From the IMG/VR virus record IMGVR_UViG_3300028888_000047, positions 1 through 64,000 of that record: a DNA stretch of 64,000 nucleotides; one strand, written 5' to 3'. Source of the stretch: a virus (taxonomy: Duplodnaviria > Caudoviricetes). The notes under the pieces were generated by a model that saw only the letters and a program-made list of their open reading frames with translations, ran no database searches and had not been told where the DNA came from. How positions within the stretch are numbered: position 1 is the first letter of the stretch; the number at the start of each line of letters is the position of its first letter. The position numbers and the translations under genes are program-made. Shown here in pieces: positions 1 to 64,000 of the stretch.

Positions 1-2
1 AA

Positions 3-188
3 AAACATTACACTTTGAAAGACAGACTTAATCTTAAAAAATCAAAGGAAATGTTTGTACTCTATCAAAAACGCTATAATCCAACAAACGATGTTGAAAA
101 AGCCATAAGGTTATGGAACGGTGGATGTGGATATAGCATAGCTAAAACTGAAAAATATTATAGAAAGGTTTTAGCTTACTTAAAATGA
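3..188 (+). CDS. C-terminal fragment of a lysozyme/transglycosylase-like protein (5'-truncated by window)
   Basis: Open frame ...KAIRLWNGGCG...YYRKVLAYLK*; the RxWNGG motif is typical of lysozyme-fold enzymes. Confidence 0.55.
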   Translation, partial: KHYTLKDRLNLKKSKEMFVLYQKRYNPTNDVEKAIRLWNGGCGYSIAKTEKYYRKVLAYLK

Positions 189-337
189 AAAAAGTTTTGA
201 AAAATAATTAATACAGAAAAGGTTGTAGTTTCTTTCTACAACCTTTATTTTTGGCAATTATATAGGGTTTGACCCCAATAAATGATTAATGCGGTCAAAA
301 ATGGCTGCATTTTTTATAAACAAGTATGTTGTTCCCA

Positions 338-901
338 TTAATATTCATCTTTTACAGCAATGAATCTCTTTTTAATATATGGTATTTCGCTGTTATAAAG
401 TGTTTCAAACCAATAATTTCCTTCTTCATCAGTTCCACTACCACAATATGGTTTAACTTCTAATTCCATTGCAGTTACATCATCAAACGTTGCATCACAT
501 TCAATCATACGCCAAGGTCTATGTTCTTCTGGGTGTCTCTCATCGATACATACCTCATAAATAGTATACAATTGCATGCCCCTATTTCTTCTTTGTGGCC
601 TCTCAATTGGATTTTCCATGAAGTCATTTTCTTCATCTGCATAAGCAGCATCCATTTCTTCTGGAGATAACCTCATCATAGTAGCAGTATTATTTGACTT
701 TAATGGTCCATTATATTTTTCTTTACCTTTATCAATTGCCGTTGCAGTGTCCATCCACTTTCCATCATATTTACCATATCCTTTGCGTCTATCAAAATTT
801 GGTATTTTATCAATAACATTTATTTCATTTATTATTCTATTCACAGACTCTTTCACGATTTTATGTAAGTCTGATTCTGTTAATCTAATCACTTGTTTCA
901 T
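338..901 (-). CDS. Hypothetical protein with N-terminal IRLTESDLHxIVKESV motif
   Basis: 187-aa ORF; motif shared with other ORFs in the window. Confidence 0.8.
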   Translation of the reverse strand: MKQVIRLTESDLHKIVKESVNRIINEINVIDKIPNFDRRKGYGKYDGKWMDTATAIDKGKEKYNGPLKSNNTATMMRLSPEEMDAAYADEENDFMENPIERPQRRNRGMQLYTIYEVCIDERHPEEHRPWRMIECDATFDDVTAMELEVKPYCGSGTDEEGNYWFETLYNSEIPYIKKRFIAVKDEY

Positions 902-913
902 ATATGTACTTAT

Positions 914-1264
914 TTAATCTTCATCATTTATATCAACACCATACTTTTTCTTATAGTCTTGCTTAAATCTTTCTTCACCACCGGAAGCTTTCCATTTCTT
1001 CTCAAATTCTTTAGAAGCACTTGAATCCTTACTCTTAGTGTGTTTATTAAATTCACTTCTTCTATCTTTTTTATCAGGATGCTCTGCTTTAAGTTCACTA
1101 TTCCATTTTCTATTGAGTTTTTCACCATCATCATCATTTTCATATTTGCCTGATGACCATTTATCATAGCTATCTTTCCATCCTTCTTTCAATATTCTAT
1201 CTACAGATTCTCTTATCATTCTGTGTAAATCTGACTCTGTTAATCTTATTATTTGTTTTGCCAT
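914..1264 (-). CDS. Hypothetical protein with LTESDL motif (start moved to MAKQIIRLTESDL)
   Basis: Motif alignment with paralogues places the ATG at 1264. Confidence 0.8.
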   Translation of the reverse strand: MAKQIIRLTESDLHRMIRESVDRILKEGWKDSYDKWSSGKYENDDDGEKLNRKWNSELKAEHPDKKDRRSEFNKHTKSKDSSASKEFEKKWKASGGEERFKQDYKKKYGVDINDED

Positions 1265-1282
1265 AATTATTTTATTTTTTAA

Positions 1283-1294
1283 ATAAATATTTAT
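1283..1294. promoter_or_regulatory. Overlapping ATATTTAT boxes on both strands between divergent genes (putative late promoter)
   Basis: ATAAATATTTAT; the same box precedes other LTESDL genes (14611-14618 reverse, ~41217). Confidence 0.4.
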
Positions 1295-1313
1295 ATTTAA
1301 ATAAAAAGTTATT

Positions 1314-2051
1314 ATGAAAAAATATATTCTTGATTTTATTTGCAAGCTTGAAGGTTTTAAAACTGCGATAAAACAGTTACATTGGGATAGTTCTTCATTG
1401 CCACAGCATCAATTATGTGATGATATTGCAACAACAATATCAGATTACCAAGACAAAGTGGCTGAGGTTGAACAATCAATTTCAGGCAAATTACCTGTCA
1501 ACAATCTTAAAGGAACACCGTATAAAGTAACAAATCTTAAAAAGTTTGTTGAAGATGTAATTAGTGCCACAAACTCATTTTATTCTAAGCTAAAAAAGGA
1601 AGGGAATAACTACATAGGTATGAGAAGCGATACAGAGGCTGTTTTAAGCGATTTACAGCGCGAATTATACCTTGTTGACTTCACTATTAAGGAAGAACTA
1701 AAAAAACGCCTCAGAGACAAAATAAACGAGAATAGGGTGAAGGTATCAAACGGTAAAGAAACTTATTCATTAACTGAAAATGAACTTAGAGAATTTGTGT
1801 CTGAAGCCATAAATAATGTTAAAAATAAACTCAATGAACATAATCTTAACAAGGATATGGCAAGACACGAATTGGATTTATATCTTGAATCGTTAAAGGA
1901 TTTTGGAACAAAAACACATCATTTGTGTAGCCTTATGATGGAAACTGGATATAAAAGGGCGTCATACTTCCTTGCTGCAATATTAAAAGAAGTCAATGCA
2001 ACAATTAACTATATTGAAAATGAAGAAGTGATAAATATAAATGAACAATGA
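1314..2051 (+). CDS. Ferritin/Dps-like four-helix protein with internal LTENEL repeat
   Basis: LHW...HQLCDD...DKVAE resembles the Dps ferroxidase spacing. Confidence 0.5.
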   Translation: MKKYILDFICKLEGFKTAIKQLHWDSSSLPQHQLCDDIATTISDYQDKVAEVEQSISGKLPVNNLKGTPYKVTNLKKFVEDVISATNSFYSKLKKEGNNYIGMRSDTEAVLSDLQRELYLVDFTIKEELKKRLRDKINENRVKVSNGKETYSLTENELREFVSEAINNVKNKLNEHNLNKDMARHELDLYLESLKDFGTKTHHLCSLMMETGYKRASYFLAAILKEVNATINYIENEEVININEQ

Positions 2052-3001
2052 AAGCAGAAATAAAAATTGCCACTTATAATATAGATGGTCTTCCTGATTA
2101 TTTGGATTTAAATGACCTTCCTTGGATATTAAAACCAATTTCTTGGATTTACAAGTTAATTAAGAAAACCACAATTATTAAAATTAATGACGATTCAGAT
2201 ACTCCAGAAAAAATAAAAAAAATAGGAAAAGTATTATTGGATTCTGATTCAGATATTATTGGCGTTCAAGAAGACTTCAATTACCATAGTGAACTTATGG
2301 AATCTTTATCAGAAAACTATAATTGTGGAACATATTCAGGCGGATTTGATTTAAAAAATCTTTTCAAAAGTACTGAATGGAAAACAATGTTTCCACTTCC
2401 AAGATTTAAAGCTGATGGCATTAATATAATCAATAAGAAAAGCAGAATAAATGTAATTAAAGAAGAAATAATAAGTTGGAATGATGGATATGGTTATTTC
2501 AACCATGCAAACGATTTATTGACACACAAGGGCTTTAGATATTATTCATTGATTATAGATGGAGAATATAAATTAGACGTATACGTATTACATATGGATG
2601 CTGATTTTTATAATGAAACAACTTGTCCGGACGTGTCTGGAGATATTGAAGCAAGAAAATTGGAACTAAAACAATTAACAAATTTCATATTAGATAAAGC
2701 TGACAATGGAGCAAATACGCCTTCAATAATTATCGGCGACACTAATAGTTCAAATGATTATTATTGGGATGTAAATAATATTAATTATAATTTATTATAT
2801 CCGATAAACGCTTCAGCACATTTATCAATTAAAGAAGCTGTTCCTGATAATTATATGAATGTAGATAGAATTTTTTATATTAACAACTCACATTCAAACT
2901 ATGATGTTCAACTAATAGAATGCTATTTTGATTTAGACATTGAACGTTTATCAGACCATAAGCCTTTATACGCAAAATTTGAAATAACAAAAAAGAGCTG
3001 A
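2048..3001 (+). CDS. Endonuclease/exonuclease/phosphatase (EEP) family hydrolase
   Basis: ATYNI, DIIGVQE, GDTN, DRIF and SDH motifs. Confidence 0.85.
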   Translation: MKAEIKIATYNIDGLPDYLDLNDLPWILKPISWIYKLIKKTTIIKINDDSDTPEKIKKIGKVLLDSDSDIIGVQEDFNYHSELMESLSENYNCGTYSGGFDLKNLFKSTEWKTMFPLPRFKADGINIINKKSRINVIKEEIISWNDGYGYFNHANDLLTHKGFRYYSLIIDGEYKLDVYVLHMDADFYNETTCPDVSGDIEARKLELKQLTNFILDKADNGANTPSIIIGDTNSSNDYYWDVNNINYNLLYPINASAHLSIKEAVPDNYMNVDRIFYINNSHSNYDVQLIECYFDLDIERLSDHKPLYAKFEITKKS

Positions 3002-3173
3002 GTTCATTTCTCAGCTCTTTCTTTTTATCTTTCCTATTGTATTTACTCTTGTTTTTGAACACACGATTTACAGCAACCCATTTTCCTTGATTGCGTTCCA
3101 ATTCTTCATCACGGCTTATCATTCTCAGAATCTTGTATTGTTCCGTGCTTTTCGTCGGTTTTGACTTTTTCAT
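2880..3173 (-). CDS. Small basic protein, candidate ArfA/BrfA-like ribosome-rescue factor
   Basis: KNKSKYNRK motif; intrinsic terminator inside the ORF before the stop. Confidence 0.45.
   Translation of the reverse strand: MKKSKPTKSTEQYKILRMISRDEELERNQGKWVAVNRVFKNKSKYNRKDKKKELRNELSSFLLFQILRIKAYGLINVQCLNQNSILLVEHHSLNVSC
2989..3026. terminator. Bidirectional intrinsic terminator
   Basis: GAGCTGAG-7nt-CTCAGCTC stem flanked by an A tract and a T tract. Confidence 0.8.
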
Positions 3174-3909
3174 TTTTTATCCTCCTCAATTTGTTTTTAT
3201 CATTTAGAATAAACGCAGTTCTACTATCAATACAAGCAAAATCTTTCATAGAAACTATTGACCCATGCTTCAACCTTGAATGACCAAATATTTGAAACAC
3301 ATTATCAACGCCAAGCCCTCCTTGTGAAATAAATTCTCTTAAATCGCACCACACAGGACTACCAGTTTTTTCGCCAAACCATGTTCTCTCTCTGCCTATT
3401 GCGCAAAGTTTACCAACACCTTTCGCTGTCTCTTCAAGATTATTTATTGTCTCTTCTATATTATCATCAAATGTTACATCATGATTTTCTAACCAAAATT
3501 TAGTTATTCCTGCGTGAGTAAATATTATTCTTTTACCATTATTTTCAATACAATAACACGTCTGAAACAATTTGTAATTATCACCATTGAATAGTTCTGT
3601 TAAATGATTATGATGTAATTTATCATATCTGGTTGACCTTGCATAATCATCAAATTGTTTATTACGATAGTGGTAATCGTGATTGCCAAGTAATAAAACT
3701 ATTTTATCTGGATTTTGCTTTTTTAATTCAATAATCTCAATAAAATTGTTTAACGTTTGTTCCCACTCTATTGGCTCTGTGGTTTCATCATTATATGGGT
3801 CGCAATAATCGCCTAGAAATACTATTTTATCAACTTTATTAAAATATTTCTCTGATGGTGCTTTCCAAAATATGCGGCCATGTATGTCTGGAATTACTAA
3901 TATTTTCAT
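3109..3909 (-). CDS. Calcineurin-like metallophosphoesterase
   Basis: DIHG, GDYxD, GNHD, HAG and GHS motifs. Confidence 0.9.
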   Translation of the reverse strand: MKILVIPDIHGRIFWKAPSEKYFNKVDKIVFLGDYCDPYNDETTEPIEWEQTLNNFIEIIELKKQNPDKIVLLLGNHDYHYRNKQFDDYARSTRYDKLHHNHLTELFNGDNYKLFQTCYCIENNGKRIIFTHAGITKFWLENHDVTFDDNIEETINNLEETAKGVGKLCAIGRERTWFGEKTGSPVWCDLREFISQGGLGVDNVFQIFGHSRLKHGSIVSMKDFACIDSRTAFILNDKNKLRRIKNEKVKTDEKHGTIQDSENDKP

Positions 3910-4247
3910 AATAACCTTGTTTTACTATATATCTTATCTTCTTCAAATGCCCATTCAGTCCATAAAGAATAAATATCATCCCATAATTCCCCATCAGGAA
4001 ACATCAATCTTGAAAGTGCTTTATAATTTCTCCTAATGAATTTTTTAAACGTTAGTTCTTTTTCCTCAGGAAATGGTAAATCATCAACATAATATTCTTC
4101 AACCATATATGGCTTAATGCCGTTGATATAGGCAGAATAATAGCCAAATTCCTTCAAAAATCTGAATAAGCATCTTCTAAGCTGGTCATATCCTATGAAT
4201 TCTTTATAATCTTTGGTATAATTAAACCTACTATTTCTAAGTTTCAT
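3906..4247 (-). CDS. Hypothetical protein
   Basis: 113-aa ORF overlapping neighbours in an operon. Confidence 0.65.
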   Translation of the reverse strand: MKLRNSRFNYTKDYKEFIGYDQLRRCLFRFLKEFGYYSAYINGIKPYMVEEYYVDDLPFPEEKELTFKKFIRRNYKALSRLMFPDGELWDDIYSLWTEWAFEEDKIYSKTRLL

Positions 4248-4902
4248 TGTCTTTATTTGCTATTATAACGTCATAACAATTGACGTTATTTTTAACCTGA
4301 TACTCTATTTTTTCTTTTACTTCTTTCCATGAAATTGGAGTAAAATTATTCATATCAACGCCAACATCATATTGTGTTGGATAAAGATATTTCATTCTTG
4401 GAATATCTTTTCCTCCCAGTGAACTTGGTCCAAGATGGATATGTCCATGCAACGCCCATACTTGGTCTTCAGGCTCTCTATAAATACCAGAATAGCACAA
4501 AAATGGATAATGATTTAAATAAACAGGTCTACCTTCTATTCTAAGATACATCTGCTGAGTTACAAAATCAAATAACTCCTTTTCTGCTGTTGGCGTGAGA
4601 TTTTTCCGGTCATGATTACCCATTATTAACACAATGCGGCCATTTAATCTGTCACGAACTTCTTTCCATTTATTAAACCCTCCCCATGCAAAATCACCAA
4701 GATGAAAAACAACTGAATCTTTATTAACAACTGAATTCCAATTATTTATCATCACTTCATTCATTTCATTTTCATCTTTAAATGGTCTATTACAAGAACC
4801 AATTATATTAAAATGGAAAAAATGAGAATCACTAGTCAGATATACATTTGATGCATCATCTATTTTAAAATCGTATTTTTTACTATCGTTTCCCATATAC
4901 AA
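4237..4902 (-). CDS. Calcineurin-like metallophosphoesterase
   Basis: SDSHF, HLGD, GNHD, HYP, HGHIH and DVGVD motifs. Confidence 0.9.
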   Translation of the reverse strand: MYMGNDSKKYDFKIDDASNVYLTSDSHFFHFNIIGSCNRPFKDENEMNEVMINNWNSVVNKDSVVFHLGDFAWGGFNKWKEVRDRLNGRIVLIMGNHDRKNLTPTAEKELFDFVTQQMYLRIEGRPVYLNHYPFLCYSGIYREPEDQVWALHGHIHLGPSSLGGKDIPRMKYLYPTQYDVGVDMNNFTPISWKEVKEKIEYQVKNNVNCYDVIIANKDNET

Positions 4903-4954
4903 TCACTTTACTATAAAGATACAAAAAATATTTGTAAAACACAAATATTTTAAG

Positions 4955-5827
4955 TTAAATATTGTTAATACACATCTTTAAATCTTCTACAACTATTGGA
5001 TTCTTAACCAACTCATGCGTACCATCTTTATATTCAATATCAATACTGTTATCATCAAATTGTTTAATATCTGATATTAGGGAACAAACAAATTCTCTTT
5101 CCTCATAACTAAACAAATACGGTGATATTTCTAATAATTCTAAAACGCATAATGGCTCAGATAATTCTCCATAAAGATTAATTACACTCTTATCGCCAAT
5201 GCATTTATTTCTAGTTGCTAACGATTTCTCATAATTATTGAAAAACGTTTCCCACCTGAAAGTAAATAACTCAAGACTAGAATCATTTATTATTAGTCTA
5301 TTTCCAAAGTCTTTCCAAGTAAGACTTGTTTCAGACTCATGATTTGATACATTATCAATTCTTGGTCTAATAACAAACCAACAATCACCTCCCAACTCCT
5401 TTACCAAATCAAGTTCATTTGGAAACCTAACATCATCTATCACATAGTTTTTAGATGGGCTAATCATTTCACGTATTCTATTAACGTGCCAATTGGTATT
5501 GTATTTCCTTATTAAATCAGTTCCAATAAATTGCAGCATGTGCCTGGCATCTTTGATAACAACACCATCACATGTTTTATTGACAATATCTAACGGTATT
5601 TCCGTTTTTTCAGAAATTAATTTACATAAATCATTTCCAACAACAATGCCAATTTCAGTTTTATCTGCTTTTAACTTATTTAACTCATCTATGGAAATAT
5701 CTAATAAATCAGCACATAGTTGTTTTAATGGTAGAGCAAAATATAATTTCTCATACCCATATTTTTCACATATGTTGGCCAACTCCGTTTTACCACTTCT
5801 CATTCGGCCTGAAAATCCCAATATCAT
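4955..5827 (-). CDS. Deoxynucleoside monophosphate kinase-like
   Basis: P-loop GRMRSGKT, FALPLK, LQFIGTD, DDVRFPNE, HESE. Confidence 0.85.
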   Translation of the reverse strand: MILGFSGRMRSGKTELANICEKYGYEKLYFALPLKQLCADLLDISIDELNKLKADKTEIGIVVGNDLCKLISEKTEIPLDIVNKTCDGVVIKDARHMLQFIGTDLIRKYNTNWHVNRIREMISPSKNYVIDDVRFPNELDLVKELGGDCWFVIRPRIDNVSNHESETSLTWKDFGNRLIINDSSLELFTFRWETFFNNYEKSLATRNKCIGDKSVINLYGELSEPLCVLELLEISPYLFSYEEREFVCSLISDIKQFDDNSIDIEYKDGTHELVKNPIVVEDLKMCINNI

Positions 5828-7605
5828 CTTTTAATAAAACGTCTTTTAAAAATGTCATTAAACCCAACACCTGAACTATTATTATTCATCATTGGTATTA
5901 CCTTATATTCCTCCTTTGGCTTGTCTATTTTAGTTGCATGTCTAATTATATCATTGGCAATGAATTCGTTGTTTATTTCAATCTTTCTTTTATCTTTCTT
6001 AAGAACATAATTAACTTGACTTTCTATCTTCTTTAAACTACTAACTGTTTCAGAAACTTTTTTGTTGAACGCATCGAATTCCTTTTCATCAATAAAACCA
6101 AGTACATTTTTTGCCCTTGTATAAGCGACATACATCAAATTATATTCCTGTCTTATTTCCCAATCTTTTTTAGCCTTACTACTTGGCATTAAGCTCTTAC
6201 AAGCAATATAAACATTATCAGCCTCTAAACCCTTTGCCTTATGAATTGTGGAAAGAGAAATACCACCCTTCTTTCTATCAGAAAATATATTGCTTATTTT
6301 CTCTATTAATTCAGTTGCTGTGTTAATATCATCAGAAAGAATTTCCAAAGCCTTAATCATATCAAGCCTATTTGATATTGCAGCAGAATCAACAGCATCA
6401 GCATATGTTACATTGTACTTACATACTATTTCATTTATCATATCAAATAATGTGTCATACAATCTAACGAATACACCATCTTCTTGCAAACTTTTATTAA
6501 GCACTTCAATACCAGTTCTCTTAACCATATTTTTAAGGTTTAATCCAATATCTTTTCCCCTTATAAAACATTTTTTGCCTTGCTTAATAAAATCAACATA
6601 TACTTGCATTAATGGGGCATTATTTCTGCATAATACCATATCACCATCTTGTATTACATCAAGACCAACATCATATTTAATTTCACCTTCTCTACCATCA
6701 TTATTTGGCTCAATGGTAGGAACAATCTTCTGAGCAAAAACAACAATGTTCTTTGCGCATCTATAAGATATTGATAATGGTAAAGATGTTGTGTTTGGTA
6801 GTTCTTTTAGCATCTTAAACGATTCCGGGTCACTGCTTGCAAAACTATATAGCGCTTGCTCAGAATCGCCAAAGAAAAGCATTCTTGTGTTAATTTTCCT
6901 ACACTTCAATATAATTTCACGCTGACACACTGAAAGGTCTTGAGCCTCATCCAATATAATCCAATCATACAACATTCCATATGGCTTGCAATAAAGGACG
7001 TTTGGAAGCCATATCATATCAGTATAATCAATCTGTGAAAGGTTTTTCTTACCATAGTCAAGAATATCTAAGGCAACTTCCTTTTCATCAGCTATAGATA
7101 CTATATCATACCTATCCTCGATAAACTCCAAATCTTTTACTGTTTCACAAAGATAACACCTACCAAAATTAATAAATGCTTCAATATTTGACATATACCT
7201 AGCAAAATCCCTTTTACTTAGCTCATATGTGTTAATTGAAGATAAAGATTTTATATTTGTGTTAAGATATGATTTGTACTTAAATTCATCAAGAATCAAT
7301 TCTTCTTTTGGGAAATTACGTTGAAGCATTTGTAATCCTAATCCATGAAGTGTTGAAATGGTTACATTTGGTCTATCTTTTGCTTTTTTCTTTAACTCTG
7401 TAACTATATCACGATTAAACGCTGTAAGTAATATGCTTTTATCTTCAGGTATTTCTTCTATACACTTCATTATGGTATAACTTTTACCTGTGCCTGCATT
7501 TGCTTCAACAACTAAATTGCCATTTCCATTCTTTACAAAATCAATAATTGCCAATTGATAATTGCTTAAAACATAATCATCATACTTGTTCTTTTTCTTA
7601 GCCAT
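5824..7605 (-). CDS. UvrD/Rep-like superfamily 1 helicase
   Basis: ANAGTGKS, DEAQD, GDSEQ, SYRC, STIHKAKGLE, YVAYTRAK. Confidence 0.92.
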   Translation of the reverse strand: MAKKKNKYDDYVLSNYQLAIIDFVKNGNGNLVVEANAGTGKSYTIMKCIEEIPEDKSILLTAFNRDIVTELKKKAKDRPNVTISTLHGLGLQMLQRNFPKEELILDEFKYKSYLNTNIKSLSSINTYELSKRDFARYMSNIEAFINFGRCYLCETVKDLEFIEDRYDIVSIADEKEVALDILDYGKKNLSQIDYTDMIWLPNVLYCKPYGMLYDWIILDEAQDLSVCQREIILKCRKINTRMLFFGDSEQALYSFASSDPESFKMLKELPNTTSLPLSISYRCAKNIVVFAQKIVPTIEPNNDGREGEIKYDVGLDVIQDGDMVLCRNNAPLMQVYVDFIKQGKKCFIRGKDIGLNLKNMVKRTGIEVLNKSLQEDGVFVRLYDTLFDMINEIVCKYNVTYADAVDSAAISNRLDMIKALEILSDDINTATELIEKISNIFSDRKKGGISLSTIHKAKGLEADNVYIACKSLMPSSKAKKDWEIRQEYNLMYVAYTRAKNVLGFIDEKEFDAFNKKVSETVSSLKKIESQVNYVLKKDKRKIEINNEFIANDIIRHATKIDKPKEEYKVIPMMNNNSSGVGFNDIFKRRFIKR

Positions 7606-7982
7606 TATCCTACATAATATTCTTGGACTTCATAACCGTCCTTATTTATTTGTTCAGCAATACCTAAAAAATAATCCCCATGCTCTCCATCAATGTCATA
7701 ATTCATATAATAACCATAATAATGAATCATTTCATGAAGCATAATATCATCCAATATCTTACTATTCTTTATAAGACGCTTGGAAAAATAAATCTTGAGA
7801 TTCACTAACTCTGTTGCATACTCCTTTCCATCTTCATAATCGGTATAATACCTACATTTGAATTCGCCTGCCGTCCATTTACTGCCACCAATTACAAACT
7901 TAGGTTCTACCAAATAACCATTAAAATACTTCTCGTTAAACTTCTTAAAACGCTTTTTAAGTACCTTTTTAGATAATCTCAT
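7605..7982 (-). CDS. SprT-like zinc metalloprotease domain protein
   Basis: FNxxYF...HEMIH...HG..F. Confidence 0.75.
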   Translation of the reverse strand: MRLSKKVLKKRFKKFNEKYFNGYLVEPKFVIGGSKWTAGEFKCRYYTDYEDGKEYATELVNLKIYFSKRLIKNSKILDDIMLHEMIHYYGYYMNYDIDGEHGDYFLGIAEQINKDGYEVQEYYVG

Positions 7983-8144
7983 TATTTTTTATATATTTTA
8001 GTTAAACATAACTTTCTACAAATATACAAAAAAAATGTTAAAAAAAGAAGCCAAAAAGCAAAAAAATAAGCACACCTTTGCAGATGTGCTTATCAATTAG
8101 ATAAGTAAATACTTGTTTACTATTTCATTATTATGAATAGCCAA

Positions 8145-9020
8145 TTAACGACGAGGCATAAAACGCTCGATGGCATCCCTAAGAGCAGGATTATGCTCTG
8201 CCTCACGTGCTACGTTACCAAGCATTTCGAGGAACTGATTAAGGGTGTTACCACCACCATTCACGTTAGCCTCTTGCTGCTGTGGCTGCGCTTGAGGCGA
8301 AGCCTCTGCTGCTTCAGTGCGCTCACGCATAATGCGCTCCTTATTTGCTACAAATGCAGCCAACTGCTCATGTGTTGAAGCATTTACGTCGATTTCGCCA
8401 TCCCAAATGTTGGTGCGAATAATGTTAATCAACTGGTCAACACTAAGCTTTGAATAAGGATTATCTTCCTCAGCCTGTGGGCGCTGTGTTGCAGGTCTGC
8501 GATGTGCAACAGTAGCCTTCTTTACGAAACGACCACGTGAATCACGAACTGGGCCATTTGTTTCCATAGGAACTTCCTGCATATTGTCTGCTGCGCGTTC
8601 CTCACGCTGACGAGGACGTGGAGTTGGGCCAAAACCAGGCATCATACCAGGATGCCAACCAGGAGGAGGTGGCAACGGACGGCCATTCTCATCTACTGGA
8701 ATGCCACCAGGACCGGGGTATCCACCGCTGCGAGGCATACCCTTACCATATCCACCAAGAGGTGTGTTACGTACAGGCTTAATCTCTACAGCCATATCAG
8801 TTGCAACAAGCAACTTACTAAGAGCATCTACGGTAATATTACCATTACCCTCAAGAATCTGACGCATTTCAGCATCCGTAATTCCCAATACATAAGCGAG
8901 GTCAGTTGGAGAAACATTCTGAGCCTTAAGAAACTCGTTAACAGCTCTACGAAGGTGAGACTTCAACTGAGCTGAATTGCTCTGTGCTACTTGAAGCAGC
9001 TCTTCTCTGTTTTTTACCAT
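8145..9020 (-). CDS. XRE-type HTH protein with Pro/Gly-rich linker
   Basis: N-terminal HTH pattern (LAYVLGIT...ILEGNGNITVDAL); RDSRGRF motif; higher-GC codons. Confidence 0.6.
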   Translation of the reverse strand: MVKNREELLQVAQSNSAQLKSHLRRAVNEFLKAQNVSPTDLAYVLGITDAEMRQILEGNGNITVDALSKLLVATDMAVEIKPVRNTPLGGYGKGMPRSGGYPGPGGIPVDENGRPLPPPPGWHPGMMPGFGPTPRPRQREERAADNMQEVPMETNGPVRDSRGRFVKKATVAHRRPATQRPQAEEDNPYSKLSVDQLINIIRTNIWDGEIDVNASTHEQLAAFVANKERIMRERTEAAEASPQAQPQQQEANVNGGGNTLNQFLEMLGNVAREAEHNPALRDAIERFMPRR

Positions 9021-9123
9021 TTTTTTTCTAAGTATTAAAATTAATAACTATTTTTCTAAATCACAATGCAAATATACACAAAAAATAATCCATAAAGAAA
9101 TTTTTTTAGTTAAAAAAAGTTAA

Positions 9124-10401
9124 TTAAGCAAATCCATAATATTTTTTCCTTATTTCAACCAATAAATCATTTACAAGATTGACATCAATCTCATCAGGAA
9201 TTTTAGAATTGGCAATTGCCTCATTGAGTTCGTTTTCCTCTTTGCTCACCAATTCCATAATTTCATCATATTCAAATTTATGATGCCTAATATCCATGAT
9301 AAGGTCTCTGTCACCGGCAATCCTTCTGTCAAGAATAATACCATCACCTTTTGCAATTTCCTTACCCATACGCATAAGTCTAACACAATGGTACATATTC
9401 TTTGAGTCGTAATTCTTATTCAAATTACTTTCATACCTTCTAGGATTTCTCTCTTTCTCCCAATCCTTATATTCCTTGTATAATCTACAATGAGCCTTAA
9501 ATCCACTCTCATTGTATGTCATCCAACAAAGTGGCTTTTCTCCCTTAGAAACAGAAGAGCCTCGCATATCAGTAGAGTTTTCAAGACACATTCCACGATA
9601 ATGCTTTACCTCCTTGTTATCATCGAACCACTTGTTAAAAGTCTCCCAGTTGGTTAATTCATACTTGAATACAATAAAGTGAGACAAACGTCCAAGTTCA
9701 TCGCCACTAACAGTCTCACTTGAGTACCCATTAAACAGCATTTCAGCAGTAATACCCTTAGCCTCGAAATGAGCACCCCAGTCATAATATACACCATATA
9801 CATCATGCATATTAGGAATATGAACAAGCCCACAGAAATCCTTTTCAAGTCCACGATTCCACAGCCAATCCTTTATCTTAGTGCTACCCTGGTTATAGAA
9901 AGTGTATGCAAAATCAAACGGAGTCAGCCTTTCATAAATAGGGTTAACAATTTTCTTATTTAATCCCCTAGCCTTTTTAATCTGTTCAATAGCATATTGA
10001 ATGAAAGGTCTGAAACACGCTTTTGTTACGAACTTATCTCTATTTGCAAATAAACCATCAAGACACTTATGAGGCTTAATAATCATCATGTCTTCAGGAA
10101 CAAATAAAGACTCAAGCACATTTGCATTCGATGACAATAACATACTCATGTACTTTCCAACTTCGTAAATCACATTGTCTGCCTTATCATCACCGATTTG
10201 TGACGAATAAAGGTCTATTACCCCTTTGTATCTATCACGGAATTGCTTATCGAACCCTAACCCAAACATTTCATCTGGCGTGGCAATGAATAAACCCTTA
10301 GTATCTACATCAGAGCCTTCTTCATTACAATGGTATAATGTACTGCCAGCGACATACTGATACAGTAGTCTATTTTCGCTTTTGATATTTTCTATTGTCA
10401 T
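9124..10401 (-). CDS. Pol-beta superfamily nucleotidyltransferase (RlaP/YcgL-like)
   Basis: GSTLY...SDVDTKG motif; C-terminal KNMYHCVRL. Confidence 0.8.
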   Translation of the reverse strand: MTIENIKSENRLLYQYVAGSTLYHCNEEGSDVDTKGLFIATPDEMFGLGFDKQFRDRYKGVIDLYSSQIGDDKADNVIYEVGKYMSMLLSSNANVLESLFVPEDMMIIKPHKCLDGLFANRDKFVTKACFRPFIQYAIEQIKKARGLNKKIVNPIYERLTPFDFAYTFYNQGSTKIKDWLWNRGLEKDFCGLVHIPNMHDVYGVYYDWGAHFEAKGITAEMLFNGYSSETVSGDELGRLSHFIVFKYELTNWETFNKWFDDNKEVKHYRGMCLENSTDMRGSSVSKGEKPLCWMTYNESGFKAHCRLYKEYKDWEKERNPRRYESNLNKNYDSKNMYHCVRLMRMGKEIAKGDGIILDRRIAGDRDLIMDIRHHKFEYDEIMELVSKEENELNEAIANSKIPDEIDVNLVNDLLVEIRKKYYGFA

Positions 10402-10594
10402 ATTTTCCTAATTTTTTTATACCATATTCTTTTGGTGATTGAACGAACATATTCCTTTCTATCGATTTAATGCCAGCAATGACCTTATCCTTTGCTTTTA
10501 GTGCTTTAACAATGTCATCGTTATATTCAGGTTTCAACACCTGTGACACGTTGGCAGCAATACAAAGCATAATTATTCTTCTACTTCTCTTCAT
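10370..10594 (-). CDS. Hypothetical protein
   Basis: ORF in tight operon. Confidence 0.55.
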   Translation of the reverse strand: MKRSRRIIMLCIAANVSQVLKPEYNDDIVKALKAKDKVIAGIKSIERNMFVQSPKEYGIKKLGKYDNRKYQKRK

Positions 10595-10596
10595 AT

Positions 10597-10779
10597 TTAT
10601 TCAGCACTAGGTCTGTTATTAATATCAATCATTTCAGCCCTTGCCATTCTTTCGCTATATCTGCCATCTTTAGCGCCTTCCTCATATCCTAATCTATAAG
10701 CTCGATGTATAGCATCATATACCTTTGAAAAATTCTTCCACTTTTCAAGAAGTTCTAAATATTCTTTATGTTCATCCAT
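10597..10779 (-). CDS. Hypothetical protein
   Basis: ORF in tight operon. Confidence 0.6.
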   Translation of the reverse strand: MDEHKEYLELLEKWKNFSKVYDAIHRAYRLGYEEGAKDGRYSERMARAEMIDINNRPSAE

Positions 10780-10786
10780 TTTTCTT

Positions 10787-11074
10787 TTATTTCTTAATTT
10801 CTTCCAATATTTCTTCAGTTAATTTAATCATATTATCTAGCGTTTTCAAATGCTCATGTAATTCAAGACACTTAGGCTGAGTACAATCTTCCCTTTTCTT
10901 TGGACCATTTTCAGCCCACCACTTTTTAAAATAACGTGGGTGCTTGTCACAATGATGAGGAACTTCACCATATACAGGCACTGAAATCATACCGCCACAT
11001 TCCAATTTTCTACCTGCAACCTTTGTTTCCTGTGGCTTGTAGTTAATACAATCTAAACACGTATATTTACACAT
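10787..11074 (-). CDS. Cys-rich hypothetical protein
   Basis: CxxC motif; operonic. Confidence 0.6.
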   Translation of the reverse strand: MCKYTCLDCINYKPQETKVAGRKLECGGMISVPVYGEVPHHCDKHPRYFKKWWAENGPKKREDCTQPKCLELHEHLKTLDNMIKLTEEILEEIKK

Positions 11075-11076
11075 AT

Positions 11077-11298
11077 CTAATATGTAATTAAGTTTTCAAC
11101 GTATAGTTCTCTAGTAGCCAACTTTTTAATTGATTGAAAATCATCAGTGTCTACTATGTAACCAGTATCAGGAGCACTACACCCAAAAAAATGCTGTTTA
11201 TAATCAGGGTCTCTTCTATAAGTTATTCCAAGTTTTTTACATATAATATTAAAACTTATAGAACTATCAAATGTACTTTTAAATTCTACTTTAATCAT
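11077..11298 (-). CDS. Hypothetical protein
   Basis: Operonic ORF. Confidence 0.6.
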   Translation of the reverse strand: MIKVEFKSTFDSSISFNIICKKLGITYRRDPDYKQHFFGCSAPDTGYIVDTDDFQSIKKLATRELYVENLITY

Positions 11299-11322
11299 AC
11301 AATAATTTCTTTATATCCGTGT

Positions 11323-11730
11323 TTAATACTTTTTTAAACCGTTATTTTTCAACGCATCTTCATATGCGGCCTTTTCTTTTTCTGTTGATGGTCTGAATTC
11401 GCAGCAATCATCAATATTAATGACCTCTTTAAAGCAAAACAATACTGTTATATATTTATTACGCATCGAAGTCCTTACAGTATGCCCATTTGCCACAAAA
11501 CCACCATTTTTTGTAATATTATAAAACTCAAAAATATTTTTTACATAATGATTGCCTATTTTTTCAATGCATGTGACTAAATCCCCTCTTTTTAAACACA
11601 TTCCAAGCACAACAAAGTTTTCTCCTTTATGCCTTATTCGAGATTGCATAATTTTTAACTTTTTTGTTTCTAACTTTTCCAACTCTTTTTTTGCTTTAGA
11701 AATTTTTCCGTTTACTTCTTTTAAATCCAT
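11323..11730 (-). CDS. Hypothetical protein (start moved to MDLKE)
   Basis: TATCTTTG promoter box lies inside the longer ORF's 5' extension. Confidence 0.65.
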   Translation of the reverse strand: MDLKEVNGKISKAKKELEKLETKKLKIMQSRIRHKGENFVVLGMCLKRGDLVTCIEKIGNHYVKNIFEFYNITKNGGFVANGHTVRTSMRNKYITVLFCFKEVINIDDCCEFRPSTEKEKAAYEDALKNNGLKKY

Positions 11731-11800
11731 ATTTAAACTTATTTTCAGCCAAAGATAATAAAAAAACACGGAAAAAACAAATTTTCCGTGTTAAACTTTG

Positions 11801-12625
11801 TTAAAAGAACTCATCTAACCCATTTTCCTCACAAAACCCTTCCAAATCAGCATATGATTTAATGCAAACGTCCTTAATTTCAAAGCCATGTTCACCTTGG
11901 ACTATTAATGTTCCTCCCTTTTCAAAATTGGATAAATCATTCCAATTTATCTTGAATTTTTCCATTAACATATCTTGAACCTCAGAAGTGTTCTTATTTT
12001 GTAACTCCTTGTGGGAAAAATGAGCCTGTCCTAAAGAATTAATACTATTCCTGTTGCAATCCTTAATTCTCCATAATACACAATTCAATACTTCTTCCAT
12101 AGGTATATTAAAACACCTAGCATCAAACTCTGCTCCATTTTTTAATCCTCTTTCATAAGCATTAACAACCTTCTTAACATCATCAATAAGATATTCATAC
12201 TTCTTCTTATTTGGAAGGAAATCATCATAATATCTTTTAATTAATCCGGCTGCTTTCTCAGCAAATATCTTATTAAACAACTTGGTTGCCTTAGATGCAG
12301 CAACAGAACATAACTTCTGAACGCCATAATCATACCAAGCCTGACTATCCAATTCCTTGTAGTCAACCAATACAAGAGTTATCTCATCAGACTGCGTATA
12401 TCCCAATACAACTCCCTGTATCTCCCTACATAAACCCAATGTAACCTCTTGCATTGTTTCCATCAATCTCTTATCAAATGGCTTCACAAAACCACGTGTA
12501 AAAGTGTGAAATGCAACTCCATCCAATCTAATAATAACAGGAGTTCTCCTTGTTAAATAAGTCTTAGAACGATTTTCATAATTAAATTTCATTCTATCGC
12601 CCAAAATATCTTTTCTATTAGCCAT
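11801..12625 (-). CDS. tRNA(His) guanylyltransferase Thg1-like 3'-5' polymerase
   Basis: RLDGVAFHTFT, KPFD, YTQSDEI and FDAR motifs. Confidence 0.92.
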   Translation of the reverse strand: MANRKDILGDRMKFNYENRSKTYLTRRTPVIIRLDGVAFHTFTRGFVKPFDKRLMETMQEVTLGLCREIQGVVLGYTQSDEITLVLVDYKELDSQAWYDYGVQKLCSVAASKATKLFNKIFAEKAAGLIKRYYDDFLPNKKKYEYLIDDVKKVVNAYERGLKNGAEFDARCFNIPMEEVLNCVLWRIKDCNRNSINSLGQAHFSHKELQNKNTSEVQDMLMEKFKINWNDLSNFEKGGTLIVQGEHGFEIKDVCIKSYADLEGFCEENGLDEFF

Positions 12626-12700
12626 AATATATTTCTAAAAAATAAAAAAACGTGCGACCCATCACGAGCCACACGTGTAATCTTTTTTGTTAGCTCAAAA

Positions 12701-13189
12701 TTAATCGAACCAACGGCTCTCGCCACATAAATTGATACCTGCGACAGGACCATCAATTATCCTACGGCGAATAGCATTCACCTTGTGAAGAGGAGCGGTG
12801 TTGCTCTTGTTCTGCCAATCGACAGCCTCAGCAGCGTCAACCAAACGGTCGAACTTTGCATGAGCACGCTCAAAAGCCCACTGACTATTGAAATCGCTTC
12901 TCACGGGTTCATCCACGCGAATATTGATTCCAAACCTCTTATTTCTGTCCTCACGAGGTTCGCACTCGCATACACCCCAACGAGGTGCGGGAGCTGGAGG
13001 AGGACATACGGGACGTGCTACACGTGGAGCAAAACGTCCAAACTCGTCACGAAGTGGCTGGCCACAACCACAAGGCTTTACTCGACTTGTCGGCTTCTTA
13101 CCAACGCAAACGTCATCGCCATTTGCCATTGCTGCCAACATTCCTGCAACTGCAAGCAGTGCTTTAGGGTCTACAAAACATTTTCCCAT
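12701..13189 (-). CDS. Hypothetical protein with RDEFGRF motif
   Basis: Own promoter (~13270) and terminator (12644-12676); higher-GC codons. Confidence 0.7.
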   Translation of the reverse strand: MGKCFVDPKALLAVAGMLAAMANGDDVCVGKKPTSRVKPCGCGQPLRDEFGRFAPRVARPVCPPPAPAPRWGVCECEPREDRNKRFGINIRVDEPVRSDFNSQWAFERAHAKFDRLVDAAEAVDWQNKSNTAPLHKVNAIRRRIIDGPVAGINLCGESRWFD

Positions 13190-13382
13190 AATTCAGAATT
13201 CTTTTTTTGGTTAGTAAATAAAATTATTTTTTCTCGTTATAACGTCGCTCTTTCGATTTCGTTACGATGCAAATATACATAAAAAAATCGAAGAAACAAA
13301 ATTTTCTCCGACTTTTTTCTATTTTTAACTAAAATTTAACATTTTTATCCCATATATACACGCATACGTGCGTACATTTATA

Positions 13383-13910
13383 TTATCTTCTGCCGCCAAA
13401 ACCCCTTCCACCACTGCTATGATGTTGACCACTTCCAATATTACTTGAAGGGCGGCCGCCACCAAACGATGAATTATGTGGCCTATGATTAACTCCACCA
13501 CTTGGTCTTGAACCAACATTTGGCCTATGTGTATTGCCATTTGGTCTTACATTACCGTGATGAACAGGCGGTCTATTGGGCCTTACATTGTTTGGGTGAT
13601 GATGAACCGGAGGTCTATGACGATAAAAATCTCTATTAACCGGCCTATAATGTCTTATTGGCCTATTATAGCCCCTGAAATACCACCTGTTTCCAACATA
13701 ATAAGGATAATAATATAAATCCCTATATATGTAATATGTTAGCAAACCCTCAGCATCATAAATGGGAGTGCCATAAGAAATTATAACATCAAAATCAATA
13801 CCATTTGATGCATATACACCATCAGACTGAGCCTCAACAGCAGTTGCGCAAGAACCCATTGAAAATAAAATTCCAATACCAAAAATAATACTTAAAATGA
13901 ACTTTTTCAT
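13383..13910 (-). CDS. Putative lipoprotein with Pro/His/Gly-rich tail
   Basis: Signal peptide MKKFILSIIFGIGILFSMGS-C with lipobox. Confidence 0.7.
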   Translation of the reverse strand: MKKFILSIIFGIGILFSMGSCATAVEAQSDGVYASNGIDFDVIISYGTPIYDAEGLLTYYIYRDLYYYPYYVGNRWYFRGYNRPIRHYRPVNRDFYRHRPPVHHHPNNVRPNRPPVHHGNVRPNGNTHRPNVGSRPSGGVNHRPHNSSFGGGRPSSNIGSGQHHSSGGRGFGGRR

Positions 13911-14192
13911 AATTAATATATATTTAAAATAATTAATAATATTATATATTATAATACAGTTATTATATACTGTAATATATTTTTTTCTTTTGCTTCTTTT
14001 CTTTTTGTATCAATAACTATCGCAAATATACACGAAAAAATCCATAAAACCAAATCCAACTACCACATTTAGGGAAATTCTGAATAAAAATAGGAAAAAC
14101 TATATCGGCTGTAGGTAAATCCCATAATTTCTTTATGAGCAATAAAGTAAGTACATAAAGAAAGGCAACCATTACTGATTGCCTTATACCAT

Positions 14193-14573
14193 TTATCTTG
14201 GAATGTCATTATTTGGACTGTTCTTCTTGTATAGAGGACGTGAATCCGCTGCTTTCATCCAACGTCTATCTGCTGCTGCTTGTTTATTACGCTCTCGTCT
14301 ATTAAACTCGACATTATCTCTATACATTTGGTCACTGTCTCTATATGGTGCGGCATAATAGTCACCGATATTTTTAGAATATGGAGCAATATCATCATAT
14401 TCAGGATTTGGCATATTAGCAGAATCATTCGCAAATCCATTAGCTGCAAATCTATAATCTTTAGCAAAGCCATTACTATTAATAGGATAGTATTCTTCCA
14501 TTATCCTATTCACAGACTCCTTCACAATTCTATGAAGGTCTGACTCAGTTAATCTAACTAATCTCTTTTTTAT
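14193..14573 (-). CDS. LTESDL-motif protein with ATA at the expected start position
   Basis: In-frame IKKRLVRLTESDLHRIVKESV upstream of the annotated GTG; no in-frame ATG before the upstream stop. Confidence 0.65.
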   Translation of the reverse strand: MKKRLVRLTESDLHRIVKESVNRIMEEYYPINSNGFAKDYRFAANGFANDSANMPNPEYDDIAPYSKNIGDYYAAPYRDSDQMYRDNVEFNRRERNKQAAADRRWMKAADSRPLYKKNSPNNDIPR

Positions 14574-14617
14574 ATTTATTATATATGCTTATTTATATCT
14601 TATTTTTTTAATAAATA

Positions 14618-14962
14618 TCATGGGTCTTCCATTTCTTCCTCAGTTTCACCCTCTTCATTGAATTTTCCTTCCATACAACTACGCCCAACCTCATAACGCT
14701 TAAACCTTGAATACTCCCTGTCACCAAATATCTTAGGAACACCAGATGCTGCAACACAACTTCCAATACATATCATAAATATACCAGCATCCTCAAGGTC
14801 AGTGTCTATAACACCATCCTTGAAACCATCATAACCAATAACACTACATATAACCAAACCCGCAATAAAAGATAATACAGTAGAAGATACTAAAGCAAAA
14901 CTCTTGCTCGAATTACCCGTATCATTCTTAATCAATGAACCCAAATATTTAATAACTCCCAT
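14618..14962 (-). CDS. Two-TM membrane protein, holin-like
   Basis: Two hydrophobic helices after SSKSF; charged C-terminus. Confidence 0.5.
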   Translation of the reverse strand: MGVIKYLGSLIKNDTGNSSKSFALVSSTVLSFIAGLVICSVIGYDGFKDGVIDTDLEDAGIFMICIGSCVAASGVPKIFGDREYSRFKRYEVGRSCMEGKFNEEGETEEEMEDP

Positions 14963-15099
14963 AATCTAATTAATATTTTTTAACTTATTATAAATAAATA
15001 GATTGTTAACAAATATTAACATTAATCATAGTAAAACTTAAATAAACTTTTTGTATATTTGCACAAAATATATTAATAAACAAATAATATATACGTAAT

Positions 15100-15642
15100 A
15101 TGAAATTCAATAACTCAATAGCAAAACTAATTGTCAGATATACAAAAGAAACAGGACAATATAAAGATTTCAAAATATATTTAAGAAAATATATAACGAG
15201 ATTAAATATAAAAAAAGAAAAAGAATTATATACACAATTAGCATTCCGCTCACCAATATTTATGCTAACTAGAATAGGAATGCCATACGAAACAGAATAT
15301 AACTCAGATTCACAAATGTATGTATTCAAAAATAAAGAACAAGAAATAATAACACTGTTCGAAAACTTCCTAAAAAAACGTAAAATATACGGAAAATTTT
15401 TTAAAAATATTGACCCAAAATTCGTTAAAAAATACGATTCACGCACCAAATATATACAAGAATTTAATGAAAAAAATAAAAAAATATCAAAGAAAAAAAT
15501 ACTATATAACCATATAATACCAAATGCGTTCATTATGAACGCATTCTACTGGGAAAAAACACCAGAAAGAAGAAATTTCTGGACGAAAATAAACTATGAA
15601 TGGGAAAACATATTTATCAATTACATAAACTCAATTAAATGA
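15100..15642 (+). CDS. Hypothetical protein
   Basis: 180 aa with upstream TATATTTG promoter; AFxW..T...FW motif. Confidence 0.7.
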   Translation: MKFNNSIAKLIVRYTKETGQYKDFKIYLRKYITRLNIKKEKELYTQLAFRSPIFMLTRIGMPYETEYNSDSQMYVFKNKEQEIITLFENFLKKRKIYGKFFKNIDPKFVKKYDSRTKYIQEFNEKNKKISKKKILYNHIIPNAFIMNAFYWEKTPERRNFWTKINYEWENIFINYINSIK

Positions 15643-15911
15643 CAGAAAAAACATTCGAAAAAGGATATAAACTCCTAAAAAGATATTTTAAAGAAATTAA
15701 CCGCTATCCAGAATTCATAAGAATAACAACACAAAATAATCCATCATATAAAAAAATACTTAAAAGAAATTTTAATGTACATAGAAGAACATGGTACGAA
15801 TTCTTTACCTATACATGGTTCGTGGGAGATAACTATCAACTATATAACGACCATTGCCTAAATAAACTTAGAGAAGGATGGCATAAATTCTTACAAGAAC
15901 ATGAAATATAA
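15639..15911 (+). CDS. Hypothetical protein
   Basis: 4-bp overlap with previous ORF. Confidence 0.65.
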   Translation: MTEKTFEKGYKLLKRYFKEINRYPEFIRITTQNNPSYKKILKRNFNVHRRTWYEFFTYTWFVGDNYQLYNDHCLNKLREGWHKFLQEHEI

Positions 15912-16060
15912 AGACAAGTATATATTTTTTGACACCAAATAACCACTTATACATATAAAAGTCCAGCAAAAGCTGGACTTTTTTCGTATCTTTGCTGTAG
16001 TTTAGCGTAAACAGGTATATAGTTATCAAAAATAAAACAAATATATAAATAATAAAAATT

Positions 16061-16221
16061 TTTCCGGAAAATTTTTTTGTTTATACCGCGAAAAAAATAA
16101 TAACCCCTAAAAAAAAATTGAAAAATCCCGGACCGGATTATTTACAGAACTGTTGCCGCTTTAAATCACTAAAAAAGGGGGTAGGAAGGTAGGGTTATAT
16201 AGGGGTACTCCCCTATACCCC
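16061..16221. other. Left junction of the early module: CCGG motifs in A/T tracts, G-run and TATAGGGG-TACT-CCCCTATA hairpin
   Basis: Perfect 8-bp inverted repeat 16198-16217; strand composition changes here. Confidence 0.45.
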
Positions 16222-16572
16222 TTCATATTGCTTATTTTAAGCCTTATATGGCGCGTTTTATTATCTTTCCTTATATGTTTATCATTTAATATATAAAAAC
16301 GTCTTATAATGGCTGAAAATGACTAATTTTATTTTTAAAAATTAGTTTTCAATTTTAAGATTTATTAGCATTAATTTTTTGGCAATATGGATAATAATGA
16401 TTATCTTTGATGTGGGCTTACAGACTCAGCTGGTGAGGAGGCGTATGAATTACATCCAAATTTAATTTCAAATTTTAAGTTTTATTAAGATTAAAAATTT
16501 GGAGGTATCAGGATTAATTATTATCTTTCAGCACAATAATAAAATTAATGTTTAATTTAAATCGTATCAGTT

Positions 16573-17127
16573 ATGAATAAGATGAATTTTTTCGATGTTG
16601 AAAATGTTGTGAATAACTACGCTGCAAATGCTTCTCGCACGCGCTTTGGTCACAATTTTGTGTGCGTTGTATCTTTGAAGAAGGATAGAGTATATGCCGC
16701 AGGCGCACACCTTATTGGCCACGTTGCAAAACTGACGATGGTTCATAATGCAACCTTTCCAAAGTACGATTCAAAGGTTGCAGCCATCACGGGTATGCCT
16801 TGCACCCCAAGACCCTTGAATGGTATGACGTGGCTGATTTACCCTTACATCAAGCAAGCCAACAAGAGTCGCTATCGTTACCTTAACATCTACTATGCTA
16901 TGAGTGATGAAAGAATTGAAACAAAAACCAAATGGCTATGGGATGGTCATCCTGCCACACCACAACAAGTGACAGAGATTGAAAGGTATTTAAAGCCAAA
17001 GGATGCAAGCAGAGAAGTCACAGCAGCGATGTATCAGATAGACCCTGTGAATAGTTGGGATGGGTTCTACTACTTTGGAGAAAGCAAAGAAGAAGCAGTG
17101 AAGGTTTTCGAGGAACTGCAAGCATAA
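16573..17127 (+). CDS. Hypothetical early protein
   Basis: Own promoter and terminator; YLxxY motif similar to 24698..25369. Confidence 0.8.
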   Translation: MNKMNFFDVENVVNNYAANASRTRFGHNFVCVVSLKKDRVYAAGAHLIGHVAKLTMVHNATFPKYDSKVAAITGMPCTPRPLNGMTWLIYPYIKQANKSRYRYLNIYYAMSDERIETKTKWLWDGHPATPQQVTEIERYLKPKDASREVTAAMYQIDPVNSWDGFYYFGESKEEAVKVFEELQA

Positions 17128-17432
17128 AAGGGATGGGGCGAAAGCCCTATCTTTTTTATATATATGAGTACTTAATTAAGTACATATATAATAAGAGGCG
17201 GCTCAGTTGTAGTCGCCTTTTTTTATTGATTATCAACGGATGTGAAACCTTGGTATCCTGAGCTTTCCTACCTCAAAGATAATTATTTTAATTGATAGTG
17301 CCAAATTATTTTATTTAAAAAGTGTTAATAGAATTAATTTTTTTCTTTTTTGAAATTATACGTATAATTACACTATATTATTAAATATAATTTTGTATAT
17401 TTGCAAATAGAAACATTTAAAAGTTAATTATT

Positions 17433-17759
17433 ATGGTTGAAACAAAGCATTTTATTGAGGAACGCAAGAGTAGAGAGTATTTGATTGAAAACGTTATCAA
17501 GGACACTAATAATGTTATTTGTGTTAATGTTATTGATAGAGGACACCCAAATGGCGCAGAAAGATTCGAACTTACTGACAAGGCAATTATTAAAACTTAT
17601 AACAATATAACTGATAGGCATATAACTGATTTAATAGCAAGACCCGCTCAAATATATGATAGACTTGGGGATAGTTTCAGAGCGTTGCCAAAGGGTGTAA
17701 GAGATAGCATACTATCATTGGCGAGGAAGCATCAATCATTAGGTTATAACAATATGTAA
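17433..17759 (+). CDS. Hypothetical early protein
   Basis: Promoter ~17396 and terminator ~17770-17802. Confidence 0.8.
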   Translation: MVETKHFIEERKSREYLIENVIKDTNNVICVNVIDRGHPNGAERFELTDKAIIKTYNNITDRHITDLIARPAQIYDRLGDSFRALPKGVRDSILSLARKHQSLGYNNM

Positions 17760-18014
17760 AACAAAGAAGGAACGTGTCATCATTATTGGTGGTACGTTTT
17801 TTATTGTGTTAATAAAATGTTAAAGCTGCCAAAATATTTGGTTATTTCAGTTTTTATTGTTATCTTTGAAATGGGCAAACAGAAAGAGCTTATGAAGAGG
17901 CGTATGAATACAGTAAACATTCAAATGTTAATAGAATGTTAAAGTTGAAATAATATTTTGTTATTTAAGATATTATTATTATCTTTCGTCATATAAATAA
18001 ATAAGGTATATATT

Positions 18015-18611
18015 ATGAGTTTAAAGAGATTTACCCCTGAAAAGATTGAAAAGTTGGAGCAAAACGAGGTATTCGTATTTGGTTCAAATATACAAGGCGA
18101 ACACGTTGGTGGAGCAGCAACCTTTGCAAATAAAGTGCTTGGTGCTGAAATGGGTTGTGGAGTTGGCTTTTGTGACTTTGCTTGCAAGACCTATGCTATT
18201 CCTACTTGCATCAGAGTATGGGCTGGTACATTAAAGCCTTTTAGGGCAACGAGACCCTTTGAAAACGTTAATCAAATCAAGCCGTTTGTTGACGCTTTCA
18301 TTAGTGATGCGAAGCATTATGCTGACAAGACGTTTTATGTAACGAAGATTGGCTGTGGCATTGCAGGTTTCAAGGTAAGCGAGATTGCAGAGTTGTTCCG
18401 CCCTTGCTTGGATATGGATAACGTAATTCTTCCCGAAGAGTTCGTGAAGTGGTTACTATATCCTGTTGTGATTGCAAACGTCAGCGAAAGACATTGGGTT
18501 AGCGGCGAAGACTATGACGATGATACGTTGATGAAGTTTGTAATGGAGCGTATCGAGCGAAAGAGTGTTGATGATATTTTAGACGAGTTTTACAAAACAT
18601 ATCCATATTAA
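18015..18611 (+). CDS. A1S_2505-like / macro-domain-like phage non-structural protein
   Basis: EVFVFGSN.QGEH.GGAA, TYAIPT and FYVTKIGCGIAGF motifs. Confidence 0.75.
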   Translation: MSLKRFTPEKIEKLEQNEVFVFGSNIQGEHVGGAATFANKVLGAEMGCGVGFCDFACKTYAIPTCIRVWAGTLKPFRATRPFENVNQIKPFVDAFISDAKHYADKTFYVTKIGCGIAGFKVSEIAELFRPCLDMDNVILPEEFVKWLLYPVVIANVSERHWVSGEDYDDDTLMKFVMERIERKSVDDILDEFYKTYPY

Positions 18612-18613
18612 TT

Positions 18614-18808
18614 ATGTGTACGACAATAACATTAGAAGAAAAAAGCGTTGATATTGTTCTTGACGCTTTAAGAGCGTTGAAGAATGAAATGTTAGATAAT
18701 ATGAACTTTAGTGATGAATATCACAATGAGATTGAAAAAGTTGAAAATTTGTTTATAAAGGCAAAGGATTCGTTCAGTGCCGCAAAGGTGATGGCGATGG
18801 AGAAATAG
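18614..18808 (+). CDS. Hypothetical protein
   Basis: Operonic 64-aa ORF. Confidence 0.65.
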   Translation: MCTTITLEEKSVDIVLDALRALKNEMLDNMNFSDEYHNEIEKVENLFIKAKDSFSAAKVMAMEK

Positions 18809-18884
18809 GTTGATATATTGGTTAGACATTATATTTATTATTGGTTTTTAAAACGTGGTGGCTTGTGATAAGTCGCCACTTTTT
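18809..18884 (+). ncRNA. Candidate antisense-to-start-codon segment plus terminator hairpin
   Basis: Reverse complement reads AAAAACCAATAATAAATATA-ATGTCTAACC; followed by GTGATA-loop hairpin and T run. Confidence 0.45.
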
Positions 18885-19102
18885 CTTTTACCATACTTAT
18901 CAACGGATATGAAACCTTGGTATTCTGAGTTTTCCCACCTCAAAGATAATCATTTTCATCCAATCTTGCAAATTTTTTTAGTTAATAACGGTTAATAAAA
19001 TAATTTTTTTTCTTTAACATTTTTTATAATTAAAAATTCGTTTTTTAAAAAATAAATGATTATCTTTCAAGCGTTAAGTTAAGCAATTAAAGAATAAGAG
19101 TT

Positions 19103-19402
19103 ATGACACATTTTTATGAGTTGTATAAGAGAGTTCCAAGAGCAAGACGCAAAACGCTTGCTAAATTCATTCACGAATTGAAGTGCTTATGCGGTCGCAA
19201 GTATCACGCTTGCGTTGTTGAAATGCTCGAAGATTGTGATGAAGATTACGTCTTTATTGAAGCACAAAAAATAATGGGTGATGAATACACAAAGTTTGTT
19301 GATGATGTGACTGAATTGTGTGATTCATATTCTATTCCTCGCAATAATATTTGTGATATGGATTTTCAATTAGAAATTAGTTTATACACTGATATGTATT
19401 GA
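19103..19402 (+). CDS. Hypothetical early protein
   Basis: Promoter at 19061. Confidence 0.75.
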   Translation: MTHFYELYKRVPRARRKTLAKFIHELKCLCGRKYHACVVEMLEDCDEDYVFIEAQKIMGDEYTKFVDDVTELCDSYSIPRNNICDMDFQLEISLYTDMY

Positions 19403-19794
19403 TTATAAGGTTAGTTGGATTTTGTTCTGTTTCTGTCATCTGAAACGTGTGGCTTGAGAAAGTCGCACGTTTTTTATTTTATTAACATTTAAAATTTGGT
19501 GGTTTCAATTTTTATTGTTATCTTTGAAGTGGGCAGCCAGGAAGAGCACGTGAGGAGACGTATGAATACAGTAAACATTCAAATGTTAATTAATTGTTAA
19601 AGTTAAAATAAAATTTTGATATTTCAATTTTTATTATTATCTTTCAGTAGTTAAACAATTAAAAAAGAAAGAAATTATGTTTTTATCATTTATCATTATA
19701 GTAGTTATTGCGGCTTTAATTCACGAAGGAATAAAGAGCCACGGTGATATGAAGTCGTGGGTTGAAAATCTTAAAAATACTGAGGAATAAAATT

Positions 19795-20028
19795 ATGGCA
19801 GTTAAATATATGAATACTATCAAGTTTTCAAAGGAGTTAACGCCAAAAGCTTTTCAAGCAAAGGTTAAAGAAGTTTTGGAAGAAAAAGTGTGCGAAACTC
19901 AAGAAGAAGCCGAGGAATTGGTGGAATCTATGGAGTTTGAATTGGAGTTATATTACGAGAATGGAACTGGCTTGTTGATGTCTATAAGGATTGGAAGACA
20001 AATGACGAGAATGGAACTGGCTTGTTGA
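19795..20028 (+). CDS. Hypothetical protein whose C-terminus is altered by a tandem duplication
   Basis: Start MAVKY; 50-bp duplication near the 3' end. Confidence 0.65.
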   Translation: MAVKYMNTIKFSKELTPKAFQAKVKEVLEEKVCETQEEAEELVESMEFELELYYENGTGLLMSIRIGRQMTRMELAC

Positions 20029-20054
20029 TGTCTATAAGGATTGGAAGACAAATG
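19955..20054 (+). repeat. Perfect 50-bp tandem duplication
   Basis: ACGAGAATGGAAC...GACAAATG twice. Confidence 0.95.
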
Positions 20055-20399
20055 AATCGTAAATAGGTACTTAATTAAGTATAAATATGGATGCTTTAAG
20101 GAGTATAATAGGTATTTTGGAGACCCCAATTGCAAAACGTAAGGGTGTAACAATTTCGGCTGAAGATTGTGCCATTTGGGTTGAGGAACTAAAGAAAGTG
20201 TTAAAAAAATGTTAAAGTAAAGAAAATATTTGGTAGTTCAAAAATAAATTATTATCTTTCAAGTGCTTAAATAAACAAATGATAAACAAAATATGTTTGG
20301 AGATATTCGTGACAGTAGTTAAACAAGAAGGTTGTAACCACCTTTATCTACGGCTGTGATAGGGTAATCAGTATATCAAAAGAATATAATTAATAAGTT

Positions 20400-20669
20400 A
20401 TGTTAGATAGCAAGTTAAAGTTAGACGAAAAAAGGGTTCGCCCTTTATACGAAATAGCAAAAGAGATTCGTTCTGATTGGAAGAACATCTATTTTGGCGC
20501 GAAACATTATCTTGGGGCAATGCTGACGATGAAGTCGATTGACGAGAAATATATGTGTGACGATGGTCGTACAATTGTAAACTATTTCCTCGCAAACGCA
20601 AGCAGTTGGAGGGGTGAAGTTGCTCGAAGAGTTAAGAAAGAACTCAATCAAATGTTAAAGGAAAAGTAA
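20400..20669 (+). CDS. Conserved-looking small phage hypothetical protein
   Basis: RPLYEIA..I..DW...YFLANA..WRG..A...K.EL pattern. Confidence 0.75.
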   Translation: MLDSKLKLDEKRVRPLYEIAKEIRSDWKNIYFGAKHYLGAMLTMKSIDEKYMCDDGRTIVNYFLANASSWRGEVARRVKKELNQMLKEK

Positions 20670-20807
20670 CTCTGTTGTTCTCATAATTCATAATTCGATT
20701 TAAGTTAGACTTTGGTTAAGCGTGTTGCTTGTGATAAGTAGCACGCTTTTTTGTTAAACAAAGTTAAGGAATTTGGTTATTTGGATTTTGTTTTGTATAT
20801 TTGCAAT

Positions 20808-20990
20808 ATATCATTCATACTTGTATTTTTTAGTTAGCATAACTTGGGTGGGTTGGTTCGCGATGAATAGATTCACTATTTTTTAAAAGACAATACTATT
20901 AGTTTCATAAACCATAAATTTGTTTTAAATATTTAATTTTAGGAAATTTGAATAATGAAAGTGGTGGCTTGTGATAAGTCGCCGCTTTTT
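20808..20990 (+). ncRNA. Promoter-driven non-coding unit with two antisense-start/hairpin modules
   Basis: TATATTTG at 20796; no ORF; hairpins plus T tracts ending ~20884 and ~20990. Confidence 0.55.
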
Positions 20991-21419
20991 CTTTTTGTGT
21001 GCATATAGAACAAGGATGGATGTGGAACTTTGGTATCCTAAGCTTTCCCACCTCAAAGATAACAGTATTTTTTCAAATAACCAAATTATTTTTGGCTTTT
21101 AACATTAAATTAACACAGTTGTTAAAATTGGGTTAAAACCTTATTTTTATTTGGAATTTTCAATTTTTATTATTATCTTTCAGCAGTTAAACAATTAAAA
21201 AGAGATTATGAAGAAGTTTAAGATTATTAATGGAAAGAAGCACAAGGCAATAGGTTACGCCTATGATGGAAAACCAATCGGTTGGATTGCTTGTGGTGAG
21301 AACGATTAAAAATAATTTAAAAATAAAGTAGATTATGCTTACAATTCAAATTCAGTTATTATGCATTATAGTAATGTTAAGTCTTATTCATTCCAAAATG
21401 AAATAAAGAATAGAAGATT

Positions 21420-21818
21420 ATGGCAGACGTTAAGGCATTTATCAGCAAGTGGCATGGTCGTACATTACAAGACGATGGCTGTGTAGTATCAAAGGAATTT
21501 AAGTCATTCCAAACAGCATTTGGCAATGCAATGAAGAAGATTGCCGAGAGTCTTGGTGGCGAGGTTGTGAACTACTCAAAGGGTCACTATGACATGAGTG
21601 GTTTCATTAAGAGGGGTGATAAGTATGTATATTTCTCTTATGACAATGCTCTTGGCAATGGTGGAAGGTCACACATTAACTTAAAGTTTTGTGATGGTTG
21701 GCGTTCTCCATTATTGATTAGGACAGCAAAGCATGAGAAGGACTACACTGGTGGTCACAATAACTTTGAGCGTTTTGAACGTTGCGAGACATTGATTGAC
21801 AAATTGTTGAATGAATAA
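21420..21818 (+). CDS. Hypothetical early protein
   Basis: 132 aa; RTA...DYTGGHN. Confidence 0.8.
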   Translation: MADVKAFISKWHGRTLQDDGCVVSKEFKSFQTAFGNAMKKIAESLGGEVVNYSKGHYDMSGFIKRGDKYVYFSYDNALGNGGRSHINLKFCDGWRSPLLIRTAKHEKDYTGGHNNFERFERCETLIDKLLNE

Positions 21819-21973
21819 GAATATATAACAAGGGTGTGTTGAAATGTGGGGATTGCCTTCGAAAGAAAAATCAAACCTTCCATACCCTTGTTTATATTTT
21901 TTCCACAAAATAATTTTGTCAATTGAAAATAATTTCGTATCTTTGCAACAGAAATCAAAAAGGAGATTAGTAT

Positions 21974-22420
21974 ATGGCAAAAGAAAAAAAAGTATTTAAG
22001 AGCAAGTTTTTCCTCGACCTTTTCTATGAGGTTATGGATGAATATTGGCTTGACAAAGACACCTATGTGATTATCTTCCAAGACATGACGGATTCGAATG
22101 GTGACACATATCATCTTGAAGTGGAATATCACAAGGATGAAGAAGAAATCACTTACACTCGTGTCTATGAGTTTGAGAATGTCCATGACATGTTTCCCTC
22201 GCATGTGTTCAAAAAGCAGATTGATGAATACATCTTGAAGAAGGTTGGTGTCATCAATGAAAATGATACCATTACCGAGGCCACCATTGAGGTGAAGTTG
22301 AAGTTGGCAGTTCCCTTGAACATGAGCGTTGGGGAATATGAGAGTTGGCTTGATTGCCTTTCAATCGATGTAACCAATGATGAGAAGGATATAAAGATAC
22401 TTGAAATTAATAAGAAATAA
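21974..22420 (+). CDS. Acidic hypothetical protein
   Basis: Promoter TATCTTTG at ~21938. Confidence 0.75.
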   Translation: MAKEKKVFKSKFFLDLFYEVMDEYWLDKDTYVIIFQDMTDSNGDTYHLEVEYHKDEEEITYTRVYEFENVHDMFPSHVFKKQIDEYILKKVGVINENDTITEATIEVKLKLAVPLNMSVGEYESWLDCLSIDVTNDEKDIKILEINKK

Positions 22421-22631
22421 AGGTTATGGCAAATGAATTGAAGAAGATGCGAGAGATTCGCATTGCGCAAGTTCAAGTTGGACTTGAAGGAGATAAATCG
22501 TGAGTATGACATCGCAAAAGGGAAGTAAGTGTTAAATAGAGTTAATTGCAAGAAAAAGTTGGGTTGATTTTTGGCTAATCCAATTTTTTTTCGTATCTTT
22601 GCACCATCAAACAATTAAACAATAGAAGATT

Positions 22632-23345
22632 ATGAGAAAGTTATCAGCAATTTACAGAAACGCAAAAGAAGAAGCAAGGATATTCTTCGCCCCAAATTCT
22701 TTTATTTGTGAGGTCAAAAATATGGCGACAAAAGAAATAACCGGAAAATTTGTTGTTGATTCAAACAGCAATGTATCTGATGCAGAAGATTTGTTGCCAA
22801 TTGACTTTGGCAATTATTACAAAGTTCCCTTTGAGCGCAAGAATGGAAAGATTGTATTATATCCTATCAATAAACAAAGGAGAGTTATCTGGTCAAACAA
22901 TGACTATGACGAATGGGAAGAAGCAATGGCTGACGAAGTAACTGACGAGGAAATAACACCCGAATATTACGCATTTTGTCGTGAGAATGACCTTGATGAC
23001 GAGAGAGTAAATCTCGATGTTGAAGTGGATGGCTATATTGTAGCCTTTGCAAGTCTTGGTTTGTGGAATGGCAGAAGGAATGGAGCAAAGCTTGTGGGAA
23101 CAAATGTTCGTGATATTCTTTATAGTAATGATGATTATGTTACGTGGTATTGCGACCCCCACAATGTTAAAGCTGAAATGATTCATCACGATGGAACTAA
23201 TTACGTTCTCTATCGCGTGGCAAGGAATAAAGAGTTGGCTGAACGCTTGGCAAATAAAATTGCCTATGATGGAATGAGTGAAGAACAATTTAGAAAAGCT
23301 ACGCGCTCACTGCGTGAATACGTTGCGCGAGTCTATGGTTGGTAG
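22632..23345 (+). CDS. Hypothetical protein
   Basis: 237 aa; LGLWNG and HHDGTN motifs; own promoter. Confidence 0.8.
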   Translation: MRKLSAIYRNAKEEARIFFAPNSFICEVKNMATKEITGKFVVDSNSNVSDAEDLLPIDFGNYYKVPFERKNGKIVLYPINKQRRVIWSNNDYDEWEEAMADEVTDEEITPEYYAFCRENDLDDERVNLDVEVDGYIVAFASLGLWNGRRNGAKLVGTNVRDILYSNDDYVTWYCDPHNVKAEMIHHDGTNYVLYRVARNKELAERLANKIAYDGMSEEQFRKATRSLREYVARVYGW

Positions 23346-23637
23346 ATAGATTGATGTTTGGTTTGTCATAAATGATGTTGTTTTTCAAAACGTGTTGTCT
23401 GCGAAGATGGCACGTTTTTTATATGTTAATTAAATGTTAAATCCACCAAAATATTTGGTGGTTTCAATTTTTATTGTTATCTTTGAAGTGGGCAGCCAGG
23501 AAGAGCACGTGAGGAGGCGTTGGTGAACTGTAAATGATTCGAATGTTAATTAAATGTTAATAATACAATATTATTTGGCTATATCATTTTTTATTATTAT
23601 CTTTAAGCATCAATTAAAAATAAAAGAGATTAGAATT

Positions 23638-23850
23638 ATGAAAAAGTATTGGTTATTAAACGTGGCTGGTGTCGGTGGTTATTCCATCATGGTACACTGC
23701 GAAGCAAACACAATTGAAGAAGCAGTTTGCAAAGCAGCAGAAGCAGACCTCTTTGATGATGAAGATGATGCTGAAAGAGCGTGGGGTGAAGAAGCAGATG
23801 ATGATACAATCAAGCATTTCAATAAATATGGTTTAACTCACGAACTTTAA
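23638..23850 (+). CDS. Acidic hypothetical protein (start MKKYW)
   Basis: Promoter at 23598 precedes ATG at 23638. Confidence 0.7.
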   Translation: MKKYWLLNVAGVGGYSIMVHCEANTIEEAVCKAAEADLFDDEDDAERAWGEEADDDTIKHFNKYGLTHEL

Positions 23851-24332
23851 GATATGGAAAAGGTTAAATGCGTTAGTTGCGGCTCCGATGTTGAGATTAA
23901 TATCTCAAAAGCCGTAGATGAACATGGTGAGGTGTTCCTTTGTCCAAATTGTGGTAAAAAGTTCAGATACACCAATAAATAAATTCTTGTGTTAAAAATG
24001 TTAATTCACTTGCATATATAAGAATTTATTCATATCTTTGCATCGTCAAAATAAAATTAATGTATAACAATTAAAAAACAAATAGTAAAATGAAGAAGTT
24101 GATTTAATAGTAGCAATTAATTAGCCAGTAGGTGCAATAAAAGTAATAAGACCTCGCACAGGCAACCCACAATGGTGTGGAAGTAATGTGTAAATAGAGT
24201 ATCTTATAATCCTACCTATCCTCAAAGTGCGGAGATAGTATCTAATTAATAGAGGGCAGCACCAAGCGAAGCCAAAAAGGAGTTGAAACCACTCTATCAA
24301 AGGTCGTGATTGCGGTAATCGACATATAAAAA

Positions 24333-24405
24333 GACTCGTTAGCTCAGTTGGTAGAGCACAACACTTTTAATGTTGGGGTCTTGGGTTCGAACCCCAAACG
24401 AGTCA
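24333..24405 (+). tRNA. tRNA-Lys(TTT)
   Basis: Full cloverleaf, GACTCGT/ACGAGTC acceptor, anticodon loop CTTTTAA, TTCGAAC T loop; no encoded CCA. Confidence 0.95.
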
Positions 24406-24697
24406 CGAAGAATTTATTATAAGATTTTTGTTTTGTATTTGAAGCGTGTTGCCTGCGAAGGCAACACGTTTTTCTTTTTATACATATTCATTTCAATTGC
24501 CTCACCTTGGTGAACAACCCTTTCACCTGTTTTCCCACCTCAAAGATAATAAATTTAATCCAATCTTGCAAATTTTTATTGTTAATTGATGTTAAAGAAA
24601 AAAGTTTTTTTATTAACATTTTTTACATATATTTTTTTGGAAATTAGAAATAAAATGATTATCTTTCCAACGTTAAACATTTAAATTTATATTAATT

Positions 24698-25369
24698 ATG
24701 TACAGCAATCAAATTTCAGACATCAAGGACTTCGCAAGAGGAATCAAGCGTGGTACATTTGGTTTGTATTGCGCAACGTTCACCGAAAAGAAGATGAACA
24801 AGTACCCAAATGGCACAATGCCTGCTGAGCGCAAGACAACCCCCGAAAACCCTTATTTGGGTAAGGTGTTCACCCTATCAGTATATCAGAACGCATGCAC
24901 GGGCGTAAACTATTATAATGTAGTAAAAAGTGAGTGCAAGCGTGAAGGAATCAGTTTTACTGATGAAGAGTTTGCAATAGCATTCCCAAAAGAGGGAACG
25001 TATTGCGAAGCAACCGAAGATGCGCTTGCAAACATCATCTTAAAGCACAACGACAAAGACCAAGAGTATCTTCGTCTTTACAAAGGCCGCAAACCCACAA
25101 AGGTGGTGTATTTCACAATCTACAATTATTCAATAGTTCCCGAAGACAGCGAACTGATGGCTGACATCAAGCGTTACGTTCCGGCCAAGAAGGAAAGCGC
25201 AAAACAAGAAGCTTTGGGAATCACCAATATTGTGGAAGTGAAACAGCCAAAGATTGAAAACGTGGTGTTCCTTGCGCAAGGTGATGACATCTATATCAAC
25301 CCTCGATTTGGAGTGCAAGCAATGTTCAATCTTGACAGCATTAACAAGATGTTCGCGCCCAAGAAGTAA
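24698..25369 (+). CDS. Hypothetical early protein
   Basis: 223 aa, own promoter; YLRLY motif. Confidence 0.8.
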   Translation: MYSNQISDIKDFARGIKRGTFGLYCATFTEKKMNKYPNGTMPAERKTTPENPYLGKVFTLSVYQNACTGVNYYNVVKSECKREGISFTDEEFAIAFPKEGTYCEATEDALANIILKHNDKDQEYLRLYKGRKPTKVVYFTIYNYSIVPEDSELMADIKRYVPAKKESAKQEALGITNIVEVKQPKIENVVFLAQGDDIYINPRFGVQAMFNLDSINKMFAPKK

Positions 25370-25672
25370 TGGGTACTTAATTAAGTACGTAGTTGGATTT
25401 TGTAGCATAGGCATTTTAATTTTTTGATTGAAGCACGCTGCTCATGAGAGTGGCGTGTTTTTTTTATATTTATTAACATTAAAAATTTGGCTATTTCAGT
25501 TTTTATTGTTATCTTTGAAATGGGCAAACAGAAGACGCTCGTGAAGAGGCGTATGAATACAGTAAACATTCAAATGTTAATAAAATGTTAAAGTGGGAAA
25601 AATATTTGGTAATATCAAATTTAATTATTATCTTTCAAGCGTTAAGTTAAACAATTAAATAAATAAGGTATT

Positions 25673-25864
25673 ATGAAGATTAAAGGCTTAAAGAAGTGTG
25701 GAATGGTTGCCGAGAAAGTCAAGGGCAAGAACGGCAAGGTGTATGAGACCGGTGAGCAGATTCAGCAGTATGTGGCTCCTGATGGCTTCAAAGGAACGTA
25801 CAATAGATTCATTAGAGAAGCTGAACGCGGCAATCTTCACGGCTGCATAATTGCTTCAAGTTAA
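25673..25864 (+). CDS. Hypothetical protein
   Basis: Promoter at 25629. Confidence 0.7.
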   Translation: MKIKGLKKCGMVAEKVKGKNGKVYETGEQIQQYVAPDGFKGTYNRFIREAERGNLHGCIIASS

Positions 25865-26009
25865 CATATAGAAGTTGTTGGGTACTGAAAGCATTTAAGA
25901 TTAATCCCCAACGCTTCAAGTGTTAAAAAAGTGTTAAAGTCACGAAAAAATTTGGATATATCAAAAAAAATGATTATCTTTGCAACGTAAACAATAAAAA
26001 ACAAATAAT

Positions 26010-26135
26010 ATGAGCAAGAAAAGTTTTAAGAAATCAACGAAATTAAAGCGAGTGATAGCAATCCCCGGACGTGTCATTAAGAACTCCAAGGGAGAGGTAG
26101 TTAAACAGCTTTACAATATCCTCAAAGTAGGATAA
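26010..26135 (+). CDS. Small basic ORF (41 aa, MSKKSFKKSTK...)
   Basis: Promoter at ~25975 and A-rich leader. Confidence 0.5.
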   Translation: MSKKSFKKSTKLKRVIAIPGRVIKNSKGEVVKQLYNILKVG

Positions 26136-26224
26136 AGTTCCAACAAAGGTTAACGGCAAACTAAATGTAGCTAATTAATGCGGAATGTCGGTTAAAGCCG
26201 TTACGGTAGGATAAAACAAACCAC

Positions 26225-26342
26225 AGCGAATGGAACATCGGCCACTCGGCCAATTCTCTAAGTCCCGAGCCGCCACTATCCAAAGCGAATGGAACATCGG
26301 CCACTCGGCCAATTCTCTAAGTCCCGAGCCGCCACTATCCAA
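26225..26342 (+). repeat. Perfect 59-bp tandem duplication
   Basis: AGCGAATGGAAC...ACTATCCAA twice. Confidence 0.95.
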
Positions 26343-26499
26343 GAATGGGGAAACCTACCTTTACCTTTTTTAACTAATTAAAACGTAACAGTGAGCGTAT
26401 GAAGAGAAATAAACCTCCGCCCTAAAGGGATTATATGATATTTAATTAGATTTTTTATGAATACTATGATAGTGAATACAATGAGACGAATAATGATTA

Positions 26500-27007
26500 G
26501 AGGCCGACCCTAAAGGTCTCTCCCAAGCTATCTGAGCAATGAATGAGTTTAGGCTGATAATAGTGCGAGAAAGGCAAACCTCATTGGCAAGGATTGGCTT
26601 ATCAGCGTAATCGATAGCACCGCCCCCATATAAATAATCCGGAGTATTGAAAGAGGGTAGGTGAGTGCAACAAGGTGAATCTCGGCCGGACTGATGGGCG
26701 GAGTACGAGGTTGCACAAATTAATAGGGCGCGTTGGTCTGCCATTTGGCTCTGTTGCGTTGACAACGATGCCATAGATAGGCCGCTCGTTTGCGCCCATA
26801 TTCAAAGGGGTTTAGGGCCGCCACCCATTCGCGCTTTACAAAGCGGTAATTTTTAGGCACGCCCGTTGCACCGCCGTTGCGGCGCATCACCCCACACTTT
26901 TTAACAGGGCATAGTGCCGATATTATTCGGCTCGCGTAATTAATGATGCCCAACAAAAGGGGAATTGCCCCGCCCAACGGTAATATCACACCGCAGGGTT
27001 AGGTCTC
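26500..27007 (+). ncRNA. Large (~510 nt) structured ncRNA, unclassified
   Basis: GC-rich island; the two ends pair (GAGGCCGACCCT with AGGGTTAGGTCTC); many internal helices; abuts a tRNA-like gene. Confidence 0.7.
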
Positions 27008-27023
27008 CCCTTTTACTTTTTCT

Positions 27024-27207
27024 CTTTCTTTAGCTCAGTTGGTAGAGCATCACGGCAGAGTGCTATAGGAAACAAATGCCTCAAGTTCATAGGAAACAAA
27101 CGCCTCCAAAGTGAGGAAGCCGTACGAATAAAGAGTTCCTGGTAAGTTCTCCGTTTGTTTAACTATGATAAACGTGAAGGTCGTTGGTTCGAGTCCAACA
27201 AGTTAGA
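27024..27207 (+). tRNA. tRNA-like gene with 118-nt insertion replacing the anticodon loop
   Basis: Canonical D arm and T arm; TCACG/CGTGA anticodon stem; acceptor stem with two U-U mismatches. Confidence 0.75.
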
Positions 27208-27517
27208 GCAAATACTTTGCTTTCATAATTTGTTAGTTTTTGATTGTTTGACACGAAGGTGTAGCTTAATTGCTACGCCTTTTGTCGTATATATGCTTTT
27301 CGACGACAGAACCTTGGTGATACAACCCTTTTATTTGTTTCCCCACTTCAAAGATAATCATTTTTATTGAATCTTGCAAATTTTTATTGTTAATTGATGT
27401 TAATAACAGTAAGAAAAAATATTTCAAATTTTAAGTTTTTTTAATAATAAAAATTTTGAAATTTGAAATTAAAATATTATCTTTCAGGCGTTAAACAATT
27501 AAATAATATAATAATGT

Positions 27518-27736
27518 ATGGCAACAAAGAAACATATATGTGGCATATACAAAGGTTATAAGATTATTCAAGAATATGAACAAATTGGTAACGGCATATA
27601 TGGAATATTCTATCCTTGCGTTAAAAAGCGTAACAGGTGGTATAAAAGAAAAAACTTTGGTTCAACAAAGTTAGAAAGTTTAAAAAAATGTATTGATATT
27701 TGGGAAAAAGAGAAAGAACAAACAACAATTAAATAA
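27518..27736 (+). CDS. Hypothetical protein
   Basis: Promoter at 27478. Confidence 0.7.
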   Translation: MATKKHICGIYKGYKIIQEYEQIGNGIYGIFYPCVKKRNRWYKRKNFGSTKLESLKKCIDIWEKEKEQTTIK

Positions 27737-27744
27737 CTAAAGTT

Positions 27745-28020
27745 ATGGAAACAATTAAAGGAAAAACGGTTCAAGTTCTTACTATTGATTGGATTGATGA
27801 TTGTTCAACAATTCGTCAAAGTGTAGATACATTTGAAGATGTTGAAGATGCTCGCAAGGCATTATCACAGTTTGATGCGGAAGTAAATGATTGGGTTAAA
27901 TCAACACGTCCCGATTGGAAACGTGAAGGTGATGGAATTAATTTCGTTGAATATGGAAAAGAAGGATATTACTTTGATTCTCACGCTGTTGCAAAAATAA
28001 CAATGAGTGTTGTTAAGTAA
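27745..28020 (+). CDS. Hypothetical protein
   Basis: Operonic ORF. Confidence 0.7.
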   Translation: METIKGKTVQVLTIDWIDDCSTIRQSVDTFEDVEDARKALSQFDAEVNDWVKSTRPDWKREGDGINFVEYGKEGYYFDSHAVAKITMSVVK

Positions 28021-28334
28021 GGTACTTAATTAAGTGCATATATAATATAAATAATGTACGCGCGAAGGTCAAATGTTAATTAAATGTTAAACCTGAAAAA
28101 AAATTTGGAGAATTGAAAATTAATTATTATCTTTCGCTCAGAAATTAAAAATGAGAATTAAAAAATAGAAAATTAAAACTTAAAAATTAAAATTTGAAAT
28201 GAAACGTTAAAGAAAAGTTAAAATCGAAAAAAAATTTGGAGATTAAAAAATAAATGATTATCTTTCAAGCACAAAATTAAAAACGAATAAAAAATCAATT
28301 AAGTTAAACAATTAAATTATAGGAGATTAAAACT

Positions 28335-29066
28335 ATGGCAAAAAACGTTTGTACTAACAAGAGTTTGATTAAGGCAGAGATTAACCACTATCTGGAACTG
28401 CTTCGTAACGCAATCGCATTCAATGGTCGTTCTCACGTTCCCGTGTACTTCGCAGGCGTTCACAAGGAGGCCATCGAAGCCATCAAGGAAATGGGCATCA
28501 AGGTCGAGGAAAAGGCCGGTCGCTGGACTACCAAGTTCTATGCACCTAAGAAGGGTACTAAGGCGTGGAACACCCTTTTCAACGGCTCAAAGGTTTTGGA
28601 AGAGGCCAAGGCTCACAACGAGGCCAAGGTAGCTGCTGCTAAGGCAGAGAAGGAGGCCAAGGCTGCTAAGGCTAAGGCTAAGGCTGAAAAGAAGGCTGCT
28701 AAGGAGAAGGAGGCCAAGGCTAAGGCTGCTGCTAAGGCAGAGAAGGAGGCCAAGGCTGCTAAGGAGAAGGAGGCCAAGGCTAAGGCTGCTGCTAAGGCTG
28801 CTAAGGCTGAAAAGAAGACTGCTGCTGCTAAGGCTGCAAAGCCCAAGAAGGATGCAACCGTGAAGGCCGCAAAGCCCAAGACCGAGAAGAAGGCTGCTGC
28901 TAAGGCTGCAAAGCCCAAGAAGGAGACCAAGCCAAAGGCTGAAAAGAAGGCTGCTGCTAAGGCTGCTAAGGAGACCAAGCCAAAGGCTGATGCTGCTCCA
29001 AAGGCTGCTCCTGCTCCAACAGCCGAGCCTGCTCCAACAGCCGAGCCTGCTAAGACTGAGGCTTAA
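28335..29066 (+). CDS. Histone H1-like Ala/Lys/Pro-rich protein
   Basis: ~90-aa globular N-terminus, then AKAAK/KPK repeats; strongly biased GCT/AAG codons. Confidence 0.8.
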   Translation: MAKNVCTNKSLIKAEINHYLELLRNAIAFNGRSHVPVYFAGVHKEAIEAIKEMGIKVEEKAGRWTTKFYAPKKGTKAWNTLFNGSKVLEEAKAHNEAKVAAAKAEKEAKAAKAKAKAEKKAAKEKEAKAKAAAKAEKEAKAAKEKEAKAKAAAKAAKAEKKTAAAKAAKPKKDATVKAAKPKTEKKAAAKAAKPKKETKPKAEKKAAAKAAKETKPKADAAPKAAPAPTAEPAPTAEPAKTEA

Positions 29067-29122
29067 ACCAAACAAATGCAAGGGTGGGAAACTACCTGCC
29101 CTTGCTTTATTAAAAAATTAAA

Positions 29123-29437
29123 ATGAATGTTTTTTTAAAAGAAAATAATATGATTGATAAAGATAACGCAAAAACCATTTCAATATTGGTATGTTTCGAG
29201 GGCAAAAATCGTCGTATCGAAATCAACCCAAAGAAGTGTGTAACCAACGCAAACAAGGACTTTTCGTACAGCGCGCAATATAAGGCTGACAATGGTAAGA
29301 CCTATTTGGTTAAGGTGGTGTCCATCAATGGAACCGAGGGCGCAAAGGCTGATGTTACTATCACAAATCGTAGCGGTAAGCAAATGATTGCCGAGCGTCA
29401 CGGGGTAGATGTAAGATTCCACCGCTACATTTTCTAA
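29123..29437 (+). CDS. Hypothetical protein
   Basis: 104-aa ORF. Confidence 0.7.
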   Translation: MNVFLKENNMIDKDNAKTISILVCFEGKNRRIEINPKKCVTNANKDFSYSAQYKADNGKTYLVKVVSINGTEGAKADVTITNRSGKQMIAERHGVDVRFHRYIF

Positions 29438-29563
29438 GACTATGTTGCTGCGCTATACAATGGGGCAAATTGCCCCTTATTTTGCCTTGTTTAAGGAAGG
29501 CTTATTTCGTGCGTATGGCCCTCAATATAGGCCAAAACGAACAAAATTAAAAGGGTATCAAAA

Positions 29564-29959
29564 ATGCAAGAAAAAAAGACGTTAGCTGACGGCATTCACA
29601 ACAAAATACGCAATCTTTTCTTATGGTCTGCTGTAAATAAGCCAGACTATATCGTAGGGAAAATTTCAGAATATCTTGAAATACCTATTGATTCAATCAA
29701 GCTAAGAGAGGAAAGAAGCGTAAAAGGCGATGACGGCGAAATAGCATATTCAATGTACACCTTGCTTGTGTGTGATTCAGAGTTTATACTGCGCTTTACA
29801 CGCAAGGTAGAAGAGCCAAAAGAAATTGAAGTGCCAAAGGTCGTTAATAAGCCTAAGAAATGGTATCAATTTGGAGAGCCTGAAACTGAGGTTATAATAG
29901 AAAAACAGCCTTCAAAAGAAAAGCCACGTGTGTATTGGTTATTGTCTTCGGTAGAATAA
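29564..29959 (+). CDS. Hypothetical protein
   Basis: 131-aa ORF followed by hairpin. Confidence 0.7.
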   Translation: MQEKKTLADGIHNKIRNLFLWSAVNKPDYIVGKISEYLEIPIDSIKLREERSVKGDDGEIAYSMYTLLVCDSEFILRFTRKVEEPKEIEVPKVVNKPKKWYQFGEPETEVIIEKQPSKEKPRVYWLLSSVE

Positions 29960-30150
29960 ATAAAATGCTGCTCAAAAAAGAGTAGCATTTTTTACATTTA
30001 TTAACACCAAAAATTTGGCGCTTTAATTTTAAATGATTATCTTTGATGTGGGAAAATAAATGAAGGCGTTGTAACACCAAGATGAAAAAATAAGAGAATA
30101 ATTTGGTTTTCTCAATATTTATTTGTATATTTGTAAGAGTTAAACAATAT

Positions 30151-30234
30151 GGCCGCATGGCGGAATTGGTAGACGCGAGGGACTTAAAATCCCTTGGGCA
30201 TTTGCCCGTCCGGGTTCGAGTCCCGGTGTGGCCA
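30151..30234 (+). tRNA. tRNA-Leu(TAA)
   Basis: Cloverleaf with long variable arm, anticodon loop CTTAAAA; own promoter at 30126. Confidence 0.95.
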
Positions 30235-30508
30235 CATTTATTTTTTCATGTTGTAGTTTTAAATGGCTTTCGCTCATCACGAGCGGGAGCCATTTTTCCT
30301 TTCATGCCACTCCCTGTGGAGGAACTCATTAGTATCCTATTGTTCCTACCTCAAAGATAACAGTATTTTTTCAAATATCCAAATATTTTCTTGTGTTTAA
30401 CACTATTTTAACACTTATGTTAATTAAATGTTAAAATTGAAATTTTATTTTGTTTTTAAAAAATAAATGCTTATCTTTCCCACGTTAAACAATTAAATTA
30501 ATATTAAT

Positions 30509-30700
30509 ATGAATAATTGGGTAAAGAAAACGAAGCCAAAGAAAAAAAGGTTGAATAAGATTCAGTTTATTAGGAAATATAAACGTTTTAACATCTTTAC
30601 AAAGGGTGGCGAAAATAGAACCGTAACCGCTCCTTATCCAATGACTTTGGATTATGCAATGTATTATTTTAACGCATTATCAATTGGTTCAGCAGAATGA
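30509..30700 (+). CDS. Basic hypothetical protein
   Basis: Promoter at 30472. Confidence 0.65.
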   Translation: MNNWVKKTKPKKKRLNKIQFIRKYKRFNIFTKGGENRTVTAPYPMTLDYAMYYFNALSIGSAE

Positions 30701-30975
30701 GTAGAAACGCTATTAGGGCTTATAACGAAGCCATTGAAAAGGAAACGAGACAGAAGATTCAAGAGCTTTTGTCAGCAAATAAAATGTCGTATGACTTCAC
30801 CGTTGATTCACAGGGATATATTGAGATAACTGTTGAAAACGGTGATTGGAAACATGACCATATTGCATTAAAGCATATAATGAGAGAGGCGGGATATGTT
30901 CCATTTGGCCGCCATATAATTGAAGATGATGATTGTGGCGATGATTCATTCTCGGCAATTTATCTTTATAGATAA
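30697..30975 (+). CDS. Hypothetical protein
   Basis: GDWKHDH motif; 4-bp overlap. Confidence 0.7.
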   Translation: MSRNAIRAYNEAIEKETRQKIQELLSANKMSYDFTVDSQGYIEITVENGDWKHDHIALKHIMREAGYVPFGRHIIEDDDCGDDSFSAIYLYR

Positions 30976-31026
30976 TGTTCCACGTGAAACAATAATAAAG
31001 CAATAGGTACTTAATTAAGTATAATT

Positions 31027-31872
31027 ATGCAAGGATTAAAAGATTTTAAATATTCAAACGATAAACACATTGATTTGTTTTTTGTCAATTGTGAGGAAAC
31101 TCCGTATAGCCGTAGGCAATTGCTTTCGGAAATGCCAGCGTTTATAAGTTTCATGGAGCGTTTCAATTGTTCATTGGACGAACTGTGTGAGATTCTTGAT
31201 ATGTATGGCATTAGAGATTCAGATTTGTTTGAATATACCATAATTGCAGGAAATTATCCTATTGCCAAAAAATATATTTACACAGTAAAATATGTGCAAA
31301 ATGGATGGCAAGGCCAAAAAAGAGTTGAAACGTATCATGATGTATATTTGACTTGTAATCAATATGTAACTTTATCGCTTGATACTGTTGCAAATGAATT
31401 GATTAAAAGGCATTTTCCTTATCTTGCAGTAACACCATTTACAAAGGTTGAAAAAAGGTTTAAGGATAGTATTAAAAATCTTCCAAAAACATTACTAGCA
31501 AAGGTATCTAATTTAAACACCTTTATGCTATTTGAAAACGATTTAACAATTGGTGATTTAATTAAACTGTATACTGAAGGAAACTATGCTGATATAGAGA
31601 TTGAAAAACCCTTATATTCTGTATATTCAGAACATGGCGATATTTACATCACTTTGGATGAAAATAAAGGTGGTTGGACATTAAATTTATCTTACAGCAT
31701 ATTAGCAAATAAAGATTGGAAAGCCATTGAAGATAAGCACGTGTTTTCTATCTGCTTATATGATGAAAATGGCGAACGAATAAAAGGCAAATGGTTTGAT
31801 GGAAAGCAAAAAGATGCACCATATTTCAATCATCCATTGGTTAAGGAACTAAAGAAAATACTTACAACTTAA
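31027..31872 (+). CDS. Hypothetical protein flanked on both sides by GTACTTAA palindromes
   Basis: 281-aa ORF; palindromes at 31007 and 31877. Confidence 0.8.
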   Translation: MQGLKDFKYSNDKHIDLFFVNCEETPYSRRQLLSEMPAFISFMERFNCSLDELCEILDMYGIRDSDLFEYTIIAGNYPIAKKYIYTVKYVQNGWQGQKRVETYHDVYLTCNQYVTLSLDTVANELIKRHFPYLAVTPFTKVEKRFKDSIKNLPKTLLAKVSNLNTFMLFENDLTIGDLIKLYTEGNYADIEIEKPLYSVYSEHGDIYITLDENKGGWTLNLSYSILANKDWKAIEDKHVFSICLYDENGERIKGKWFDGKQKDAPYFNHPLVKELKKILTT

Positions 31873-32006
31873 TAGGGTACTTAAATAAGTATATTGCGTT
31901 AAATAAATGTTAAAGTTATAATTTTATTTGATTATTTAAAAAAATATTATTATCTTTCAAGCGTAAACAATAAAACAATATTAATAATTAAGGAGAAATA
32001 AATCCT

Positions 32007-32300
32007 ATGGGAAAGAAAAAAGATACAACGGAGATTCTTAACGAACTCAAAGAATATATTGGCAAAGATGGCCAAGTGGCATTTGAACATGGATTCAGGA
32101 AACCAACGTTCAAACTTGAAGGATATAAGTACAAGTGTACAATGGTTTCTTATAAGGTAATGTTCGGATATAAATACTATCCGGTTACCAACGAAAAGAG
32201 AACATGTAATTACCCTTTATCGTTCCTTAGCTATTCAGTGCTGAACACTCTTTTAAAAGCAATTAAAAATTACGAAGAATACTGTAAAAAAGAAGCTTAA
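32007..32300 (+). CDS. Hypothetical protein
   Basis: Promoter at 31951. Confidence 0.7.
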   Translation: MGKKKDTTEILNELKEYIGKDGQVAFEHGFRKPTFKLEGYKYKCTMVSYKVMFGYKYYPVTNEKRTCNYPLSFLSYSVLNTLLKAIKNYEEYCKKEA

Positions 32301-32306
32301 TAAATT

Positions 32307-32522
32307 ATGATAGTAAGCAAAATTAAATGGGAAACTGACGGAAACACTGTAGATTTGCCAAATGAAGTTGAAGTTTCTGATGGGTTAAACGATGACCAAA
32401 TATCAGATTATCTTTCAGATACTTACGGATGGTTGGTTGAGTCATTTTCAGTACCAATGACCAATGATGATATTGACGGTTTCGGCTGTTATGTTAATAA
32501 AGTTGAGGGAATGGTCAGTTAA
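32307..32522 (+). CDS. Small acidic protein
   Basis: IKWETD...LP...ISDYLSD.YGWLV.SF pattern. Confidence 0.7.
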   Translation: MIVSKIKWETDGNTVDLPNEVEVSDGLNDDQISDYLSDTYGWLVESFSVPMTNDDIDGFGCYVNKVEGMVS

Positions 32523-32670
32523 TTAATAAAATTTAACCTAAAAAATTTCTTTTTCTCAATAATTATTTGTATCTTTACAACACGAAATAAAAGGGAGTGG
32601 TTGATGAAATAAACAAACCTCAGTAGGTTTTGATGTTCACCTATTCCGAGCACGAATTAGACGTGCTCAA

Positions 32671-32744
32671 GGGCTCGTAGCTCAGTTGGTTAGAGCAACA
32701 GACTCATAATCTGGAGGTCGTAGGTTCAAGCCCTACCGGGCCCA
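32671..32744 (+). tRNA. tRNA with CAT anticodon (Ile2 or elongator Met)
   Basis: Cloverleaf GGGCTCG/CGGGCCC, loop CTCATAA; lacks initiator features. Confidence 0.9.
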
Positions 32745-33221
32745 CAATTTAGCAAACGCATATAGGTAGTAGCGACTATCTATGTTTGCTATTTCAAGGA
32801 CAAAACCTTTTTTAAATGGGCGTTGCAAACGTAAGGGGAAGAGCGTTTGCAACGTTTTTTATTAACCCATTCAATTAACATTTATTAACTAAAATAATTT
32901 TGATATGTCATTTTTTATTATTATCTTTGAAGTGGGCAACCAGGAAAAGCTCGTGAGGAGGCGTTGGTGAACTGTAAATAGTTCGAATGTTAATTAAATG
33001 TTAAAGTGGTAATTTTATTTGTTTTTTAAAAAATAAATTATTATCTTTCAATCAAAGAAAATAAATAAGGAGATATTAATTATGGCATATAGAGATAAAA
33101 TAACGTTGCATATCTATTGGGATGATGGTGTCACTGTTGAATGCCGTTATTTTCCATCAAAGAAAGCTGCAAAGAAATATGCAAAAGACAATGGTTGCGT
33201 TGGTTATAAAATTGATTAAAT

Positions 33222-33617
33222 ATGGCAAAGGAGTTAGTAAAAAACAAAAACATTGAGAGCAGTATTAACTATGCTGATTCTTTAATGATTGCTATTGGCG
33301 AACTTGAAGCAAAGGCTTTAAGTGAGTGTATGAACTTCTTAAAGGGGCTATTATCTCTTAATGGCGGAAAGATTGAGTTTCACGAATACGATGTAGATGG
33401 CATCCAAACTGATGACAACTGTTTCTACGTTAAATACAACGGTGGGGCGCATCCTGAATATGCTTCAAATTGTTTCTCTGATGTTAAATCGGTAGTCATT
33501 TATGGCGAAAAAATCTATCTCAATATCGAAGATTGTGAGGAATATCCAATAGAAGAACTGGATGACAGGGAAGTTATTGATATGTGCTTATACATTTATT
33601 CTAATTTAATGGATTAA
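33222..33617 (+). CDS. Hypothetical protein
   Basis: YNGGAHPEYASN motif; operonic. Confidence 0.75.
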   Translation: MAKELVKNKNIESSINYADSLMIAIGELEAKALSECMNFLKGLLSLNGGKIEFHEYDVDGIQTDDNCFYVKYNGGAHPEYASNCFSDVKSVVIYGEKIYLNIEDCEEYPIEELDDREVIDMCLYIYSNLMD

Positions 33618-33619
33618 AT

Positions 33620-33841
33620 ATGGCAAAGGAATTAACAAGAACAGGAGTTGTTGGTTTAGAACTGACAAGGGAAGAAGTAAACGATGTCTTGGGAGCAGTT
33701 AAGTCATTAATTCGCAAGGCTCAGTGCCGTGAAGTAAACGAAATTGTGTTAGACCAACTTTCTCACATTGAGGATGAACTTGATGCTGTGGATAGCACTC
33801 TCACTGGTATTTTGGAGTTAGACGAAGATGAAGAGATTTAA
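33620..33841 (+). CDS. Acidic hypothetical protein
   Basis: Operonic ORF. Confidence 0.7.
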   Translation: MAKELTRTGVVGLELTREEVNDVLGAVKSLIRKAQCREVNEIVLDQLSHIEDELDAVDSTLTGILELDEDEEI

Positions 33842-33999
33842 AATATGAATGATAGAAGATATTATGACCCAATTGATGGGCATAGAATTTCCCCCCATTC
33901 AGCCGCAAAAACACGTAGTATGAGGGAGATTAAGAGTGATTTTAACAAGCACTTGCAAAATCATTGCAAATCAAAAGTTAAACGTTAAAGCATATTAAT

Positions 34000-34308
34000 A
34001 TGAGTAAGGAAACAATTAAAATGAATCAAATCCGTATAACGCGGATAGGTCTTAAAGAAGTGCTCAATATGGCTGAGCAAGTGTCAAATTCGCATCGTCA
34101 CACCATTCGAGAGAATTGGAATAAGGAGGATGACAAGGATTGCCGTAAGGCGTTGTATAAGGCTCATAGAGGGCTTGCAAAGAGTCGCGCCATCGTTCGT
34201 GAATGCCAAGCTCAATTGCGTGCCACAAAACGCGAAATAAGAAGGCTTAATTACCTACACGATTTCCGCTTAAATGCCATCGCTGAGCATAGAAGCATTT
34301 TTGAATAA
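34000..34308 (+). CDS. Basic coiled-coil hypothetical protein
   Basis: 102-aa ORF. Confidence 0.7.
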   Translation: MSKETIKMNQIRITRIGLKEVLNMAEQVSNSHRHTIRENWNKEDDKDCRKALYKAHRGLAKSRAIVRECQAQLRATKREIRRLNYLHDFRLNAIAEHRSIFE

Positions 34309-34450
34309 AGTGTTAAAGAAATGTTAAAAATTGGATTTCATTTCTTTATCCAATTTTTTTCTTGTATATTTGCAATGTTGAAAGACAAAAAGATAACGAA
34401 TTAAGTCGCCAAGCGTCTGACCGCGTAAGTCTATATGCTTTCAACATCAT

Positions 34451-34529
34451 CGCTGAGAAGCTGAATATTGGCAAAAGCGCAAGGTGGTAAAACATCTTGA
34501 AACAATAGGTTCAAATCCTATCACAGCGG
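34451..34529 (+). ncRNA. tRNA-like RNA 1 (extended anticodon arm, TGGTAAA tip)
   Basis: CGCTGAG/CACAGCG acceptor, GCT/AGC D stem, ATAGG-TTCAAAT-CCTAT T arm. Confidence 0.6.
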
Positions 34530-34535
34530 CTTATT

Positions 34536-34638
34536 TGTGCTTTACCAAAGAAACGGAGGTAACTCTAGGACAAATGGGGCTTATGGTAAATAAGCTGATT
34601 CTACGGAATCTTCACAGGTTCGAATCCTGTAGGCACAA
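34536..34638 (+). ncRNA. tRNA-like RNA 2 (Tyr-GTA-like, expanded D loop, G33)
   Basis: TGTGCTT/AGGCACA; GCTTA-TGGTAAA-TAAGC; GATTC-TACG-GAATC variable arm; ACAGG/CCTGT T stem. Confidence 0.8.
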
Positions 34639-34644
34639 CTTATT

Positions 34645-34747
34645 TAGAGGATACCAAAGAAGTTGACGCAAGTCTAGGACAAATGGACCTCATGGTAAAT
34701 GAGGTGATTCTACGGAATCTTCAAGGGTTCGAATCCCTTTCCTCTAA
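34645..34747 (+). ncRNA. tRNA-like RNA 3 (paralogue of RNA 2)
   Basis: TAGAGGA/TCCTCTA; CCTCA-TGGTAAA-TGAGG; AAGGG/CCCTT; stems covary with RNA 2. Confidence 0.8.
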
Positions 34748-35128
34748 CAAAAAAACCATATTTAAAACCTCCTTTCTTGAGCGGTTGGCAACGGGTTCAC
34801 CCCCAATGCTGACCGCTTTTCTTGTATATATACATTTGCTGGCTTGCACCGTACAACGGTCTTCTGTGGCCTGGTTTTCCCACCACAAAGATAATCATTA
34901 TATTTTAAATTTCAAAATATATTTTGTTAAAAAAAATTAATTAAAAAAGATTTTTATTTTAAACTTTATTAACTAAAATAATTTGGTAGTGTGTAGTAAT
35001 ATTACTATCTTTGATGTGGGATTTCCAGGCATTCTATATACCACGAGCTGTTGTGCATACAAAAAAAAAAGAGTCAATAGCATTAAGCCATCAACCCTTT
35101 TTGAGTATAATATGAAAGAAGATTTTCT

Positions 35129-35305
35129 TTATTTTATTTCAAGAATTTGTGATACTTGCTCGTCGCCAATAACAAATTCGTTTGCATCAGCATCTTCCGC
35201 TTGCGCCCTTGCAGCATCAAGAGCGTCGCCCTCATTTCTAAACTCTCCTTCTACCACTGTTGTATAGGTGGCATTATAATTAAGTCTAATTGTATATTTT
35301 GCCAT
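35129..35305 (-). CDS. Small acidic protein (58 aa, MAKYTIRLNY...)
   Basis: Manual translation; last gene of the minus operon. Confidence 0.65.
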   Translation of the reverse strand: MAKYTIRLNYNATYTTVVEGEFRNEGDALDAARAQAEDADANEFVIGDEQVSQILEIK

Positions 35306-35329
35306 AATTCGATTTAGTTTTTTTTCTAG

Positions 35330-35683
35330 TTATTTCCAAACTGCTTTTTCCTTATAATGCTTTGTTTTGGTATCATATTCAATACGAACACCATCACGCG
35401 CCATTTCATTGAAAGTCTGCATTATCTCATATATGGTAATGTCATCCTTTTCTTCAAGGCCCATGTAATCTCGGATTTCATCCTGCATTTCGCTTGATTT
35501 ATTAACAAATTCCACCTTTGGGAATTTCATGCAATACTCGCTGCCACGATAATTTGGGCAATAAGCGAAGCCATCATAAATCTCAAATTTAAGTTTGTTC
35601 TTAAACCCAAGAATTGTAAGCTCCTTTTCTGCAATCATTTTGCCGTGTAGCAACTCTAAATCTTCTTTACTAATTCTTTCCAT
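35330..35683 (-). CDS. Hypothetical protein
   Basis: 117 aa; promoter at ~35722 (reverse). Confidence 0.7.
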   Translation of the reverse strand: MERISKEDLELLHGKMIAEKELTILGFKNKLKFEIYDGFAYCPNYRGSEYCMKFPKVEFVNKSSEMQDEIRDYMGLEEKDDITIYEIMQTFNEMARDGVRIEYDTKTKHYKEKAVWK

Positions 35684-35784
35684 TATATATTTAATTGATT
35701 AAAATTATTAATGTATGTAGCAAATATACAAAAAAAACGCGATAGAAACAAATCTACCACGTTAAATAATGTTAATCAACTAAA

Positions 35785-36438
35785 TTAAAATTCCAATACT
35801 ATATTACTTAATAACTCATTATATTGTTCTTTGGTTATATATCCAATGCCACAAGCAGTTCTAAGATGCCTTAACTTGTATGTTTGATTCCAAGGCGCTT
35901 TAACCACTTTATAATCCTCAACAGCTTTCCAATTACTAAATCTAGGGTTTAATTTGTATATATTCTTACTGGGAGCAACAGCAGCACCATAGCGCTCGTA
36001 TTTCATTTTGCATACAAATACATACTCATATTTGGCAACCTTTTTTTCAGCCATTTTCTCCAATACAGCGTTTGATATTCCACCACCGACAGGATTTGTA
36101 CGTGTAATTGTTAAGTTAAATTTTCTACTTAATTCAGCAGCCATTTCCTTCCATTTTCTGCCATGCGAAGATGTATCTTTAATACCTTTATACTTGATAT
36201 AATAATGCAACATTTCATGCACAATTGTATCAATATAAGATGCAATAGGACGGTCATAAAATGTGCTAATACGTATGGTATAACCCATTGATGTATAACC
36301 CAATCTCTGCCATTTAAATTGGCCCAACATACGTCTTGTCTGCATCAATTCAAATGAAGGAACAGGCAATTCATTATTAAATGCCTTTTCGTTCCATTCA
36401 TTGAATAACTCTTTTATTTGTGGAATTGTTATTGACAT
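35785..36438 (-). CDS. SprT-like zinc metalloprotease
   Basis: WN..AF...HEMLH...SHG..WK. Confidence 0.8.
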   Translation of the reverse strand: MSITIPQIKELFNEWNEKAFNNELPVPSFELMQTRRMLGQFKWQRLGYTSMGYTIRISTFYDRPIASYIDTIVHEMLHYYIKYKGIKDTSSHGRKWKEMAAELSRKFNLTITRTNPVGGGISNAVLEKMAEKKVAKYEYVFVCKMKYERYGAAVAPSKNIYKLNPRFSNWKAVEDYKVVKAPWNQTYKLRHLRTACGIGYITKEQYNELLSNIVLEF

Positions 36439-36647
36439 GATGGGTTCGCTAATAATAACTTGTGAAAACTTTCCTTTAATGTTTTTTTATTTCCATTTGC
36501 AGGAACCGTAATCTCCATGATGGTTTTTTCATCATCATCAATTATTTCACTACTCCCATTGAAATGAATCATAGTGTCTTGTGGAAGGCTCTCAGCCATT
36601 TTAAGCCCTTCCAACAGCATTTTCTTTGTTAACCATACATTTGCCAT
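36429..36647 (-). CDS. Hypothetical protein
   Basis: Promoter TATCTTTC at ~36681-36688 (reverse). Confidence 0.65.
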   Translation of the reverse strand: MANVWLTKKMLLEGLKMAESLPQDTMIHFNGSSEIIDDDEKTIMEITVPANGNKKTLKESFHKLLLANPSCQ

Positions 36648-37033
36648 AATATAAAACCTTCTTTAATTATTTAACTGCGTGAAAGATAATAATAAAATAT
36701 GTAATAACCAAATTTTATTTCAACTTTAACATATTATTAACATTTAATGTATACCATATTATATTACATAATAAAATGAAGTTAAATATATTCTCCTCCA
36801 TATCAAGCTCAATTGAAAATCAATAAGTTACAACGCCGGATGTGAAATATCTGTTTTGCCCACTCCAAAGATAATAATAATTTACCAAATAACCAAATTA
36901 TTTTTTCACTTTAACATTTATTTAACACTTTATATACTATATGTTAAAGTTATGTTAAATGCTGATATTTATTTGTTTTTTTTAAAATAAAATGTTATCT
37001 TTGCAAACGAAATAAATAATAATGTATTTAAAT

Positions 37034-37855
37034 ATGGTTCAAAAACTTAATTACACGAAAACGTTAAAAAACCTAGGTATAGCTTACTTAGGTAAGCATT
37101 CTCAATCTATGAAGATGCGTTTGTCGGAGGCAAACGGTACTGTTACTTATTGTTTGTATTTAGCGCCTTGGAATTTGTCAGGCTATCAAGTTTGTCCCGG
37201 TGGTTTGCATTGCCACAAATTTTGCCTTAATGGTAGTGGCTACAATAAAGCTGATGTATTAGCACGCGGCATTAAAGGTAGTAAAATTAATCAAGGTCGT
37301 ATTAAGCGTACAAGATTATTCTACGAAAATAAGCCGTTGTTTATGCAATTGCTTATTCACGAAATAAACAAAACACGTAACTATGCCAAAAAGCATGGAA
37401 TGGAGTTTTCAGTTCGTCTTAATGGCACAAGTGATTTATCGCCAGAAGCTTTTGTATATGAAGGAAAGAACATTCTTGAAATATTTCCTGATGTACAATT
37501 CTATGATTATACAAAGGTATATAATAGAATAAAACTGTTATCAAAATATAATAACTACTATCTTACTTTTAGTTATGACGGCTATAATATTGATGAATGT
37601 AAGAACTTCTTAATAGGTGGTGGAAACGTTGCTGTTGTGTTCGCAAATCAAGAAATGCTTCCAATGAAGTTTATGGGCTATCCTGTTTGCGACGGTAACC
37701 TATTCGATATGCGCTATTTGGACCCCAAACAACACGTCGTAGGGCTGCACTATCACACCACAGCTGCAAATTACGATAAACAAGGTAATTATATTGCTCC
37801 TGATGATGATTTTGTAATATCAGACGAAAATGATTTAATTGAATGGTATGCATAA
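37034..37855 (+). CDS. GP88-family (radical-SAM-like Cys-motif) phage protein
   Basis: VCP....C...CL, VRLNGTSD, QFYDYTK, LTFS, NVAVVF. Confidence 0.75.
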   Translation: MVQKLNYTKTLKNLGIAYLGKHSQSMKMRLSEANGTVTYCLYLAPWNLSGYQVCPGGLHCHKFCLNGSGYNKADVLARGIKGSKINQGRIKRTRLFYENKPLFMQLLIHEINKTRNYAKKHGMEFSVRLNGTSDLSPEAFVYEGKNILEIFPDVQFYDYTKVYNRIKLLSKYNNYYLTFSYDGYNIDECKNFLIGGGNVAVVFANQEMLPMKFMGYPVCDGNLFDMRYLDPKQHVVGLHYHTTAANYDKQGNYIAPDDDFVISDENDLIEWYA

Positions 37856-38021
37856 ATAACAGGAAAAGGGTACTTAATTAAGTACCTTTTTTTCTTATAA
37901 TATAATTTCAAGTTTAACACTATTTCACATATTTTTAGAAAAAATATAAAAGTGTTAATTTACTTGCATATATCAATTTTATTTATTATCTTTGGGATGT
38001 AATTCAATAAATAATTAATAT

Positions 38022-38387
38022 ATGGAAAAATTAAAGACAATTGATTTAAACCCTGTTCAATTATCAATTGAGCCAAAAACAAGGCTTTTGGTCGTTAAGC
38101 AAGGCGACAATATGGTGAAGATTACACGAGACAGCGTAATCAACATGAAAAAGCTCCGTGAAGGGGGTTTTGAATCAAATGTGTTCACTTCTACCTTATC
38201 ACCAAGAAATCGCTTCACAATGGCTGAAAATGGCTCTATCACCATTGTCTGTAAGGATGACTACGAGGATAATATTGTGCTCATCGCCAACCATAAGAAG
38301 TTGGATGACTTAAAGCGAATTCAAGACTTCGTGGATAAAAATAAGGCAAGAATTGCGTGGGAAAGAGAATTTAAAGGGAGGTATTAA
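38022..38387 (+). CDS. Hypothetical protein
   Basis: Own promoter at ~37987. Confidence 0.75.
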   Translation: MEKLKTIDLNPVQLSIEPKTRLLVVKQGDNMVKITRDSVINMKKLREGGFESNVFTSTLSPRNRFTMAENGSITIVCKDDYEDNIVLIANHKKLDDLKRIQDFVDKNKARIAWEREFKGRY

Positions 38388-38627
38388 AAAAACCTCCATC
38401 TTTCCTTCTTTTTTACAGATTTTTTGTGTATATTTGTACACAAGAGAAAGAAGTTTTGGGGCAATAAAAGCCATATGCTTCAGCAGTATACCTAATTGTA
38501 ATTTGGTATCGTCTGTTTCTGTAGGTACTTAATTAAGTACCCCTATAGTATACTGCACAAATCTTGCGTCAAAGTATATACAAATTGTTGCCCCTTTATA
38601 TGTATACTGTTTAATAAAGGAGTAACA

Positions 38628-38867
38628 ATGAGCAATAAAATTAATAGATATAGGGAAGTTCAATCCACATCGTTTGAAGAATTCTTCAATGCAGTAACAG
38701 ATACAGGAGTATGTGAGTGCTGCGATAATTATGAAGAGTGCGTCCAATACATAGGACAGGATAATATTGTAACAGTGTCAGGTAATGGATGCTCAGGATT
38801 CGACTCTTCAATAGAAAACATCAAAAAGCATTTCTTACTTGAGAAATGTGTCCCCATAGGTACTTAA
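38628..38867 (+). CDS. Cys-containing hypothetical protein
   Basis: 79 aa; stop lies inside a palindrome copy. Confidence 0.6.
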   Translation: MSNKINRYREVQSTSFEEFFNAVTDTGVCECCDNYEECVQYIGQDNIVTVSGNGCSGFDSSIENIKKHFLLEKCVPIGT

Positions 38868-38884
38868 TTAAGTATATATGTACT

Positions 38885-39244
38885 ATGAAAGTAACAGTAC
38901 ATTTCTTTGATAAAAAAGGAAAAGAATTCGTGTATCCTTGTTTTCACACAGCGATTAGAATGTTTGGAGGGTACAAGACACCATATGAATACATTTCTTT
39001 TCATAGTATTGAAGTGTTAGATGATAATTCCCCTGTAATACAAGAGTTAAAACAAAGAGCAGCGGAAGAGGGATTAACAACAGAAGTCATACCAATAGAA
39101 GAGGAAATAGGTACTTATTTAAGTACATATGAACATATAATAAGTAGAGAAGCAAGAAGAATAATAAAAATTATTATTGAAACTCTTTTAGTAATGTTTA
39201 CATTATATCTTATATTATATACTGCAATAAAGATATGTTATTAA
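38885..39244 (+). CDS. Hypothetical protein with C-terminal TM helix
   Basis: Start MKVTV; hydrophobic C-terminus. Confidence 0.6.
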   Translation: MKVTVHFFDKKGKEFVYPCFHTAIRMFGGYKTPYEYISFHSIEVLDDNSPVIQELKQRAAEEGLTTEVIPIEEEIGTYLSTYEHIISREARRIIKIIIETLLVMFTLYLILYTAIKICY

Positions 39245-39339
39245 AAAAACATATCTTTTTTTTATATATGCATGAATAAAAAATACCTATAGCCAAATCA
39301 GCTATAGGTACTTAATTAAGTACATATTAATAATATCTT

Positions 39340-39903
39340 TTAAGCGTACATTTCAGGGCTTTCGTAAGTCTTACAAGCCAATACCTTTACAGGAGTTCTA
39401 TCATTATTGGTAACTTCAGGAACTGAAGCTAATATCTTCCCAAGATTGGCAGCAGCGTTGAATTGACTCCTCATACTTTCATAACTATCACCAACAATTA
39501 ATTCACTGCAACCGGGCTTACAAATAATATGACAACCTGATTTGGCCTTGAACTTATTGACATTCTCATCCGTCGGCATTATCTTACATTTATCAAGAAA
39601 CTTGAAAAACTCAACAGTATAAGGAAAACGACGTGGCTCGCTATTTACATTGCTCCATTCATAAAAGAATATGTTGCAATAATCACCCGGCCAACTATAA
39701 GTCTCATAATTGTAATGAGATATATAAGTATACTTGTCCAATACAGGATGCTCCTTCTTCCAAGCCTCAGCCTTGGCCTCACGCTCCTTACGCTCAGCCT
39801 CTAATTTAGCCTCACGCTCAGCTTTCTCACGTTCCTCACGTTCTTTAGCTAATAAAGCAATCTTCTCCATCATAGGAGTTATATTACCTCTAATAACTAT
39901 CAT
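39340..39903 (-). CDS. Hypothetical protein with N-terminal coiled coil
   Basis: 187-aa ORF. Confidence 0.75.
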   Translation of the reverse strand: MIVIRGNITPMMEKIALLAKEREEREKAEREAKLEAERKEREAKAEAWKKEHPVLDKYTYISHYNYETYSWPGDYCNIFFYEWSNVNSEPRRFPYTVEFFKFLDKCKIMPTDENVNKFKAKSGCHIICKPGCSELIVGDSYESMRSQFNAAANLGKILASVPEVTNNDRTPVKVLACKTYESPEMYA

Positions 39904-39921
39904 ATATAATATCTATTAATG

Positions 39922-40743
39922 TTAATCAGTAAATGTGCGAGCATCAGCAGGACTCTCACTGCCACTCTGCTTAGTTATGTCTTCAGTAACAGTCCAATAT
40001 AAAGCACCATAACTATTGTCAGTTATTATGTCATGCTCATCATATTCCAAACTAATCGGGTCCAAACAACAATGAATAACACTCCAATTCAATAAGTTGT
40101 TATAATCAGTTATGCTAACATTATAACCCTTCTCTTCACAGAATTTGCTGAACTCACTTAAAGAATAAAACTCCTGAACACCCATTTCATTCTCAATATC
40201 ACTATAAAACTTTATAACCTTGTAAGGCTCATCATAATTGTTCTCATCATCCAAATCATCATCAGACCATTCACCATTCCTAAACATACTATGACGATTT
40301 GACCAATAATCATTAATATCCTCACTGCCACGATGCTTGCCACGCTTCTTATCACCCCTCTTAGACTTCTTGAATAACTTCTTATTCAAAGCCTTTAACT
40401 TACGAGAACCTTTGGCATATAAAGATTCATCTATCTCCTCATAAGGAGAATAATTATCATCATCACAACCGGGATAATCTTCGCCAAAACAATCATATAA
40501 CATCGCATCAGAAGGCCAACCATATTGCTTACTCCAACGCTTAGCTGCCTCAAGCAACTCAAGCCTATGCTCTTCCTCTAAACGAGGAATCATACGATAT
40601 ACAGCATCATTTATAGTGGGCTTTATATCTTTAACACCAAGTAAATTCAAAGTCCTATTCAACTGCTCTTCATTACGTATCTTCAATTGAACAGCAAATA
40701 CAGACTTAGAACCACTACCACGTTTACCACGATTCTTAGACAT
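39922..40743 (-). CDS. Hypothetical protein
   Basis: 273 aa; promoter at ~40784 (reverse). Confidence 0.75.
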   Translation of the reverse strand: MSKNRGKRGSGSKSVFAVQLKIRNEEQLNRTLNLLGVKDIKPTINDAVYRMIPRLEEEHRLELLEAAKRWSKQYGWPSDAMLYDCFGEDYPGCDDDNYSPYEEIDESLYAKGSRKLKALNKKLFKKSKRGDKKRGKHRGSEDINDYWSNRHSMFRNGEWSDDDLDDENNYDEPYKVIKFYSDIENEMGVQEFYSLSEFSKFCEEKGYNVSITDYNNLLNWSVIHCCLDPISLEYDEHDIITDNSYGALYWTVTEDITKQSGSESPADARTFTD

Positions 40744-40841
40744 TATTCTATATAATATAAACTAATCTACAATATTTAGTGATACAAATATACAAAAATT
40801 ATATATAAAAAACAAATAAATAATGTTAAAAATAATTAAAA

Positions 40842-40981
40842 TGCTGATAATCAGATAGTTACAAAATTATACATTTTTAGATAATATTATGAAAAATCTT
40901 TACAATCTAAAAACAAAATAAAAAAAATTCCTTATAGAAGGGAACTTAGTTAAAGTGCTGATAATCAGATAGTTACAAAAT
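40842..40981 (+). repeat. 26-bp direct repeat containing an IHF-type consensus
   Basis: TGCTGATAATCAGATAGTTACAAAAT at 40842 and 40956; matches WATCARNNNNTTR. Confidence 0.75.
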
Positions 40982-41243
40982 AAGATGGTAAATTATTGTT
41001 TTATGAATTTTTTTTACAAAATTATATATTTTTATTATTTCCGGTTAAAATTTTAATTTTTTTTAGTTTTATCCGGAATTTTGAAAAATTTTAGATAATT
41101 TAAACGTAAAACTGTTTTCCAGCTTATTTTATTAGGGAACGATATACCTGTTGACTCTAAATAATTAATAGTGTATAGATATACAGATATTATTTGATAA
41201 AAACAAATTCTATCAGATATTTATTTAGAAAATATGTACTTAT

Positions 41244-41699
41244 ATGAAGAAATTGATTAGACTCACTGAAAGTGATTTACATAGCATGATTAAAGAGTCA
41301 GTAATTAGTATATTAGAAACGGTTAATACTTATACTGAAAAACTCATCGAAGAGGTTTTACTTAATGGTGGATGGTATAACTTGAATAACGATGAAGGGT
41401 ATGCGATAGGTATAGGATATGGATGTGGCACTAAAAAAGATTTTTTTCCACCTTATAGTAGTCGTTTAGAATATCGTTATTGCATTGTGACTGTTGAAGA
41501 TATTGAAAACATCAGAATAAAATTAGAGGAAAGAGGCTATGTTTTTGATGATGATAATGGTTATGTCCATATGGTAGGAAAAATACGTGATAGTGAAAAC
41601 ACAACTACCACAAAAATAAACCCAAATTCAGACCCTGTTGGTCATTATAGTGACAGATTGTTTAAGAATTCTACCGATGGAAATTTACATTTGTTTTAA
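41244..41699 (+). CDS. LTESDL-motif protein
   Basis: MKKLIRLTESDLHSMIKESV. Confidence 0.8.
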   Translation: MKKLIRLTESDLHSMIKESVISILETVNTYTEKLIEEVLLNGGWYNLNNDEGYAIGIGYGCGTKKDFFPPYSSRLEYRYCIVTVEDIENIRIKLEERGYVFDDDNGYVHMVGKIRDSENTTTTKINPNSDPVGHYSDRLFKNSTDGNLHLF

Positions 41700-41727
41700 T
41701 AATTTGCAAAATAATGAATCAAAGAAT

Positions 41728-42588
41728 ATGAATAAGAAACTGATAAAACTTACAGAACAAGACCTTCACAGAATCGTGAAAGAGTCTGTAGGCAAGATAT
41801 TGAAAGAAGGATATTATGACGATTTACATGATTATTGGGGGCAAGAAGATGAACCAAATCTAATTTGTCCATATTGTGAATCAGATAACGTGCAAGAAGT
41901 AAGAGGAAAAGATAGTTCTTGGGATGACTCTTACAGATGCTATGATTGTGGCAAAGTATTCGATATAGATAGTGCAAGAGGTAACAATTACTTTGAACCT
42001 GATTGGGATGCAATGAGGCACGAATCACTTAAGCGAAATGGCAAGATGTTGAAAGAAATGGATTTGAATCCAAGAATGAGTACTCACGATGCATACGGAC
42101 GTGGACTTTCAAGAAAATCTGAAGGTCCTAATTGGAGTAGACAAAGAAGGAGGCCAATGACTCAACAACAAGGCCTTGGTGGCGTTAATGTGGATGCGAT
42201 AAACAAAGAACTTTTTCCTGACGAAACGCCACAAATGGCAAAAGACCAATTGAAAAGAAAAGCACAATATGGTCTTATGAATCCACCATCAGTTAAAGAA
42301 TCAGATTTACATAAGATTGTGAAAGAATCAGTAAATAGAATACTCAGTGAAGACCAAAAAGGTTATAATCAAGTTATGAGCGTTCTAAATAAACCTATTT
42401 GGCAAGAGAAACTGAAAAAAGCATGGGAGAAAGAAAAATTGACGAACCCAAATCCAGATTGGGATACTTTTGAATATAACTTTGCTCTTCGTTGTTTGGA
42501 CAAAGAAAGAGAAGAAGATGCGAAACACTATTATAAAATGAGAAAGATTCAACGTCAGTTGGACAATAGCACAAGAAAAAACGTATAA
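41728..42588 (+). CDS. LTESDL-motif protein with zinc ribbon and a second internal motif copy
   Basis: MNKKLIKLTEQDLH...; CPYC/CYDC; internal VKESDLHKIVKESV. Confidence 0.8.
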   Translation: MNKKLIKLTEQDLHRIVKESVGKILKEGYYDDLHDYWGQEDEPNLICPYCESDNVQEVRGKDSSWDDSYRCYDCGKVFDIDSARGNNYFEPDWDAMRHESLKRNGKMLKEMDLNPRMSTHDAYGRGLSRKSEGPNWSRQRRRPMTQQQGLGGVNVDAINKELFPDETPQMAKDQLKRKAQYGLMNPPSVKESDLHKIVKESVNRILSEDQKGYNQVMSVLNKPIWQEKLKKAWEKEKLTNPNPDWDTFEYNFALRCLDKEREEDAKHYYKMRKIQRQLDNSTRKNV

Positions 42589-42875
42589 GAAATAGACATT
42601 ACAAGAGCAATCATAATAGTGGTTGCTCTTTTATTATGCCAAGTCATTACGTGTGTATCAAGCATAGTACAATCTGTTGTGGAATTATTGTAAAGTTGGG
42701 TCAACTTCTATATCAAGTAGTATTTTTTTCATTTTATTTAATTTTCTATAATACAGTAGTTCCTCAAGCCATTCTGCGAGTTGTTGATGGTCACATGCGC
42801 ATTCTTTATTATTGCATTGTAGTATTACTTCTTTGCAATGTTTAATTGCTTCATTTATTGTCATTTTATATATTA

Positions 42876-43394
42876 TTATTCAAAATCGCAAACGAATTTA
42901 ATATCAGTTTTTATTGGTCTAAAGTTGTTATTTATCAATTCTGTAGAGAGCATTACATCATTTACTTTAAATGTTTGTACATCGAACACTGCGTCTGCTA
43001 TATGTTCTTCGAGTGTAATAGGAGGTATAGAGTAGAGTCCTTCAATTGGGTGGTAGTTTTGTGCATTGTATAAATTTGGAAATAGTTTTTGCGAGATATA
43101 GGAAGTAAATTCTATAAGTTTTATTCCCTCGTTTTGCACTGTTGTGGTTGAATAGACGTTTTTCCAATTATATGGATTTATTATCACGGGAAAATTATCT
43201 TTATCAATAAATGGGCCTGTGTGGCCATCAATAGAAAATATAAACATTTTTTCTGTTGGAAGTTCTCCTATGTTATCACGATAGCTTACAAGGCTTTTAA
43301 TAAGTCCGTCAATGTTACCCTTATCTTGATTAATTTTTTCAAGATAGTTTTTAATGCACACTGCTTTTTTAATAATTTTGTTAATTCTTTCCAT
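42876..43394 (-). CDS. Hypothetical protein
   Basis: Operonic ORF. Confidence 0.65.
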   Translation of the reverse strand: MERINKIIKKAVCIKNYLEKINQDKGNIDGLIKSLVSYRDNIGELPTEKMFIFSIDGHTGPFIDKDNFPVIINPYNWKNVYSTTTVQNEGIKLIEFTSYISQKLFPNLYNAQNYHPIEGLYSIPPITLEEHIADAVFDVQTFKVNDVMLSTELINNNFRPIKTDIKFVCDFE

Positions 43395-43635
43395 AATCTT
43401 TATAATTTCTATTAAATGGTTTATTATTACTTTTTTCTATTGTTTCTTTTGAATCTTTAATTATTTCAACTTGGTAGGATTCTGTTGAACGTTCATTTTC
43501 TTTTTGTTCAATTGTTTCTGGATGAAACATTGCTTTATGAAGTTTTTGATAATTAACGTGTACTCCGTCATCTGACCATTGGTCAAAGAATTGGCATATG
43601 CCTCCTTCTCTAATATATTTTTTTTTCTTTTTCAT
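43381..43635 (-). CDS. Hypothetical protein
   Basis: Operonic ORF. Confidence 0.6.
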   Translation of the reverse strand: MKKKKKYIREGGICQFFDQWSDDGVHVNYQKLHKAMFHPETIEQKENERSTESYQVEIIKDSKETIEKSNNKPFNRNYKDYGKN

Positions 43636-43958
43636 TTGTTTAAAAGTTTTTCTAATTTTTTGATTATATTTTCATTGTATTTAATTTCACATTTATGCAT
43701 TTCAATAAGTTCCTCCAAGCTATCTTCGCAATATTTAATAATATCTTCTTCATTTTTAAAACTGGTTAAATATTTTTGTCTGTCAGCACTACATTTTCCA
43801 TTGAAGTTAATATCAATGTTTAACCACCAATTACCTCCCCAGCAATCTGCATATAATTCTTTCACTCCTTTATAACAAAGTGTAACTGAAGCAAATCTAT
43901 CCTTCAGGTGTGCATCAATAAAACCAATGCTCTCTAATACTTCTTTATTAATTTTCAT
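43632..43958 (-). CDS. Hypothetical protein
   Basis: Operonic ORF. Confidence 0.65.
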   Translation of the reverse strand: MKINKEVLESIGFIDAHLKDRFASVTLCYKGVKELYADCWGGNWWLNIDINFNGKCSADRQKYLTSFKNEEDIIKYCEDSLEELIEMHKCEIKYNENIIKKLEKLLNK

Positions 43959-43995
43959 AACATTTTTAAAATTTAATTAGTTAATTATATTACGC

Positions 43996-44120
43996 AAAAA
44001 AAAATATGGCACACCTTCCTGTTATTACAGGAGGGTATGCCTTACTGTTACAGAGGTCATGTATTATTAATACGATGGCATGTTGGCTTTCAATAAGATA
44101 TGATTAATTATTTAATCACG
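43996..44120 (-). ncRNA. Promoter-driven sRNA or terminating leader
   Basis: TATCTTTG at 44124-44131 (reverse); long GC hairpin plus U tract; no ORF. Confidence 0.5.
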
Positions 44121-44284
44121 TTGCAAAGATACAAATTTATTTTATTATATCCAAATTATTTTTGTTAAATAAAGTTAATGCAATAAATAGTTACCATTAT
44201 TTTTGTTGTTTTCCACTCTCTTCAATCATTTTGCCTACTAGTATATGTGTGCCACACTTTGGGCATTTAACAATTTCAGCCGTA

Positions 44285-44683
44285 TTAATACATTGCTATT
44301 AAACGATTGATTTTTTCATCTAGTTTCTTTTTTTTCTCAGAGAGTATGTTTACAGAATAATGTATGGCATCATTCTTTTTAAGGAAGAGTTCATAATTAC
44401 CAGTATAGAATTTGCCCCAAATGATATTAACCAAGTAAGCCTTGTGTTTATCTTCGTCTCTTACTGAAAAATGGCGGAATGGCAATTTGGGAATATGGAT
44501 ACAGCAAAATTCTCCCTTAGTGCTGCCATTAAAGAAAAGTGCGTCATTGTATATACCAAGCTGACCTGATACCTTATTTACCAAATAAACTGGTACGTTA
44601 ATTACTTTAGCGTGTATTGTGCTATCAGGATGTTTTTTAAGGAAACTCTTTTTTAGTTCCTCAAATGAATAAGGCTCTAACAT
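44285..44683 (-). CDS. Hypothetical protein, paralogue of 51196..51561
   Basis: INVPVYLV.K..G and K.DA motifs shared. Confidence 0.7.
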   Translation of the reverse strand: MLEPYSFEELKKSFLKKHPDSTIHAKVINVPVYLVNKVSGQLGIYNDALFFNGSTKGEFCCIHIPKLPFRHFSVRDEDKHKAYLVNIIWGKFYTGNYELFLKKNDAIHYSVNILSEKKKKLDEKINRLIAMY

Positions 44684-44686
44684 ATT

Positions 44687-44929
44687 TTAAAATATTTTTA
44701 AGTTATACATTTTATTTAATTTATCGACCATTTGTTTAAATTGTGTGCCGTGTTGGGCATCATCTTTAATATGGTTATATGTCAAATAGAAATGAATCAT
44801 TTCGTGAATCATACAGATTTTGAATAGTTCCTTATCCAATTCACAATCTTTTAAATTCATAAATTCCTTTTCTATTAAGCCATTCATAAAAGCCCATAAA
44901 ATCTTTTTGTCCATTATTGAACGCATCAT
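44687..44929 (-). CDS. Short SprT-like (HEMIH) protein, possibly truncated
   Basis: HEMIH...HG..F only. Confidence 0.55.
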   Translation of the reverse strand: MMRSIMDKKILWAFMNGLIEKEFMNLKDCELDKELFKICMIHEMIHFYLTYNHIKDDAQHGTQFKQMVDKLNKMYNLKIF

Positions 44930-45059
44930 TCTTTTCAGAAAGATATAATTGTTTGGCTTCTTCTTTAGTCATATTTTTCATGCTGCTAATTGACGGAGGC
45001 ATCTTTTCTTGTTTTCCAATTTGTTCAAGTTCTTTTTTCATTGTTTATTTTCTTTTATT

Positions 45060-45365
45060 TTACCAACTAATAATTAATGTTGCATCATTACTGTAGCTAT
45101 ATCTAACGTATTGAACAACAAATCCTAGTTTTGTAAATCTTTCTTTAATAATTTCTTTCAGTGTTTCGTTTAAGTTGTCTGATTTAACATTTTTGAAATA
45201 TTTCTTAACGATAAAATCTAATGACAGATGTATATCAAGTTGTCCTTTTTTTGCGTTTTCCTCAATATGCTCTGTTATAGAATTCATAAATTCATTAAAG
45301 CATTCATCATATGTAGTATTTACTTTTTCGAACGCCATTTTTCTGGCGATGTTTGCTGTTATCAT
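45060..45365 (-). CDS. Hypothetical protein, paralogue of 60732..61031
   Basis: A..AR..AF..NTTY...IEE.AK.G...I.W. Confidence 0.7.
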   Translation of the reverse strand: MITANIARKMAFEKVNTTYDECFNEFMNSITEHIEENAKKGQLDIHLSLDFIVKKYFKNVKSDNLNETLKEIIKERFTKLGFVVQYVRYSYSNDATLIISW

Positions 45366-45431
45366 ATATTTACTTCCTTATTTATTGATATTGGGTAATA
45401 ATTAATAGTTATTATTTCTTGAGTATATGGC

Positions 45432-45842
45432 TCATAGTTTTATTGCCATTGTATAATACATTGAAAAGCCATTTTTAGGGCATATTTCATAAAACCCCTC
45501 AGATTCGTAGAACGCTTTCAGTTGTTGGTTTGACATTTCTCCAAGTGAACTAACCTCAAGTAACAATATGCAGTTTGTGAAGTATTTCTTGATGTATTGT
45601 AGCATTTGCCTACCATAGCCCATTCTTCTCATATTACTATTTGTACCAAAACTAGTCAAATGGAACACTGGAACTTGTGGATGCCCTAGTTCTTCACGTA
45701 TCCACTTAGGCATATCTGAAATTAACTTAGCATATATACTACATATGCGTTTGTTAGAGTCAGGGGTAAATCCCAAATCATCATCATATGTATTAAAACT
45801 CAGATAATTCAAACTGTATTCTTTTACCTTTATTATTGTCAT
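45432..45842 (-). CDS. GNAT acetyltransferase
   Basis: RRMGYG acetyl-CoA motif; FYESEGF. Confidence 0.8.
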   Translation of the reverse strand: MTIIKVKEYSLNYLSFNTYDDDLGFTPDSNKRICSIYAKLISDMPKWIREELGHPQVPVFHLTSFGTNSNMRRMGYGRQMLQYIKKYFTNCILLLEVSSLGEMSNQQLKAFYESEGFYEICPKNGFSMYYTMAIKL

Positions 45843-45844
45843 AG

Positions 45845-46285
45845 TTATTCCTCCTTTATATTATACATTCCTTCAGGTGCTTCAAGTGCTAGACCCATAG
45901 GAATTAACCCCCTGTAGTCAAAGTGGTGGGAGTTGAGCCAGTCGATAGCATCAACACTAAGTTTAACGCTAGTTATTTTTATATCACCACCAAGAACATC
46001 AATACTTTCTAATGCAGCAAACTCTTTGACTTCTTCCTCTGTCATACTTGACATTGGCCGGAGATATAGTTTAATACAACTTATGTCATAAAATTCATCG
46101 ACCCAATCAGTTTTTACTTTTTGGTCTTTTATAAGAATTTCAGTTATTTCATCATCAGTCTCTTGTTCTACATCCTCACCTTCAGTAGTTTCATTGTTGA
46201 TGATGTATTTTATTCTACATTGTATTTTATAAGGCAACCTCGCACAAAGGTCTCTCAACAATAAATCTTTATCTTCTTGTGCCAT
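45845..46285 (-). CDS. Paralogue family A (LLLRDLCARLPY...LRPMSSMTEEE...HHFDYRGL)
   Basis: Conserved motifs shared with 50730 and 52098. Confidence 0.8.
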   Translation of the reverse strand: MAQEDKDLLLRDLCARLPYKIQCRIKYIINNETTEGEDVEQETDDEITEILIKDQKVKTDWVDEFYDISCIKLYLRPMSSMTEEEVKEFAALESIDVLGGDIKITSVKLSVDAIDWLNSHHFDYRGLIPMGLALEAPEGMYNIKEE

Positions 46286-46288
46286 ATT

Positions 46289-46762
46289 CTACATTTCTAT
46301 TAAATTACCAAGCAATACTTCACATACTTTATGTTGGTACATGATATGTCCTATTTCATTTTCTCCAATTCCATCTGAGAGGCATCCTTCCATAAAATCG
46401 ATAACTGCTTCTTTCAATGTTATCTTTCTAATATCCTTTGGGTCTCTTGAATACCATCGGTGATTTGTCACGATTGTACTGAATGGTTTGTCACTAACCA
46501 GTGTAACCATGTAGTTACCTTTATCATAGACAACTTCCATCAATACATCTTTGTTATTGAACCCTGCCATTTCCTTATCATAATCCCTATCCATCCAGGC
46601 ATCTACCCAATCATACTGTCCATCCAGCTTATCTATATCGAATGGGTCTATTGAGTTGAAATCAATCTCTTCCATGTTGACTGAATATGTCTCGTATGAA
46701 TTCTTTATGATAGGTTCTGGTAATTCAACAACCAATGGTATTTTAAATTTCAGTATGTCCAT
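46289..46762 (-). CDS. Acidic hypothetical protein
   Basis: G.LSDGIGE motif. Confidence 0.7.
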   Translation of the reverse strand: MDILKFKIPLVVELPEPIIKNSYETYSVNMEEIDFNSIDPFDIDKLDGQYDWVDAWMDRDYDKEMAGFNNKDVLMEVVYDKGNYMVTLVSDKPFSTIVTNHRWYSRDPKDIRKITLKEAVIDFMEGCLSDGIGENEIGHIMYQHKVCEVLLGNLIEM

Positions 46763-46776
46763 TTTTTGTAAATGCT

Positions 46777-46974
46777 TTACTTTGTTTTATTTTTCCAAAC
46801 AACAACACTATCAATGGCTTTATTATCCTTGTAAGTAATTTCAAGAGTGGTTTTGCCTTGATAGACATCCATAGCTGTAGGCTTTATTATATAGTGACTA
46901 TACTCAAAAAAAGAAGCCCAAACACCACAAGCGAAAAAACCAATCAAAAAAGATATTATATGTCCACTTTTCAT
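46777..46974 (-). CDS. Small membrane-anchored protein
   Basis: N-terminal TM; PTAMDVYQGKTTLEITY. Confidence 0.65.
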   Translation of the reverse strand: MKSGHIISFLIGFFACGVWASFFEYSHYIIKPTAMDVYQGKTTLEITYKDNKAIDSVVVWKNKTK

Positions 46975-47175
46975 AAGTTATTTATATTCATCTTTCACTA
47001 TCAAATTTATTAATAATGAGCCTGCTGCATATACTACTGCGACTCCAATGCAGATTTGAAATAATTCTCCTGGTGTCATAGTTATTCTAAACTAAATTCT
47101 GCGAATAATTCATCTTTTCCCCTACGATAAACAGTTGGAACGCCTATTTTTTTAACAAACGCATATACTTGTATG

Positions 47176-47370
47176 TCACATGTTCATCGTTAATTTGTTT
47201 AACTCTTTATATGCGTATTCTTTACTACTATAAGAATTAATTCTTTTCCATTTATTCCACCAATGTTTTTTACCTTCCAGTACATATAAGTCAGTTCCTC
47301 CCATATTTAGAAATGAAAAAGGAGTAAAAAATAACCAACTTGTATCGACATGTCTTACTCTATATTTCAC
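47176..47370 (-). CDS. MKYR-family small protein
   Basis: Operonic ORF. Confidence 0.6.
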   Translation of the reverse strand: MKYRVRHVDTSWLFFTPFSFLNMGGTDLYVLEGKKHWWNKWKRINSYSSKEYAYKELNKLTMNM

Positions 47371-47597
47371 AATTTATTCATTAGTCCCTTAAGACATTTT
47401 TCTGCATCTTTACTATTACTAAAAACACAATTAACAATACAGCATCCAGGTATAGCCAAATCAGGGTGAGGTGCTTCGGGTCCCCAATAAGTAACAGTTG
47501 TCCAAAATAAAGGAAATCCAAATAAAGGGTTTTCTTGAACTTTATAAGTAAGTTTGTTATTTTTATATTTACCTACAATTCTATATTTCATAATCAC
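47367..47597 (-). CDS. MKYR-family small protein
   Basis: Operonic ORF. Confidence 0.6.
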   Translation of the reverse strand: MIMKYRIVGKYKNNKLTYKVQENPLFGFPLFWTTVTYWGPEAPHPDLAIPGCCIVNCVFSNSKDAEKCLKGLMNKL

Positions 47598-47971
47598 AAC
47601 AAATTTAATTCATTTAAACGTATAATCATTTTCACGCAAGCATCAACAGGATTGTTTGCAAATGTGGATATAATATCATCCTTAATTCCTACAGTACACA
47701 TATATTTTTCATTTTCTGTATCTGATTTGTCTTTTATTATATCAGTACCATCAGGTAAAACATTAAGCAATGCTGCAAAACTCCAACAAGGAGTTATAGG
47801 AGAGGCATCTTCATAATCTGGTTTTTCAGCATATACGTGTTCTCTGCCACAATCAATTTTATAATAACCATGAGTGTAATAGACTTTCCTCTGATACCAC
47901 ATATCCGCACTTTCAAGTGGCAGTATCTCTGCCAACTTCTTTGATTGACCTATATCAGTGTAACTTTTCAT
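47594..47971 (-). CDS. Paralogue family B (KSYTD..QSKKLAEILP.ESADM...PCWS.AALL)
   Basis: Motifs shared by four copies. Confidence 0.8.
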   Translation of the reverse strand: MKSYTDIGQSKKLAEILPLESADMWYQRKVYYTHGYYKIDCGREHVYAEKPDYEDASPITPCWSFAALLNVLPDGTDIIKDKSDTENEKYMCTVGIKDDIISTFANNPVDACVKMIIRLNELNLL

Positions 47972-48360
47972 AACAAATTCCTTTCTCCCAACCCAACAAT
48001 CATATCCACACAAGCATCAACTTCATTTGTGTTTTTGCAATATAGATATGAAGCGCCATCTTCATTATAGTATCTATATACCCAAGAATTGTCAAAGGTA
48101 TTATGTGATTCAAATAAATATGAGTCCTTATTGGGTTTAATTGCTGGTGGTAATAGATTCCTTAATGCTGCAAGACTCCAACAAGGCAAAGATTTACTTT
48201 TGTTCATTGGCATATGAAATATTGGATATTCTTCATAATAGCTTGCCCCACTAATAGGATTATGATAATATGCATAATACATATCCGCACTTTCAATCGG
48301 AAGTATCTCTGCTAACTTCTTGGACTGTTCTAAGTCTGTGCATGATTTAATTGTTGCCAT
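47968..48360 (-). CDS. Paralogue family B
   Basis: Same motifs. Confidence 0.8.
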   Translation of the reverse strand: MATIKSCTDLEQSKKLAEILPIESADMYYAYYHNPISGASYYEEYPIFHMPMNKSKSLPCWSLAALRNLLPPAIKPNKDSYLFESHNTFDNSWVYRYYNEDGASYLYCKNTNEVDACVDMIVGLGERNLL

Positions 48361-48510
48361 AATTATCTATTATCTAAATTTATTCTACTTGGGCATTCAC
48401 CTACATTAAAAGGGAAAAGAGAGCATCCTAAACAATGATTATCATAAAGCTCAACTTCCTTTTCGTATCTACTACAATAGTATTTTGTAGTCATAGTTAT
48501 TCGAATTAAA

Positions 48511-48864
48511 TTACCAACAAATGCTTTCTTGATATGGATGAGGCATTAATATTGAGTTGTCAAATTCAAATCTATAATATCCCCCACAAGCACATCTGCT
48601 CATTTGTTCTTTTTTATAGTCTATGGCATATATAATCATCCCGTAAATGGGTATATTATTTTCATCAACATATAGACGTATTTTATCAGGCCTTAATGTA
48701 TTTCTGTCATAAAACTCGTCAAAATTATCTTTATGAGAGGTTTCTGCTTCTTGTAGAATCATTTTTATGTCACGTTTAATTGCATAGTGACAATCATAAT
48801 GTTTGCCAAAGTGTTCAAATTCATTATCTTTTATTGGATATTCTTTTTTCTTAATTGTTGCCAT
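48511..48864 (-). CDS. Hypothetical protein (MATI start)
   Basis: 117-aa ORF. Confidence 0.65.
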   Translation of the reverse strand: MATIKKKEYPIKDNEFEHFGKHYDCHYAIKRDIKMILQEAETSHKDNFDEFYDRNTLRPDKIRLYVDENNIPIYGMIIYAIDYKKEQMSRCACGGYYRFEFDNSILMPHPYQESICW

Positions 48865-48999
48865 AGTTACTCATTTTAATTACAGGTTCAATATCATACT
48901 TGTTGCTTACTAACATTTCAGCACTATATTCCAAACGTCTACATTGCATTTTAAAGAACTCTATTTTTTCTTCTTTTGTTAAATTAGTTGTTGCCATAG

Positions 49000-49287
49000 T
49001 TATTTCTCCTTTAATTTATCAATTAACGCATCAGCCTGCTCAACAGCTAACTCAGCAATAGTCTCCTTGTAATTGTCAGTAGAGCCAATAGAGTTCATTA
49101 TCCCTTGCATAGCTGCTATGGCTGCTTGTGTTCTATAATATGTCCAATCAGGAACATCAAGTTCTTCCTTTATCATTCGGCAATAAGACTTAATAGTTCC
49201 AATAATATGAGCCACATTACCACTTGTTGCCCTGTCACAAAGTCTTTCAATACCTTCTATATCAAGTTCTATTTGCAATCTATTCAT
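49000..49287 (-). CDS. Hypothetical protein with AAMQG...AV..ADALI motif
   Basis: Common phage small-protein motif. Confidence 0.7.
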   Translation of the reverse strand: MNRLQIELDIEGIERLCDRATSGNVAHIIGTIKSYCRMIKEELDVPDWTYYRTQAAIAAMQGIMNSIGSTDNYKETIAELAVEQADALIDKLKEK

Positions 49288-49293
49288 ACTTAT

Positions 49294-49647
49294 TTAAATT
49301 ATATGTTCAAGACAATACTTTATTGCTGCTTCACATGCTTCTTCATGTTTTCTACATGGTATAGCATCATGTGAAATAGTATCGCTTTCTATTCTTGGTA
49401 AATATTCTTTATGAGAACGAAGTGGAATAATAGATATATCAATATTATGTACTTTCCTTAACCACTTCATTGCCATTTGGAGTGTAATACGTGGAGCAAT
49501 ATTAATATCTTGAGTCCTGTCTTTAAAATATATAACTACGCCACCAAGAGTATAATATGACTCATATTCTGCATTAAAATCAAATCCTTTTTTAATTAAT
49601 AGTTTTGCTGTTTCAAATGAAACATAATCTTCAGTAATTGTTGTCAT
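49294..49647 (-). CDS. Paralogue family C (ITEDYVSFE.AKLL..KGF...T.QMAMKWLR)
   Basis: Motifs shared by four copies. Confidence 0.8.
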   Translation of the reverse strand: MTTITEDYVSFETAKLLIKKGFDFNAEYESYYTLGGVVIYFKDRTQDINIAPRITLQMAMKWLRKVHNIDISIIPLRSHKEYLPRIESDTISHDAIPCRKHEEACEAAIKYCLEHII

Positions 49648-49792
49648 GAAATAGTTTTTTAAAATACAAAGCAAAGATAGTAAATTTACTCCAACCCGCC
49701 AAATTATTTTGGTTAAAAAATGTTAAAAGGTGGAAGATTATATCCCCCACACAATATTTAATAACTTTAAGCCATATGCATACAATAGTCAC

Positions 49793-50155
49793 TCAAATTA
49801 AATTTTCCAAACAATATTTAATTGCTGCTTCTGCTGCTTCTTCGTAACCAAGATATAATTTGTCATCTATATAGCAATGTTTGGCATTTTCAGGAGTAAC
49901 AACAAAAACTTGATATTCAAATCGTTTCTGATTCCATATTGGTACAATATCAATATTTATATTATGCACTTCTCTCAACCACTTCATTGCCATTTGAAGT
50001 GTTGGTGCAGAACATTCATAAGGGTCTAAATTGTCACTCCACTTAAATACTCCTTTTGAGTTATAAGAGTGTTGGCATTTATATTGTTCAAACCCTTTTT
50101 CTTTTAACAGCTTTGCTATTTCAAAAGAGACATAATCTTCAGTAATTGTTGCCAT
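49793..50155 (-). CDS. Paralogue family C
   Basis: Same motifs. Confidence 0.8.
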   Translation of the reverse strand: MATITEDYVSFEIAKLLKEKGFEQYKCQHSYNSKGVFKWSDNLDPYECSAPTLQMAMKWLREVHNINIDIVPIWNQKRFEYQVFVVTPENAKHCYIDDKLYLGYEEAAEAAIKYCLENLI

Positions 50156-50162
50156 AGTTATT

Positions 50163-50567
50163 TCAAATTAAATTCTCTAAACAATACTTTATTGCATCAT
50201 CTAATGCAATTTCAGGGGATTCATATAAATTTCCCGAATCAAATAGCACTTTAAGTTTCATCAAAATAGTATATTTCCACAAGCATCCACCTTCACCATC
50301 GTCATCAGTTACTAACGGTAATGAAACAATACATAAGTTATGTTTTTTTCTTAACCACTTCATTGCCATTTGATGAGTTGGCATAGTATAATAAAATTCT
50401 TTAAGTTTAGGGTCATCTGAACTATATGTTAAATGCTTTTCTTTCAGTTCTTTAATATAGGCATCTGCTGCATTTTTATCATATGTAGTAATGATGCTAT
50501 GTCCTTTAAACCCCTTCTCTTTCAATAGTTTTGCTGTTTCAAAAGAAACGTAATCTTCTGTAATCAT
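50163..50567 (-). CDS. Paralogue family C
   Basis: Same motifs. Confidence 0.8.
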   Translation of the reverse strand: MITEDYVSFETAKLLKEKGFKGHSIITTYDKNAADAYIKELKEKHLTYSSDDPKLKEFYYTMPTHQMAMKWLRKKHNLCIVSLPLVTDDDGEGGCLWKYTILMKLKVLFDSGNLYESPEIALDDAIKYCLENLI

Positions 50568-50729
50568 ATTCTAATCTATTTCTATTTATAAGTTTCCAGT
50601 GTATCTTGCAAAATCTTCACATATATCACAATAGCCTATGTAAGTATAGTTACCACATTTTCTTTTGTCATTTTTATAATACCAATATGATGGAATTTCC
50701 TTTCCACACTTAATACATTTCATAAATTT

Positions 50730-51194
50730 CTATTTTGTTATATTATACATTCCTTCAGGTGCTTCTAATGCAAGGCCTTTCTCAATCAAGCCACGGTAAT
50801 CAAAATGATGAGCATTAAGCCAATCAATAGAAAAAGCAGAGTCCGATGCATCTGGAATATCCATTTCATCAGATATTTTTTTCTTAAAAATATCAAGCGT
50901 CAGTTTTGCAGAACCTGAAGCCCATTCGTTTCTCTCTTCCTCAGTCATAGAAGACATTGGACGGAGATATGGTTTTACATGTTCAACAGGGAAAACCCCA
51001 AAATCATATCCAATTGCATTATGAAAAGTACAACTTCCTTTTTTGGGGTCAATTGTTTCCAATATATCATCCGTATATTTATCCTTTTCGTTAAGTGCTG
51101 GAGATTTAGGGCCATACCATACATTACATTTAACATTATAAGGCGACCTTGCACAAAGGTCTCTCAACAGTAGTTTTTTATCTTCTTGTTTCAT
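50730..51194 (-). CDS. Paralogue family A
   Basis: Same motifs. Confidence 0.8.
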   Translation of the reverse strand: MKQEDKKLLLRDLCARSPYNVKCNVWYGPKSPALNEKDKYTDDILETIDPKKGSCTFHNAIGYDFGVFPVEHVKPYLRPMSSMTEEERNEWASGSAKLTLDIFKKKISDEMDIPDASDSAFSIDWLNAHHFDYRGLIEKGLALEAPEGMYNITK

Positions 51195-51195
51195 A

Positions 51196-51561
51196 TTACA
51201 ATTCTGTTACTTTCAGTATTAAGTCAAAAATTTTCCTTCTTTTTTTATTGAGGATTTCCATTGCTTTTTGTTTTGCGTCTTCTTTATTGATATACAGGTA
51301 GTCTGTGACCATTTTTTGGCTTCCATAGAATCCTGTATATACTATTCTTTCTAATACAGTTGTATCTGTATTTTTTTCAATTCTGAATTCTTTTCCACCT
51401 GCGCAATAAATTATCACATCATCATTGGTAAACTGTATGATATGTGATTTTGTTATTACAGTTATTTTTCCCGTATTTTTTGTCACCATATACAGTGGTA
51501 CATTTATATCCTTATATGGTGCTTTTTTAGCATCATCGATTAAGTTTTTAAATGTATTCAT
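51196..51561 (-). CDS. Hypothetical protein, paralogue of 44285..44683
   Basis: INVPLYMV.K..G. Confidence 0.7.
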   Translation of the reverse strand: MNTFKNLIDDAKKAPYKDINVPLYMVTKNTGKITVITKSHIIQFTNDDVIIYCAGGKEFRIEKNTDTTVLERIVYTGFYGSQKMVTDYLYINKEDAKQKAMEILNKKRRKIFDLILKVTEL

Positions 51562-51563
51562 AC

Positions 51564-51935
51564 TTATTTAATTATATGTTCCAAACAATATATAATAGCT
51601 ACTTCACAAGCATCTTCAAATTTTCTATATGATATACAATCATGTGAAATAGTATCGCTTTCTATTCTTGGTAAATATTCTTTATGAGAACGAAGTGGAA
51701 TAATAGATATATCAATATTATGTACTTTCCTTAACCACTTCATTGCCATTTGAAGAGTTGGAGCAGAATAGCATCGTCTTTGTCTAAAGCATTTATAATT
51801 ATTCCAATCAATTTCACAAATATCACAAAACCCAAATCCACCTTGGCCATCATAGTGACTTCTTGTTGGAACATGAAACTTCTTGCTTTTCAACAGTTTC
51901 GCCACCTCAAATGAAACATAATCTTCTGTAATCAT
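51564..51935 (-). CDS. Paralogue family C
   Basis: Same motifs. Confidence 0.8.
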   Translation of the reverse strand: MITEDYVSFEVAKLLKSKKFHVPTRSHYDGQGGFGFCDICEIDWNNYKCFRQRRCYSAPTLQMAMKWLRKVHNIDISIIPLRSHKEYLPRIESDTISHDCISYRKFEDACEVAIIYCLEHIIK

Positions 51936-52097
51936 ACTAATTTATTAAATTAATGTTATATAATTTATAAACTTCTTGTATCTCAGAATATTTAACTTGA
52001 TGATTTAATCGTTTAACAACATCATCAATCTCTGGATTTACTATATATTTTTTACAATAAATTATTGCAGTATAGATTCTATCTCTTCGTTCTTTTG

Positions 52098-52574
52098 TTA
52101 GCATAATTTATTTTTATACATTCCTTCAGGTGCTTCTAACGCAAGACCTTTTTCAATCAAGCCACGATAGTCAAAATGATGAGAATTGAGCCAATGAATA
52201 AATTCAAGAATTAAATCCATATTAACCTCTCTTATTTCTCTATATGTGGTAAGAGGTTCATAATTTCCGTCTCTATCATACGTTCCACCAGTTTCAAATA
52301 TATGAACATTATCTAAAACACCATCACTATAAGAGAAATGAAATTTAAGTTCCATATGCAGTTTCTCTTCCTCAGTCATACTTGACATTGGTCGAAGATA
52401 GGGTTTACAATCTGTCCACCAACCACTGCCAAGTTCAGCTATATATCCAATATTGCCATAGCCTAATTCAACACGGCCCTCCTTATTTTCTCGATTCTTA
52501 TATGCTACTATTACTCCATATGGCAACCTTGCACTGAGGTCTTTTAACAATAGTTCTTTATCTTCTTGTGTCAT
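52098..52574 (-). CDS. Paralogue family A
   Basis: Same motifs. Confidence 0.8.
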   Translation of the reverse strand: MTQEDKELLLKDLSARLPYGVIVAYKNRENKEGRVELGYGNIGYIAELGSGWWTDCKPYLRPMSSMTEEEKLHMELKFHFSYSDGVLDNVHIFETGGTYDRDGNYEPLTTYREIREVNMDLILEFIHWLNSHHFDYRGLIEKGLALEAPEGMYKNKLC

Positions 52575-52766
52575 AACTTTACTATTACCTAAGTTGATAC
52601 CACTTTACTAAGAAAATCACGAAAGCAACAAGTTCTAAGGCTGTTGCAGTAAGCCACATATACGTCATACTCTTACAAATTAAAAATGTCTTTATACATA
52701 CTTTTGATACTCCCCATATCTTGCTAGTACTGGCGTGAATGATTTCATTTTTTAGAAATCATATTT

Positions 52767-53108
52767 CTATACTATTGGTGTGTTATTGTGCTTTTTATGT
52801 ATGTAGAAGTATCTATGTGCAGTAAAGAATGGTATAACTTCTCCGTCTGGCGCGACATAGTTATCATCTATGATGCTATCAATTCTGAAAATTGTTTTTC
52901 CGTCTGAGATAATATCACCTACTTCAAACACATTTTGTTTTTGCTGATATTTGTTACCTTTTTCTTTCACGAATCGTTTTAGTGCATCTTCATAGATTTT
53001 TTGCTGTCCTTCAATTGTATTGAGTGAACTTATTCTATAATAATTCATTGCGTCTTTGATGCATCTATGTATGAGCATCATATCTTCCCATTTCAAATCT
53101 TCAATCAT
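52767..53108 (-). CDS. Hypothetical protein with FEVGD domain
   Basis: Operonic ORF. Confidence 0.65.
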   Translation of the reverse strand: MIEDLKWEDMMLIHRCIKDAMNYYRISSLNTIEGQQKIYEDALKRFVKEKGNKYQQKQNVFEVGDIISDGKTIFRIDSIIDDNYVAPDGEVIPFFTAHRYFYIHKKHNNTPIV

Positions 53109-53120
53109 ACGGGTTTATTT

Positions 53121-53459
53121 TTATGCTTTTTCTATTGGAAATCCATTGCTATCTTTTTCTATTCTTGCTGTATATATTTTCGATATAGTGTTAATCATTT
53201 TTCGAACTACCTTAATATCATCAGCAGTTTTCAGCATATCTAGAAACGCAAGCATTGTTTCAATCATGTCGCCGCGACCATATCTTTTGCCAATGTCAAA
53301 TGATTCTGTCTGGCCCCAAGTAAAACAATTTCTTCCGAAGCTTTCGAATGCTTGCGGTATATTATCTTTCGTGAATTCATACGTTTCAGATATGCATCTA
53401 TATGAATCTGTTTCTAATATCCCGGAGTTATTCCAAAAATCTTTAAAATCTTTAAACAT
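53121..53459 (-). CDS. Hypothetical protein
   Basis: Operonic ORF. Confidence 0.65.
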   Translation of the reverse strand: MFKDFKDFWNNSGILETDSYRCISETYEFTKDNIPQAFESFGRNCFTWGQTESFDIGKRYGRGDMIETMLAFLDMLKTADDIKVVRKMINTISKIYTARIEKDSNGFPIEKA

Positions 53460-53467
53460 AATCTCAG

Positions 53468-53656
53468 TTATAATTTTTTATTTTTCCATATTTCTCTATA
53501 TTTCTCAATGCGGTCATCCATTGATAATGTATTGCTTTTTATTTCAATCCATTCATCACGTGTGATTCTATATTTGATTATTTCATATACCTCTTTTTCA
53601 GGTATATTATCAGTAATATCTTTGAATATTTTTGGTATTCCACTTAATTTTTCCAT
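53468..53656 (-). CDS. Hypothetical protein
   Basis: Operonic ORF. Confidence 0.6.
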   Translation of the reverse strand: MEKLSGIPKIFKDITDNIPEKEVYEIIKYRITRDEWIEIKSNTLSMDDRIEKYREIWKNKKL

Positions 53657-53659
53657 TTT

Positions 53660-54406
53660 TTAAATTACCGTATTAAATGATGAACCTTTAAATGGTGTTA
53701 TAATTGTTTTCCCATCTTTTTTCTCCATTATATCATGCGTATTCCCAAAGAATATTTTTTCGCAGATGAATCCTTCTTTATATCCGGTAGTTGGAAATTT
53801 GAAGTTTTTATCTGTTAACATTTCAAGTGGTGTTTTATATTTGAAGTCTATAACACGTCTTTCTTGAATCCAATAATCTGATTGGGGTCTTTTTCCAAGT
53901 TCAATTATTTCAACGTGTTTATAGCACTGCCATTTATATTGTGTGCGTCCATTGATGAATGATTTATATCCATGTTTTAATTCATTAAATACATCTTCTA
54001 TATTTACTTCTTGTTCATTATTTGTATAATGTATAATTGGTGTTCCTCCAAAGCAGAATCCAAGTCTTGCTCTTATTTCTGCCACAGTAAATGATGTATC
54101 AATTCTTGAAGTAATTTCATCTGCTAGCTCTTCGTTTGATGAATGTTCAAGTCTTCTCTCATACATCATTCTATAGTCCTCATGTGATGGAATATAGAAT
54201 GTGAATGTTCCTTCTTCAACTATTTCTGGCTTAAGGAACTTAAACAGGTTTGTTTTATATTCCATTGCGTCATTAAGTTCCAGTTTTATAGCTCTATCCT
54301 CATGTATTGTTGTTTCTATGTCATCCACTTCACCTCTTTCATTTTTTGTGAATGCTTTGAGGTATCTATGGCTATAGCCGAATCTTATAAGATATTTTTT
54401 ATCCAT
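53660..54406 (-). CDS. Hypothetical protein
   Basis: 248-aa ORF. Confidence 0.75.
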   Translation of the reverse strand: MDKKYLIRFGYSHRYLKAFTKNERGEVDDIETTIHEDRAIKLELNDAMEYKTNLFKFLKPEIVEEGTFTFYIPSHEDYRMMYERRLEHSSNEELADEITSRIDTSFTVAEIRARLGFCFGGTPIIHYTNNEQEVNIEDVFNELKHGYKSFINGRTQYKWQCYKHVEIIELGKRPQSDYWIQERRVIDFKYKTPLEMLTDKNFKFPTTGYKEGFICEKIFFGNTHDIMEKKDGKTIITPFKGSSFNTVI

Positions 54407-54522
54407 ATTTACGTTATATTTGTGTTTTATTATTTACTGACATACCAAGTTCAAATAAATGCTTGGCAATATTCACAAATTGCTCAATACTAATATTTGC
54501 AAATTCACAGCCAATTCCTTCA

Positions 54523-54735
54523 TCAACGGGGGGTACAATCTTTCCATTGAGAGTCTATTTCTTTCTCCAAATCCACCTCTTTCACTTCAAGGGTGTCAAG
54601 TTTACTTTTCAGCGCATATAAAGCACAGTTATTACCGTCACGATAAGCACAATCATACTCTTCGTGATACTTGCCTTTATCTATAAGTTTCTCTATCTCC
54701 GCTACTAAAGCAGATTTTAAAATGTACTGTGCCAT
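54523..54735 (-). CDS. Paralogue family D (QYI.KS.LVA.IEK...EVKEVDL), possibly frameshift-truncated
   Basis: Shared with 55002..55307. Confidence 0.6.
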   Translation of the reverse strand: MAQYILKSALVAEIEKLIDKGKYHEEYDCAYRDGNNCALYALKSKLDTLEVKEVDLEKEIDSQWKDCTPR

Positions 54736-55001
54736 TATTATTTACCTTTCACTTTGTATTTTGTTTTACCTTTCAAATAGCGATAATCTCTATAGTCTCC
54801 TTTTATAAGCCTATGTTCAAATAGTGCGCGTATATAATCTATCGTTGCCATAACTTATTTACATCTTTTATGCTTACTCTTTTGAAGTTTCTCGTTCTTT
54901 CCAAACAAATCTCCAAAACCACTTACAATTTTGTTATCAACATCAAATTGTTTATCTTTTCTTATTCTTTCTTGTGTTTTATGGTGAATATTTTTCATAT
55001 C

Positions 55002-55307
55002 TTACTCTCCTTTCTGTGCTTTTAGTCCAAGTTCAAAGAAATGTGTTGCTATGTTGTATAGAGTTCCCCAGCCAAAATCTCCATCGGGCTTATAAATTTT
55101 AACGACTCTATCAAGCTCATCCTTAATGTAATCCAAGTCCACCTCTTTCACTTCAATGGTGTCGATTATATCTTTAGCCATTTGAAGCCCATAAACCCTA
55201 TTCTTTTCATCTAAAGGAATTCCAACATATTCTCTACCTGCGTAGATACGTTTAATTTCTTTTTCTATCTTCGCTACTAAAGAGGATTTTGGTATATACT
55301 GTTCCAT
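55002..55307 (-). CDS. Paralogue family D
   Basis: Same motifs. Confidence 0.7.
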   Translation of the reverse strand: MEQYIPKSSLVAKIEKEIKRIYAGREYVGIPLDEKNRVYGLQMAKDIIDTIEVKEVDLDYIKDELDRVVKIYKPDGDFGWGTLYNIATHFFELGLKAQKGE

Positions 55308-55310
55308 AGT

Positions 55311-55523
55311 TTAATATCCAAAATAAAAATCATCGTTCAATTGAATTTTCTCATTACATTCTGGGCAGTCTATATATTCATGGTGGATAAGGCATTCATC
55401 TTCATCTTTATAAACATCCTCTTTCCCAAAATTTAACACAGTGCCGCAGCAAGGGCATTTCACTGTATAGTTGACATAATCCTTAATGTCTCCACTATGC
55501 CTTTTTGATAATTTATTAATCAT
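55311..55523 (-). CDS. Zinc-ribbon small protein
   Basis: CPCC and CPEC. Confidence 0.7.
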   Translation of the reverse strand: MINKLSKRHSGDIKDYVNYTVKCPCCGTVLNFGKEDVYKDEDECLIHHEYIDCPECNEKIQLNDDFYFGY

Positions 55524-55527
55524 ACCA

Positions 55528-55776
55528 TTACTCTCCTTTCATATATTTTTTAAATGTATCAATGAATCTTTCTTGTAATGATAAATGTTCTATACCGCCT
55601 TTATGTGTTACATCTATGTAGTCAGTAACATTTAAAGAAATGAACCCACAAGCCTTCTTAATAAAGTCATCAGTACGAGCGTACTCAATTTCTTCATCAG
55701 AGTCTTTACGTGCATAGGTTTTCAATGAATCATCAATCGGTAAATAAATTTTCTCTGGTGCTTCTTTTGCTTTCAT
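55528..55776 (-). CDS. Hypothetical protein (APEKIY...IEY.RTD.FI.KAC)
   Basis: Operonic ORF. Confidence 0.7.
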   Translation of the reverse strand: MKAKEAPEKIYLPIDDSLKTYARKDSDEEIEYARTDDFIKKACGFISLNVTDYIDVTHKGGIEHLSLQERFIDTFKKYMKGE

Positions 55777-55779
55777 AAC

Positions 55780-57081
55780 TTATTCATCCCTTAGTTTCAT
55801 TAAATCATCCAGAAGTTCTTGTAGTTTGGACGCAGGATAGCCCAATGAATTATAATGTTTAATCGCATCAGAAAGGCATTCTAATTGTATATCACTCGGC
55901 TTCCATTGTGACTGAGGTCTGAGTGATTTGAGCTTATTATAAAGCCAATTTCTTGCTTTATTTAAATCTTCTTGACCATTTGTATTGTTTCTTTCTTCAC
56001 GAAGTCTGTAATAACATTCAAGAGCCGCACAAATATATGAAGCATTTCTTTCATCCTCATCACTCCACTCTTGCTGTGGAAGTACTCTGTCTTTTAGGGA
56101 TTTGAGCCAATTTATTTTATCATTTCCTATACCCTCAGCCACATTACCATGTAGTACCTCCATCCAAACATCATTAATTATACTTTTTGTAAATATTTCA
56201 TCCTCTTCACTCCAAGCAGCAGTCTTCTGCTCAAACATTCTACGAAAACTGTTATCTTGAAGATTCTTTTTTATTTGTCTTTTATCTACAATCTCCTTTA
56301 ACTTTTTCTTTTCAAAGTCAAAGGTATATCCTGCATCAGACATTGCTTTCATCAGAGCATCATACTGTTCTTTTGTAGCTGGTTTACAGTTTGTTGCACT
56401 ACCAATGAAATGATGTTTACCTTCTCTGAAACCGTCTTCTGAATCATATGCAAAATAGCATTCTACATTACCTCTTTCATCTATATTTTTGAATATAAAA
56501 GTTTCATGACTTGCTGTAGATGAAGTAAAAAGCACATCACCATCCTTTGCATCTTGGATGGTCCAAAGATGATAAAAATGTTCAACCTCACGGAAAGAAA
56601 ATGCCATATCATTCCCATAAATAGAAATTACATCATATTTCTCATTAGATATACCAGTTATTAAGAACGGAGTTTTAACGTTATTATCTATAATCCAATC
56701 ACCAACCTTAAACTTTGGTTCAATCTTATCGGTGGGCTTCTGCTTAAATATCTCAAACTTATCTTGATTACAGACAAGGATTGTATTCTCACCATCCCAA
56801 TAGCAGTCATCCTCAATCATGTCGATATGGAATGGCTCTTTTTCAATGTAAGTTCCATCCTTTGCTATTATTGTATCACCAATTCTGAATATCGGTGTAA
56901 GCTTCTGCTCACCTTGCTTTTCAAGCCAAGTTATCCAACTTGCTCTTTCTTCATCATCATCGTGAACATCATAAAGATAATTAAGTAGTTCTATCCTTAT
57001 CCTCTCATCCTCGCTCTCTTTGAGTTCGGGGAAGATTTCATCAGCAACATTAGAACCAAATCTAATTGATAATTCTTTCAT
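55780..57081 (-). CDS. Multi-repeat hypothetical protein (F.VGD and WS.EDE modules)
   Basis: 433 aa with internal repeated modules. Confidence 0.8.
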   Translation of the reverse strand: MKELSIRFGSNVADEIFPELKESEDERIRIELLNYLYDVHDDDEERASWITWLEKQGEQKLTPIFRIGDTIIAKDGTYIEKEPFHIDMIEDDCYWDGENTILVCNQDKFEIFKQKPTDKIEPKFKVGDWIIDNNVKTPFLITGISNEKYDVISIYGNDMAFSFREVEHFYHLWTIQDAKDGDVLFTSSTASHETFIFKNIDERGNVECYFAYDSEDGFREGKHHFIGSATNCKPATKEQYDALMKAMSDAGYTFDFEKKKLKEIVDKRQIKKNLQDNSFRRMFEQKTAAWSEEDEIFTKSIINDVWMEVLHGNVAEGIGNDKINWLKSLKDRVLPQQEWSDEDERNASYICAALECYYRLREERNNTNGQEDLNKARNWLYNKLKSLRPQSQWKPSDIQLECLSDAIKHYNSLGYPASKLQELLDDLMKLRDE

Positions 57082-57305
57082 AGTTTCTCTATTTGTTTAT
57101 TTATATTTTCAAGTCTTTCTTTGGCTATGTTTTTAACTATTTCTTTAAATTTTTCATCTTTAATTTTATGATAAGTAAAATCATGCCAACATGTAGAATA
57201 GTGTACAATAGCAATGTCACCGTCTCCTTTAATAAAATCTTCGTATTCGTCTTTTAATTTAGACAACTTTTCGTATTCCTCAATCTGATTTTTTGTCATA
57301 ATCAC
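57078..57305 (-). CDS. Hypothetical protein
   Basis: Operonic ORF. Confidence 0.65.
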   Translation of the reverse strand: MIMTKNQIEEYEKLSKLKDEYEDFIKGDGDIAIVHYSTCWHDFTYHKIKDEKFKEIVKNIAKERLENINKQIEKL

Positions 57306-57655
57306 AACAAATTTAATTCATTTAAACGTATAATCATTTTCACGCAAGCATCAACAGGATTGTTTGCTGTTACATCAATATAACCAGTATAAATAATAGA
57401 ATTTTCTTCTAAATCTAATAATGGTTTTAAATTATATATCTTAGGTAGAGCTTTAAGCAATGCTGCAAGACTCCAACAAGGCAAATCATTTTCTCGAATT
57501 ACATTTTTTCCTGTGATAAAGGATTTTGCCAAAACGCAATCCCCATAACCGGTTATCATGCCCCCACTATAATATCTATAACACATATCCGCACTTTCAA
57601 GCGGAAGAATCTTACTAAGGACTTTTGACTGTTTTATATCAGTATAACTTTTCAT
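57302..57655 (-). CDS. Paralogue family B
   Basis: Same motifs. Confidence 0.8.
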   Translation of the reverse strand: MKSYTDIKQSKVLSKILPLESADMCYRYYSGGMITGYGDCVLAKSFITGKNVIRENDLPCWSLAALLKALPKIYNLKPLLDLEENSIIYTGYIDVTANNPVDACVKMIIRLNELNLL

Positions 57656-58032
57656 AACAAGTCTTTTTCATGTAACTTAATAATCAAATTGTAGCAGGCA
57701 TCAACAGGGTTATCATAATTATCTGTTGCTTCAATGGGACAATCAAACATATTAACGCTCCATTGCCCCATAAAAGATGATAAATTTGCACTTCCATCAT
57801 CATCAATTTCACTTGCTATTTTTGCTAATATGTTAAGCAATGCTGACAAGCTCCAACAAGGAATTGCGTCAATATGTAACAAATTTTTAGAAATAGACAT
57901 GTCTGCATAATTACCAAAGTCAATTCGATAATTATCGCCAATTCCTTTTTCATAATACATATCCGCACTTTCAATCGGCAGTATTTCTGCCAACTTTTTA
58001 CTTTGTTCTAAGTCTGTATAACTTTTAATCAT
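57652..58032 (-). CDS. Paralogue family B
   Basis: Same motifs. Confidence 0.8.
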   Translation of the reverse strand: MIKSYTDLEQSKKLAEILPIESADMYYEKGIGDNYRIDFGNYADMSISKNLLHIDAIPCWSLSALLNILAKIASEIDDDGSANLSSFMGQWSVNMFDCPIEATDNYDNPVDACYNLIIKLHEKDLL

Positions 58033-58359
58033 ATAACTTAATAGTTATTTGTTTAACACCTAGTTTCATTAAAAACTCCATGTAATTATAGTTAATATAA
58101 ATTGTTGCCATAGTTATATCTCCTTTATTTGTTATGCTCCAAAGATACGAATAAAAAATGACAAAACCAAATATTTTGCGTTAAATAAAGTTAAAGGGTA
58201 GAAGAATTTTCCTCTATCCTTTTATTGTTATTAGTGGTCAATTTGAGAATTGTATGAACTTCTATAGATACCTTGTTCTCGTTCTTTTCTATATTGTTCT
58301 TCTAGCCATTTATCTTGTTCAGACTCATAGGCGTGATTTCCGTATTGGCTTGCCATAGT

Positions 58360-58563
58360 TTATTTTTCTTGTTTTCCAATTTGTTCCAGTTCTTTTGCGC
58401 ATTGTTTCATATCTTTCAATTCTTTTTCTAGATATGTTGCAACGTCATTGCATAAATCAGAGACACGAATACATCCTGTATCAGTGTTTTTGTTTTCATT
58501 TTCTTTTGCGCACTGTCGTAATGCCCCAATAGCTTGAGATAAATTATTCTTTGTAATTTCCAT
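58360..58563 (-). CDS. Hypothetical protein
   Basis: Ends KELEQIGKQEK, shared at DNA level with the start of 44841..45041. Confidence 0.6.
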   Translation of the reverse strand: MEITKNNLSQAIGALRQCAKENENKNTDTGCIRVSDLCNDVATYLEKELKDMKQCAKELEQIGKQEK

Positions 58564-58585
58564 AATTTTTTTATCTTCCTTATTA

Positions 58586-58834
58586 TTAGTTATTTTTTCT
58601 CATTTTGCAGTATTTACAGTTTCCCTTATGTGTAACTCCTACTCCCACTCCTTCAAGGAGAGCGTTTTCGTCTGTTGCCACCACATACTCACAGCTATCA
58701 TATTCTATTGTGCATAGTTGTACGCTACGGTTTGTGGCGTTTTTATGTTCTACAGATGCTTCATCACAGCCAATGAAGCACATTATTGTCATTAAGACAA
58801 CATTACAAATTGAAAACCAAAATAGTTTTTTCAT
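58586..58834 (-). CDS. Putative small lipoprotein
   Basis: Signal peptide with FIGC; YDSCEY...HKGNC.YC motif. Confidence 0.7.
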   Translation of the reverse strand: MKKLFWFSICNVVLMTIMCFIGCDEASVEHKNATNRSVQLCTIEYDSCEYVVATDENALLEGVGVGVTHKGNCKYCKMRKNN

Positions 58835-58864
58835 ATCATCTATATTCTACTTTATTGCTATTGG

Positions 58865-59269
58865 TTATAATTCTATGAACATTCTTTGTTTTGACCCTTC
58901 AGGTTTATTCTTTTCTTCCTCGTTAGTGAATTTAAATCCTTCTGATGCGTAGAAGTTGATTAAATCCTCTTGCAGTAGTGTGCCGAAACTCTGTGCATCT
59001 AGTACCAATACCTTTCCTTTATAATCTTCTTTAATTCTTTTTATAAGTTGCCTACCATATCCTTTCCTTCTATGTTCACCATATACTAAAAATGAACCTA
59101 GGTAGTAAATGTCTTTTTCCTCTTTCTTTGTAAATGGATGTTCTTTAACTGCTGATGAAAAGACTGCTATTTCGCCAATTTTATTACCATCATCAAGCAT
59201 TTCGTAGAAGGTTGATTCTATTCTTCTACCTGGTACTGCTGGGTACCACCTTTTTTCGATTGTAATCAT
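58865..59269 (-). CDS. GNAT acetyltransferase
   Basis: RRKGYG motif; FYASEGF; paralogue of 45432..45842. Confidence 0.8.
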   Translation of the reverse strand: MITIEKRWYPAVPGRRIESTFYEMLDDGNKIGEIAVFSSAVKEHPFTKKEEKDIYYLGSFLVYGEHRRKGYGRQLIKRIKEDYKGKVLVLDAQSFGTLLQEDLINFYASEGFKFTNEEEKNKPEGSKQRMFIEL

Positions 59270-59482
59270 CTATATTCTTCAATTAAACAATCTCCTGGAA
59301 TTACTTCTCTTGCTCCGCTATGTGGGCCATTTTGGTATTCGCATAAGATACCTTTATTACCATGAGGGTCTGTACCTATGCCAAAGCATTTTACAAAGAT
59401 GTTTGTACCTTTGATTCTAACGTCACAGTTTTGTACTCAGTATTTATATTCTTCTGGTTTCATAACACTTGTTTTATTCATA

Positions 59483-60073
59483 TTACTCTATACTTTTGAG
59501 TTCTTCTTCTAGTTTTTTAATTTTATTTCTTGTTGTTTCTAGTCCTTTTGCTGCTTTCTTTTCGTAGTTTTTTAGATTTTTAAGTTCCTTAGTGAGTCTA
59601 TCACTTTTTTCCTTATTTATCTTTTTTAGAATGTCCTCAACTGAGTTTATTTCATTTATTGTTTTTGGAGATTGGTATATATCTCCGTTTTGTGTAAGTT
59701 CGAAATATCCGACTCTACCTTCTTTAACGTCCAGTGTAACTCTTTGATTATCGTGCATCCACGCTGAGAATGTGATGGGTTTCTTTGATGTTTTTATGTC
59801 CACATTATATTCAACATTATGTTTCCAGCACAAATGTCCTTTTTCCTTCTTTGTTTTTATTTTTGCCTTAGCTTTTTCTTTTGTGATGCCTAGGATTAAA
59901 GCCACTGTGTTGGTGAATGCTTCATCGAATTCTTTTTTTGCTTTTTTGATTTCTTGTTCAGTCATCATAAAGCCGCCATCATCGAATGGTACGCCAAAGT
60001 AGGCGTGTATGCTTGAGATACGTGGTCTAACCTCTTCAAGAGTAATATTAGATTTTACAAATGTTTTATCCAT
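59483..60073 (-). CDS. Hypothetical protein with C-terminal coiled coil
   Basis: 196-aa ORF. Confidence 0.7.
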   Translation of the reverse strand: MDKTFVKSNITLEEVRPRISSIHAYFGVPFDDGGFMMTEQEIKKAKKEFDEAFTNTVALILGITKEKAKAKIKTKKEKGHLCWKHNVEYNVDIKTSKKPITFSAWMHDNQRVTLDVKEGRVGYFELTQNGDIYQSPKTINEINSVEDILKKINKEKSDRLTKELKNLKNYEKKAAKGLETTRNKIKKLEEELKSIE

Positions 60074-60086
60074 AATTTTTAACTAA

Positions 60087-60596
60087 CTAATCGTTATTCC
60101 ACTTTTTAAGTTCTTCATTCAATGTGTCTATTGTATTTTTGGTGAATACCAGGAACTTATCCATCTTAATGGATTCGGACACATATTCTCCATTTTCGTT
60201 AACATAATAGGTAGTTCCCTTTGGGATTGAGCAAAGAGCTAATATTATATTTAATTTTGTATTATAATGCGCTATTACTCCTTTTGGGCTAAGTGGGGTT
60301 ACAAGTACCAAATTCACACCATTTGTAATTGCTCCTTGCATAAGTTGGCATTTGCATGAATATGAATGCATGCCGTGATATATTTCATAGATGTAGTGGT
60401 CACTGTACAATGGAATCAATGGGCGTGGTTTGTCAAAGTGGTCAGCATCATATGTTTTACCTTCCTCATAAAACTCCCTTGCTTTCTGGAAGTATGGCAA
60501 TGCGCCATAATTATAATATCTCAAGCAGATTTTATAGACGTGTAAATCCTTATCTGCTATATGTGGCTTAATACATTTTTTAGTTTCCCAACACAT
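60087..60596 (-). CDS. Paralogue family E (MCW...G.HSY...C.IPKG..Y..N..GE.VS)
   Basis: Three copies in window. Confidence 0.8.
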   Translation of the reverse strand: MCWETKKCIKPHIADKDLHVYKICLRYYNYGALPYFQKAREFYEEGKTYDADHFDKPRPLIPLYSDHYIYEIYHGMHSYSCKCQLMQGAITNGVNLVLVTPLSPKGVIAHYNTKLNIILALCSIPKGTTYYVNENGEYVSESIKMDKFLVFTKNTIDTLNEELKKWNND

Positions 60597-60731
60597 AGTT
60601 AATATCTCCTTTATTTTGTTATGGCTGAAAGATAGTAATATTCTGTGAGAAAAACAAATATATTTGGTTAAATAAAGTTAAAAGGTGAAAGATTGCTATC
60701 CTTCACCATTTTTTGCCCATATTAGTTTTTA

Positions 60732-61031
60732 CTACCAATCTATTGTTATAGTTTTTTCTGGAGAGATATTAGTTCTTGTGATATACACCTTATAGAATTT
60801 CTTTTCGTACTGAGTTTTAATATACTCTTCTACGGTAGACTTAACTGTATTGTTTGAAATCTTTATAAAGGTATTAATAAGGCTGCTTAAATCAAATGAT
60901 ATACTAAGCATACCACTTTTTGCTGTTTCTTCAATACGCCTATCTACGTATTCAATTAATTCATTAAGGCTTTCTTCATACGTTGTATTTATTGTACTAA
61001 AAGCCAGTTCTCTTGCTTTTTGTGCTACCAT
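60732..61031 (-). CDS. Hypothetical protein, paralogue of 45060..45365
   Basis: Start moved to MVAQKAR. Confidence 0.7.
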   Translation of the reverse strand: MVAQKARELAFSTINTTYEESLNELIEYVDRRIEETAKSGMLSISFDLSSLINTFIKISNNTVKSTVEEYIKTQYEKKFYKVYITRTNISPEKTITIDW

Positions 61032-61035
61032 ATTA

Positions 61036-61368
61036 TTATTTCTTTTTTCTTTTAAAGAAAGCCTTTTTTTCGTCCTCGAAAAATATATCTTCAACTGTGA
61101 TTAAGCCATCGCAATCTTGCAAGGTATTTTCATCTTTCCAGGCTTTTATTTTAAACGCTGTCATTGTATTTCCTGAGCAGTTGACTATATCTTCTGGTTT
61201 AATGTTCAGTGTTTTATCTTGTTCATTAACCCATTTGGTAATCATATCCATTATATCAGTCATTTTTGCTTTTGCTTTATCCAATGAATGATAGTAGAAT
61301 GGCCCCCAGGTAAGCATAGTTTTATCGGGGTAGATGATATTACCTTCAGCTTTAAAATATCTATTCAT
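61036..61368 (-). CDS. Hypothetical protein
   Basis: Operonic ORF. Confidence 0.65.
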   Translation of the reverse strand: MNRYFKAEGNIIYPDKTMLTWGPFYYHSLDKAKAKMTDIMDMITKWVNEQDKTLNIKPEDIVNCSGNTMTAFKIKAWKDENTLQDCDGLITVEDIFFEDEKKAFFKRKKK

Positions 61369-61918
61369 TTATATAATATTTTAGAATATCTTCAAAATTC
61401 TTTTTTGTCTTATGTCCAAAATCATCTTCATTAATTACGCTATCTCCTGACCACATTGATTTTACCGAAACCATACGTTTTTTACCAGAATTATAAGTAA
61501 TGAATTTTCCAATTTCAAACATAATTAAATTTGGTCTGAAATCTTGTGGTGTTTCTTGATTAGATACGTATAATGAAATATTATTTCTTTTATAATATGC
61601 GTGTATTAAAGCACCTTTATGTCCTTCTTTCTTATATCTAATAAAGCCACAACTGATTAAGAAATCATGCACCTTTTCAAAGTAATCATCAAGATATACA
61701 GGTAGATATTGTATGGTTGTGCGTAATTTTGTTAGTTCTTCATCAGTTAAGCCATAATAATGGTCTTGTCTAAATAGCCTTTCATACACAATCTCTGGAC
61801 GTTCCCCATATCTACAATTAAATGGAGATTCATATATATAGCCATTATTGTCTAATGGTTTACCATAAGGCAAACTATTTACGTAATCATTAACATTATT
61901 AAAATAAGGTACGTTCAT
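61361..61918 (-). CDS. Hypothetical protein
   Basis: Operonic ORF. Confidence 0.7.
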   Translation of the reverse strand: MNVPYFNNVNDYVNSLPYGKPLDNNGYIYESPFNCRYGERPEIVYERLFRQDHYYGLTDEELTKLRTTIQYLPVYLDDYFEKVHDFLISCGFIRYKKEGHKGALIHAYYKRNNISLYVSNQETPQDFRPNLIMFEIGKFITYNSGKKRMVSVKSMWSGDSVINEDDFGHKTKKNFEDILKYYINE

Positions 61919-61919
61919 A

Positions 61920-62120
61920 TTATGTATCTTTTATTTCCTCATATGTTTCTTCATCATAGCCAAAGAATCCAAGTGGGTCTTCCATTGGTTCTCCAGCGAT
62001 ATTCTCATATGCTTCTTTGGCAGCGTTTATTGAATCTTCAATTGTTGCTCCCATATCGAAGAACTTATGATATTCATAATCTGCTGCTTTTTCTGCTGCA
62101 ATTTTTGTTGACTTATCCAT
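61920..62120 (-). CDS. Acidic hypothetical protein
   Basis: Operonic ORF. Confidence 0.6.
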   Translation of the reverse strand: MDKSTKIAAEKAADYEYHKFFDMGATIEDSINAAKEAYENIAGEPMEDPLGFFGYDEETYEEIKDT

Positions 62121-62146
62121 TGTTATTGATGATTTTCGTTAATGTA

Positions 62147-62434
62147 TTACAAATATTCTGGTAATAATTTGGTTACGTTATATCTATCTACTGACATTCT
62201 TATTGGTTTTTTAAAGAATTTAATTTGTTCTTTTTTCTTTAGTTTGTAGTGTGGCAGATTACAATAGTAGTGGTCGTTATATTCAACTTGAACCTTTATA
62301 TGTCCTGTCCATTTTTCAGTAAACCCAGTTACAGTTCCTTTTCTATAACTTGAATTACCTGATGATAATACTACCACTTCATCGCCAATTGACAGTTCAT
62401 TGCCAACGCAATCTTCTACTTTTATGTTATTCAT
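62147..62434 (-). CDS. SH3/KOW-like small protein
   Basis: D..GNEL.IGD.V...G.V.GFT. Confidence 0.65.
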   Translation of the reverse strand: MNNIKVEDCVGNELSIGDEVVVLSSGNSSYRKGTVTGFTEKWTGHIKVQVEYNDHYYCNLPHYKLKKKEQIKFFKKPIRMSVDRYNVTKLLPEYL

Positions 62435-62437
62435 TGC

Positions 62438-62674
62438 TTATTTTATATAATGTATGTATTCAGGGTCAATTTCATAACAGTTATTCGCTAAGGCTGTATA
62501 GTCATCAAGATACTGAAATTCAATTGCATCTTTATCTATTAGATGTATGAATCTAAGAATATCACCGTCTAGGTCTATTGCATCGCCATTATTTAAATTA
62601 ACCAATCTTGCTTCTTCATTTTGCAGCGCCTCATCTTGTGAAAGGATAAATTCTGCCAGTTCTTTAAACGTCAT
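62438..62674 (-). CDS. Hypothetical protein
   Basis: Operonic ORF. Confidence 0.6.
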   Translation of the reverse strand: MTFKELAEFILSQDEALQNEEARLVNLNNGDAIDLDGDILRFIHLIDKDAIEFQYLDDYTALANNCYEIDPEYIHYIK

Positions 62675-63149
62675 GTAATTTAAAACTTATTATTTTGTCA
62701 TTGATTTCTTTTATATTATCGTATGCGACTCTTGATTTAATAACTTTGTTTATTACTATACAATTTGAAACTATTTCGCCTTCATCATTTATATAGTATT
62801 TAGAGCCTTTTGGAATTGTGCATAGAACGATACGTGCATTTACTCCTTCATATGTAGATAATGATTTAAGTACCACGAATGAATCGCATCCACAATAAGT
62901 ATCTTCATCTATTGACTCATTATATATTTTATATGAGTGCAACCCTGAATCTATTTTAATATAGTCAGAGCCTGTATATGTGACTCCAAATGGGCTATAA
63001 TATGTTTCTCCTTCCTTATATATTTTTATATCGCCATTAATTTTATAATATGGCTTAATTTTTTTATCAGGAGTTATTCGGCAAACTTTAAACGTTTTAA
63101 TATCATTTTTCGCCGTGTGTTTATTTTCTATTTTTCCTCTCCAACACAT
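62664..63149 (-). CDS. Paralogue family E
   Basis: Same motifs. Confidence 0.8.
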   Translation of the reverse strand: MCWRGKIENKHTAKNDIKTFKVCRITPDKKIKPYYKINGDIKIYKEGETYYSPFGVTYTGSDYIKIDSGLHSYKIYNESIDEDTYCGCDSFVVLKSLSTYEGVNARIVLCTIPKGSKYYINDEGEIVSNCIVINKVIKSRVAYDNIKEINDKIISFKLHDV

Positions 63150-63705
63150 AAGTCAATTTTCCTATTTCCCAGTTATCTAAAACCTTATTTACTCTTTCAA
63201 CACTTCTTTTGCTTACAGAACAATCCTTATTGTAGGTGAATGGTCTTATATATATTTTCACCACCTTAATAGAATCAGACACAATTTCTCCAACTGAGTT
63301 TACAGCATATCTTGTTCCTTTTGGAATTACGCATAACATAATAGCAGTGTTTTCTGTTCTGTAGTATTGCGGACGTGCTATTACGTCATGTGACAGTGTG
63401 GTTGTTTTATATGTGCCAACATAAATTGATGTAATGTCATCAGGAAATAATCTGAGATTTGCTGGCGAATATGAGTGCATTCCTCTGTCAACCATAAAGC
63501 CATCGGGCATTCCATAACTTATATTATTCTTAAAGGCAAAGCCACGACGGGAACACTCATATTCCTCATTTTCCTTATATTCAATTCGTTGAGTTTGGAA
63601 ATAAGGATGTACCTTATCAGTATTTTTCTCTACATTACAAATCTTAAATACAGGAACATCTTTGTTTGCAATAATTACGGATTTTTCTTTATTTCTCCAG
63701 CACAT
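63121..63705 (-). CDS. Paralogue family E (start MCWRN)
   Basis: Same motifs. Confidence 0.8.
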   Translation of the reverse strand: MCWRNKEKSVIIANKDVPVFKICNVEKNTDKVHPYFQTQRIEYKENEEYECSRRGFAFKNNISYGMPDGFMVDRGMHSYSPANLRLFPDDITSIYVGTYKTTTLSHDVIARPQYYRTENTAIMLCVIPKGTRYAVNSVGEIVSDSIKVVKIYIRPFTYNKDCSVSKRSVERVNKVLDNWEIGKLTYVLERKNRK

Positions 63706-63709
63706 ATTT

Positions 63710-64000
63710 TTAACATTTAGATATGAATATATAATCTTCAAGTAAAAGAGTAGTAAGCCTCAATCTGGTATCATCTATCTTCTTTGTATATTTTTCAATT
63801 AATCTTTCTTTAAGCTTTTTTACAGCCCATTTAATTCCGTCCTCATCCATGACGAAATAACTGCCATCGTCTCTTTTGTGAGAGGTATCTGTTGAATTTA
63901 ATGATAGTTTCCAGTGTGACCCACAGTAGTCAAGACATACTCGTGTAATCTTGCCATTTTTATAATGGCACACCTCAAGTATTTTATATGCTTCTACAGT
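63710..64000 (-). CDS. Hypothetical protein (probably 5'-truncated by window)
   Basis: Frame remains open to the window edge. Confidence 0.55.
   Translation of the reverse strand, partial: TVEAYKILEVCHYKNGKITRVCLDYCGSHWKLSLNSTDTSHKRDDGSYFVMDEDGIKWAVKKLKERLIEKYTKKIDDTRLRLTTLLLEDYIFISKC

What the first reader, a model, noticed from the sequence alone, without database searches (positions are those of the whole stretch)
27024..27207. tRNA body with a 118-nt insert containing an internal direct repeat in place of the anticodon loop
Seen: D and T arms are perfectly canonical, yet 27055-27172 fills the anticodon loop. The insert has ATAGGAAACAAAYGCCTC twice (27065, 27089) and ends TGATAAA, one base from the TGGTAAA loop of the other tRNA-like RNAs. 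The acceptor stem has two U-U mismatches. It is too short for a typical group I intron. Inference: an unusual intron, or a tRNA scaffold displaying a cargo RNA such as a tandem protein-binding decoy.
Basis: partly seen in the sequence, partly recalled or inferred. Interest (0 to 1): 0.75.

Follow-up and report, generated by a model that had tools for sequence, protein, structure and literature searches.

The report
Non-decoding tRNA-like RNA with swappable arm
A rumen jumbo phage ends a highly expressed non-coding RNA locus with a tRNA-shaped RNA that cannot decode, because a 118-base folded domain replaces its anticodon loop; this domain stays in the RNA and is swapped like a cassette between near-identical phages.

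Summary
Window 27022-27208 is a cloverleaf with canonical D and T arms and a 5-bp anticodon stem. A 118-nt insert (27055-27172) replaces the anticodon loop.

It is not an intron-bearing tRNA:
- The same slot holds a tRNA-like RNA in 19 syntenic phage contigs. In 19 non-redundant elements from them, all four stems covary (94% paired; 19 of 21 pairs compensatory).
- The anticodon "loop" ranges from 6 to 118 nt and is never a canonical U33/R37 loop.
- Four loci, counting the window, share the long Y-shaped insert. Near-identical genomes carry a 12-nt or 37-nt alternative instead, so the arm is swapped as a cassette.
- The 18-nt direct repeat is a window-specific partial 24-nt tandem duplication.
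- A sheep-gut metatranscriptome contig (898 nt, depth 532) runs from the upstream non-coding RNA through the whole element, insert included. No spliced form was seen.

Best reading (0.55): a non-decoding tRNA-like module at the 3' end of a mosaic ~1.1-kb non-coding region. Its tRNA "top half" is kept as a processing and stability handle. Its anticodon stem is an expansion site carrying a variable domain of unknown function.

The scan has not noted this on other DNA. Known analogues are tRNA-linked GOLLD RNA, tmRNA and engineered tRNA scaffolds.

The parts
25951..25982 (+). Bacteroidota-type promoter (TTTG-N20-TAtcTTTG). It is the nearest + strand promoter upstream of the mini-ORF, the non-coding region and the tRNA-like element.
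   Evidence: Pattern TTTG-N17-23-TANNTTTG gives 33 matches in the window against 6.6 expected.
26011..26136 (+). Conserved 41-aa mini-ORF that precedes the non-coding region in every relative.
   Evidence: A 41-aa gene is called at the same position in most syntenic loci; sequence read.
26137..27021 (+). About 0.9 kb of non-coding, GC-richer, mosaic RNA region directly upstream. It has at least two domains, 26205-26362 and 26500-27007, followed by a U-rich linker at 27008-27021.
   Evidence: No PHROG hits for the minus-strand ORFs and no Rfam family. Conserved islands lie between replaced blocks. RNA contigs reach depth 532-2070.
27022..27030 (+). Acceptor stem 5' strand. The canonical 7 nt are 27024-27030; the stem extends to 9 bp and contains two U.U mismatches.
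   Evidence: All 7 acceptor pairs show compensatory change across relatives.
27033..27048 (+). D arm GCTC-AGTTGGTA-GAGC, with G18 G19.
   Evidence: Identical to the D arm of tRNA-Lys at 24340.
27050..27054 (+). Anticodon-stem 5' strand, TCACG.
27055..27172 (+). 118-nt insert in place of the anticodon loop. It comprises a conserved 5' flank GCAGAGTGC (27055-27063), a window-specific extra 14 nt (27064-27077), and a Y-shaped domain. The domain has a basal stem 27087-27092/27163-27168, a stem 27094-27102/27152-27160, and hairpins at 27103-27116 and 27119-27143. The insert ends in TGATAAA.
   Evidence: The same insert occurs in L013, L010 and L052.
27065..27106 (+). Two 18-nt direct-repeat copies (27065-27082 and 27089-27106), forming a partial 24-nt tandem duplication specific to this phage.
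27173..27177 (+). Anticodon-stem 3' strand, CGTGA.
27178..27199 (+). Variable loop AGGTC and T arm GTTGG-TTCGAGT-CCAAC.
   Evidence: T-stem cells are 100% paired in 19 elements.
27200..27208 (+). Acceptor stem 3' strand. The RNA contig of run X1 ends at 27210.
27209..27290 (+). Conserved trailer (core TTCATAATTTGTTAGTTTTTGATTGTTTGAC at 27222-27252) and terminator hairpin (27256-27283).
   Evidence: Conserved downstream of the tRNA-like element in all relatives. The same layout follows tRNA-Lys and tRNA-Leu.

Best explanation
27022-27208 is a non-decoding tRNA-like RNA. It forms the 3' module of a highly expressed, mosaic non-coding region (about 26137-27290) in a 317-kb rumen jumbo phage with Bacteroidota-type promoters.

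Selection keeps the tRNA 'top half' (acceptor stem, T arm, D arm, 5-bp anticodon stem). The anticodon loop has been given up. The anticodon stem acts as a tolerant expansion site that carries different appendages in different phage lineages. In this phage the appendage is a 118-nt Y-shaped domain with a private partial tandem duplication. The insert is a retained structural domain, not an intron.

Inferred mechanism: the cloverleaf core is recognised by the host tRNA-processing machinery. RNase P would cut at its 5' end, and RNase Z, exonucleases or CCA addition would act at its 3' end. This would give the upstream non-coding RNA a defined 3' end, detach the trailer, and yield a nuclease-resistant tRNA-shaped RNA of about 187 nt that presents the appended domain.

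Shown here: the cloverleaf and its covariation, the hypervariability and cassette swapping of the arm, presence in RNA libraries with the insert intact, and the same end-of-cassette position as real tRNAs. Inferred: RNase P/Z processing, the stabilising role, and any function of the appended domain.
For: - All sequence features are at the stated places. The cloverleaf fold is within 1.5 kcal/mol of the MFE.
- Syntenic relatives, found through the neighbouring 223-aa protein, all carry a tRNA-like element between the non-coding region and the conserved trailer.
- In 19 non-redundant slot elements, 94% of stem cells pair, against 74 +/- 1.4% in shuffles (maximum 78%). Nineteen of 21 pairs show double compensatory changes.
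- Rfam's tRNA model scores six short-armed homologues at 40-48 bits, above its 29-bit cut-off.
- Anticodon 'loop' lengths are 6, 7, 7, 10, 10, 12 (six elements), 13, 19, 21, 22, 37, 101, 101 and 118 nt, plus about 103 nt in L052. None has a canonical U33-NNN-R37 7-nt loop.
- L012 and L013 are about 99% identical over 1.1 kb, yet the stretch from the D loop to the 3' strand of the anticodon stem is replaced wholesale: a 12-nt loop against a 101-nt insert.
- L010 and L011 differ in the same way, 101 nt against 37 nt.
- The long insert has a consistent predicted fold with one compensatory pair, C-G to U-A.
- The RNA-library contig of X1 (898 nt, depth 532, no differences) covers 26313-27210, including the whole insert. 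Contigs of flanking genes have depth 12-92.
- tRNA-Lys, tRNA-Leu and this element sit in the same position, upstream of a trailer and terminator.
- The phage's real tRNAs also lack an encoded CCA.
- Precedent: tRNAs covalently linked to, or lying in the linker of, GOLLD RNA (bioRxiv 10.1101/2024.12.08.627333).
Against: - No RNA 5' or 3' ends were mapped. Only assembled contigs were available, so RNase P/Z processing is pure inference.
- The acceptor stem has two U.U mismatches in this phage (one in L052). This could weaken recognition by RNase P.
- A pure processing signal does not explain two things: why the long insert is about 95% conserved across phages whose flanking RNA is barely alignable, and why the arm tips differ between near-identical genomes. 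Both suggest the appendage has a function of its own.
- Structural support for the insert rests on only four sequences. One predicted pair is broken in two of them.
Confidence: 0.55

Rival explanations
1. Scaffolded cargo as the active product. The tRNA-shaped RNA of about 187 nt is released, and its anticodon-arm appendage is the functional part. It could be a decoy, sponge or binding platform in phage-host or phage-phage conflict, for example titrating a tRNA-targeting nuclease or another RNA-binding factor. Arm cassettes would then diversify under an arms race.
For: - Arm tips are the most variable part of the locus, even between 99%-identical genomes.
- The long insert is conserved (about 5% divergence) across three protein backgrounds of 100/98%, 91% and 86% identity.
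- The topology matches that of engineered tRNA scaffolds (own knowledge).
- The phage carries further odd tRNA-like RNAs at 34449-34639 and at G000 171523.
Against: - No target, partner or complementary site was found in the phage genome.
- No module in the upstream RNA co-varies with presence of the insert.
- Cassettes range down to plain 6-12-nt loops, so a cargo is not obligatory.
- The tandem repeat is private to this phage.
Confidence: 0.2
2. Integral 3' domain of the large non-coding RNA. The tRNA-like element is not cleaved off. It stays covalently attached as a tRNA-mimicking handle that recruits tRNA-binding machinery or protects the 3' end, like the tRNAs linked to GOLLD RNA.
For: - One RNA contig is continuous from 26313 to 27210.
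- Only a 14-nt U-rich linker separates the upstream closing helix (26995-27007) from the cloverleaf.
- GOLLD provides a precedent.
Against: - A contig spanning two units does not show a single mature RNA (a caveat stated).
- Some relatives carry two tRNA-likes in tandem (L010, L011, L045). This looks more like a tRNA array that is processed.
Confidence: 0.1
3. A decaying tRNA pseudogene with a junk insertion and no function of its own.
For: - Non-canonical anticodon region, U.U mismatches in the acceptor stem, and no hit to Rfam's tRNA model in the window.
- A private tandem duplication.
Against: - Compensatory changes in 19 of 21 stem pairs across relatives.
- A tRNA-like element is kept at this slot in every relative examined.
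- High depth in an RNA library.
- The insert is conserved with a compensatory change.
Confidence: 0.07
4. A true tRNA gene interrupted by an intron, for example the tRNA-Ile(GAU) that ARAGORN proposes. The intron would be removed by self-splicing or by phage RNA-repair enzymes.
For:
- The 3' end of the insert, TGATAA, could supply U33-GAU-A37-A38.
- The window encodes an RlaP-family RNA-repair-associated nucleotidyltransferase.
Against: - At 118 nt with no Rfam intron or ribozyme match, it is too small for a group I core.
- ARAGORN's model needs a shifted anticodon stem with a G.A pair.
- Homologous elements give GAU, GGU, GCC or GAA, or no call at all.
- With the canonical TCACG/CGTGA stem, two of the four long-insert copies (the window and L052) would leave an 8-nt loop.
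- No relative has an uninterrupted canonical allele.
- The phage already has two tRNA-Ile(GAU) genes.
- The RNA contig keeps the insert.
Confidence: 0.03

Closest known systems
Large ornate phage RNAs with linked tRNAs (GOLLD; also ROOL, which lies near tRNA islands)
   Same: A large, structured, highly expressed phage non-coding RNA from a rumen or phage context. It lies directly beside, and is probably co-transcribed with, tRNA-type elements (PMC5737381; bioRxiv 10.1101/2024.12.08.627333).
   Different: The Rfam scans of the window found no large-RNA family, and a direct ROOL search of the whole genome found nothing. Here the linked element is a non-decoding tRNA-like RNA with an expanded anticodon arm, not a normal tRNA.
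Engineered 'tRNA scaffold' RNAs (own knowledge: Ponchon and Dardel design, where the anticodon stem-loop is replaced by a cargo RNA)
   Same: Identical topology. The acceptor, D and T arms are intact, and a foreign structured RNA is grafted onto the anticodon stem. The expected benefits are correct processing and nuclease resistance.
   Different: This one is natural and phage-encoded. It has a range of natural 'cargoes' from 6 to 118 nt and lies at the end of a larger non-coding region.
tmRNA
   Same: A tRNA-like acceptor and T-arm domain whose anticodon side is replaced by a larger RNA domain.
   Different: It has a full D arm and a 5-bp anticodon stem, and no G3.U70. It has no conserved tag reading frame or pseudoknots. 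ARAGORN and Rfam do not call it, and the phage has a separate tmRNA at 156892-157262.
tRNA-like processing signals (own knowledge: MALAT1 mascRNA; MHV68 tRNA-miRNA transcripts)
   Same: A cloverleaf that does not decode. It sits at the end of, or between, non-coding RNAs, where RNase P/Z cleavage defines the ends.
   Different: Those are eukaryotic or viral nuclear systems. Cleavage has not been shown here.
Group I intron-containing tRNA genes of bacteria and phages
   Same: An insertion within the anticodon region of a tRNA-shaped gene.
   Different: No group I core, too short, no canonical loop after removal, and the insert is retained in RNA contigs.

Membership tests
Canonical (decoding) tRNA, Rfam RF00005 | Cloverleaf with acceptor stem, D arm with GG, and T arm with a TTCRAnT loop | tested here: met
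   The acceptor stem has two U.U mismatches. The stems covary across 19 homologous elements.
Canonical (decoding) tRNA, Rfam RF00005 | 7-nt anticodon loop with U33 and a purine at 37 | tested here: not met
   118 nt between the anticodon-stem strands. Homologues have 6-101 nt, none canonical.
Canonical (decoding) tRNA, Rfam RF00005 | Score at or above the family gathering cut-off (29 bits) | tested here: not met
   No RF00005 hit on 27022-27208, even at E<=10. Six short-armed homologues do pass, at 40-48 bits.
Canonical (decoding) tRNA, Rfam RF00005 | Aminoacylation with consistent identity elements | not testable with these tools
   Acceptor stems and discriminator bases differ freely among homologues, which argues against one conserved identity.
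tRNA gene with a self-splicing group I intron | Intron with a group I core (P3-P9), usually 200 nt or more, detectable by the Rfam Intron_gpI model | tested here: not met
   The insert is 118 nt. No intron or ribozyme family matches at E<=10 on 26990-27300.
tRNA gene with a self-splicing group I intron | Spliced product present in RNA; intron-less alleles in relatives | tested here: not met
   No intron-less canonical allele in about 20 loci. The RNA contig keeps the insert. The only joint across it (27049 to 27179) carries 18 other letters and belongs to a different tRNA. Contigs can miss rare forms.
tmRNA | Alanine identity (G3.U70), tag reading frame, pseudoknots, call by ARAGORN or Rfam | tested here: not met
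   The acceptor is CTTTCTT/AAGTTAG. The short ORF in the insert is not conserved. ARAGORN finds the phage's tmRNA elsewhere.
ROOL or other large ornate RNA family (for the upstream RNA) | Match to a large-RNA covariance model in Rfam | tested here: not met
   Searches list no large-RNA family at any threshold. A direct ROOL (RF03087) search of the whole phage genome found nothing at E<=10, but its control genomes also gave no hit, so absence is not proven.
tRNA-like processing or scaffold element (functional class, not a sequence family) | Cleavage by RNase P/Z at the cloverleaf ends; a stable tRNA-sized product | not testable with these tools
   Only contigs were available. The X1 contig ends at 27210, which on its own does not show an RNA end.

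The most novel reading that the evidence does not exclude
Rumen jumbo phages use a tRNA body as a natural display scaffold. The anticodon stem carries interchangeable RNA cassettes, from 6-nt loops to a 118-nt Y-shaped domain, which are exchanged by recombination between co-circulating phages and diversify under conflict. They could act as decoys or sponges for host tRNA-targeting defences or other RNA-binding factors, or as cargo tethered to a new ornate phage RNA in the way tRNAs are tethered to GOLLD cages.
Probability: 0.2. Interest if true: 0.8.

Novelty: new variant of a known kind. Interest (0 to 1): 0.55.

Why it matters
- **A natural tRNA scaffold.** The element has the same topology that biotechnologists engineer as a "tRNA scaffold". 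It sits at the end of a highly expressed, rapidly reshuffling non-coding RNA locus in a large family of 300-410-kb rumen phages.
- **A separable tRNA fold.** The tRNA fold is maintained by selection even though decoding has been abandoned. This points to a role for tRNA shape in RNA processing, stability or recruitment in phages.
- **Module exchange.** The cassette-like swapping of the arm between 99%-identical genomes is an unusually clean example of modular RNA exchange.
- **A practical warning.** tRNA finders run with introns allowed will mis-annotate such elements as intron-containing tRNA-Ile, Thr, Gly or Phe.

Tried and rejected
- **Exact-pattern scans for the insert or its junction.** Scans of IMG/VR and JGI metagenomes gave only chance hits in unrelated coding or non-coding DNA. 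The pattern also had too short a gap to catch long inserts. These scans say nothing about rarity.
- **blastn against INPHARED phages.** No match.
- **Rfam at permissive thresholds.** Nothing for the element, the insert or the upstream RNA. The hits rli61 and frnS on the trailer merely resemble terminators.
- **A wrong accession.** RF01998, recalled as GOLLD, turned out to be a group II intron domain model, so one search is irrelevant.
- **The joint 27049 to 27179 in the RNA runs.** Rejected as splicing. The records carry 18 other letters there, which form the anticodon arm of an ordinary tRNA from another organism, and only 23 letters match on one side.
- **No RNA contig cover on 27244-27477, and the X2 contig break at 27056.** Not counted as evidence of processing. 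Position 27056 is the C/T site that is polymorphic among relatives, so the break is probably an assembly branch.
- **K-turn reading of the conserved flank (CACG-GYA-GA-GUGCC ... GGUGA-CGUG).** The register conflicts with the C-G pairs of the hairpin seen in L021 and L017, so this was dropped.
- **Peptide in the insert.** The window reads MPQVHRKQTPPK and relatives read MPQVRKPYE. The frame is not conserved.
- **Antisense or duplicate targets of the insert in the 317-kb genome.** Only 10-13-nt chance matches.
- **A partner module in the upstream RNA that co-occurs with the long insert.** No carrier-specific k-mers.
- **Alternative pairing of repeat copy 1 as a switch.** It is 8.6 kcal/mol worse than copy 2 pairing, and it exists only in this phage.

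Full report
**Context.** The window is the first 64 kb of a 317-kb IMG/VR phage record estimated 95% complete. It has about 31% GC. It carries 36 ARAGORN tRNA calls and a tmRNA; one of the tRNA calls is a CUA suppressor. Bacteroidota-type promoters (TTTG-N19-21-TAnnTTTG) are strongly enriched, with 33 matches against 6.6 expected. Relatives come from cattle and sheep rumen or gut assemblies.

**Observation.**
- Acceptor strands: 27024-27030 / 27200-27206, with two U.U mismatches. The stem extends to 9 bp over 27022-27030 / 27200-27208.
- D arm: 27033-27048. It contains GG and is identical to the D arm of the phage's tRNA-Lys.
- Anticodon stem: TCACG/CGTGA at 27050-27054 / 27173-27177.
- T arm: 27183-27199.
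- Insert: 118 nt between the anticodon-stem strands (27055-27172), ending in TGATAAA.
- Direct repeat: two 18-nt copies at 27065 and 27089, period 24.

ARAGORN finds the element only when introns are allowed, and then calls it tRNA-Ile(GAU) with a 109-nt intron. Rfam's tRNA model does not report it at any threshold. The cloverleaf-constrained fold (-45.9 kcal/mol) is within 1.5 kcal/mol of the unconstrained MFE.

**Relatives.** The neighbouring 223-aa protein has more than 200 homologues on phage contigs of up to 413 kb. I fetched about 20 informative syntenic loci. Gene order is conserved:
- the 223-aa gene;
- small ORFs;
- a 41-aa mini-ORF;
- 0.57-1.13 kb of non-coding DNA;
- a tRNA-like element;
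- a conserved trailer (TTCATAATTTGTTrGTTTTTGATTGTTTGAC) and a terminator hairpin.

Every locus has a tRNA-like element in this slot, and some have two in tandem (L010, L011, L045). A descriptor parse and a covariance model built from 12 of them give consistent cloverleaves.

Across 19 non-redundant slot elements:
- 94% of stem cells are standard pairs, against 74 +/- 1.4% (maximum 78%) when the 3' partners are shuffled.
- 19 of 21 pairs show double, compensatory changes.
- Acceptor stems are completely different sequences that still pair (CTTTCTT, TCCGCAT, AGCGAAT, GTCGCAT, TGCATAT, TCCCTTT and others).

The model-based alignment leans towards the structure. The raw parse shows the same pattern.

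Rfam's own tRNA model scores six of the short-armed homologues at 40-48 bits, above its 29-bit cut-off. The real tRNAs in the same loci score 53-76 bits. The cloverleaf is therefore under selection as RNA and is not a decaying pseudogene.

**The anticodon region is the exception.** Between the strands of the anticodon stem the homologues carry 6, 7, 7, 10, 10, 12 (six elements), 13, 19, 21, 22, 37, 101, 101 and 118 nt, plus about 103 nt in L052. None is a canonical 7-nt loop with U33 and a purine at 37.

One module family is defined by the stem TCACG/CGTGR, a 5' flank GYAGAGTGC and a 3' end TGGTGA or TGATAA(A). It spans three forms:
- a 21-22-nt hairpin (L021, L017);
- a 37-nt hairpin (L011);
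- the long insert (window, L010, L013, L052).

The 118-nt insert is thus an enlargement of an arm that was already non-canonical. It does not interrupt a working anticodon loop. ARAGORN's intron models for these homologous elements give GAU, GGU, GCC or GAA, or nothing, so they are artefacts of forcing a loop.

**Cassette behaviour.**
- L012 and L013 carry the identical 223-aa protein and are about 99% identical over 1.1 kb. Even so, the stretch from the D loop to the 3' strand of the anticodon stem is replaced wholesale (12-nt A-rich loop against 101-nt insert). A 62-nt block and two helix tips in the upstream RNA also differ.
- The window, L010 and L011 are mosaics of 97-100%-identical blocks and fully replaced blocks. 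L010 has the long insert, while L011 has a different 37-nt hairpin.
- The long insert differs by only about 5% between the window and L013, although their upstream RNAs are barely alignable. It occurs on three protein backgrounds: 100/98%, 91% and 86% identity. This indicates exchange by recombination, or strong selection.

**The direct repeat.** Relative to L010, L013 and L052, the window has 14 extra bases (TATAGGAAACAAAT, 27064-27077). These form a partial second copy of a 24-nt unit. The window also has a private 59-nt tandem duplication at 26216-26333. The repeat is therefore lineage-specific and not a conserved pair of binding sites.

**Fold of the insert.** In the best fold, repeat copy 2 forms the 5' strand of a 6+9-bp stem with 27152-27168. 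The stem is capped by two hairpins, giving a Y shape. Pairing copy 1 instead costs 8.6 kcal/mol. One pair is compensatory (C-G in the window, U-A in L013 and L010, U.G in L052). One predicted pair is broken in L010 and L052. Four sequences are too few for statistics.

**RNA evidence.** Two metatranscriptomic runs from one sheep-gut sample hold 83% and 68% of the sampled words of 26000-27400. When their contigs are laid on 23500-30500:
- X1 gives an 898-nt contig, identical to the window, covering 26313-27210 at depth 532. It runs from the upstream non-coding RNA through the whole tRNA-like element with the insert.
- X2 has contigs at depth 1185-2070 over 26314-27056.
- Contigs of the flanking protein genes have depths of 12-92 (X1) and 28-276 (X2).

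Such uneven depth is not expected from contaminating DNA, so the region is probably abundant as RNA. The only joint across the insert carries 18 unrelated letters and belongs to an ordinary tRNA of another organism. No spliced form was seen. Contigs cannot show RNA ends or rare isoforms.

**Position in the genome.** tRNA-Lys (24333), this element and tRNA-Leu (30151) are each followed by a short A/T-rich trailer, a terminator hairpin and a conserved block that contains a minus-strand promoter. The tRNA-like element thus occupies the place of a tRNA at the end of a repeated cassette. The phage's genuine tRNAs do not encode CCA either.

**Interpretation.** The best-supported reading is a non-decoding tRNA-like module. 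Its tRNA top half is conserved, most plausibly as a handle for tRNA-processing enzymes and for stability. Its anticodon stem is a permissive site for variable appendages, and here the appendage is retained in the RNA. Processing by RNase P/Z is inferred, not shown.

The conservation and mobility of the long insert suggest it may have a function of its own. I found no target or partner for it.

Known analogues are tRNAs linked to GOLLD RNA, ROOL and GOLLD lying beside tRNA islands, tmRNA, eukaryotic tRNA-like processing signals and engineered tRNA scaffolds. No Rfam family, including ROOL, matches the upstream RNA. Four literature searches found no description of this arrangement.

**Verdict.** The intron reading is rejected, at about 3%. 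The scaffold reading is supported in topology, but the tandem-decoy detail is not. I rate it a new variant of a known kind, of moderate interest.

Noticed in passing
window 26137-27021: About 0.9 kb of non-coding RNA region upstream of the tRNA-like element. It appears to have at least two domains. Domain 1 is closed by GGTAGG (26205) pairing with CCTACC (26353). Domain 2 is closed by 26500-26511 pairing with 26995-27007. Conserved islands are GGTAGGATAAAACAAACCA, TGGGGAAACCTACCTTT, ATAATGATTAGAG and TTAGGCACGCC. Everything else is mosaic, even between close relatives. There is no Rfam match, and RNA contig depth is high.
   Followed up: partly
window 26216-26333: A 59-nt tandem duplication (95% identical) that is private to this phage. 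L010 and L011 have one copy. The unit contains the motif CCAATTCTCTAAG, which also occurs in L020, L024, L025 and L031, and once more in the genome at G000 222979.
   Followed up: partly
window 34449-34530 and 34534-34639: The covariance model of the slot elements also hits the tRNA-like array with UGGUAAA loops (E 8e-5 and 1e-3). The 3' ends of the arm in the present family (TGGTGA, TGATAA) resemble that heptamer.
   Followed up: partly
G000:C1:171523-171594 (minus strand): Another odd tRNA-like gene, with a 6-nt anticodon loop (ARAGORN 'tRNA-???'). Its T arm is nearly the same as that of the element studied here.
   Followed up: no
window 27349-27380 and 24541-24572 (minus strand): Perfect Bacteroidota-type promoters on the minus strand. 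They lie about 110-140 nt downstream of the tRNA-like element and of tRNA-Lys, and they point back towards the terminator, the trailer and the antisense strand of the tRNA(-like) gene.
   Followed up: no
L010:8935-9012 and L011:3174-3251: The closest relatives carry a second, different tRNA-like element between the first one and the trailer. It is flanked by a 19-nt direct repeat (CAAATACTTTGCTTTCATA). The window lacks it, probably through deletion or duplication between those repeats.
   Followed up: partly
window 9124-10401 (minus strand) and 5824-7605 (minus strand): An RlaP-family nucleotidyltransferase associated with RNA repair (Pfam PF10127, E 7e-16), and a UvrD-type helicase.
   Followed up: no
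window 28335-29066: A 243-aa Lys/Ala-rich protein with a repetitive KAAK-type sequence and no family hit. Its region shows very high depth in the RNA runs, possibly inflated by low-complexity matches from other organisms.
   Followed up: no
G000:C1:154846-154923 and 156892-157262: A suppressor tRNA with a CUA anticodon, and a phage-encoded tmRNA. TAG recoding may be worth checking when ORFs of this phage are called.
   Followed up: no

Follow-up and report, generated by a model that had tools for sequence, protein, structure and literature searches.

Predicted tRNA-Tyr mimics in a tandem RNA array of a rumen-type phage: possible decoys or private synthetase substrates

The window, that is, the whole 64,000-nt stretch of phage DNA analyzed here, comes from a 317-kb rumen-type phage genome (G000). 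It contains an array that, judged by sequence and predicted folding, appears to form a single transcription unit, made up of a promoter, a leader, three tRNA-shaped RNAs, a trailer and a terminator. The features of the locus are the following:

34000-34308, upstream ORF
34310..34329, + strand, doublet of direct copies of (G/A)TGTTAAA, directly 3' of the stop of the upstream ORF (from sequence)
34330..34361, + strand, hairpin and U-run that probably terminate the upstream gene (folding of 34325-34362 gave 11 pairs and then UUUUUUU, z -3.8)
34359..34374, + strand, promoter-like motif TTCTTGTATATTTGCA (read directly from sequence)
34376..34450, + strand, leader, in which GTTGAAAGAC...GCTTTCAAC closes a hairpin with a conserved UUAAGUCGCCAAGCGUCUGA segment inside
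34451..34529, + strand, unit 1, class-I-sized tRNA-like RNA, 79 nt (from folding)
34530..34535, + strand, spacer CTTATT, serving as 3' trailer to unit 1 and as 5' leader to unit 2
34536..34638, + strand, unit 2, putative tRNA-Tyr mimic, 103 nt (from folding; R1 score 126.6 bits)
34639..34644, + strand, spacer CTTATT between units 2 and 3 (read from sequence)
34645..34747, + strand, unit 3, putative tRNA-Tyr mimic, 103 nt (from folding; R1 score 127.4 bits)
34748..34778, + strand, single-stranded trailer, predicted unpaired, with ACCUCCUUUCU at 34767-34777
34779..34824, + strand, intrinsic-terminator-like hairpin (12+3 pairs, then UUUUCUU; -23.1 kcal/mol on folding, z -3.7)

Most of these elements recur around related arrays. 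The (G/A)TGTTAAA doublet, whose pattern has nine occurrences in the phage genome, precedes the array promoter here and also lies 5' of the array in most related contigs, which have an equivalent of the 34330..34361 hairpin at the same place. A promoter had been predicted at 34365 from the sequence, and a promoter-like motif was indeed found at 34359-34374; within it, TATATTTG at 34365-34372 fits what we take to be the Bacteroidota -7 element TAnnTTTG. The promoter core TTGTATATTTGYA is present in 30 copies in the phage genome and is kept upstream of nearly every related array. The original prediction of a leader closed by a 9-bp stem held as well, with nine perfect pairs between 34376-34384 and 34438-34446 (fold -20.5 kcal/mol, z -4.0). 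This hairpin is an optional module, found in many related arrays, while others retain only GTTGAAAAACGATAAG.

At the other end, ACCUCCUUUCU is identical to what we take to be the 3' tail of the Bacteroidota 16S rRNA (anti-Shine-Dalgarno, anti-SD). The trailer is kept as ..AACCATATTTAATACCTCCTTTCTT 3' of the last unit in most arrays, and its anti-SD-like motif occurs a single time in the 317-kb genome, where only ~2% of the ORFs have an SD. A minus-strand reading of the trailer as an AGGAGG start site followed by ATG was rejected, because the distance into the unit, and hence the frame, varies among contigs and because the phage ORFs almost never use SD sequences. The terminator-like hairpin at 34779..34824 has equivalents in the relatives; a simple terminator scan found none, since the loop of this hairpin is longer than the scan allows. 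The next copy of the promoter motif begins at 34819. Reads from a sheep-gut metatranscriptome, the sole RNA library found to contain the phage, cover the window at 100% identity, with flat depth over genes and array, and are therefore compatible with DNA carry-over; in a second run of the same sample, the array was uncovered.

Folding of units 2 and 3 gave five-armed cloverleaves with a 7-bp acceptor stem, a canonical T arm, a 3-bp D stem and a 27-nt D loop that holds a GNRA-capped hairpin (GAG-GUAA-CUC at 34556-34565 in unit 2, GAC-GCAA-GUC at 34665-34674 in unit 3). Their 5-bp anticodon stem carries the loop UGGUAAA, which places a G at position 33 (GGUAA at 34585-34589 and 34694-34698, respectively), and their 5-bp variable arm is capped by UACG. 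Both the G in place of the normally invariant U33 and the 27-nt D loop had been noticed beforehand and were confirmed. Comparison of the two units showed 27 differences over 103 positions; 22 of the differences make up 11 compensatory double changes, with no pair broken, in agreement with the claim that pairing is preserved between them. Such a compensatory count was reached by one in 500 shuffles, and slid controls gave only 1-3.

The covariance model across phage genomes by which the original prediction proposed to be judged was built and combined with one metagenome scan, which revealed 81 copies, 65 of them distinct, from 34 metagenome contigs and one 401-kb relative. Among the 65 distinct members, 99.4% of the paired cells pair and double changes occur in 21 of 28 pairs, a result matched by none of 500 shuffles; the fold of the family is thus proven by covariation. 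The consensus of these members keeps the 7-bp acceptor stem, a 5-bp T stem, the T loop UUCRANY and the core nucleotides U8, A14, G15, G18-G19, A21, G26 and C48. All members have A73 and a 5-bp variable arm, with a cap that is mostly UNCG. The pair U1-A72 is invariant, in contrast to the G1-C72 of canonical tRNA-Tyr. The D loop measures 26-37 nt and includes, in its variable part and at the elbow, a GNRA-hairpin insert of 13-24 nt.

G33 is found in 65 of 65 members, and GUA in 62 of 65, always followed by A37-A38; the other three have GUG (one) or GUU (two) on the same body. Positions 32 and 38 can form a standard pair in 64 of the 65 (UA in 40, CG in 14, UG in 10), the remaining member having another combination; the 7-nt anticodon loop is thus probably narrowed to a GGURA pentaloop. 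In a sister clade (G002, G004, G005 and G007), the anticodon arm is closed as a 9-bp hairpin with a 4-nt loop. Single units were also found in ordinary tRNA clusters, without the leader or the trailer of the array.

That tRNA scanners would miss these units had been anticipated, and neither ARAGORN (none of three called at 34376-34747) nor the Rfam tRNA model (RF00005, no match to the array units even at E<=10) found any of them. The intron mode of ARAGORN produced Lys(CTT) and Met(CAT) calls that we rejected as forced and implausible, with part of the D region treated as an intron. The YrlA model (RF02553) had no match at the array, and the tmRNA model (RF00023) yielded merely 30-nt T-arm matches of 5-14 bits there, too little for a tmRNA; the real phage tmRNA lies at 156892-157262. 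The locus had no blastn match among 50,697 phage records, and exact-pattern searches of IMG/VR retrieved nothing, whether for the anticodon/variable-arm string or for AGGACAAATGG..TGGTAAA. A first D-loop pattern matched only chance coding sequence, and a looser one gave 29 loci, the sole real one being the 401-kb relative. Prior description of these RNAs would have counted against the original prediction; the family is absent from Rfam 15 and no description of it was found in the literature searched. Taken together, the sequence comparisons indicate a conserved and previously undescribed RNA family.

Unit 1 is a different kind of RNA. It has no variable arm, its discriminator is G, its T loop is UUCAAAU and its D stem has 3 bp; at 6:67 of the acceptor stem, an A-purine mismatch is conserved, and the place of the anticodon arm is taken by a 7-bp stem with a 6-nt loop. 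We found 16 distinct homologues of 75-86 nt, for which RNAalifold gave 16 pairs, 10 of them with compensatory changes. Their middle arm is either a GNRA-capped stem or a branched insert, and the UGGUAAA string is not conserved. Unit 1 is a member of a second, anticodon-less family. The original picture of three like cloverleaves sharing a UGGUAAA loop has to be amended accordingly: the three tRNA-shaped units and the exact CTTATT spacers stand, and the loop is confirmed in units 2 and 3, where it is probably a GGURA pentaloop, but unit 1 is of another kind and its string is not kept in relatives.

Outside the family, the model scores highest on canonical tRNA-Tyr(GUA) genes from related phages, and the tRNA-Tyr of a sheep-rumen Bacteroidaceae MAG is likewise among the nearest nonmembers by score. 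The latter and the family have in common the 3-bp D stem CCA/UGG, AAAUGGG, CUUC, the T loop and A73. These similarities show that the family of units 2 and 3 descends from the class-II tRNA-Tyr of these phages and of Bacteroidaceae-type hosts. The units had been read as class-II Tyr(GUA) tRNA mimics, and the 62 of 65 members with GUA, the A73 and long variable arm of all members and their Tyr-derived body agree with that reading.

Besides its family units, G001 has a normal canonical tRNA-Tyr. G015 has tRNA-Tyr in three copies, and a tRNA of G012 combines a normal D loop with the UGGUAAA loop (a G33 variant) and is ordinary in other respects. The search for a canonical class-II tRNA-Tyr in G000 yielded only a 70-nt GUA tRNA with a poor acceptor stem. 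Besides the RtcB and CCA-adding enzyme encoded by all three complete family-bearing genomes (G000, G001 and G002), the array phage has two Rnl2-type ligases, RlaP and a Thg1-like enzyme. No aminoacyl-tRNA synthetase other than TyrRS was found in the three family-bearing genomes. We counted the lone TyrRS, the repair enzymes, the three tRNA-Tyr of G015 and the G33 variant of G012 as signs of a conflict over tRNA-Tyr.

The family keeps the features read by the tRNA-handling machinery (acceptor stem, A73, core, T loop, variable arm and G34-U35-A36) and has four fixed alterations, namely G33, a pairable 32:38, the GNRA D-loop hairpin and U1-A72. Our preferred reading, held with reserve, is that the units may be abundant decoys or competitors for a host nuclease directed at tRNA-Tyr. 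The array has a Tyr-type body and a strong consensus phage promoter, and its genomic context is compatible with either a decoy or a link to the synthetase. The precursor would be cut at the 6-nt spacers by RNase P together with RNase Z or exonucleases, and the phage CCA-adding enzyme would add CCA to the released units. We propose this processing because CTTATT, CTATT or CTCATT spacers in the relatives join units not only mutually but also to ordinary tRNA-Met genes, and because CCA is not encoded in the array units while the phage has a CCA-adding enzyme. The mature units, with no decoding role at the ribosome, would accumulate as tRNA-Tyr mimics that occupy a tRNA-Tyr-specific protein, the likeliest target being a host defense nuclease that cuts tRNA-Tyr (Septu/PtuAB-like), and would spare the real tRNA-Tyr pool. 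Tyrosine decoding would be sustained by TyrRS, the tRNA-repair enzymes and, in relatives, canonical tRNA-Tyr. Tandem copies with differing acceptor stems may raise the dose without creating long perfect repeats. The strict retention of GUA-A37-A38 (62 of 65) speaks against a decoy insofar as it also fits a charged or even a decoding RNA.

A rather unlikely, though not negligible, alternative is that the units serve the phage TyrRS, as substrates or as partners, in a role unrelated to translation. Charging would rely on A73, U1-A72, G34-U35, the long variable arm and perhaps the D-loop hairpin as a private identity mark, and the charged units would serve as tyrosine donors for a nonribosomal reaction or as regulators or sponges of TyrRS. 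Among the complete genomes, the synthetase is restricted to the three that bear the family and is absent from five other relatives; U1-A72 is common to the units and the canonical tRNA-Tyr of G001 and absent from the tRNA-Tyr genes of the TyrRS-less relatives and of the Bacteroidaceae MAG. The known identity elements of bacterial TyrRS are conserved in the units (see the review PMC9976931). Moreover, G000 has no canonical class-II tRNA-Tyr, so the units could be the real substrates of its TyrRS. Nevertheless, the sister clade keeps TyrRS though G34-U35 is wholly lost, and the array lies 150 kb from tyrS, which occupies 182959-184245 of G000. The co-occurrence of TyrRS and the family may also reflect a single ancestry event, as G000-G002 form one clade.

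Still less probable is that the units are working tRNA-Tyr made nuclease resistant by the altered anticodon loop, variable arm or D loop and reading UAY during infection. Substitutions of U33 lower decoding but are not known to abolish it. The GUA with A37-A38 of 62 of 65 units, the otherwise ordinary UGGUAAA-loop tRNA of G012 and the lack of any other class-II Tyr tRNA in G000 would fit such a role, for which the protective anticodon-loop changes of other phage tRNAs (PMC10264068) and the distinctive variable loop of T5 tRNA-Tyr (PMC13096335) are precedents. Against it are the invariant G33 and pairable 32:38, the GUG and GUU variants, which would miscode on a Tyr-type body, and the extra hairpin at the elbow, where the ribosome presumably contacts tRNA. 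Since a closed 9-bp hairpin stands in for the anticodon loop in the sister clade, we infer that the family of units 2 and 3 does not decode. A nuclease-resistant decoding tRNA is the least favored of the functions originally put forward, because one clade is wholly devoid of an anticodon loop, because the GUG and GUU units share the same body and because a canonical tRNA-Tyr occurs alongside in a relative (G001). We saw no sign of TAG or TGA recoding, despite a tRNA(CUA) in the phage, since standard-code ORFs already account for ~74% of the genome and little is gained when TAG is read as sense.

It is very unlikely that the units are Y-RNA-like partners of a phage Ro60-like protein, perhaps bridging it to the TyrRS encoded next to it. 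The idea arises from a DUF2828/DUF7788 protein that models as Ro60/TROVE (top 12 PDB matches, E from 3e-6), the gene of which is present in three of three family-bearing complete genomes and adjoins tyrS in G000, G001 and a 372-kb ENA contig, lying 1.3 kb away in G002. However, the phage has better candidates for such partners, permuted YrlA-like RNAs located away from the array (38 bits with Rfam YrlA) and with a GGRAACUMACAGCAA...GUUYCC closing stem; in a Bacteroidaceae MAG, this stem motif recurs directly 5' of the cellular Ro60-like gene. The topology of the units is that of a tRNA and not of a Y RNA, and G018 has the Ro60-like gene without the family. Near the Ro60-like genes of the ENA phage contig and the Bacteroidaceae MAG, the family model found no unit, and an Rfam search beside them found nothing.

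More doubtful still is that the cloverleaves are processing punctuation, from which RNase P and RNase Z would release two functional RNAs, the anti-SD-like trailer and the hairpin of the leader. Both regions are indeed conserved, and the trailer is laid out like a small RNA, with a single-stranded seed followed by a terminator hairpin; yet punctuation needs no invariant GGURA loop, D-loop GNRA hairpin, U1-A72 or A73 across 65 variants, lone units exist in ordinary tRNA clusters without leader or trailer, and the leader hairpin is optional. Finally, that units not called by scanners are decaying tRNA pseudogenes or chance resemblances is refuted by covariation (22 of the 27 differences between units 2 and 3 compensatory; 99.4% pairing and 21 covarying pairs in the family) and is practically out of the question.

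The cleavage of tRNA is emerging as a major arm of bacterial immunity, with tRNA-Tyr as a documented target (Septu, retron-Eco7), and the phage answers known so far are extra or resistant decoding tRNAs and repair enzymes. Look-alikes of tRNA-Tyr without an anticodon loop would be a different answer, either an RNA decoy or a private synthetase substrate. From the sequence comparisons, we suggest, guardedly and short of a firm claim, that the units are dedicated decoy tRNAs that trap a tRNA-Tyr-specific immune nuclease or private orthogonal substrates of the phage TyrRS. If so, evolution in these phages would have produced a tRNA-shaped RNA that works by being bound and not by translating. The array would also link otherwise puzzling features of the clade, that is, the lone TyrRS, the Ro60-like protein and the heavy tRNA-repair capacity. 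The 65 natural variants offer a comparative set showing which nucleotides matter, and the elbow hairpin, the GGURA loop and U1-A72 are concrete biochemical handles. The family also shows that, in huge phages, a class of tRNA-derived genes escapes annotation by standard tRNA scanners.

Canonical class-II tRNA-Tyr resembles the units in its cloverleaf, tertiary-contact nucleotides, G34-U35-A36-A37-A38, A73 and long variable arm, but it has U33, G1-C72 and a normal D loop of 9-12 nt, whereas the units have G33, a pairable 32:38, U1-A72 and the D-loop hairpin. Species 1 and 2 of T4 and tRNA-Other of Bacillus cereus are tRNA-like or tRNA-cluster RNAs, co-processed with tRNAs and without normal decoding. 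To our knowledge, they have no sequence or structural relationship to the units, and presumably they have no Tyr-type body, D-loop hairpin or GGURA loop. YrlA and the bacterial Y RNAs (RF02553) share with the units a nondecoding nature and a tRNA-like elbow (T arm, D arm and acceptor-like helix), and YrlA occurs in genomes with Ro60 and RtcB, both of which the array phage encodes. YrlA is, however, circularly permuted, with its ends in the Ro-binding stem and the acceptor helix closed, whereas the ends of the units form a free acceptor stem and the units have a discriminator, a variable arm and an anticodon-type arm.

Some mycobacteriophage tRNAs carry anticodon-loop mutations predicted to evade anticodon nucleases (PMC10264068). 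Like the units, they have anticodon loops that depart from the host consensus at positions read by nucleases, but U33 and a 7-nt loop are retained in them, and decoding is their proposed role; U33 is not mentioned in that paper.

The closest functional parallels come from T5 and T6. Septu and retron-Eco7 cut tRNA-Tyr, and T5 and T6 escape via its over-supply, T6 escapers amplifying their tRNA-Tyr segment; over-expression of phage tRNA-Tyr partly protects the host tRNA-Tyr (PMC13096335, PMC11555353). The tRNA-Tyr of T5 was reported to be resistant because of its variable loop (PMC13096335). The array resembles these pairs (T5 and retron-Eco7 PtuAB, T6 and Septu) in the phage Tyr-type body, the strong phage promoter, the multiple tandem copies and the altered variable arm. 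On the other hand, the tRNA-Tyr of T5 and T6 are ordinary decoding tRNAs found by scanners, whereas the G33, the 32:38 pair, the D-loop hairpin and the anticodon-less sister clade of the array point to a nondecoding RNA, and its tandem copies are old diverged paralogues instead of recent amplifications.

Three tRNA-shaped RNAs follow a promoter-like motif and a short leader in the window:

34359-34374: promoter-like motif TTCTTGTATATTTGCA, its core present 30 times in the genome of the phage under study (G000)
34376-34384 / 34438-34446: leader closed by a perfect 9-bp stem (sequence and fold)
34451-34529: unit 1, tRNA-shaped, 79 nt
34536-34638: unit 2, tRNA-shaped, 103 positions
34645-34747: unit 3, tRNA-shaped, 103 positions

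Units 1/2 and 2/3 are separated by exactly CTTATT, and TATATTTG within TTCTTGTATATTTGCA matches the Bacteroidota -7 promoter element. Promoter, 9-bp leader stem, units and spacers had been read accurately from the sequence in the original prediction, which also held that scanners would likely miss the RNAs or call them pseudo: ARAGORN made no call there, though it did report three ordinary tRNAs in other parts of the window, and the Rfam tRNA model gave no match at the array even at E<=10. The claim of three like cloverleaves holds for units 2 and 3, the Tyr-type units, but not for unit 1, a different RNA with no variable arm, discriminator G and a 7-bp stem with a 6-nt loop in the anticodon-arm position. 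Unit-1-type RNAs form a second family (16 distinct sequences, 10 covarying pairs) with a conserved A-purine mismatch at 6:67 and a middle arm that is either a GNRA-capped stem or a branched insert.

The alignment of units 2 and 3 needs no gaps and has 27 mismatches over 103 positions. Eleven compensatory double changes, in the acceptor, anticodon, T and D-hairpin helices, account for 22 of these mismatches, and every pair stays intact. A covariance model built on these two units (R1) matched three tandem copies in a 401-kb relative (G001), reached via a neighbouring GP88-like gene, and one metagenome scan for the conserved D-loop motif gave 34 contigs, most of which have two to four copies in tandem, repeating every ~107 nt. 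There are 81 strong family matches, 65 of them distinct. Among these 65, standard pairs fill 99.4% of paired cells and both sides change at 21 of the 28 pairs, values reached in 0 of 500 shuffles, while sliding the pairing partner brought pairing down to 36-52%. The compensatory changes between units 2 and 3 and the family-wide covariation exclude chance. The covariation first claimed for two units is upheld by the covariance-model check proposed for it. A pseudogene reading of the units is also excluded.

In tRNA numbering, the 65 distinct members share (near-)invariant U1-A72, A73, U8, A9, a D stem C10-C11-A12 / U23-G24-G25, A13-A14-G15, G18-G19, A21, G26, a CUUC ending in C48 and the T loop UUCGAAU, together the complete set of nucleotides behind the L-shape and its elbow. 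The D loop is enlarged between position 17 and G18, the stretch in which natural D loops differ in size: 13-24 nt are inserted there and fold into a short hairpin with the cap GCAA (57), GUAA (3), GAAA (2) or GUGA (2). The variable arm has a covarying 5-bp stem with a mostly UNCG-type cap. The anticodon loop reads UGGUAAA (37), CGGUAAG (14) or UGGUAAG (10), more rarely UGGUUAA (2), CGGUAAA (1) or UGGUGAA (1); G33 is invariant, since every one of these sequences has G at 33. Positions 32:38 act as a sixth base pair (UA 40, CG 14, UG 10, one exception), and the loop left is therefore probably a GGURA pentaloop. Some units (L119:5749-5851, L120:1157-1257, L124) carry T loops AGCGUAG or ACCGUAG for UUCGAAU, and two of these also have G18 changed to A (UAAGAC), which hints that the D-loop/T-loop contact covaries in them.

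The best non-member matches of the family model (R2) were ordinary tRNA-Tyr(GUA) genes. G001 has such a tRNA-Tyr (81 nt, loop CUGUAAA, U1-A72, A73; 52 bits against Rfam tRNA), the relative G015 has three canonical copies, and the tRNA-Tyr of a sheep-rumen Bacteroidaceae MAG has the CCA/UGG D stem, AAAUGGG, CUUC, the T loop and A73 in common with the units. A 371-kb relative (G012, L164:1351-1583) carries an intermediate, an 83-nt Tyr-type tRNA that has G1-C72 and a normal D loop and is ordinary but for its anticodon loop UGGUAAA (G33); beside it lies a 146-nt tRNA-like RNA whose variable arm has a 63-nt insert. Because these are the nearest non-members, the units are tRNA-Tyr paralogues in which G33, an elbow hairpin and a lengthened variable arm arose. 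The sole ARAGORN/Rfam tRNA(GUA) of G000 (G000:C1:147454-147541, minus strand, L158) is 70 nt (class-I size), pairs poorly in its acceptor stem and is enclosed by a closing stem of Y type (GGGAAC...GUUCCC), so that it may be a further Y-like RNA and not a working tRNA-Tyr.

The operon layout is kept across related contigs, in this order:

Doublet of GTGTTAAA-type repeats, at the 5' end
Terminator of the upstream gene
Promoter
Leader GTTGAAA(A/G)ACGATAAG, with an optional hairpin module
Unit-1-type RNA, optional
One to four Tyr-type units, with joints CTTATT, CTATT or CTCATT
Trailer with AACCATATTTAATACCTCCTTTCTT at its end
Terminator hairpin (fold)

In three contigs an ordinary tRNA-Met gene precedes a lone Tyr-type unit, the spacer between them is of the array kind, and further tRNAs come after the unit; since it is thus embedded in tRNA precursors, such units presumably mature together with real tRNAs. 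CCA is unencoded in the array units, and G000 encodes a CCA-adding enzyme. In one sheep-gut metatranscriptome 81% of the locus's words were present, in contigs matching the phage exactly, at a depth flat over genes and array, so that RNA and carried-over DNA are inseparable; it is the promoter, terminator and conservation that suggest expression and processing. The trailer (window 34748-34824) resembles a small-RNA module, with 31 unpaired nt and then a terminator hairpin in the predicted fold. Its unpaired part contains ACCUCCUUUCU, the Bacteroidota 16S anti-Shine-Dalgarno (SD) tail; this is conserved 3' of almost all arrays and has a single occurrence in the G000 genome, in which only ~2% of ORFs have an SD. 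The trailer could base-pair with those few mRNAs that do have an SD (rpsU-type), or it could act as a mimic of the 16S tail.

The window covers the first 64 kb of the G000 record (IMG/VR; 317,464 bp, ~95% complete, 32% G+C). G000 is probably a phage of Bacteroidales, given the type of its promoter, its almost complete lack of SD sequences and a 58%-identical cellular Ro60-like homologue; the sheep-gut RNA run and the sheep-rumen MAG indirectly indicate a sheep gut or rumen habitat. The whole genome has 36 tRNA calls and a tmRNA. Several of the tRNAs combine a long variable arm with an unexpected anticodon (Met CAU 90 nt, Trp CCA 86 nt, Gln CUG 89 nt, Cys GCA 97 nt), and a tRNA(CUA) is present too. 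Recoding was not evident in G000, ~74% of which lies in standard-code ORFs.

We infer that the family units do not decode, because the near-universal U33 is replaced by G33 in every copy, the 32:38 pair makes the anticodon loop smaller, three units carry GUG or GUU on a Tyr-type body in arrays next to GUA units, a sister clade (in relatives G002, G004, G005 and G007) has no anticodon, and G001 also retains its canonical tRNA-Tyr. These arguments are indirect; U33 substitutions weaken decoding without abolishing it. In the sister clade a 9-bp hairpin with a 4-nt loop takes the place of the whole anticodon arm. The rest of the body persists there (acceptor, D region including the GNRA hairpin, variable arm, T arm), with the elbow altered on both sides (D loop UAGAC, T loop UGCAAAU). 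In G002 (L154, 241300-242500, minus strand) these units are ~300 nt apart with conserved intervening sequence, and a CUUGUGGUGG...ACCACC hairpin lies 5' of each.

The units keep all features that would be read by RNase P, RNase Z, the CCA-adding enzyme, TyrRS and any nuclease specific for tRNA-Tyr, with an added elbow hairpin and without a working anticodon loop. The variable arm of tRNA-Tyr is where Septu and retron-Eco7 cut; T5 and T6 evade them with extra or resistant tRNA-Tyr, and over-expression of phage tRNA-Tyr gives the host tRNA partial protection (PMC11555353, PMC13096335). By analogy, we tentatively suggest that the units may be decoys or competitors for a nuclease of this kind, a reading ranked first because of the retained tRNA-Tyr features, the lost anticodon loop and these precedents.

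A TyrRS-linked, non-ribosomal or regulatory role seems rather unlikely. G000 encodes a full-length TyrRS (TIGR00234, 376 bits), as do the two further complete genomes that carry the family, G001 and G002; both TyrRS and family are absent from five other complete relatives, and the cores of 10-11 other aminoacyl-tRNA synthetases were not found in G000-G002. One inheritance event may account for this co-occurrence.

That the units are resistant tRNAs which still decode is quite unlikely in view of their anticodon arms.

G000 invests heavily in tRNA repair, with RtcB, two Rnl2-type ligases, RlaP, a Thg1-like enzyme and phosphoesterases, the following repair genes lying in the window:

3109-3909, minus strand: metallophosphoesterase
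9124-10401, minus strand: RlaP nucleotidyltransferase
11801-12625, minus strand: Thg1-like 3'-5' polymerase

Directly upstream of tyrS lies a DUF2828/DUF7788 gene (534 aa; pair at G000:C1:182959-186178, minus strand, L151, L008, outside the window). The top 12 PDB matches of its AlphaFold model (pLDDT 77) are Ro60/TROVE proteins, and the protein is accordingly predicted to be Ro60/TROVE-like. G001 and a 372-kb ENA contig (55% identity) keep the two genes adjacent, and in G002 they are nearly so. It is nevertheless very improbable that the units are its Y-RNA-like partners, since the protein is probably served by other RNAs, the permuted YrlA-like RNAs of the G000 tRNA cluster, where their closing stem GGRAACUMACAGCAA...GUUYCC occurs five times. 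Two of them, outside the window, are:

G000:C1:157680-157806, minus strand: YrlA-like RNA (L172), GGAAACUMACAGCAA...GUUUCC stem
G000:C1:171865-171986, minus strand: YrlA-like RNA (L173), same stem

Like YrlA-type Y RNA, both are circularly permuted, with a T arm, a closed acceptor helix and a D arm inside the stem; one G000 YrlA-like RNA scored 38 bits against Rfam YrlA (GA 69). The stem motif GGGGACUCACAGCAA...GUCCCC also lies directly upstream of a cellular DUF2828 (Ro60-like) gene in the sheep-rumen Bacteroidaceae MAG (L170:5880-5960), which suggests that an undescribed Y-RNA family serves this Ro60-like clade in Bacteroidaceae. That the units are mere processing punctuation is very improbable too, and ranks lowest of the readings that are not excluded.

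The Tyr-type family has no entry in Rfam 15, and we found no description of it in a full-text literature search whose reach left out most subscription journals. Both tRNA-derived non-coding RNA and phage tRNA counter-defence are already known in kind; what is new here is the architecture of the units and their apparent loss of decoding.

Follow-up and report, generated by a model that had tools for sequence, protein, structure and literature searches.

The window, that is, the whole stretch of DNA analysed here, comprises the first 64 kb of a 317,464-bp viral record with 32% GC. The proteins encoded in the window are phage-like (a UvrD/Dda-type helicase, an RlaP nucleotidyltransferase, GP88 and SprT) and the record holds hundreds of small ORFs, and we therefore interpret it as a jumbo phage. 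Its genes do not use Shine-Dalgarno (SD) sequences (GGAG is found at −20 to −3 in 2.8% of the 390 ORFs of ≥75 codons, compared to 2.7% in the background) and TAnnTTTG is enriched twofold upstream of the phage ORFs, which together point to a likely host among the Bacteroidota. A search for Ribosomal_S21 gave no match, indicating that a bS21 gene is absent from the phage genome.

The feature under study lies in a 750-bp gene-free stretch between the end of a plus-strand gene at 34308 and minus-strand gene ends at 35129. The 102-aa protein encoded upstream has no relatives in viral contigs, and the locus found no match among GenBank phages by blastn. The stretch holds a plus-strand operon in which a Bacteroidota-type −7 promoter box read in the sequence, TATATTTG (34365-34372), is preceded by the phage's AAATGTTAAA upstream element and followed by a leader and then by three tandem tRNA-like units (34451-34747; unit 1 at ~34451-34529, unit 2 at 34536-34638 and unit 3 at 34645-34747). 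The TTTTTTTCTTGTATATTTGCAnTGTTGAAAA sequence at this promoter is identical in the window and in the relative L008 and recurs in L012, L016, L023, L032, L033 and L047. Upstream of the cassette promoters (34311-34330, 32990-33005, 36745-36760 and 36915-36930) lies a recurring AAATGTTAAAG / GTGTTAAAG element, which was also seen in L012, L016, L033 and L047 and is probably an upstream promoter element specific to the phage. Between the upstream gene and the operon promoter, a hairpin (AAAAATTGGAT...ATCCAATTTTT, 34326-34358) bordered on each side by A-runs and T-runs would terminate transcription in both directions and could also end a minus-strand transcript that crosses the array.

The tRNA-like units make up a direct repeat of 109 nt; they have GGTTCGAATCC T-arms, and their acceptor ends are paired. 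ARAGORN called no tRNA in the units and Rfam gave them a weak tRNA match only (E=1); the Rfam search of the locus returned nothing relevant at gathering or E-value thresholds, and an alpha_tmRNA match on the minus strand (17.8 bits) was discarded, as it covers the model's ends only. The units are cloverleaves of type II whose D region contains a GNRA hairpin as an insert, and their 'anticodon' stem closes a GGUAA pentaloop in which positions 32/38 covary (U-A, C-G). Such units are widespread among the metagenome contigs of relatives, where arrays of 2-4 share a single conserved promoter; in L027, L034 and L037, lone units are embedded among ordinary tRNA genes.

Downstream of unit 3, a linker (34748-34755, plus strand; 3-11 nt in relatives and variable in sequence) leads to the block described below, which is followed directly by the intrinsic terminator of the operon (34779-34824, plus strand), consisting of a 12-bp stem, an inner 3-bp stem and then TTTTCTT. 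The terminator hairpin (34779-34818) has a predicted energy of −23.1 kcal/mol (z −4.15), and its structure is kept in all relatives while the sequences differ; the U·G pairs of its stem on the plus strand would be A·C mismatches on the minus strand. Because the operon elements lie upstream and the terminator hairpin directly downstream, we assign the block to the 3′ trailer of this operon, which is non-coding.

A copy of the 16S rRNA 3′ tail in the operon trailer

Read on the plus strand, the trailer consists of CCAT (34756-34759), ATTTAAA (34760-34766), ACCTCCTTTCT (34767-34777) and an extra T (34778), and the reverse complement of this region reads AAGAAAGGAGGT-TTTAAAT-ATGG. The block itself (34767-34778) thus repeats the 16S rRNA 3′ tail when read on the plus strand, and its minus strand reads as an extended SD of 11 nt, AAGAAAGGAGGT. 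The 16S rDNA of seven Bacteroidales genomes ends in GGCTGGAACACCTCCTTTCT, followed by GG or AG; these ends were found with the pattern GGAWCACC, which gives the tail AACACCTCCTTTCT, and a pattern containing GGATCACC matched no Bacteroidales. The 11-mer of the phage is identical to the last 11 nt of this tail. The original prediction of an anti-SD sequence in the trailer RNA, with a CAT at the distance that separates SD and AUG, was therefore borne out (34756-34777), as was its placement of the block in the transcribed trailer of the tRNA-like array: promoter, three units and block are followed by a terminator hairpin with a T-run.

The sequence AGAAAGGAGGT occurs once in the 317,464-bp genome, both strands included, compared to 0.16 occurrences expected from base composition. 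Similarly, AAAGGAGG-N6-9-ATG occurs at only three sites in the phage genome: the block locus, one intragenic site and a GNAT gene (45432-45842). The last of these, on the minus strand, encodes a 136-aa acetyltransferase behind AAAGGAGG-N7-ATG (−12 kcal/mol with the 16S tail); no other phage gene has a strong SD. Acetylation of ribosomal proteins, bS18 among them, is known from Rim-type GNATs, and a link between the phage GNAT and the anti-SD pocket is conceivable by analogy.

Conservation of the block in related loci

Relatives were retrieved with an anchor pattern from inside the tRNA-like unit, so that retrieval was independent of the trailer. The anchor recovered one viral contig of 401 kb as well as ~25 metagenome contigs in which two or three units lie in tandem, and the trailers of 19 distinct loci from relatives in metagenomes were compared. 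A 17-mer from the tRNA-like unit, tried as anchor in viral contigs, gave only chance matches within coding sequence (L001-L007), and a looser block pattern was uninformative, returning 107 generic SD starts and the known relative only from viral contigs.

As judged by mean pairwise identity in these trailers, the 12-mer is the most conserved segment (0.98, 16 sequences of the main clades), followed by CAT plus spacer (0.84), the T-arm and acceptor of the tRNA-like unit (0.78), the terminator hairpin (0.47), the linker to the last tRNA-like unit (0.40) and the sequence beyond the terminator (0.36). The main clade carries ACCTCCTTTCT, which matches the 16S tail at 11/11 positions and whose complement forms a predicted duplex of −17.5 kcal/mol with the tail. 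In two other clades the block differs: AACAaCTCCTTTCT in L024/L039 matches at 13/14 positions (−16.6 kcal/mol, predicted) and ACACCTCCTTT in L041/L043/L048 at 11/11 (−18.2 kcal/mol, predicted). The predicted duplex of L012 reaches only −11.4 kcal/mol. The register of the match differs among the three clades and yet the matches are kept, which argues that the relation to the 16S tail itself is selected. We therefore consider that the conserved block is, as far as these comparisons tell, a module selected for complementarity or identity to the host 16S 3′ tail.

The ATG on the minus strand (34757-34759; CAT on the plus strand) is invariant in 16/19 distinct relatives. All 16 of these loci, which fall into four sub-clades, keep it with 6-7 nt to the 12-mer and 7-8 nt to GGAGG, while the L041/L043/L048 clade is without CAT/ATG and has TTG at 7 nt instead. 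The original prediction had the complement end in ATGG; the ATG stands in these 16 relatives, whereas the G at +4 is not invariant (ATGA in L022 and L030). The A/U-rich spacer between ATG and block (34760-34766) is constant in length (6-7 nt) and drifts in sequence, with the variants ATTTAAA, ATTTAAT, ATTAAT, AATATAT, ATACAAC and ATTAAA and with differences at 3/7 positions in L022 and L024.

Behind the ATG, the window has a 12-codon mini-ORF on the minus strand, MVFLLEERDSNP* (34721-34759), which runs antisense into the T-arm of unit 3, is not conserved and is called as a gene in none of the other assemblies. In the relatives the ORF has 3-47 codons and uses three frames relative to the antisense T-arm (GFEP, DSNL, IRTS). 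Since length and frame of the ORF vary behind a fixed ATG, initiation appears to be conserved and not the product. Accordingly, that ATG 34759 starts a real small protein gene is barely credible in spite of a strong SD at ideal spacing, since the peptide (3-47 aa, three frames) has nothing conserved beyond M-V, overlaps a structured tRNA-like unit and is skipped by gene callers.

Wherever it occurs, the block is found inside the tRNA-like operon, with 0-4 nt (in rare cases up to 25 nt) between it and the terminator on its 3′ side; the tRNA-like arrays of L013 and L016 are without it. In local folds of the relatives the 11-mer is fully unpaired on the plus strand in 17/19 cases and on the minus strand in 9/19. 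The element includes a start codon and has no promoter-terminator pair of its own.

Predicted convergent promoters flank the cassettes

Facing the block is a predicted convergent promoter on the minus strand, P1(−) (34870-34893), composed of TATCTTTG (34893-34886) and then GTGGTGGGAAAACCAGG. Its transcript is predicted to start near 34880 and would reach the SD after ~100 nt. In 18/19 relatives, a predicted TATCTTTG-N2-GTGGG promoter occupies the same position opposite the block; L033 keeps the block and lacks the convergent promoter, and L013 has the promoter and lacks the block. In the phage, 14 copies of TATCTTTG-N2-GTGGG(A/C) in both orientations lie between 16402 and 36873, with none elsewhere in the 317-kb genome, and some copies precede genes. 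The TATCTTTG copies bracket each cassette and point inward, for example after the terminators of tRNA-Lys (24548) and tRNA-Leu (30359); the plus-oriented copies share GTGAGGAGGCGT and the minus-oriented ones share GGGAAAAC..GGATAC.

A second convergent-promoter unit (35006-35125) has the same layout, with a hairpin, a conserved ATG block and, in relatives, the mini-ORF MKED*. Its conserved trailer block, TTGAGTATAATATGAAAGAAGATT (35101-35125), lies between the stop of a 58-aa minus-strand gene and the terminator of that gene; the plus strand, downstream of the P1 promoter at 35006, presents this block as an A-rich leader with an ATG, and the ORF behind this ATG is MKED* in L008 and L033 and 52 aa long in the window. 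Neither a site similar to the 35101-35125 block nor a trans target for it was found elsewhere in the phage.

Search for antisense targets of the trailer

In line with the original prediction, Bacteroidota use SD sequences on very few genes, as reported previously (PMC9976891) and as seen at the Bacteroidales starts that we sampled. It had further proposed that the plus-strand RNA is a guide targeting SD-led mRNAs, and this part found no backing, as no target complementary beyond the SD core was detected in 185,579 species genomes or in the phage. In these genomes the 23-nt complement had one exact match, in a Lachnospiraceae MAG and not in Bacteroidota. The complement form with a 7-nt spacer had 19 matches, mostly ordinary Firmicutes starts, of which the sole one in Bacteroidaceae, before a lipoprotein-like ORF, is within chance expectation; the form with an 8-nt spacer had one match, and no specific host target emerged. 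Within the phage genome, the best other site for the 25-mer differs at 5/25 positions.

Among candidate host genes, the starts of Bacteroidales rpsU and rpsR agree only at the SD core and ATG(G), the rpsR spacers matching at 4/8 positions, which is chance level. GGAGG-N7-9-ATG(G) precedes rpsR in 15/30 Bacteroidales genomes sampled, and extended SDs are found on a minority of Bacteroidales rpsU genes. Across 61 Bacteroidales genomes, GAAAGGAGGT-N5-8-ATG occurs 47 times, compared to 25 times for the reversed control. We also observed that rnfG-like (FMN_bind) and rnfE/A-like (Rnf-Nqr) genes in rnf operons carry 10-nt SDs, GAAAGGAGGT (L252, L257 and L278, in G003, G060 and G008, respectively). 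Two further candidates were rejected: relatives do not conserve a pairing in cis between the block and the D-loop insert of unit 2 (AAGAAACGGAGGT), and P1(+) leaders (GAGGAGGCGT) form only 6-7 bp with the trailer.

Possible functions of the block

Ribosomes of Bacteroidia (Flavobacterium johnsoniae) hide their anti-SD in a pocket formed by bS21, bS18 and bS6 (PMC7797042). The rpsU gene carries an extended SD, which forms 9-13 bp at below −13 kcal/mol (PMC13000457, PMC9976891). Only an extended SD is read, preferentially by ribosomes that lack bS21 (PMC9976891), and on wild-type ribosomes the extended helix displaces bS21, as seen in cryo-EM structures (PMC13000457).

At the sequence level, the plus- and minus-strand readings of the block are mirror images. 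We tentatively prefer the minus strand, at slightly less than even confidence: an rpsU-type extended SD with an AUG mini-ORF, carried by a convergent transcript, would capture the sequestered anti-SD. The transcript from the convergent promoter at ~34893 would run antisense through the terminator hairpin and expose AAGAAAGGAGGU, a 7-8-nt A/U-rich spacer and an AUG, which together would make an extended SD start site of the type that Bacteroidia keep for rpsU. The phage RNA would then bind 30S/70S particles so that the AUG occupies the P site, and the ribosome would be released after a short, meaningless ORF. In such a scheme the minus-strand RNA would not be a protein gene; it would serve as a decoy, as a site that strips bS21 or as a sensor that only ribosomes with a free anti-SD can read. 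From sequence complementarity we infer all further steps, namely minus-strand transcription, ribosome binding and the consequences for bS21.

Several observations are consistent with an extended SD on the minus strand. The geometry set by the ATG distance is kept, the spacer is free to vary and the product is unconserved, which suggests a site selected for ribosome binding; since the phage does not otherwise use SDs, the block would not be an ordinary start site. The alternative raised in the original prediction, a minus-strand start at ATG 34759, has accordingly become somewhat more likely, CAT and distance being kept while the spacer drifts, whereas the functional peptide that it implied has not, the ORF being unconserved. 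The 11-bp duplex, at −16.6 to −18.2 kcal/mol across the three clades, falls inside the published rpsU range. Moreover, the TATCTTTG-GTGGG class also precedes real genes and the second unit (35006-35125) repeats the layout.

Other observations weigh against the extended-SD reading. Promoters of the same class follow the tRNA-Lys and tRNA-Leu cassettes, and the presence of a promoter is therefore not specific to the block. The minus-strand RNA would be fully complementary to the transcript of the tRNA-like operon and, as no minus-strand terminator follows the SD, would be without a defined 3′ end. In addition, the SD is fully unpaired in only 9/19 folds, the L033 block has no promoter and the L041 clade has no ATG. 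Finally, a phage that lacks both a bS21 gene and SDs on its own genes would gain no obvious advantage from stripping bS21.

We consider it less likely, though a serious alternative, that the plus strand acts instead. Here, processing of the tRNA-like units would release a ~75-nt trailer RNA, made up of the single-stranded AACCAUAUUUAAAACCUCCUUUCUU and the terminator hairpin, that acts in trans, either by pairing with host extended-SD mRNAs (rpsU, rpsR, rnf) and blocking their translation or by binding the bS21/platform pocket as a mimic of the tail. The position of the block, always inside the tRNA-like operon and 5′ of the terminator and nowhere else in the genome, agrees with this, as does L033, which keeps the block without a convergent promoter. 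The 11-mer is fully unpaired in 17/19 plus-strand folds, and a single-stranded 11-mer just 5′ of a terminator gives the trailer an sRNA-like anatomy; 3′-end-derived sRNAs such as 3′ETS-leuZ and CpxQ are usually built from a seed with a terminator behind it. Possible Bacteroidales targets exist in SD-led rpsR (15/30), some rpsU genes and rnfG/rnfE. None of them, however, is complementary beyond the SD core: the 23-mer occurs once in the 185,579 genomes and not at all in the phage, the rpsR spacers match at chance level, and the three base pairs of the CAT, across an unpaired 7-nt loop, would add almost nothing to an RNA-RNA duplex. As for binding of the pocket, the anti-SD mimic of OLE RNA binds bS21 (PMC12054373), but its copy is paired with an SD-like strand and the phage copy is unpaired.

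Improbable, in our view, is a reading that involves both strands, with the trailer and the convergent transcript as a sense-antisense pair whose 16S-tail elements neutralise each other, forming a timing switch between the early cassette promoter and the convergent promoter. Convergent promoters do flank every cassette of the 16-37 kb region, the two transcripts would be perfectly complementary over >100 nt and most folds, whichever the strand, leave the block accessible; nevertheless, we infer such a switch from layout alone, and it is unnecessary for explaining the conservation.

We think it just as improbable that the likeness to the 16S tail is incidental and that the pyrimidine block serves termination, 3′ processing of the tRNA-like units or protein binding. 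That the block abuts the terminator fits such a role, as do the L013 and L016 arrays without a block. It is difficult to reconcile, however, with the 11-14-nt tail matches that three clades keep in different registers and with the other terminators of the phage, which are without any such block; a chance match of the 11-mer is expected ~0.16 times per genome, its conservation not yet counted.

Comparison with known systems

Whichever strand acts, we give about equal weight to belief and doubt in the more general proposal that phages of SD-blind Bacteroidota direct an RNA device of their own against the sequestered 16S 3′ tail, be it an extended-SD mini-ORF that strips bS21 or a free copy of the tail that silences SD-led genes or titrates bS21. 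A rare signal found in at least 19 distinct loci, with no protein behind it and in an SD-less genome, suggests that viruses exploit or attack this hidden channel. To our knowledge, the only established use of the Bacteroidota anti-SD so far is bS21 autoregulation via a single host extended-SD gene, and our literature search found no paper on a phage-encoded orphan extended SD or 16S tail copy. If the proposal is true, the phage would reprogram ribosome specificity with RNA alone and without a bS21 of its own, which bears on why Bacteroidota keep a perfect anti-SD that their ribosomes hide. The RNA concerned is short and defined (25 nt plus hairpin) and suited to existing F. johnsoniae and Bacteroides ribosome assays.

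The plus-strand trailer can be compared with sRNAs derived from tRNA 3′ trailers or 3′UTRs, such as 3′ETS-leuZ and CpxQ of E. coli, with which it shares a conserved single-stranded stretch, here between the 3′ end of a tRNA-like unit and the operon terminator. Unlike these sRNAs, it has no complementary partner that we could find, and its seed is a copy of the rRNA tail and not antisense to an sRNA or mRNA. The anti-SD mimic of OLE RNA is likewise a non-ribosomal RNA with an exact copy of the anti-SD of its species (PMC12054373). The OLE copy, however, is 6 nt long, paired with an SD-like strand and part of a 600-nt Bacillota RNP, whereas the phage copy is 11-12 nt long and unpaired, and belongs to a phage whose hosts are SD-blind. 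Bacteroidota phages that encode bS21 (PMC9723584) are similar in being large phages that seemingly act on the bS21/anti-SD system, and differ in the bS21 gene, which is absent here.

The block can also be compared with the extended SD of rpsU itself. In contrast to rpsU, the block is phage-encoded and antisense to a tRNA-like operon, is followed by neither bS21 nor a conserved ORF, and in one clade is without the AUG; its match is to the very 3′ end of the tail (ACCUCCUUUCU), and only two sub-clades continue it towards GAUCACC/AACACC. Leading bS21 or another conserved ORF is what defines the rpsU type, and we have therefore not filed the block as a member. The two nonetheless share a helix of comparable length (11 bp here, within the 9-13 range), a start codon ~8 nt after GGAGG and a lineage that is otherwise SD-less (PMC7797042, PMC9976891, PMC13000457), and the phage block, like that of rpsU, would be expected to pull the anti-SD from the bS21/bS18/bS6 pocket.
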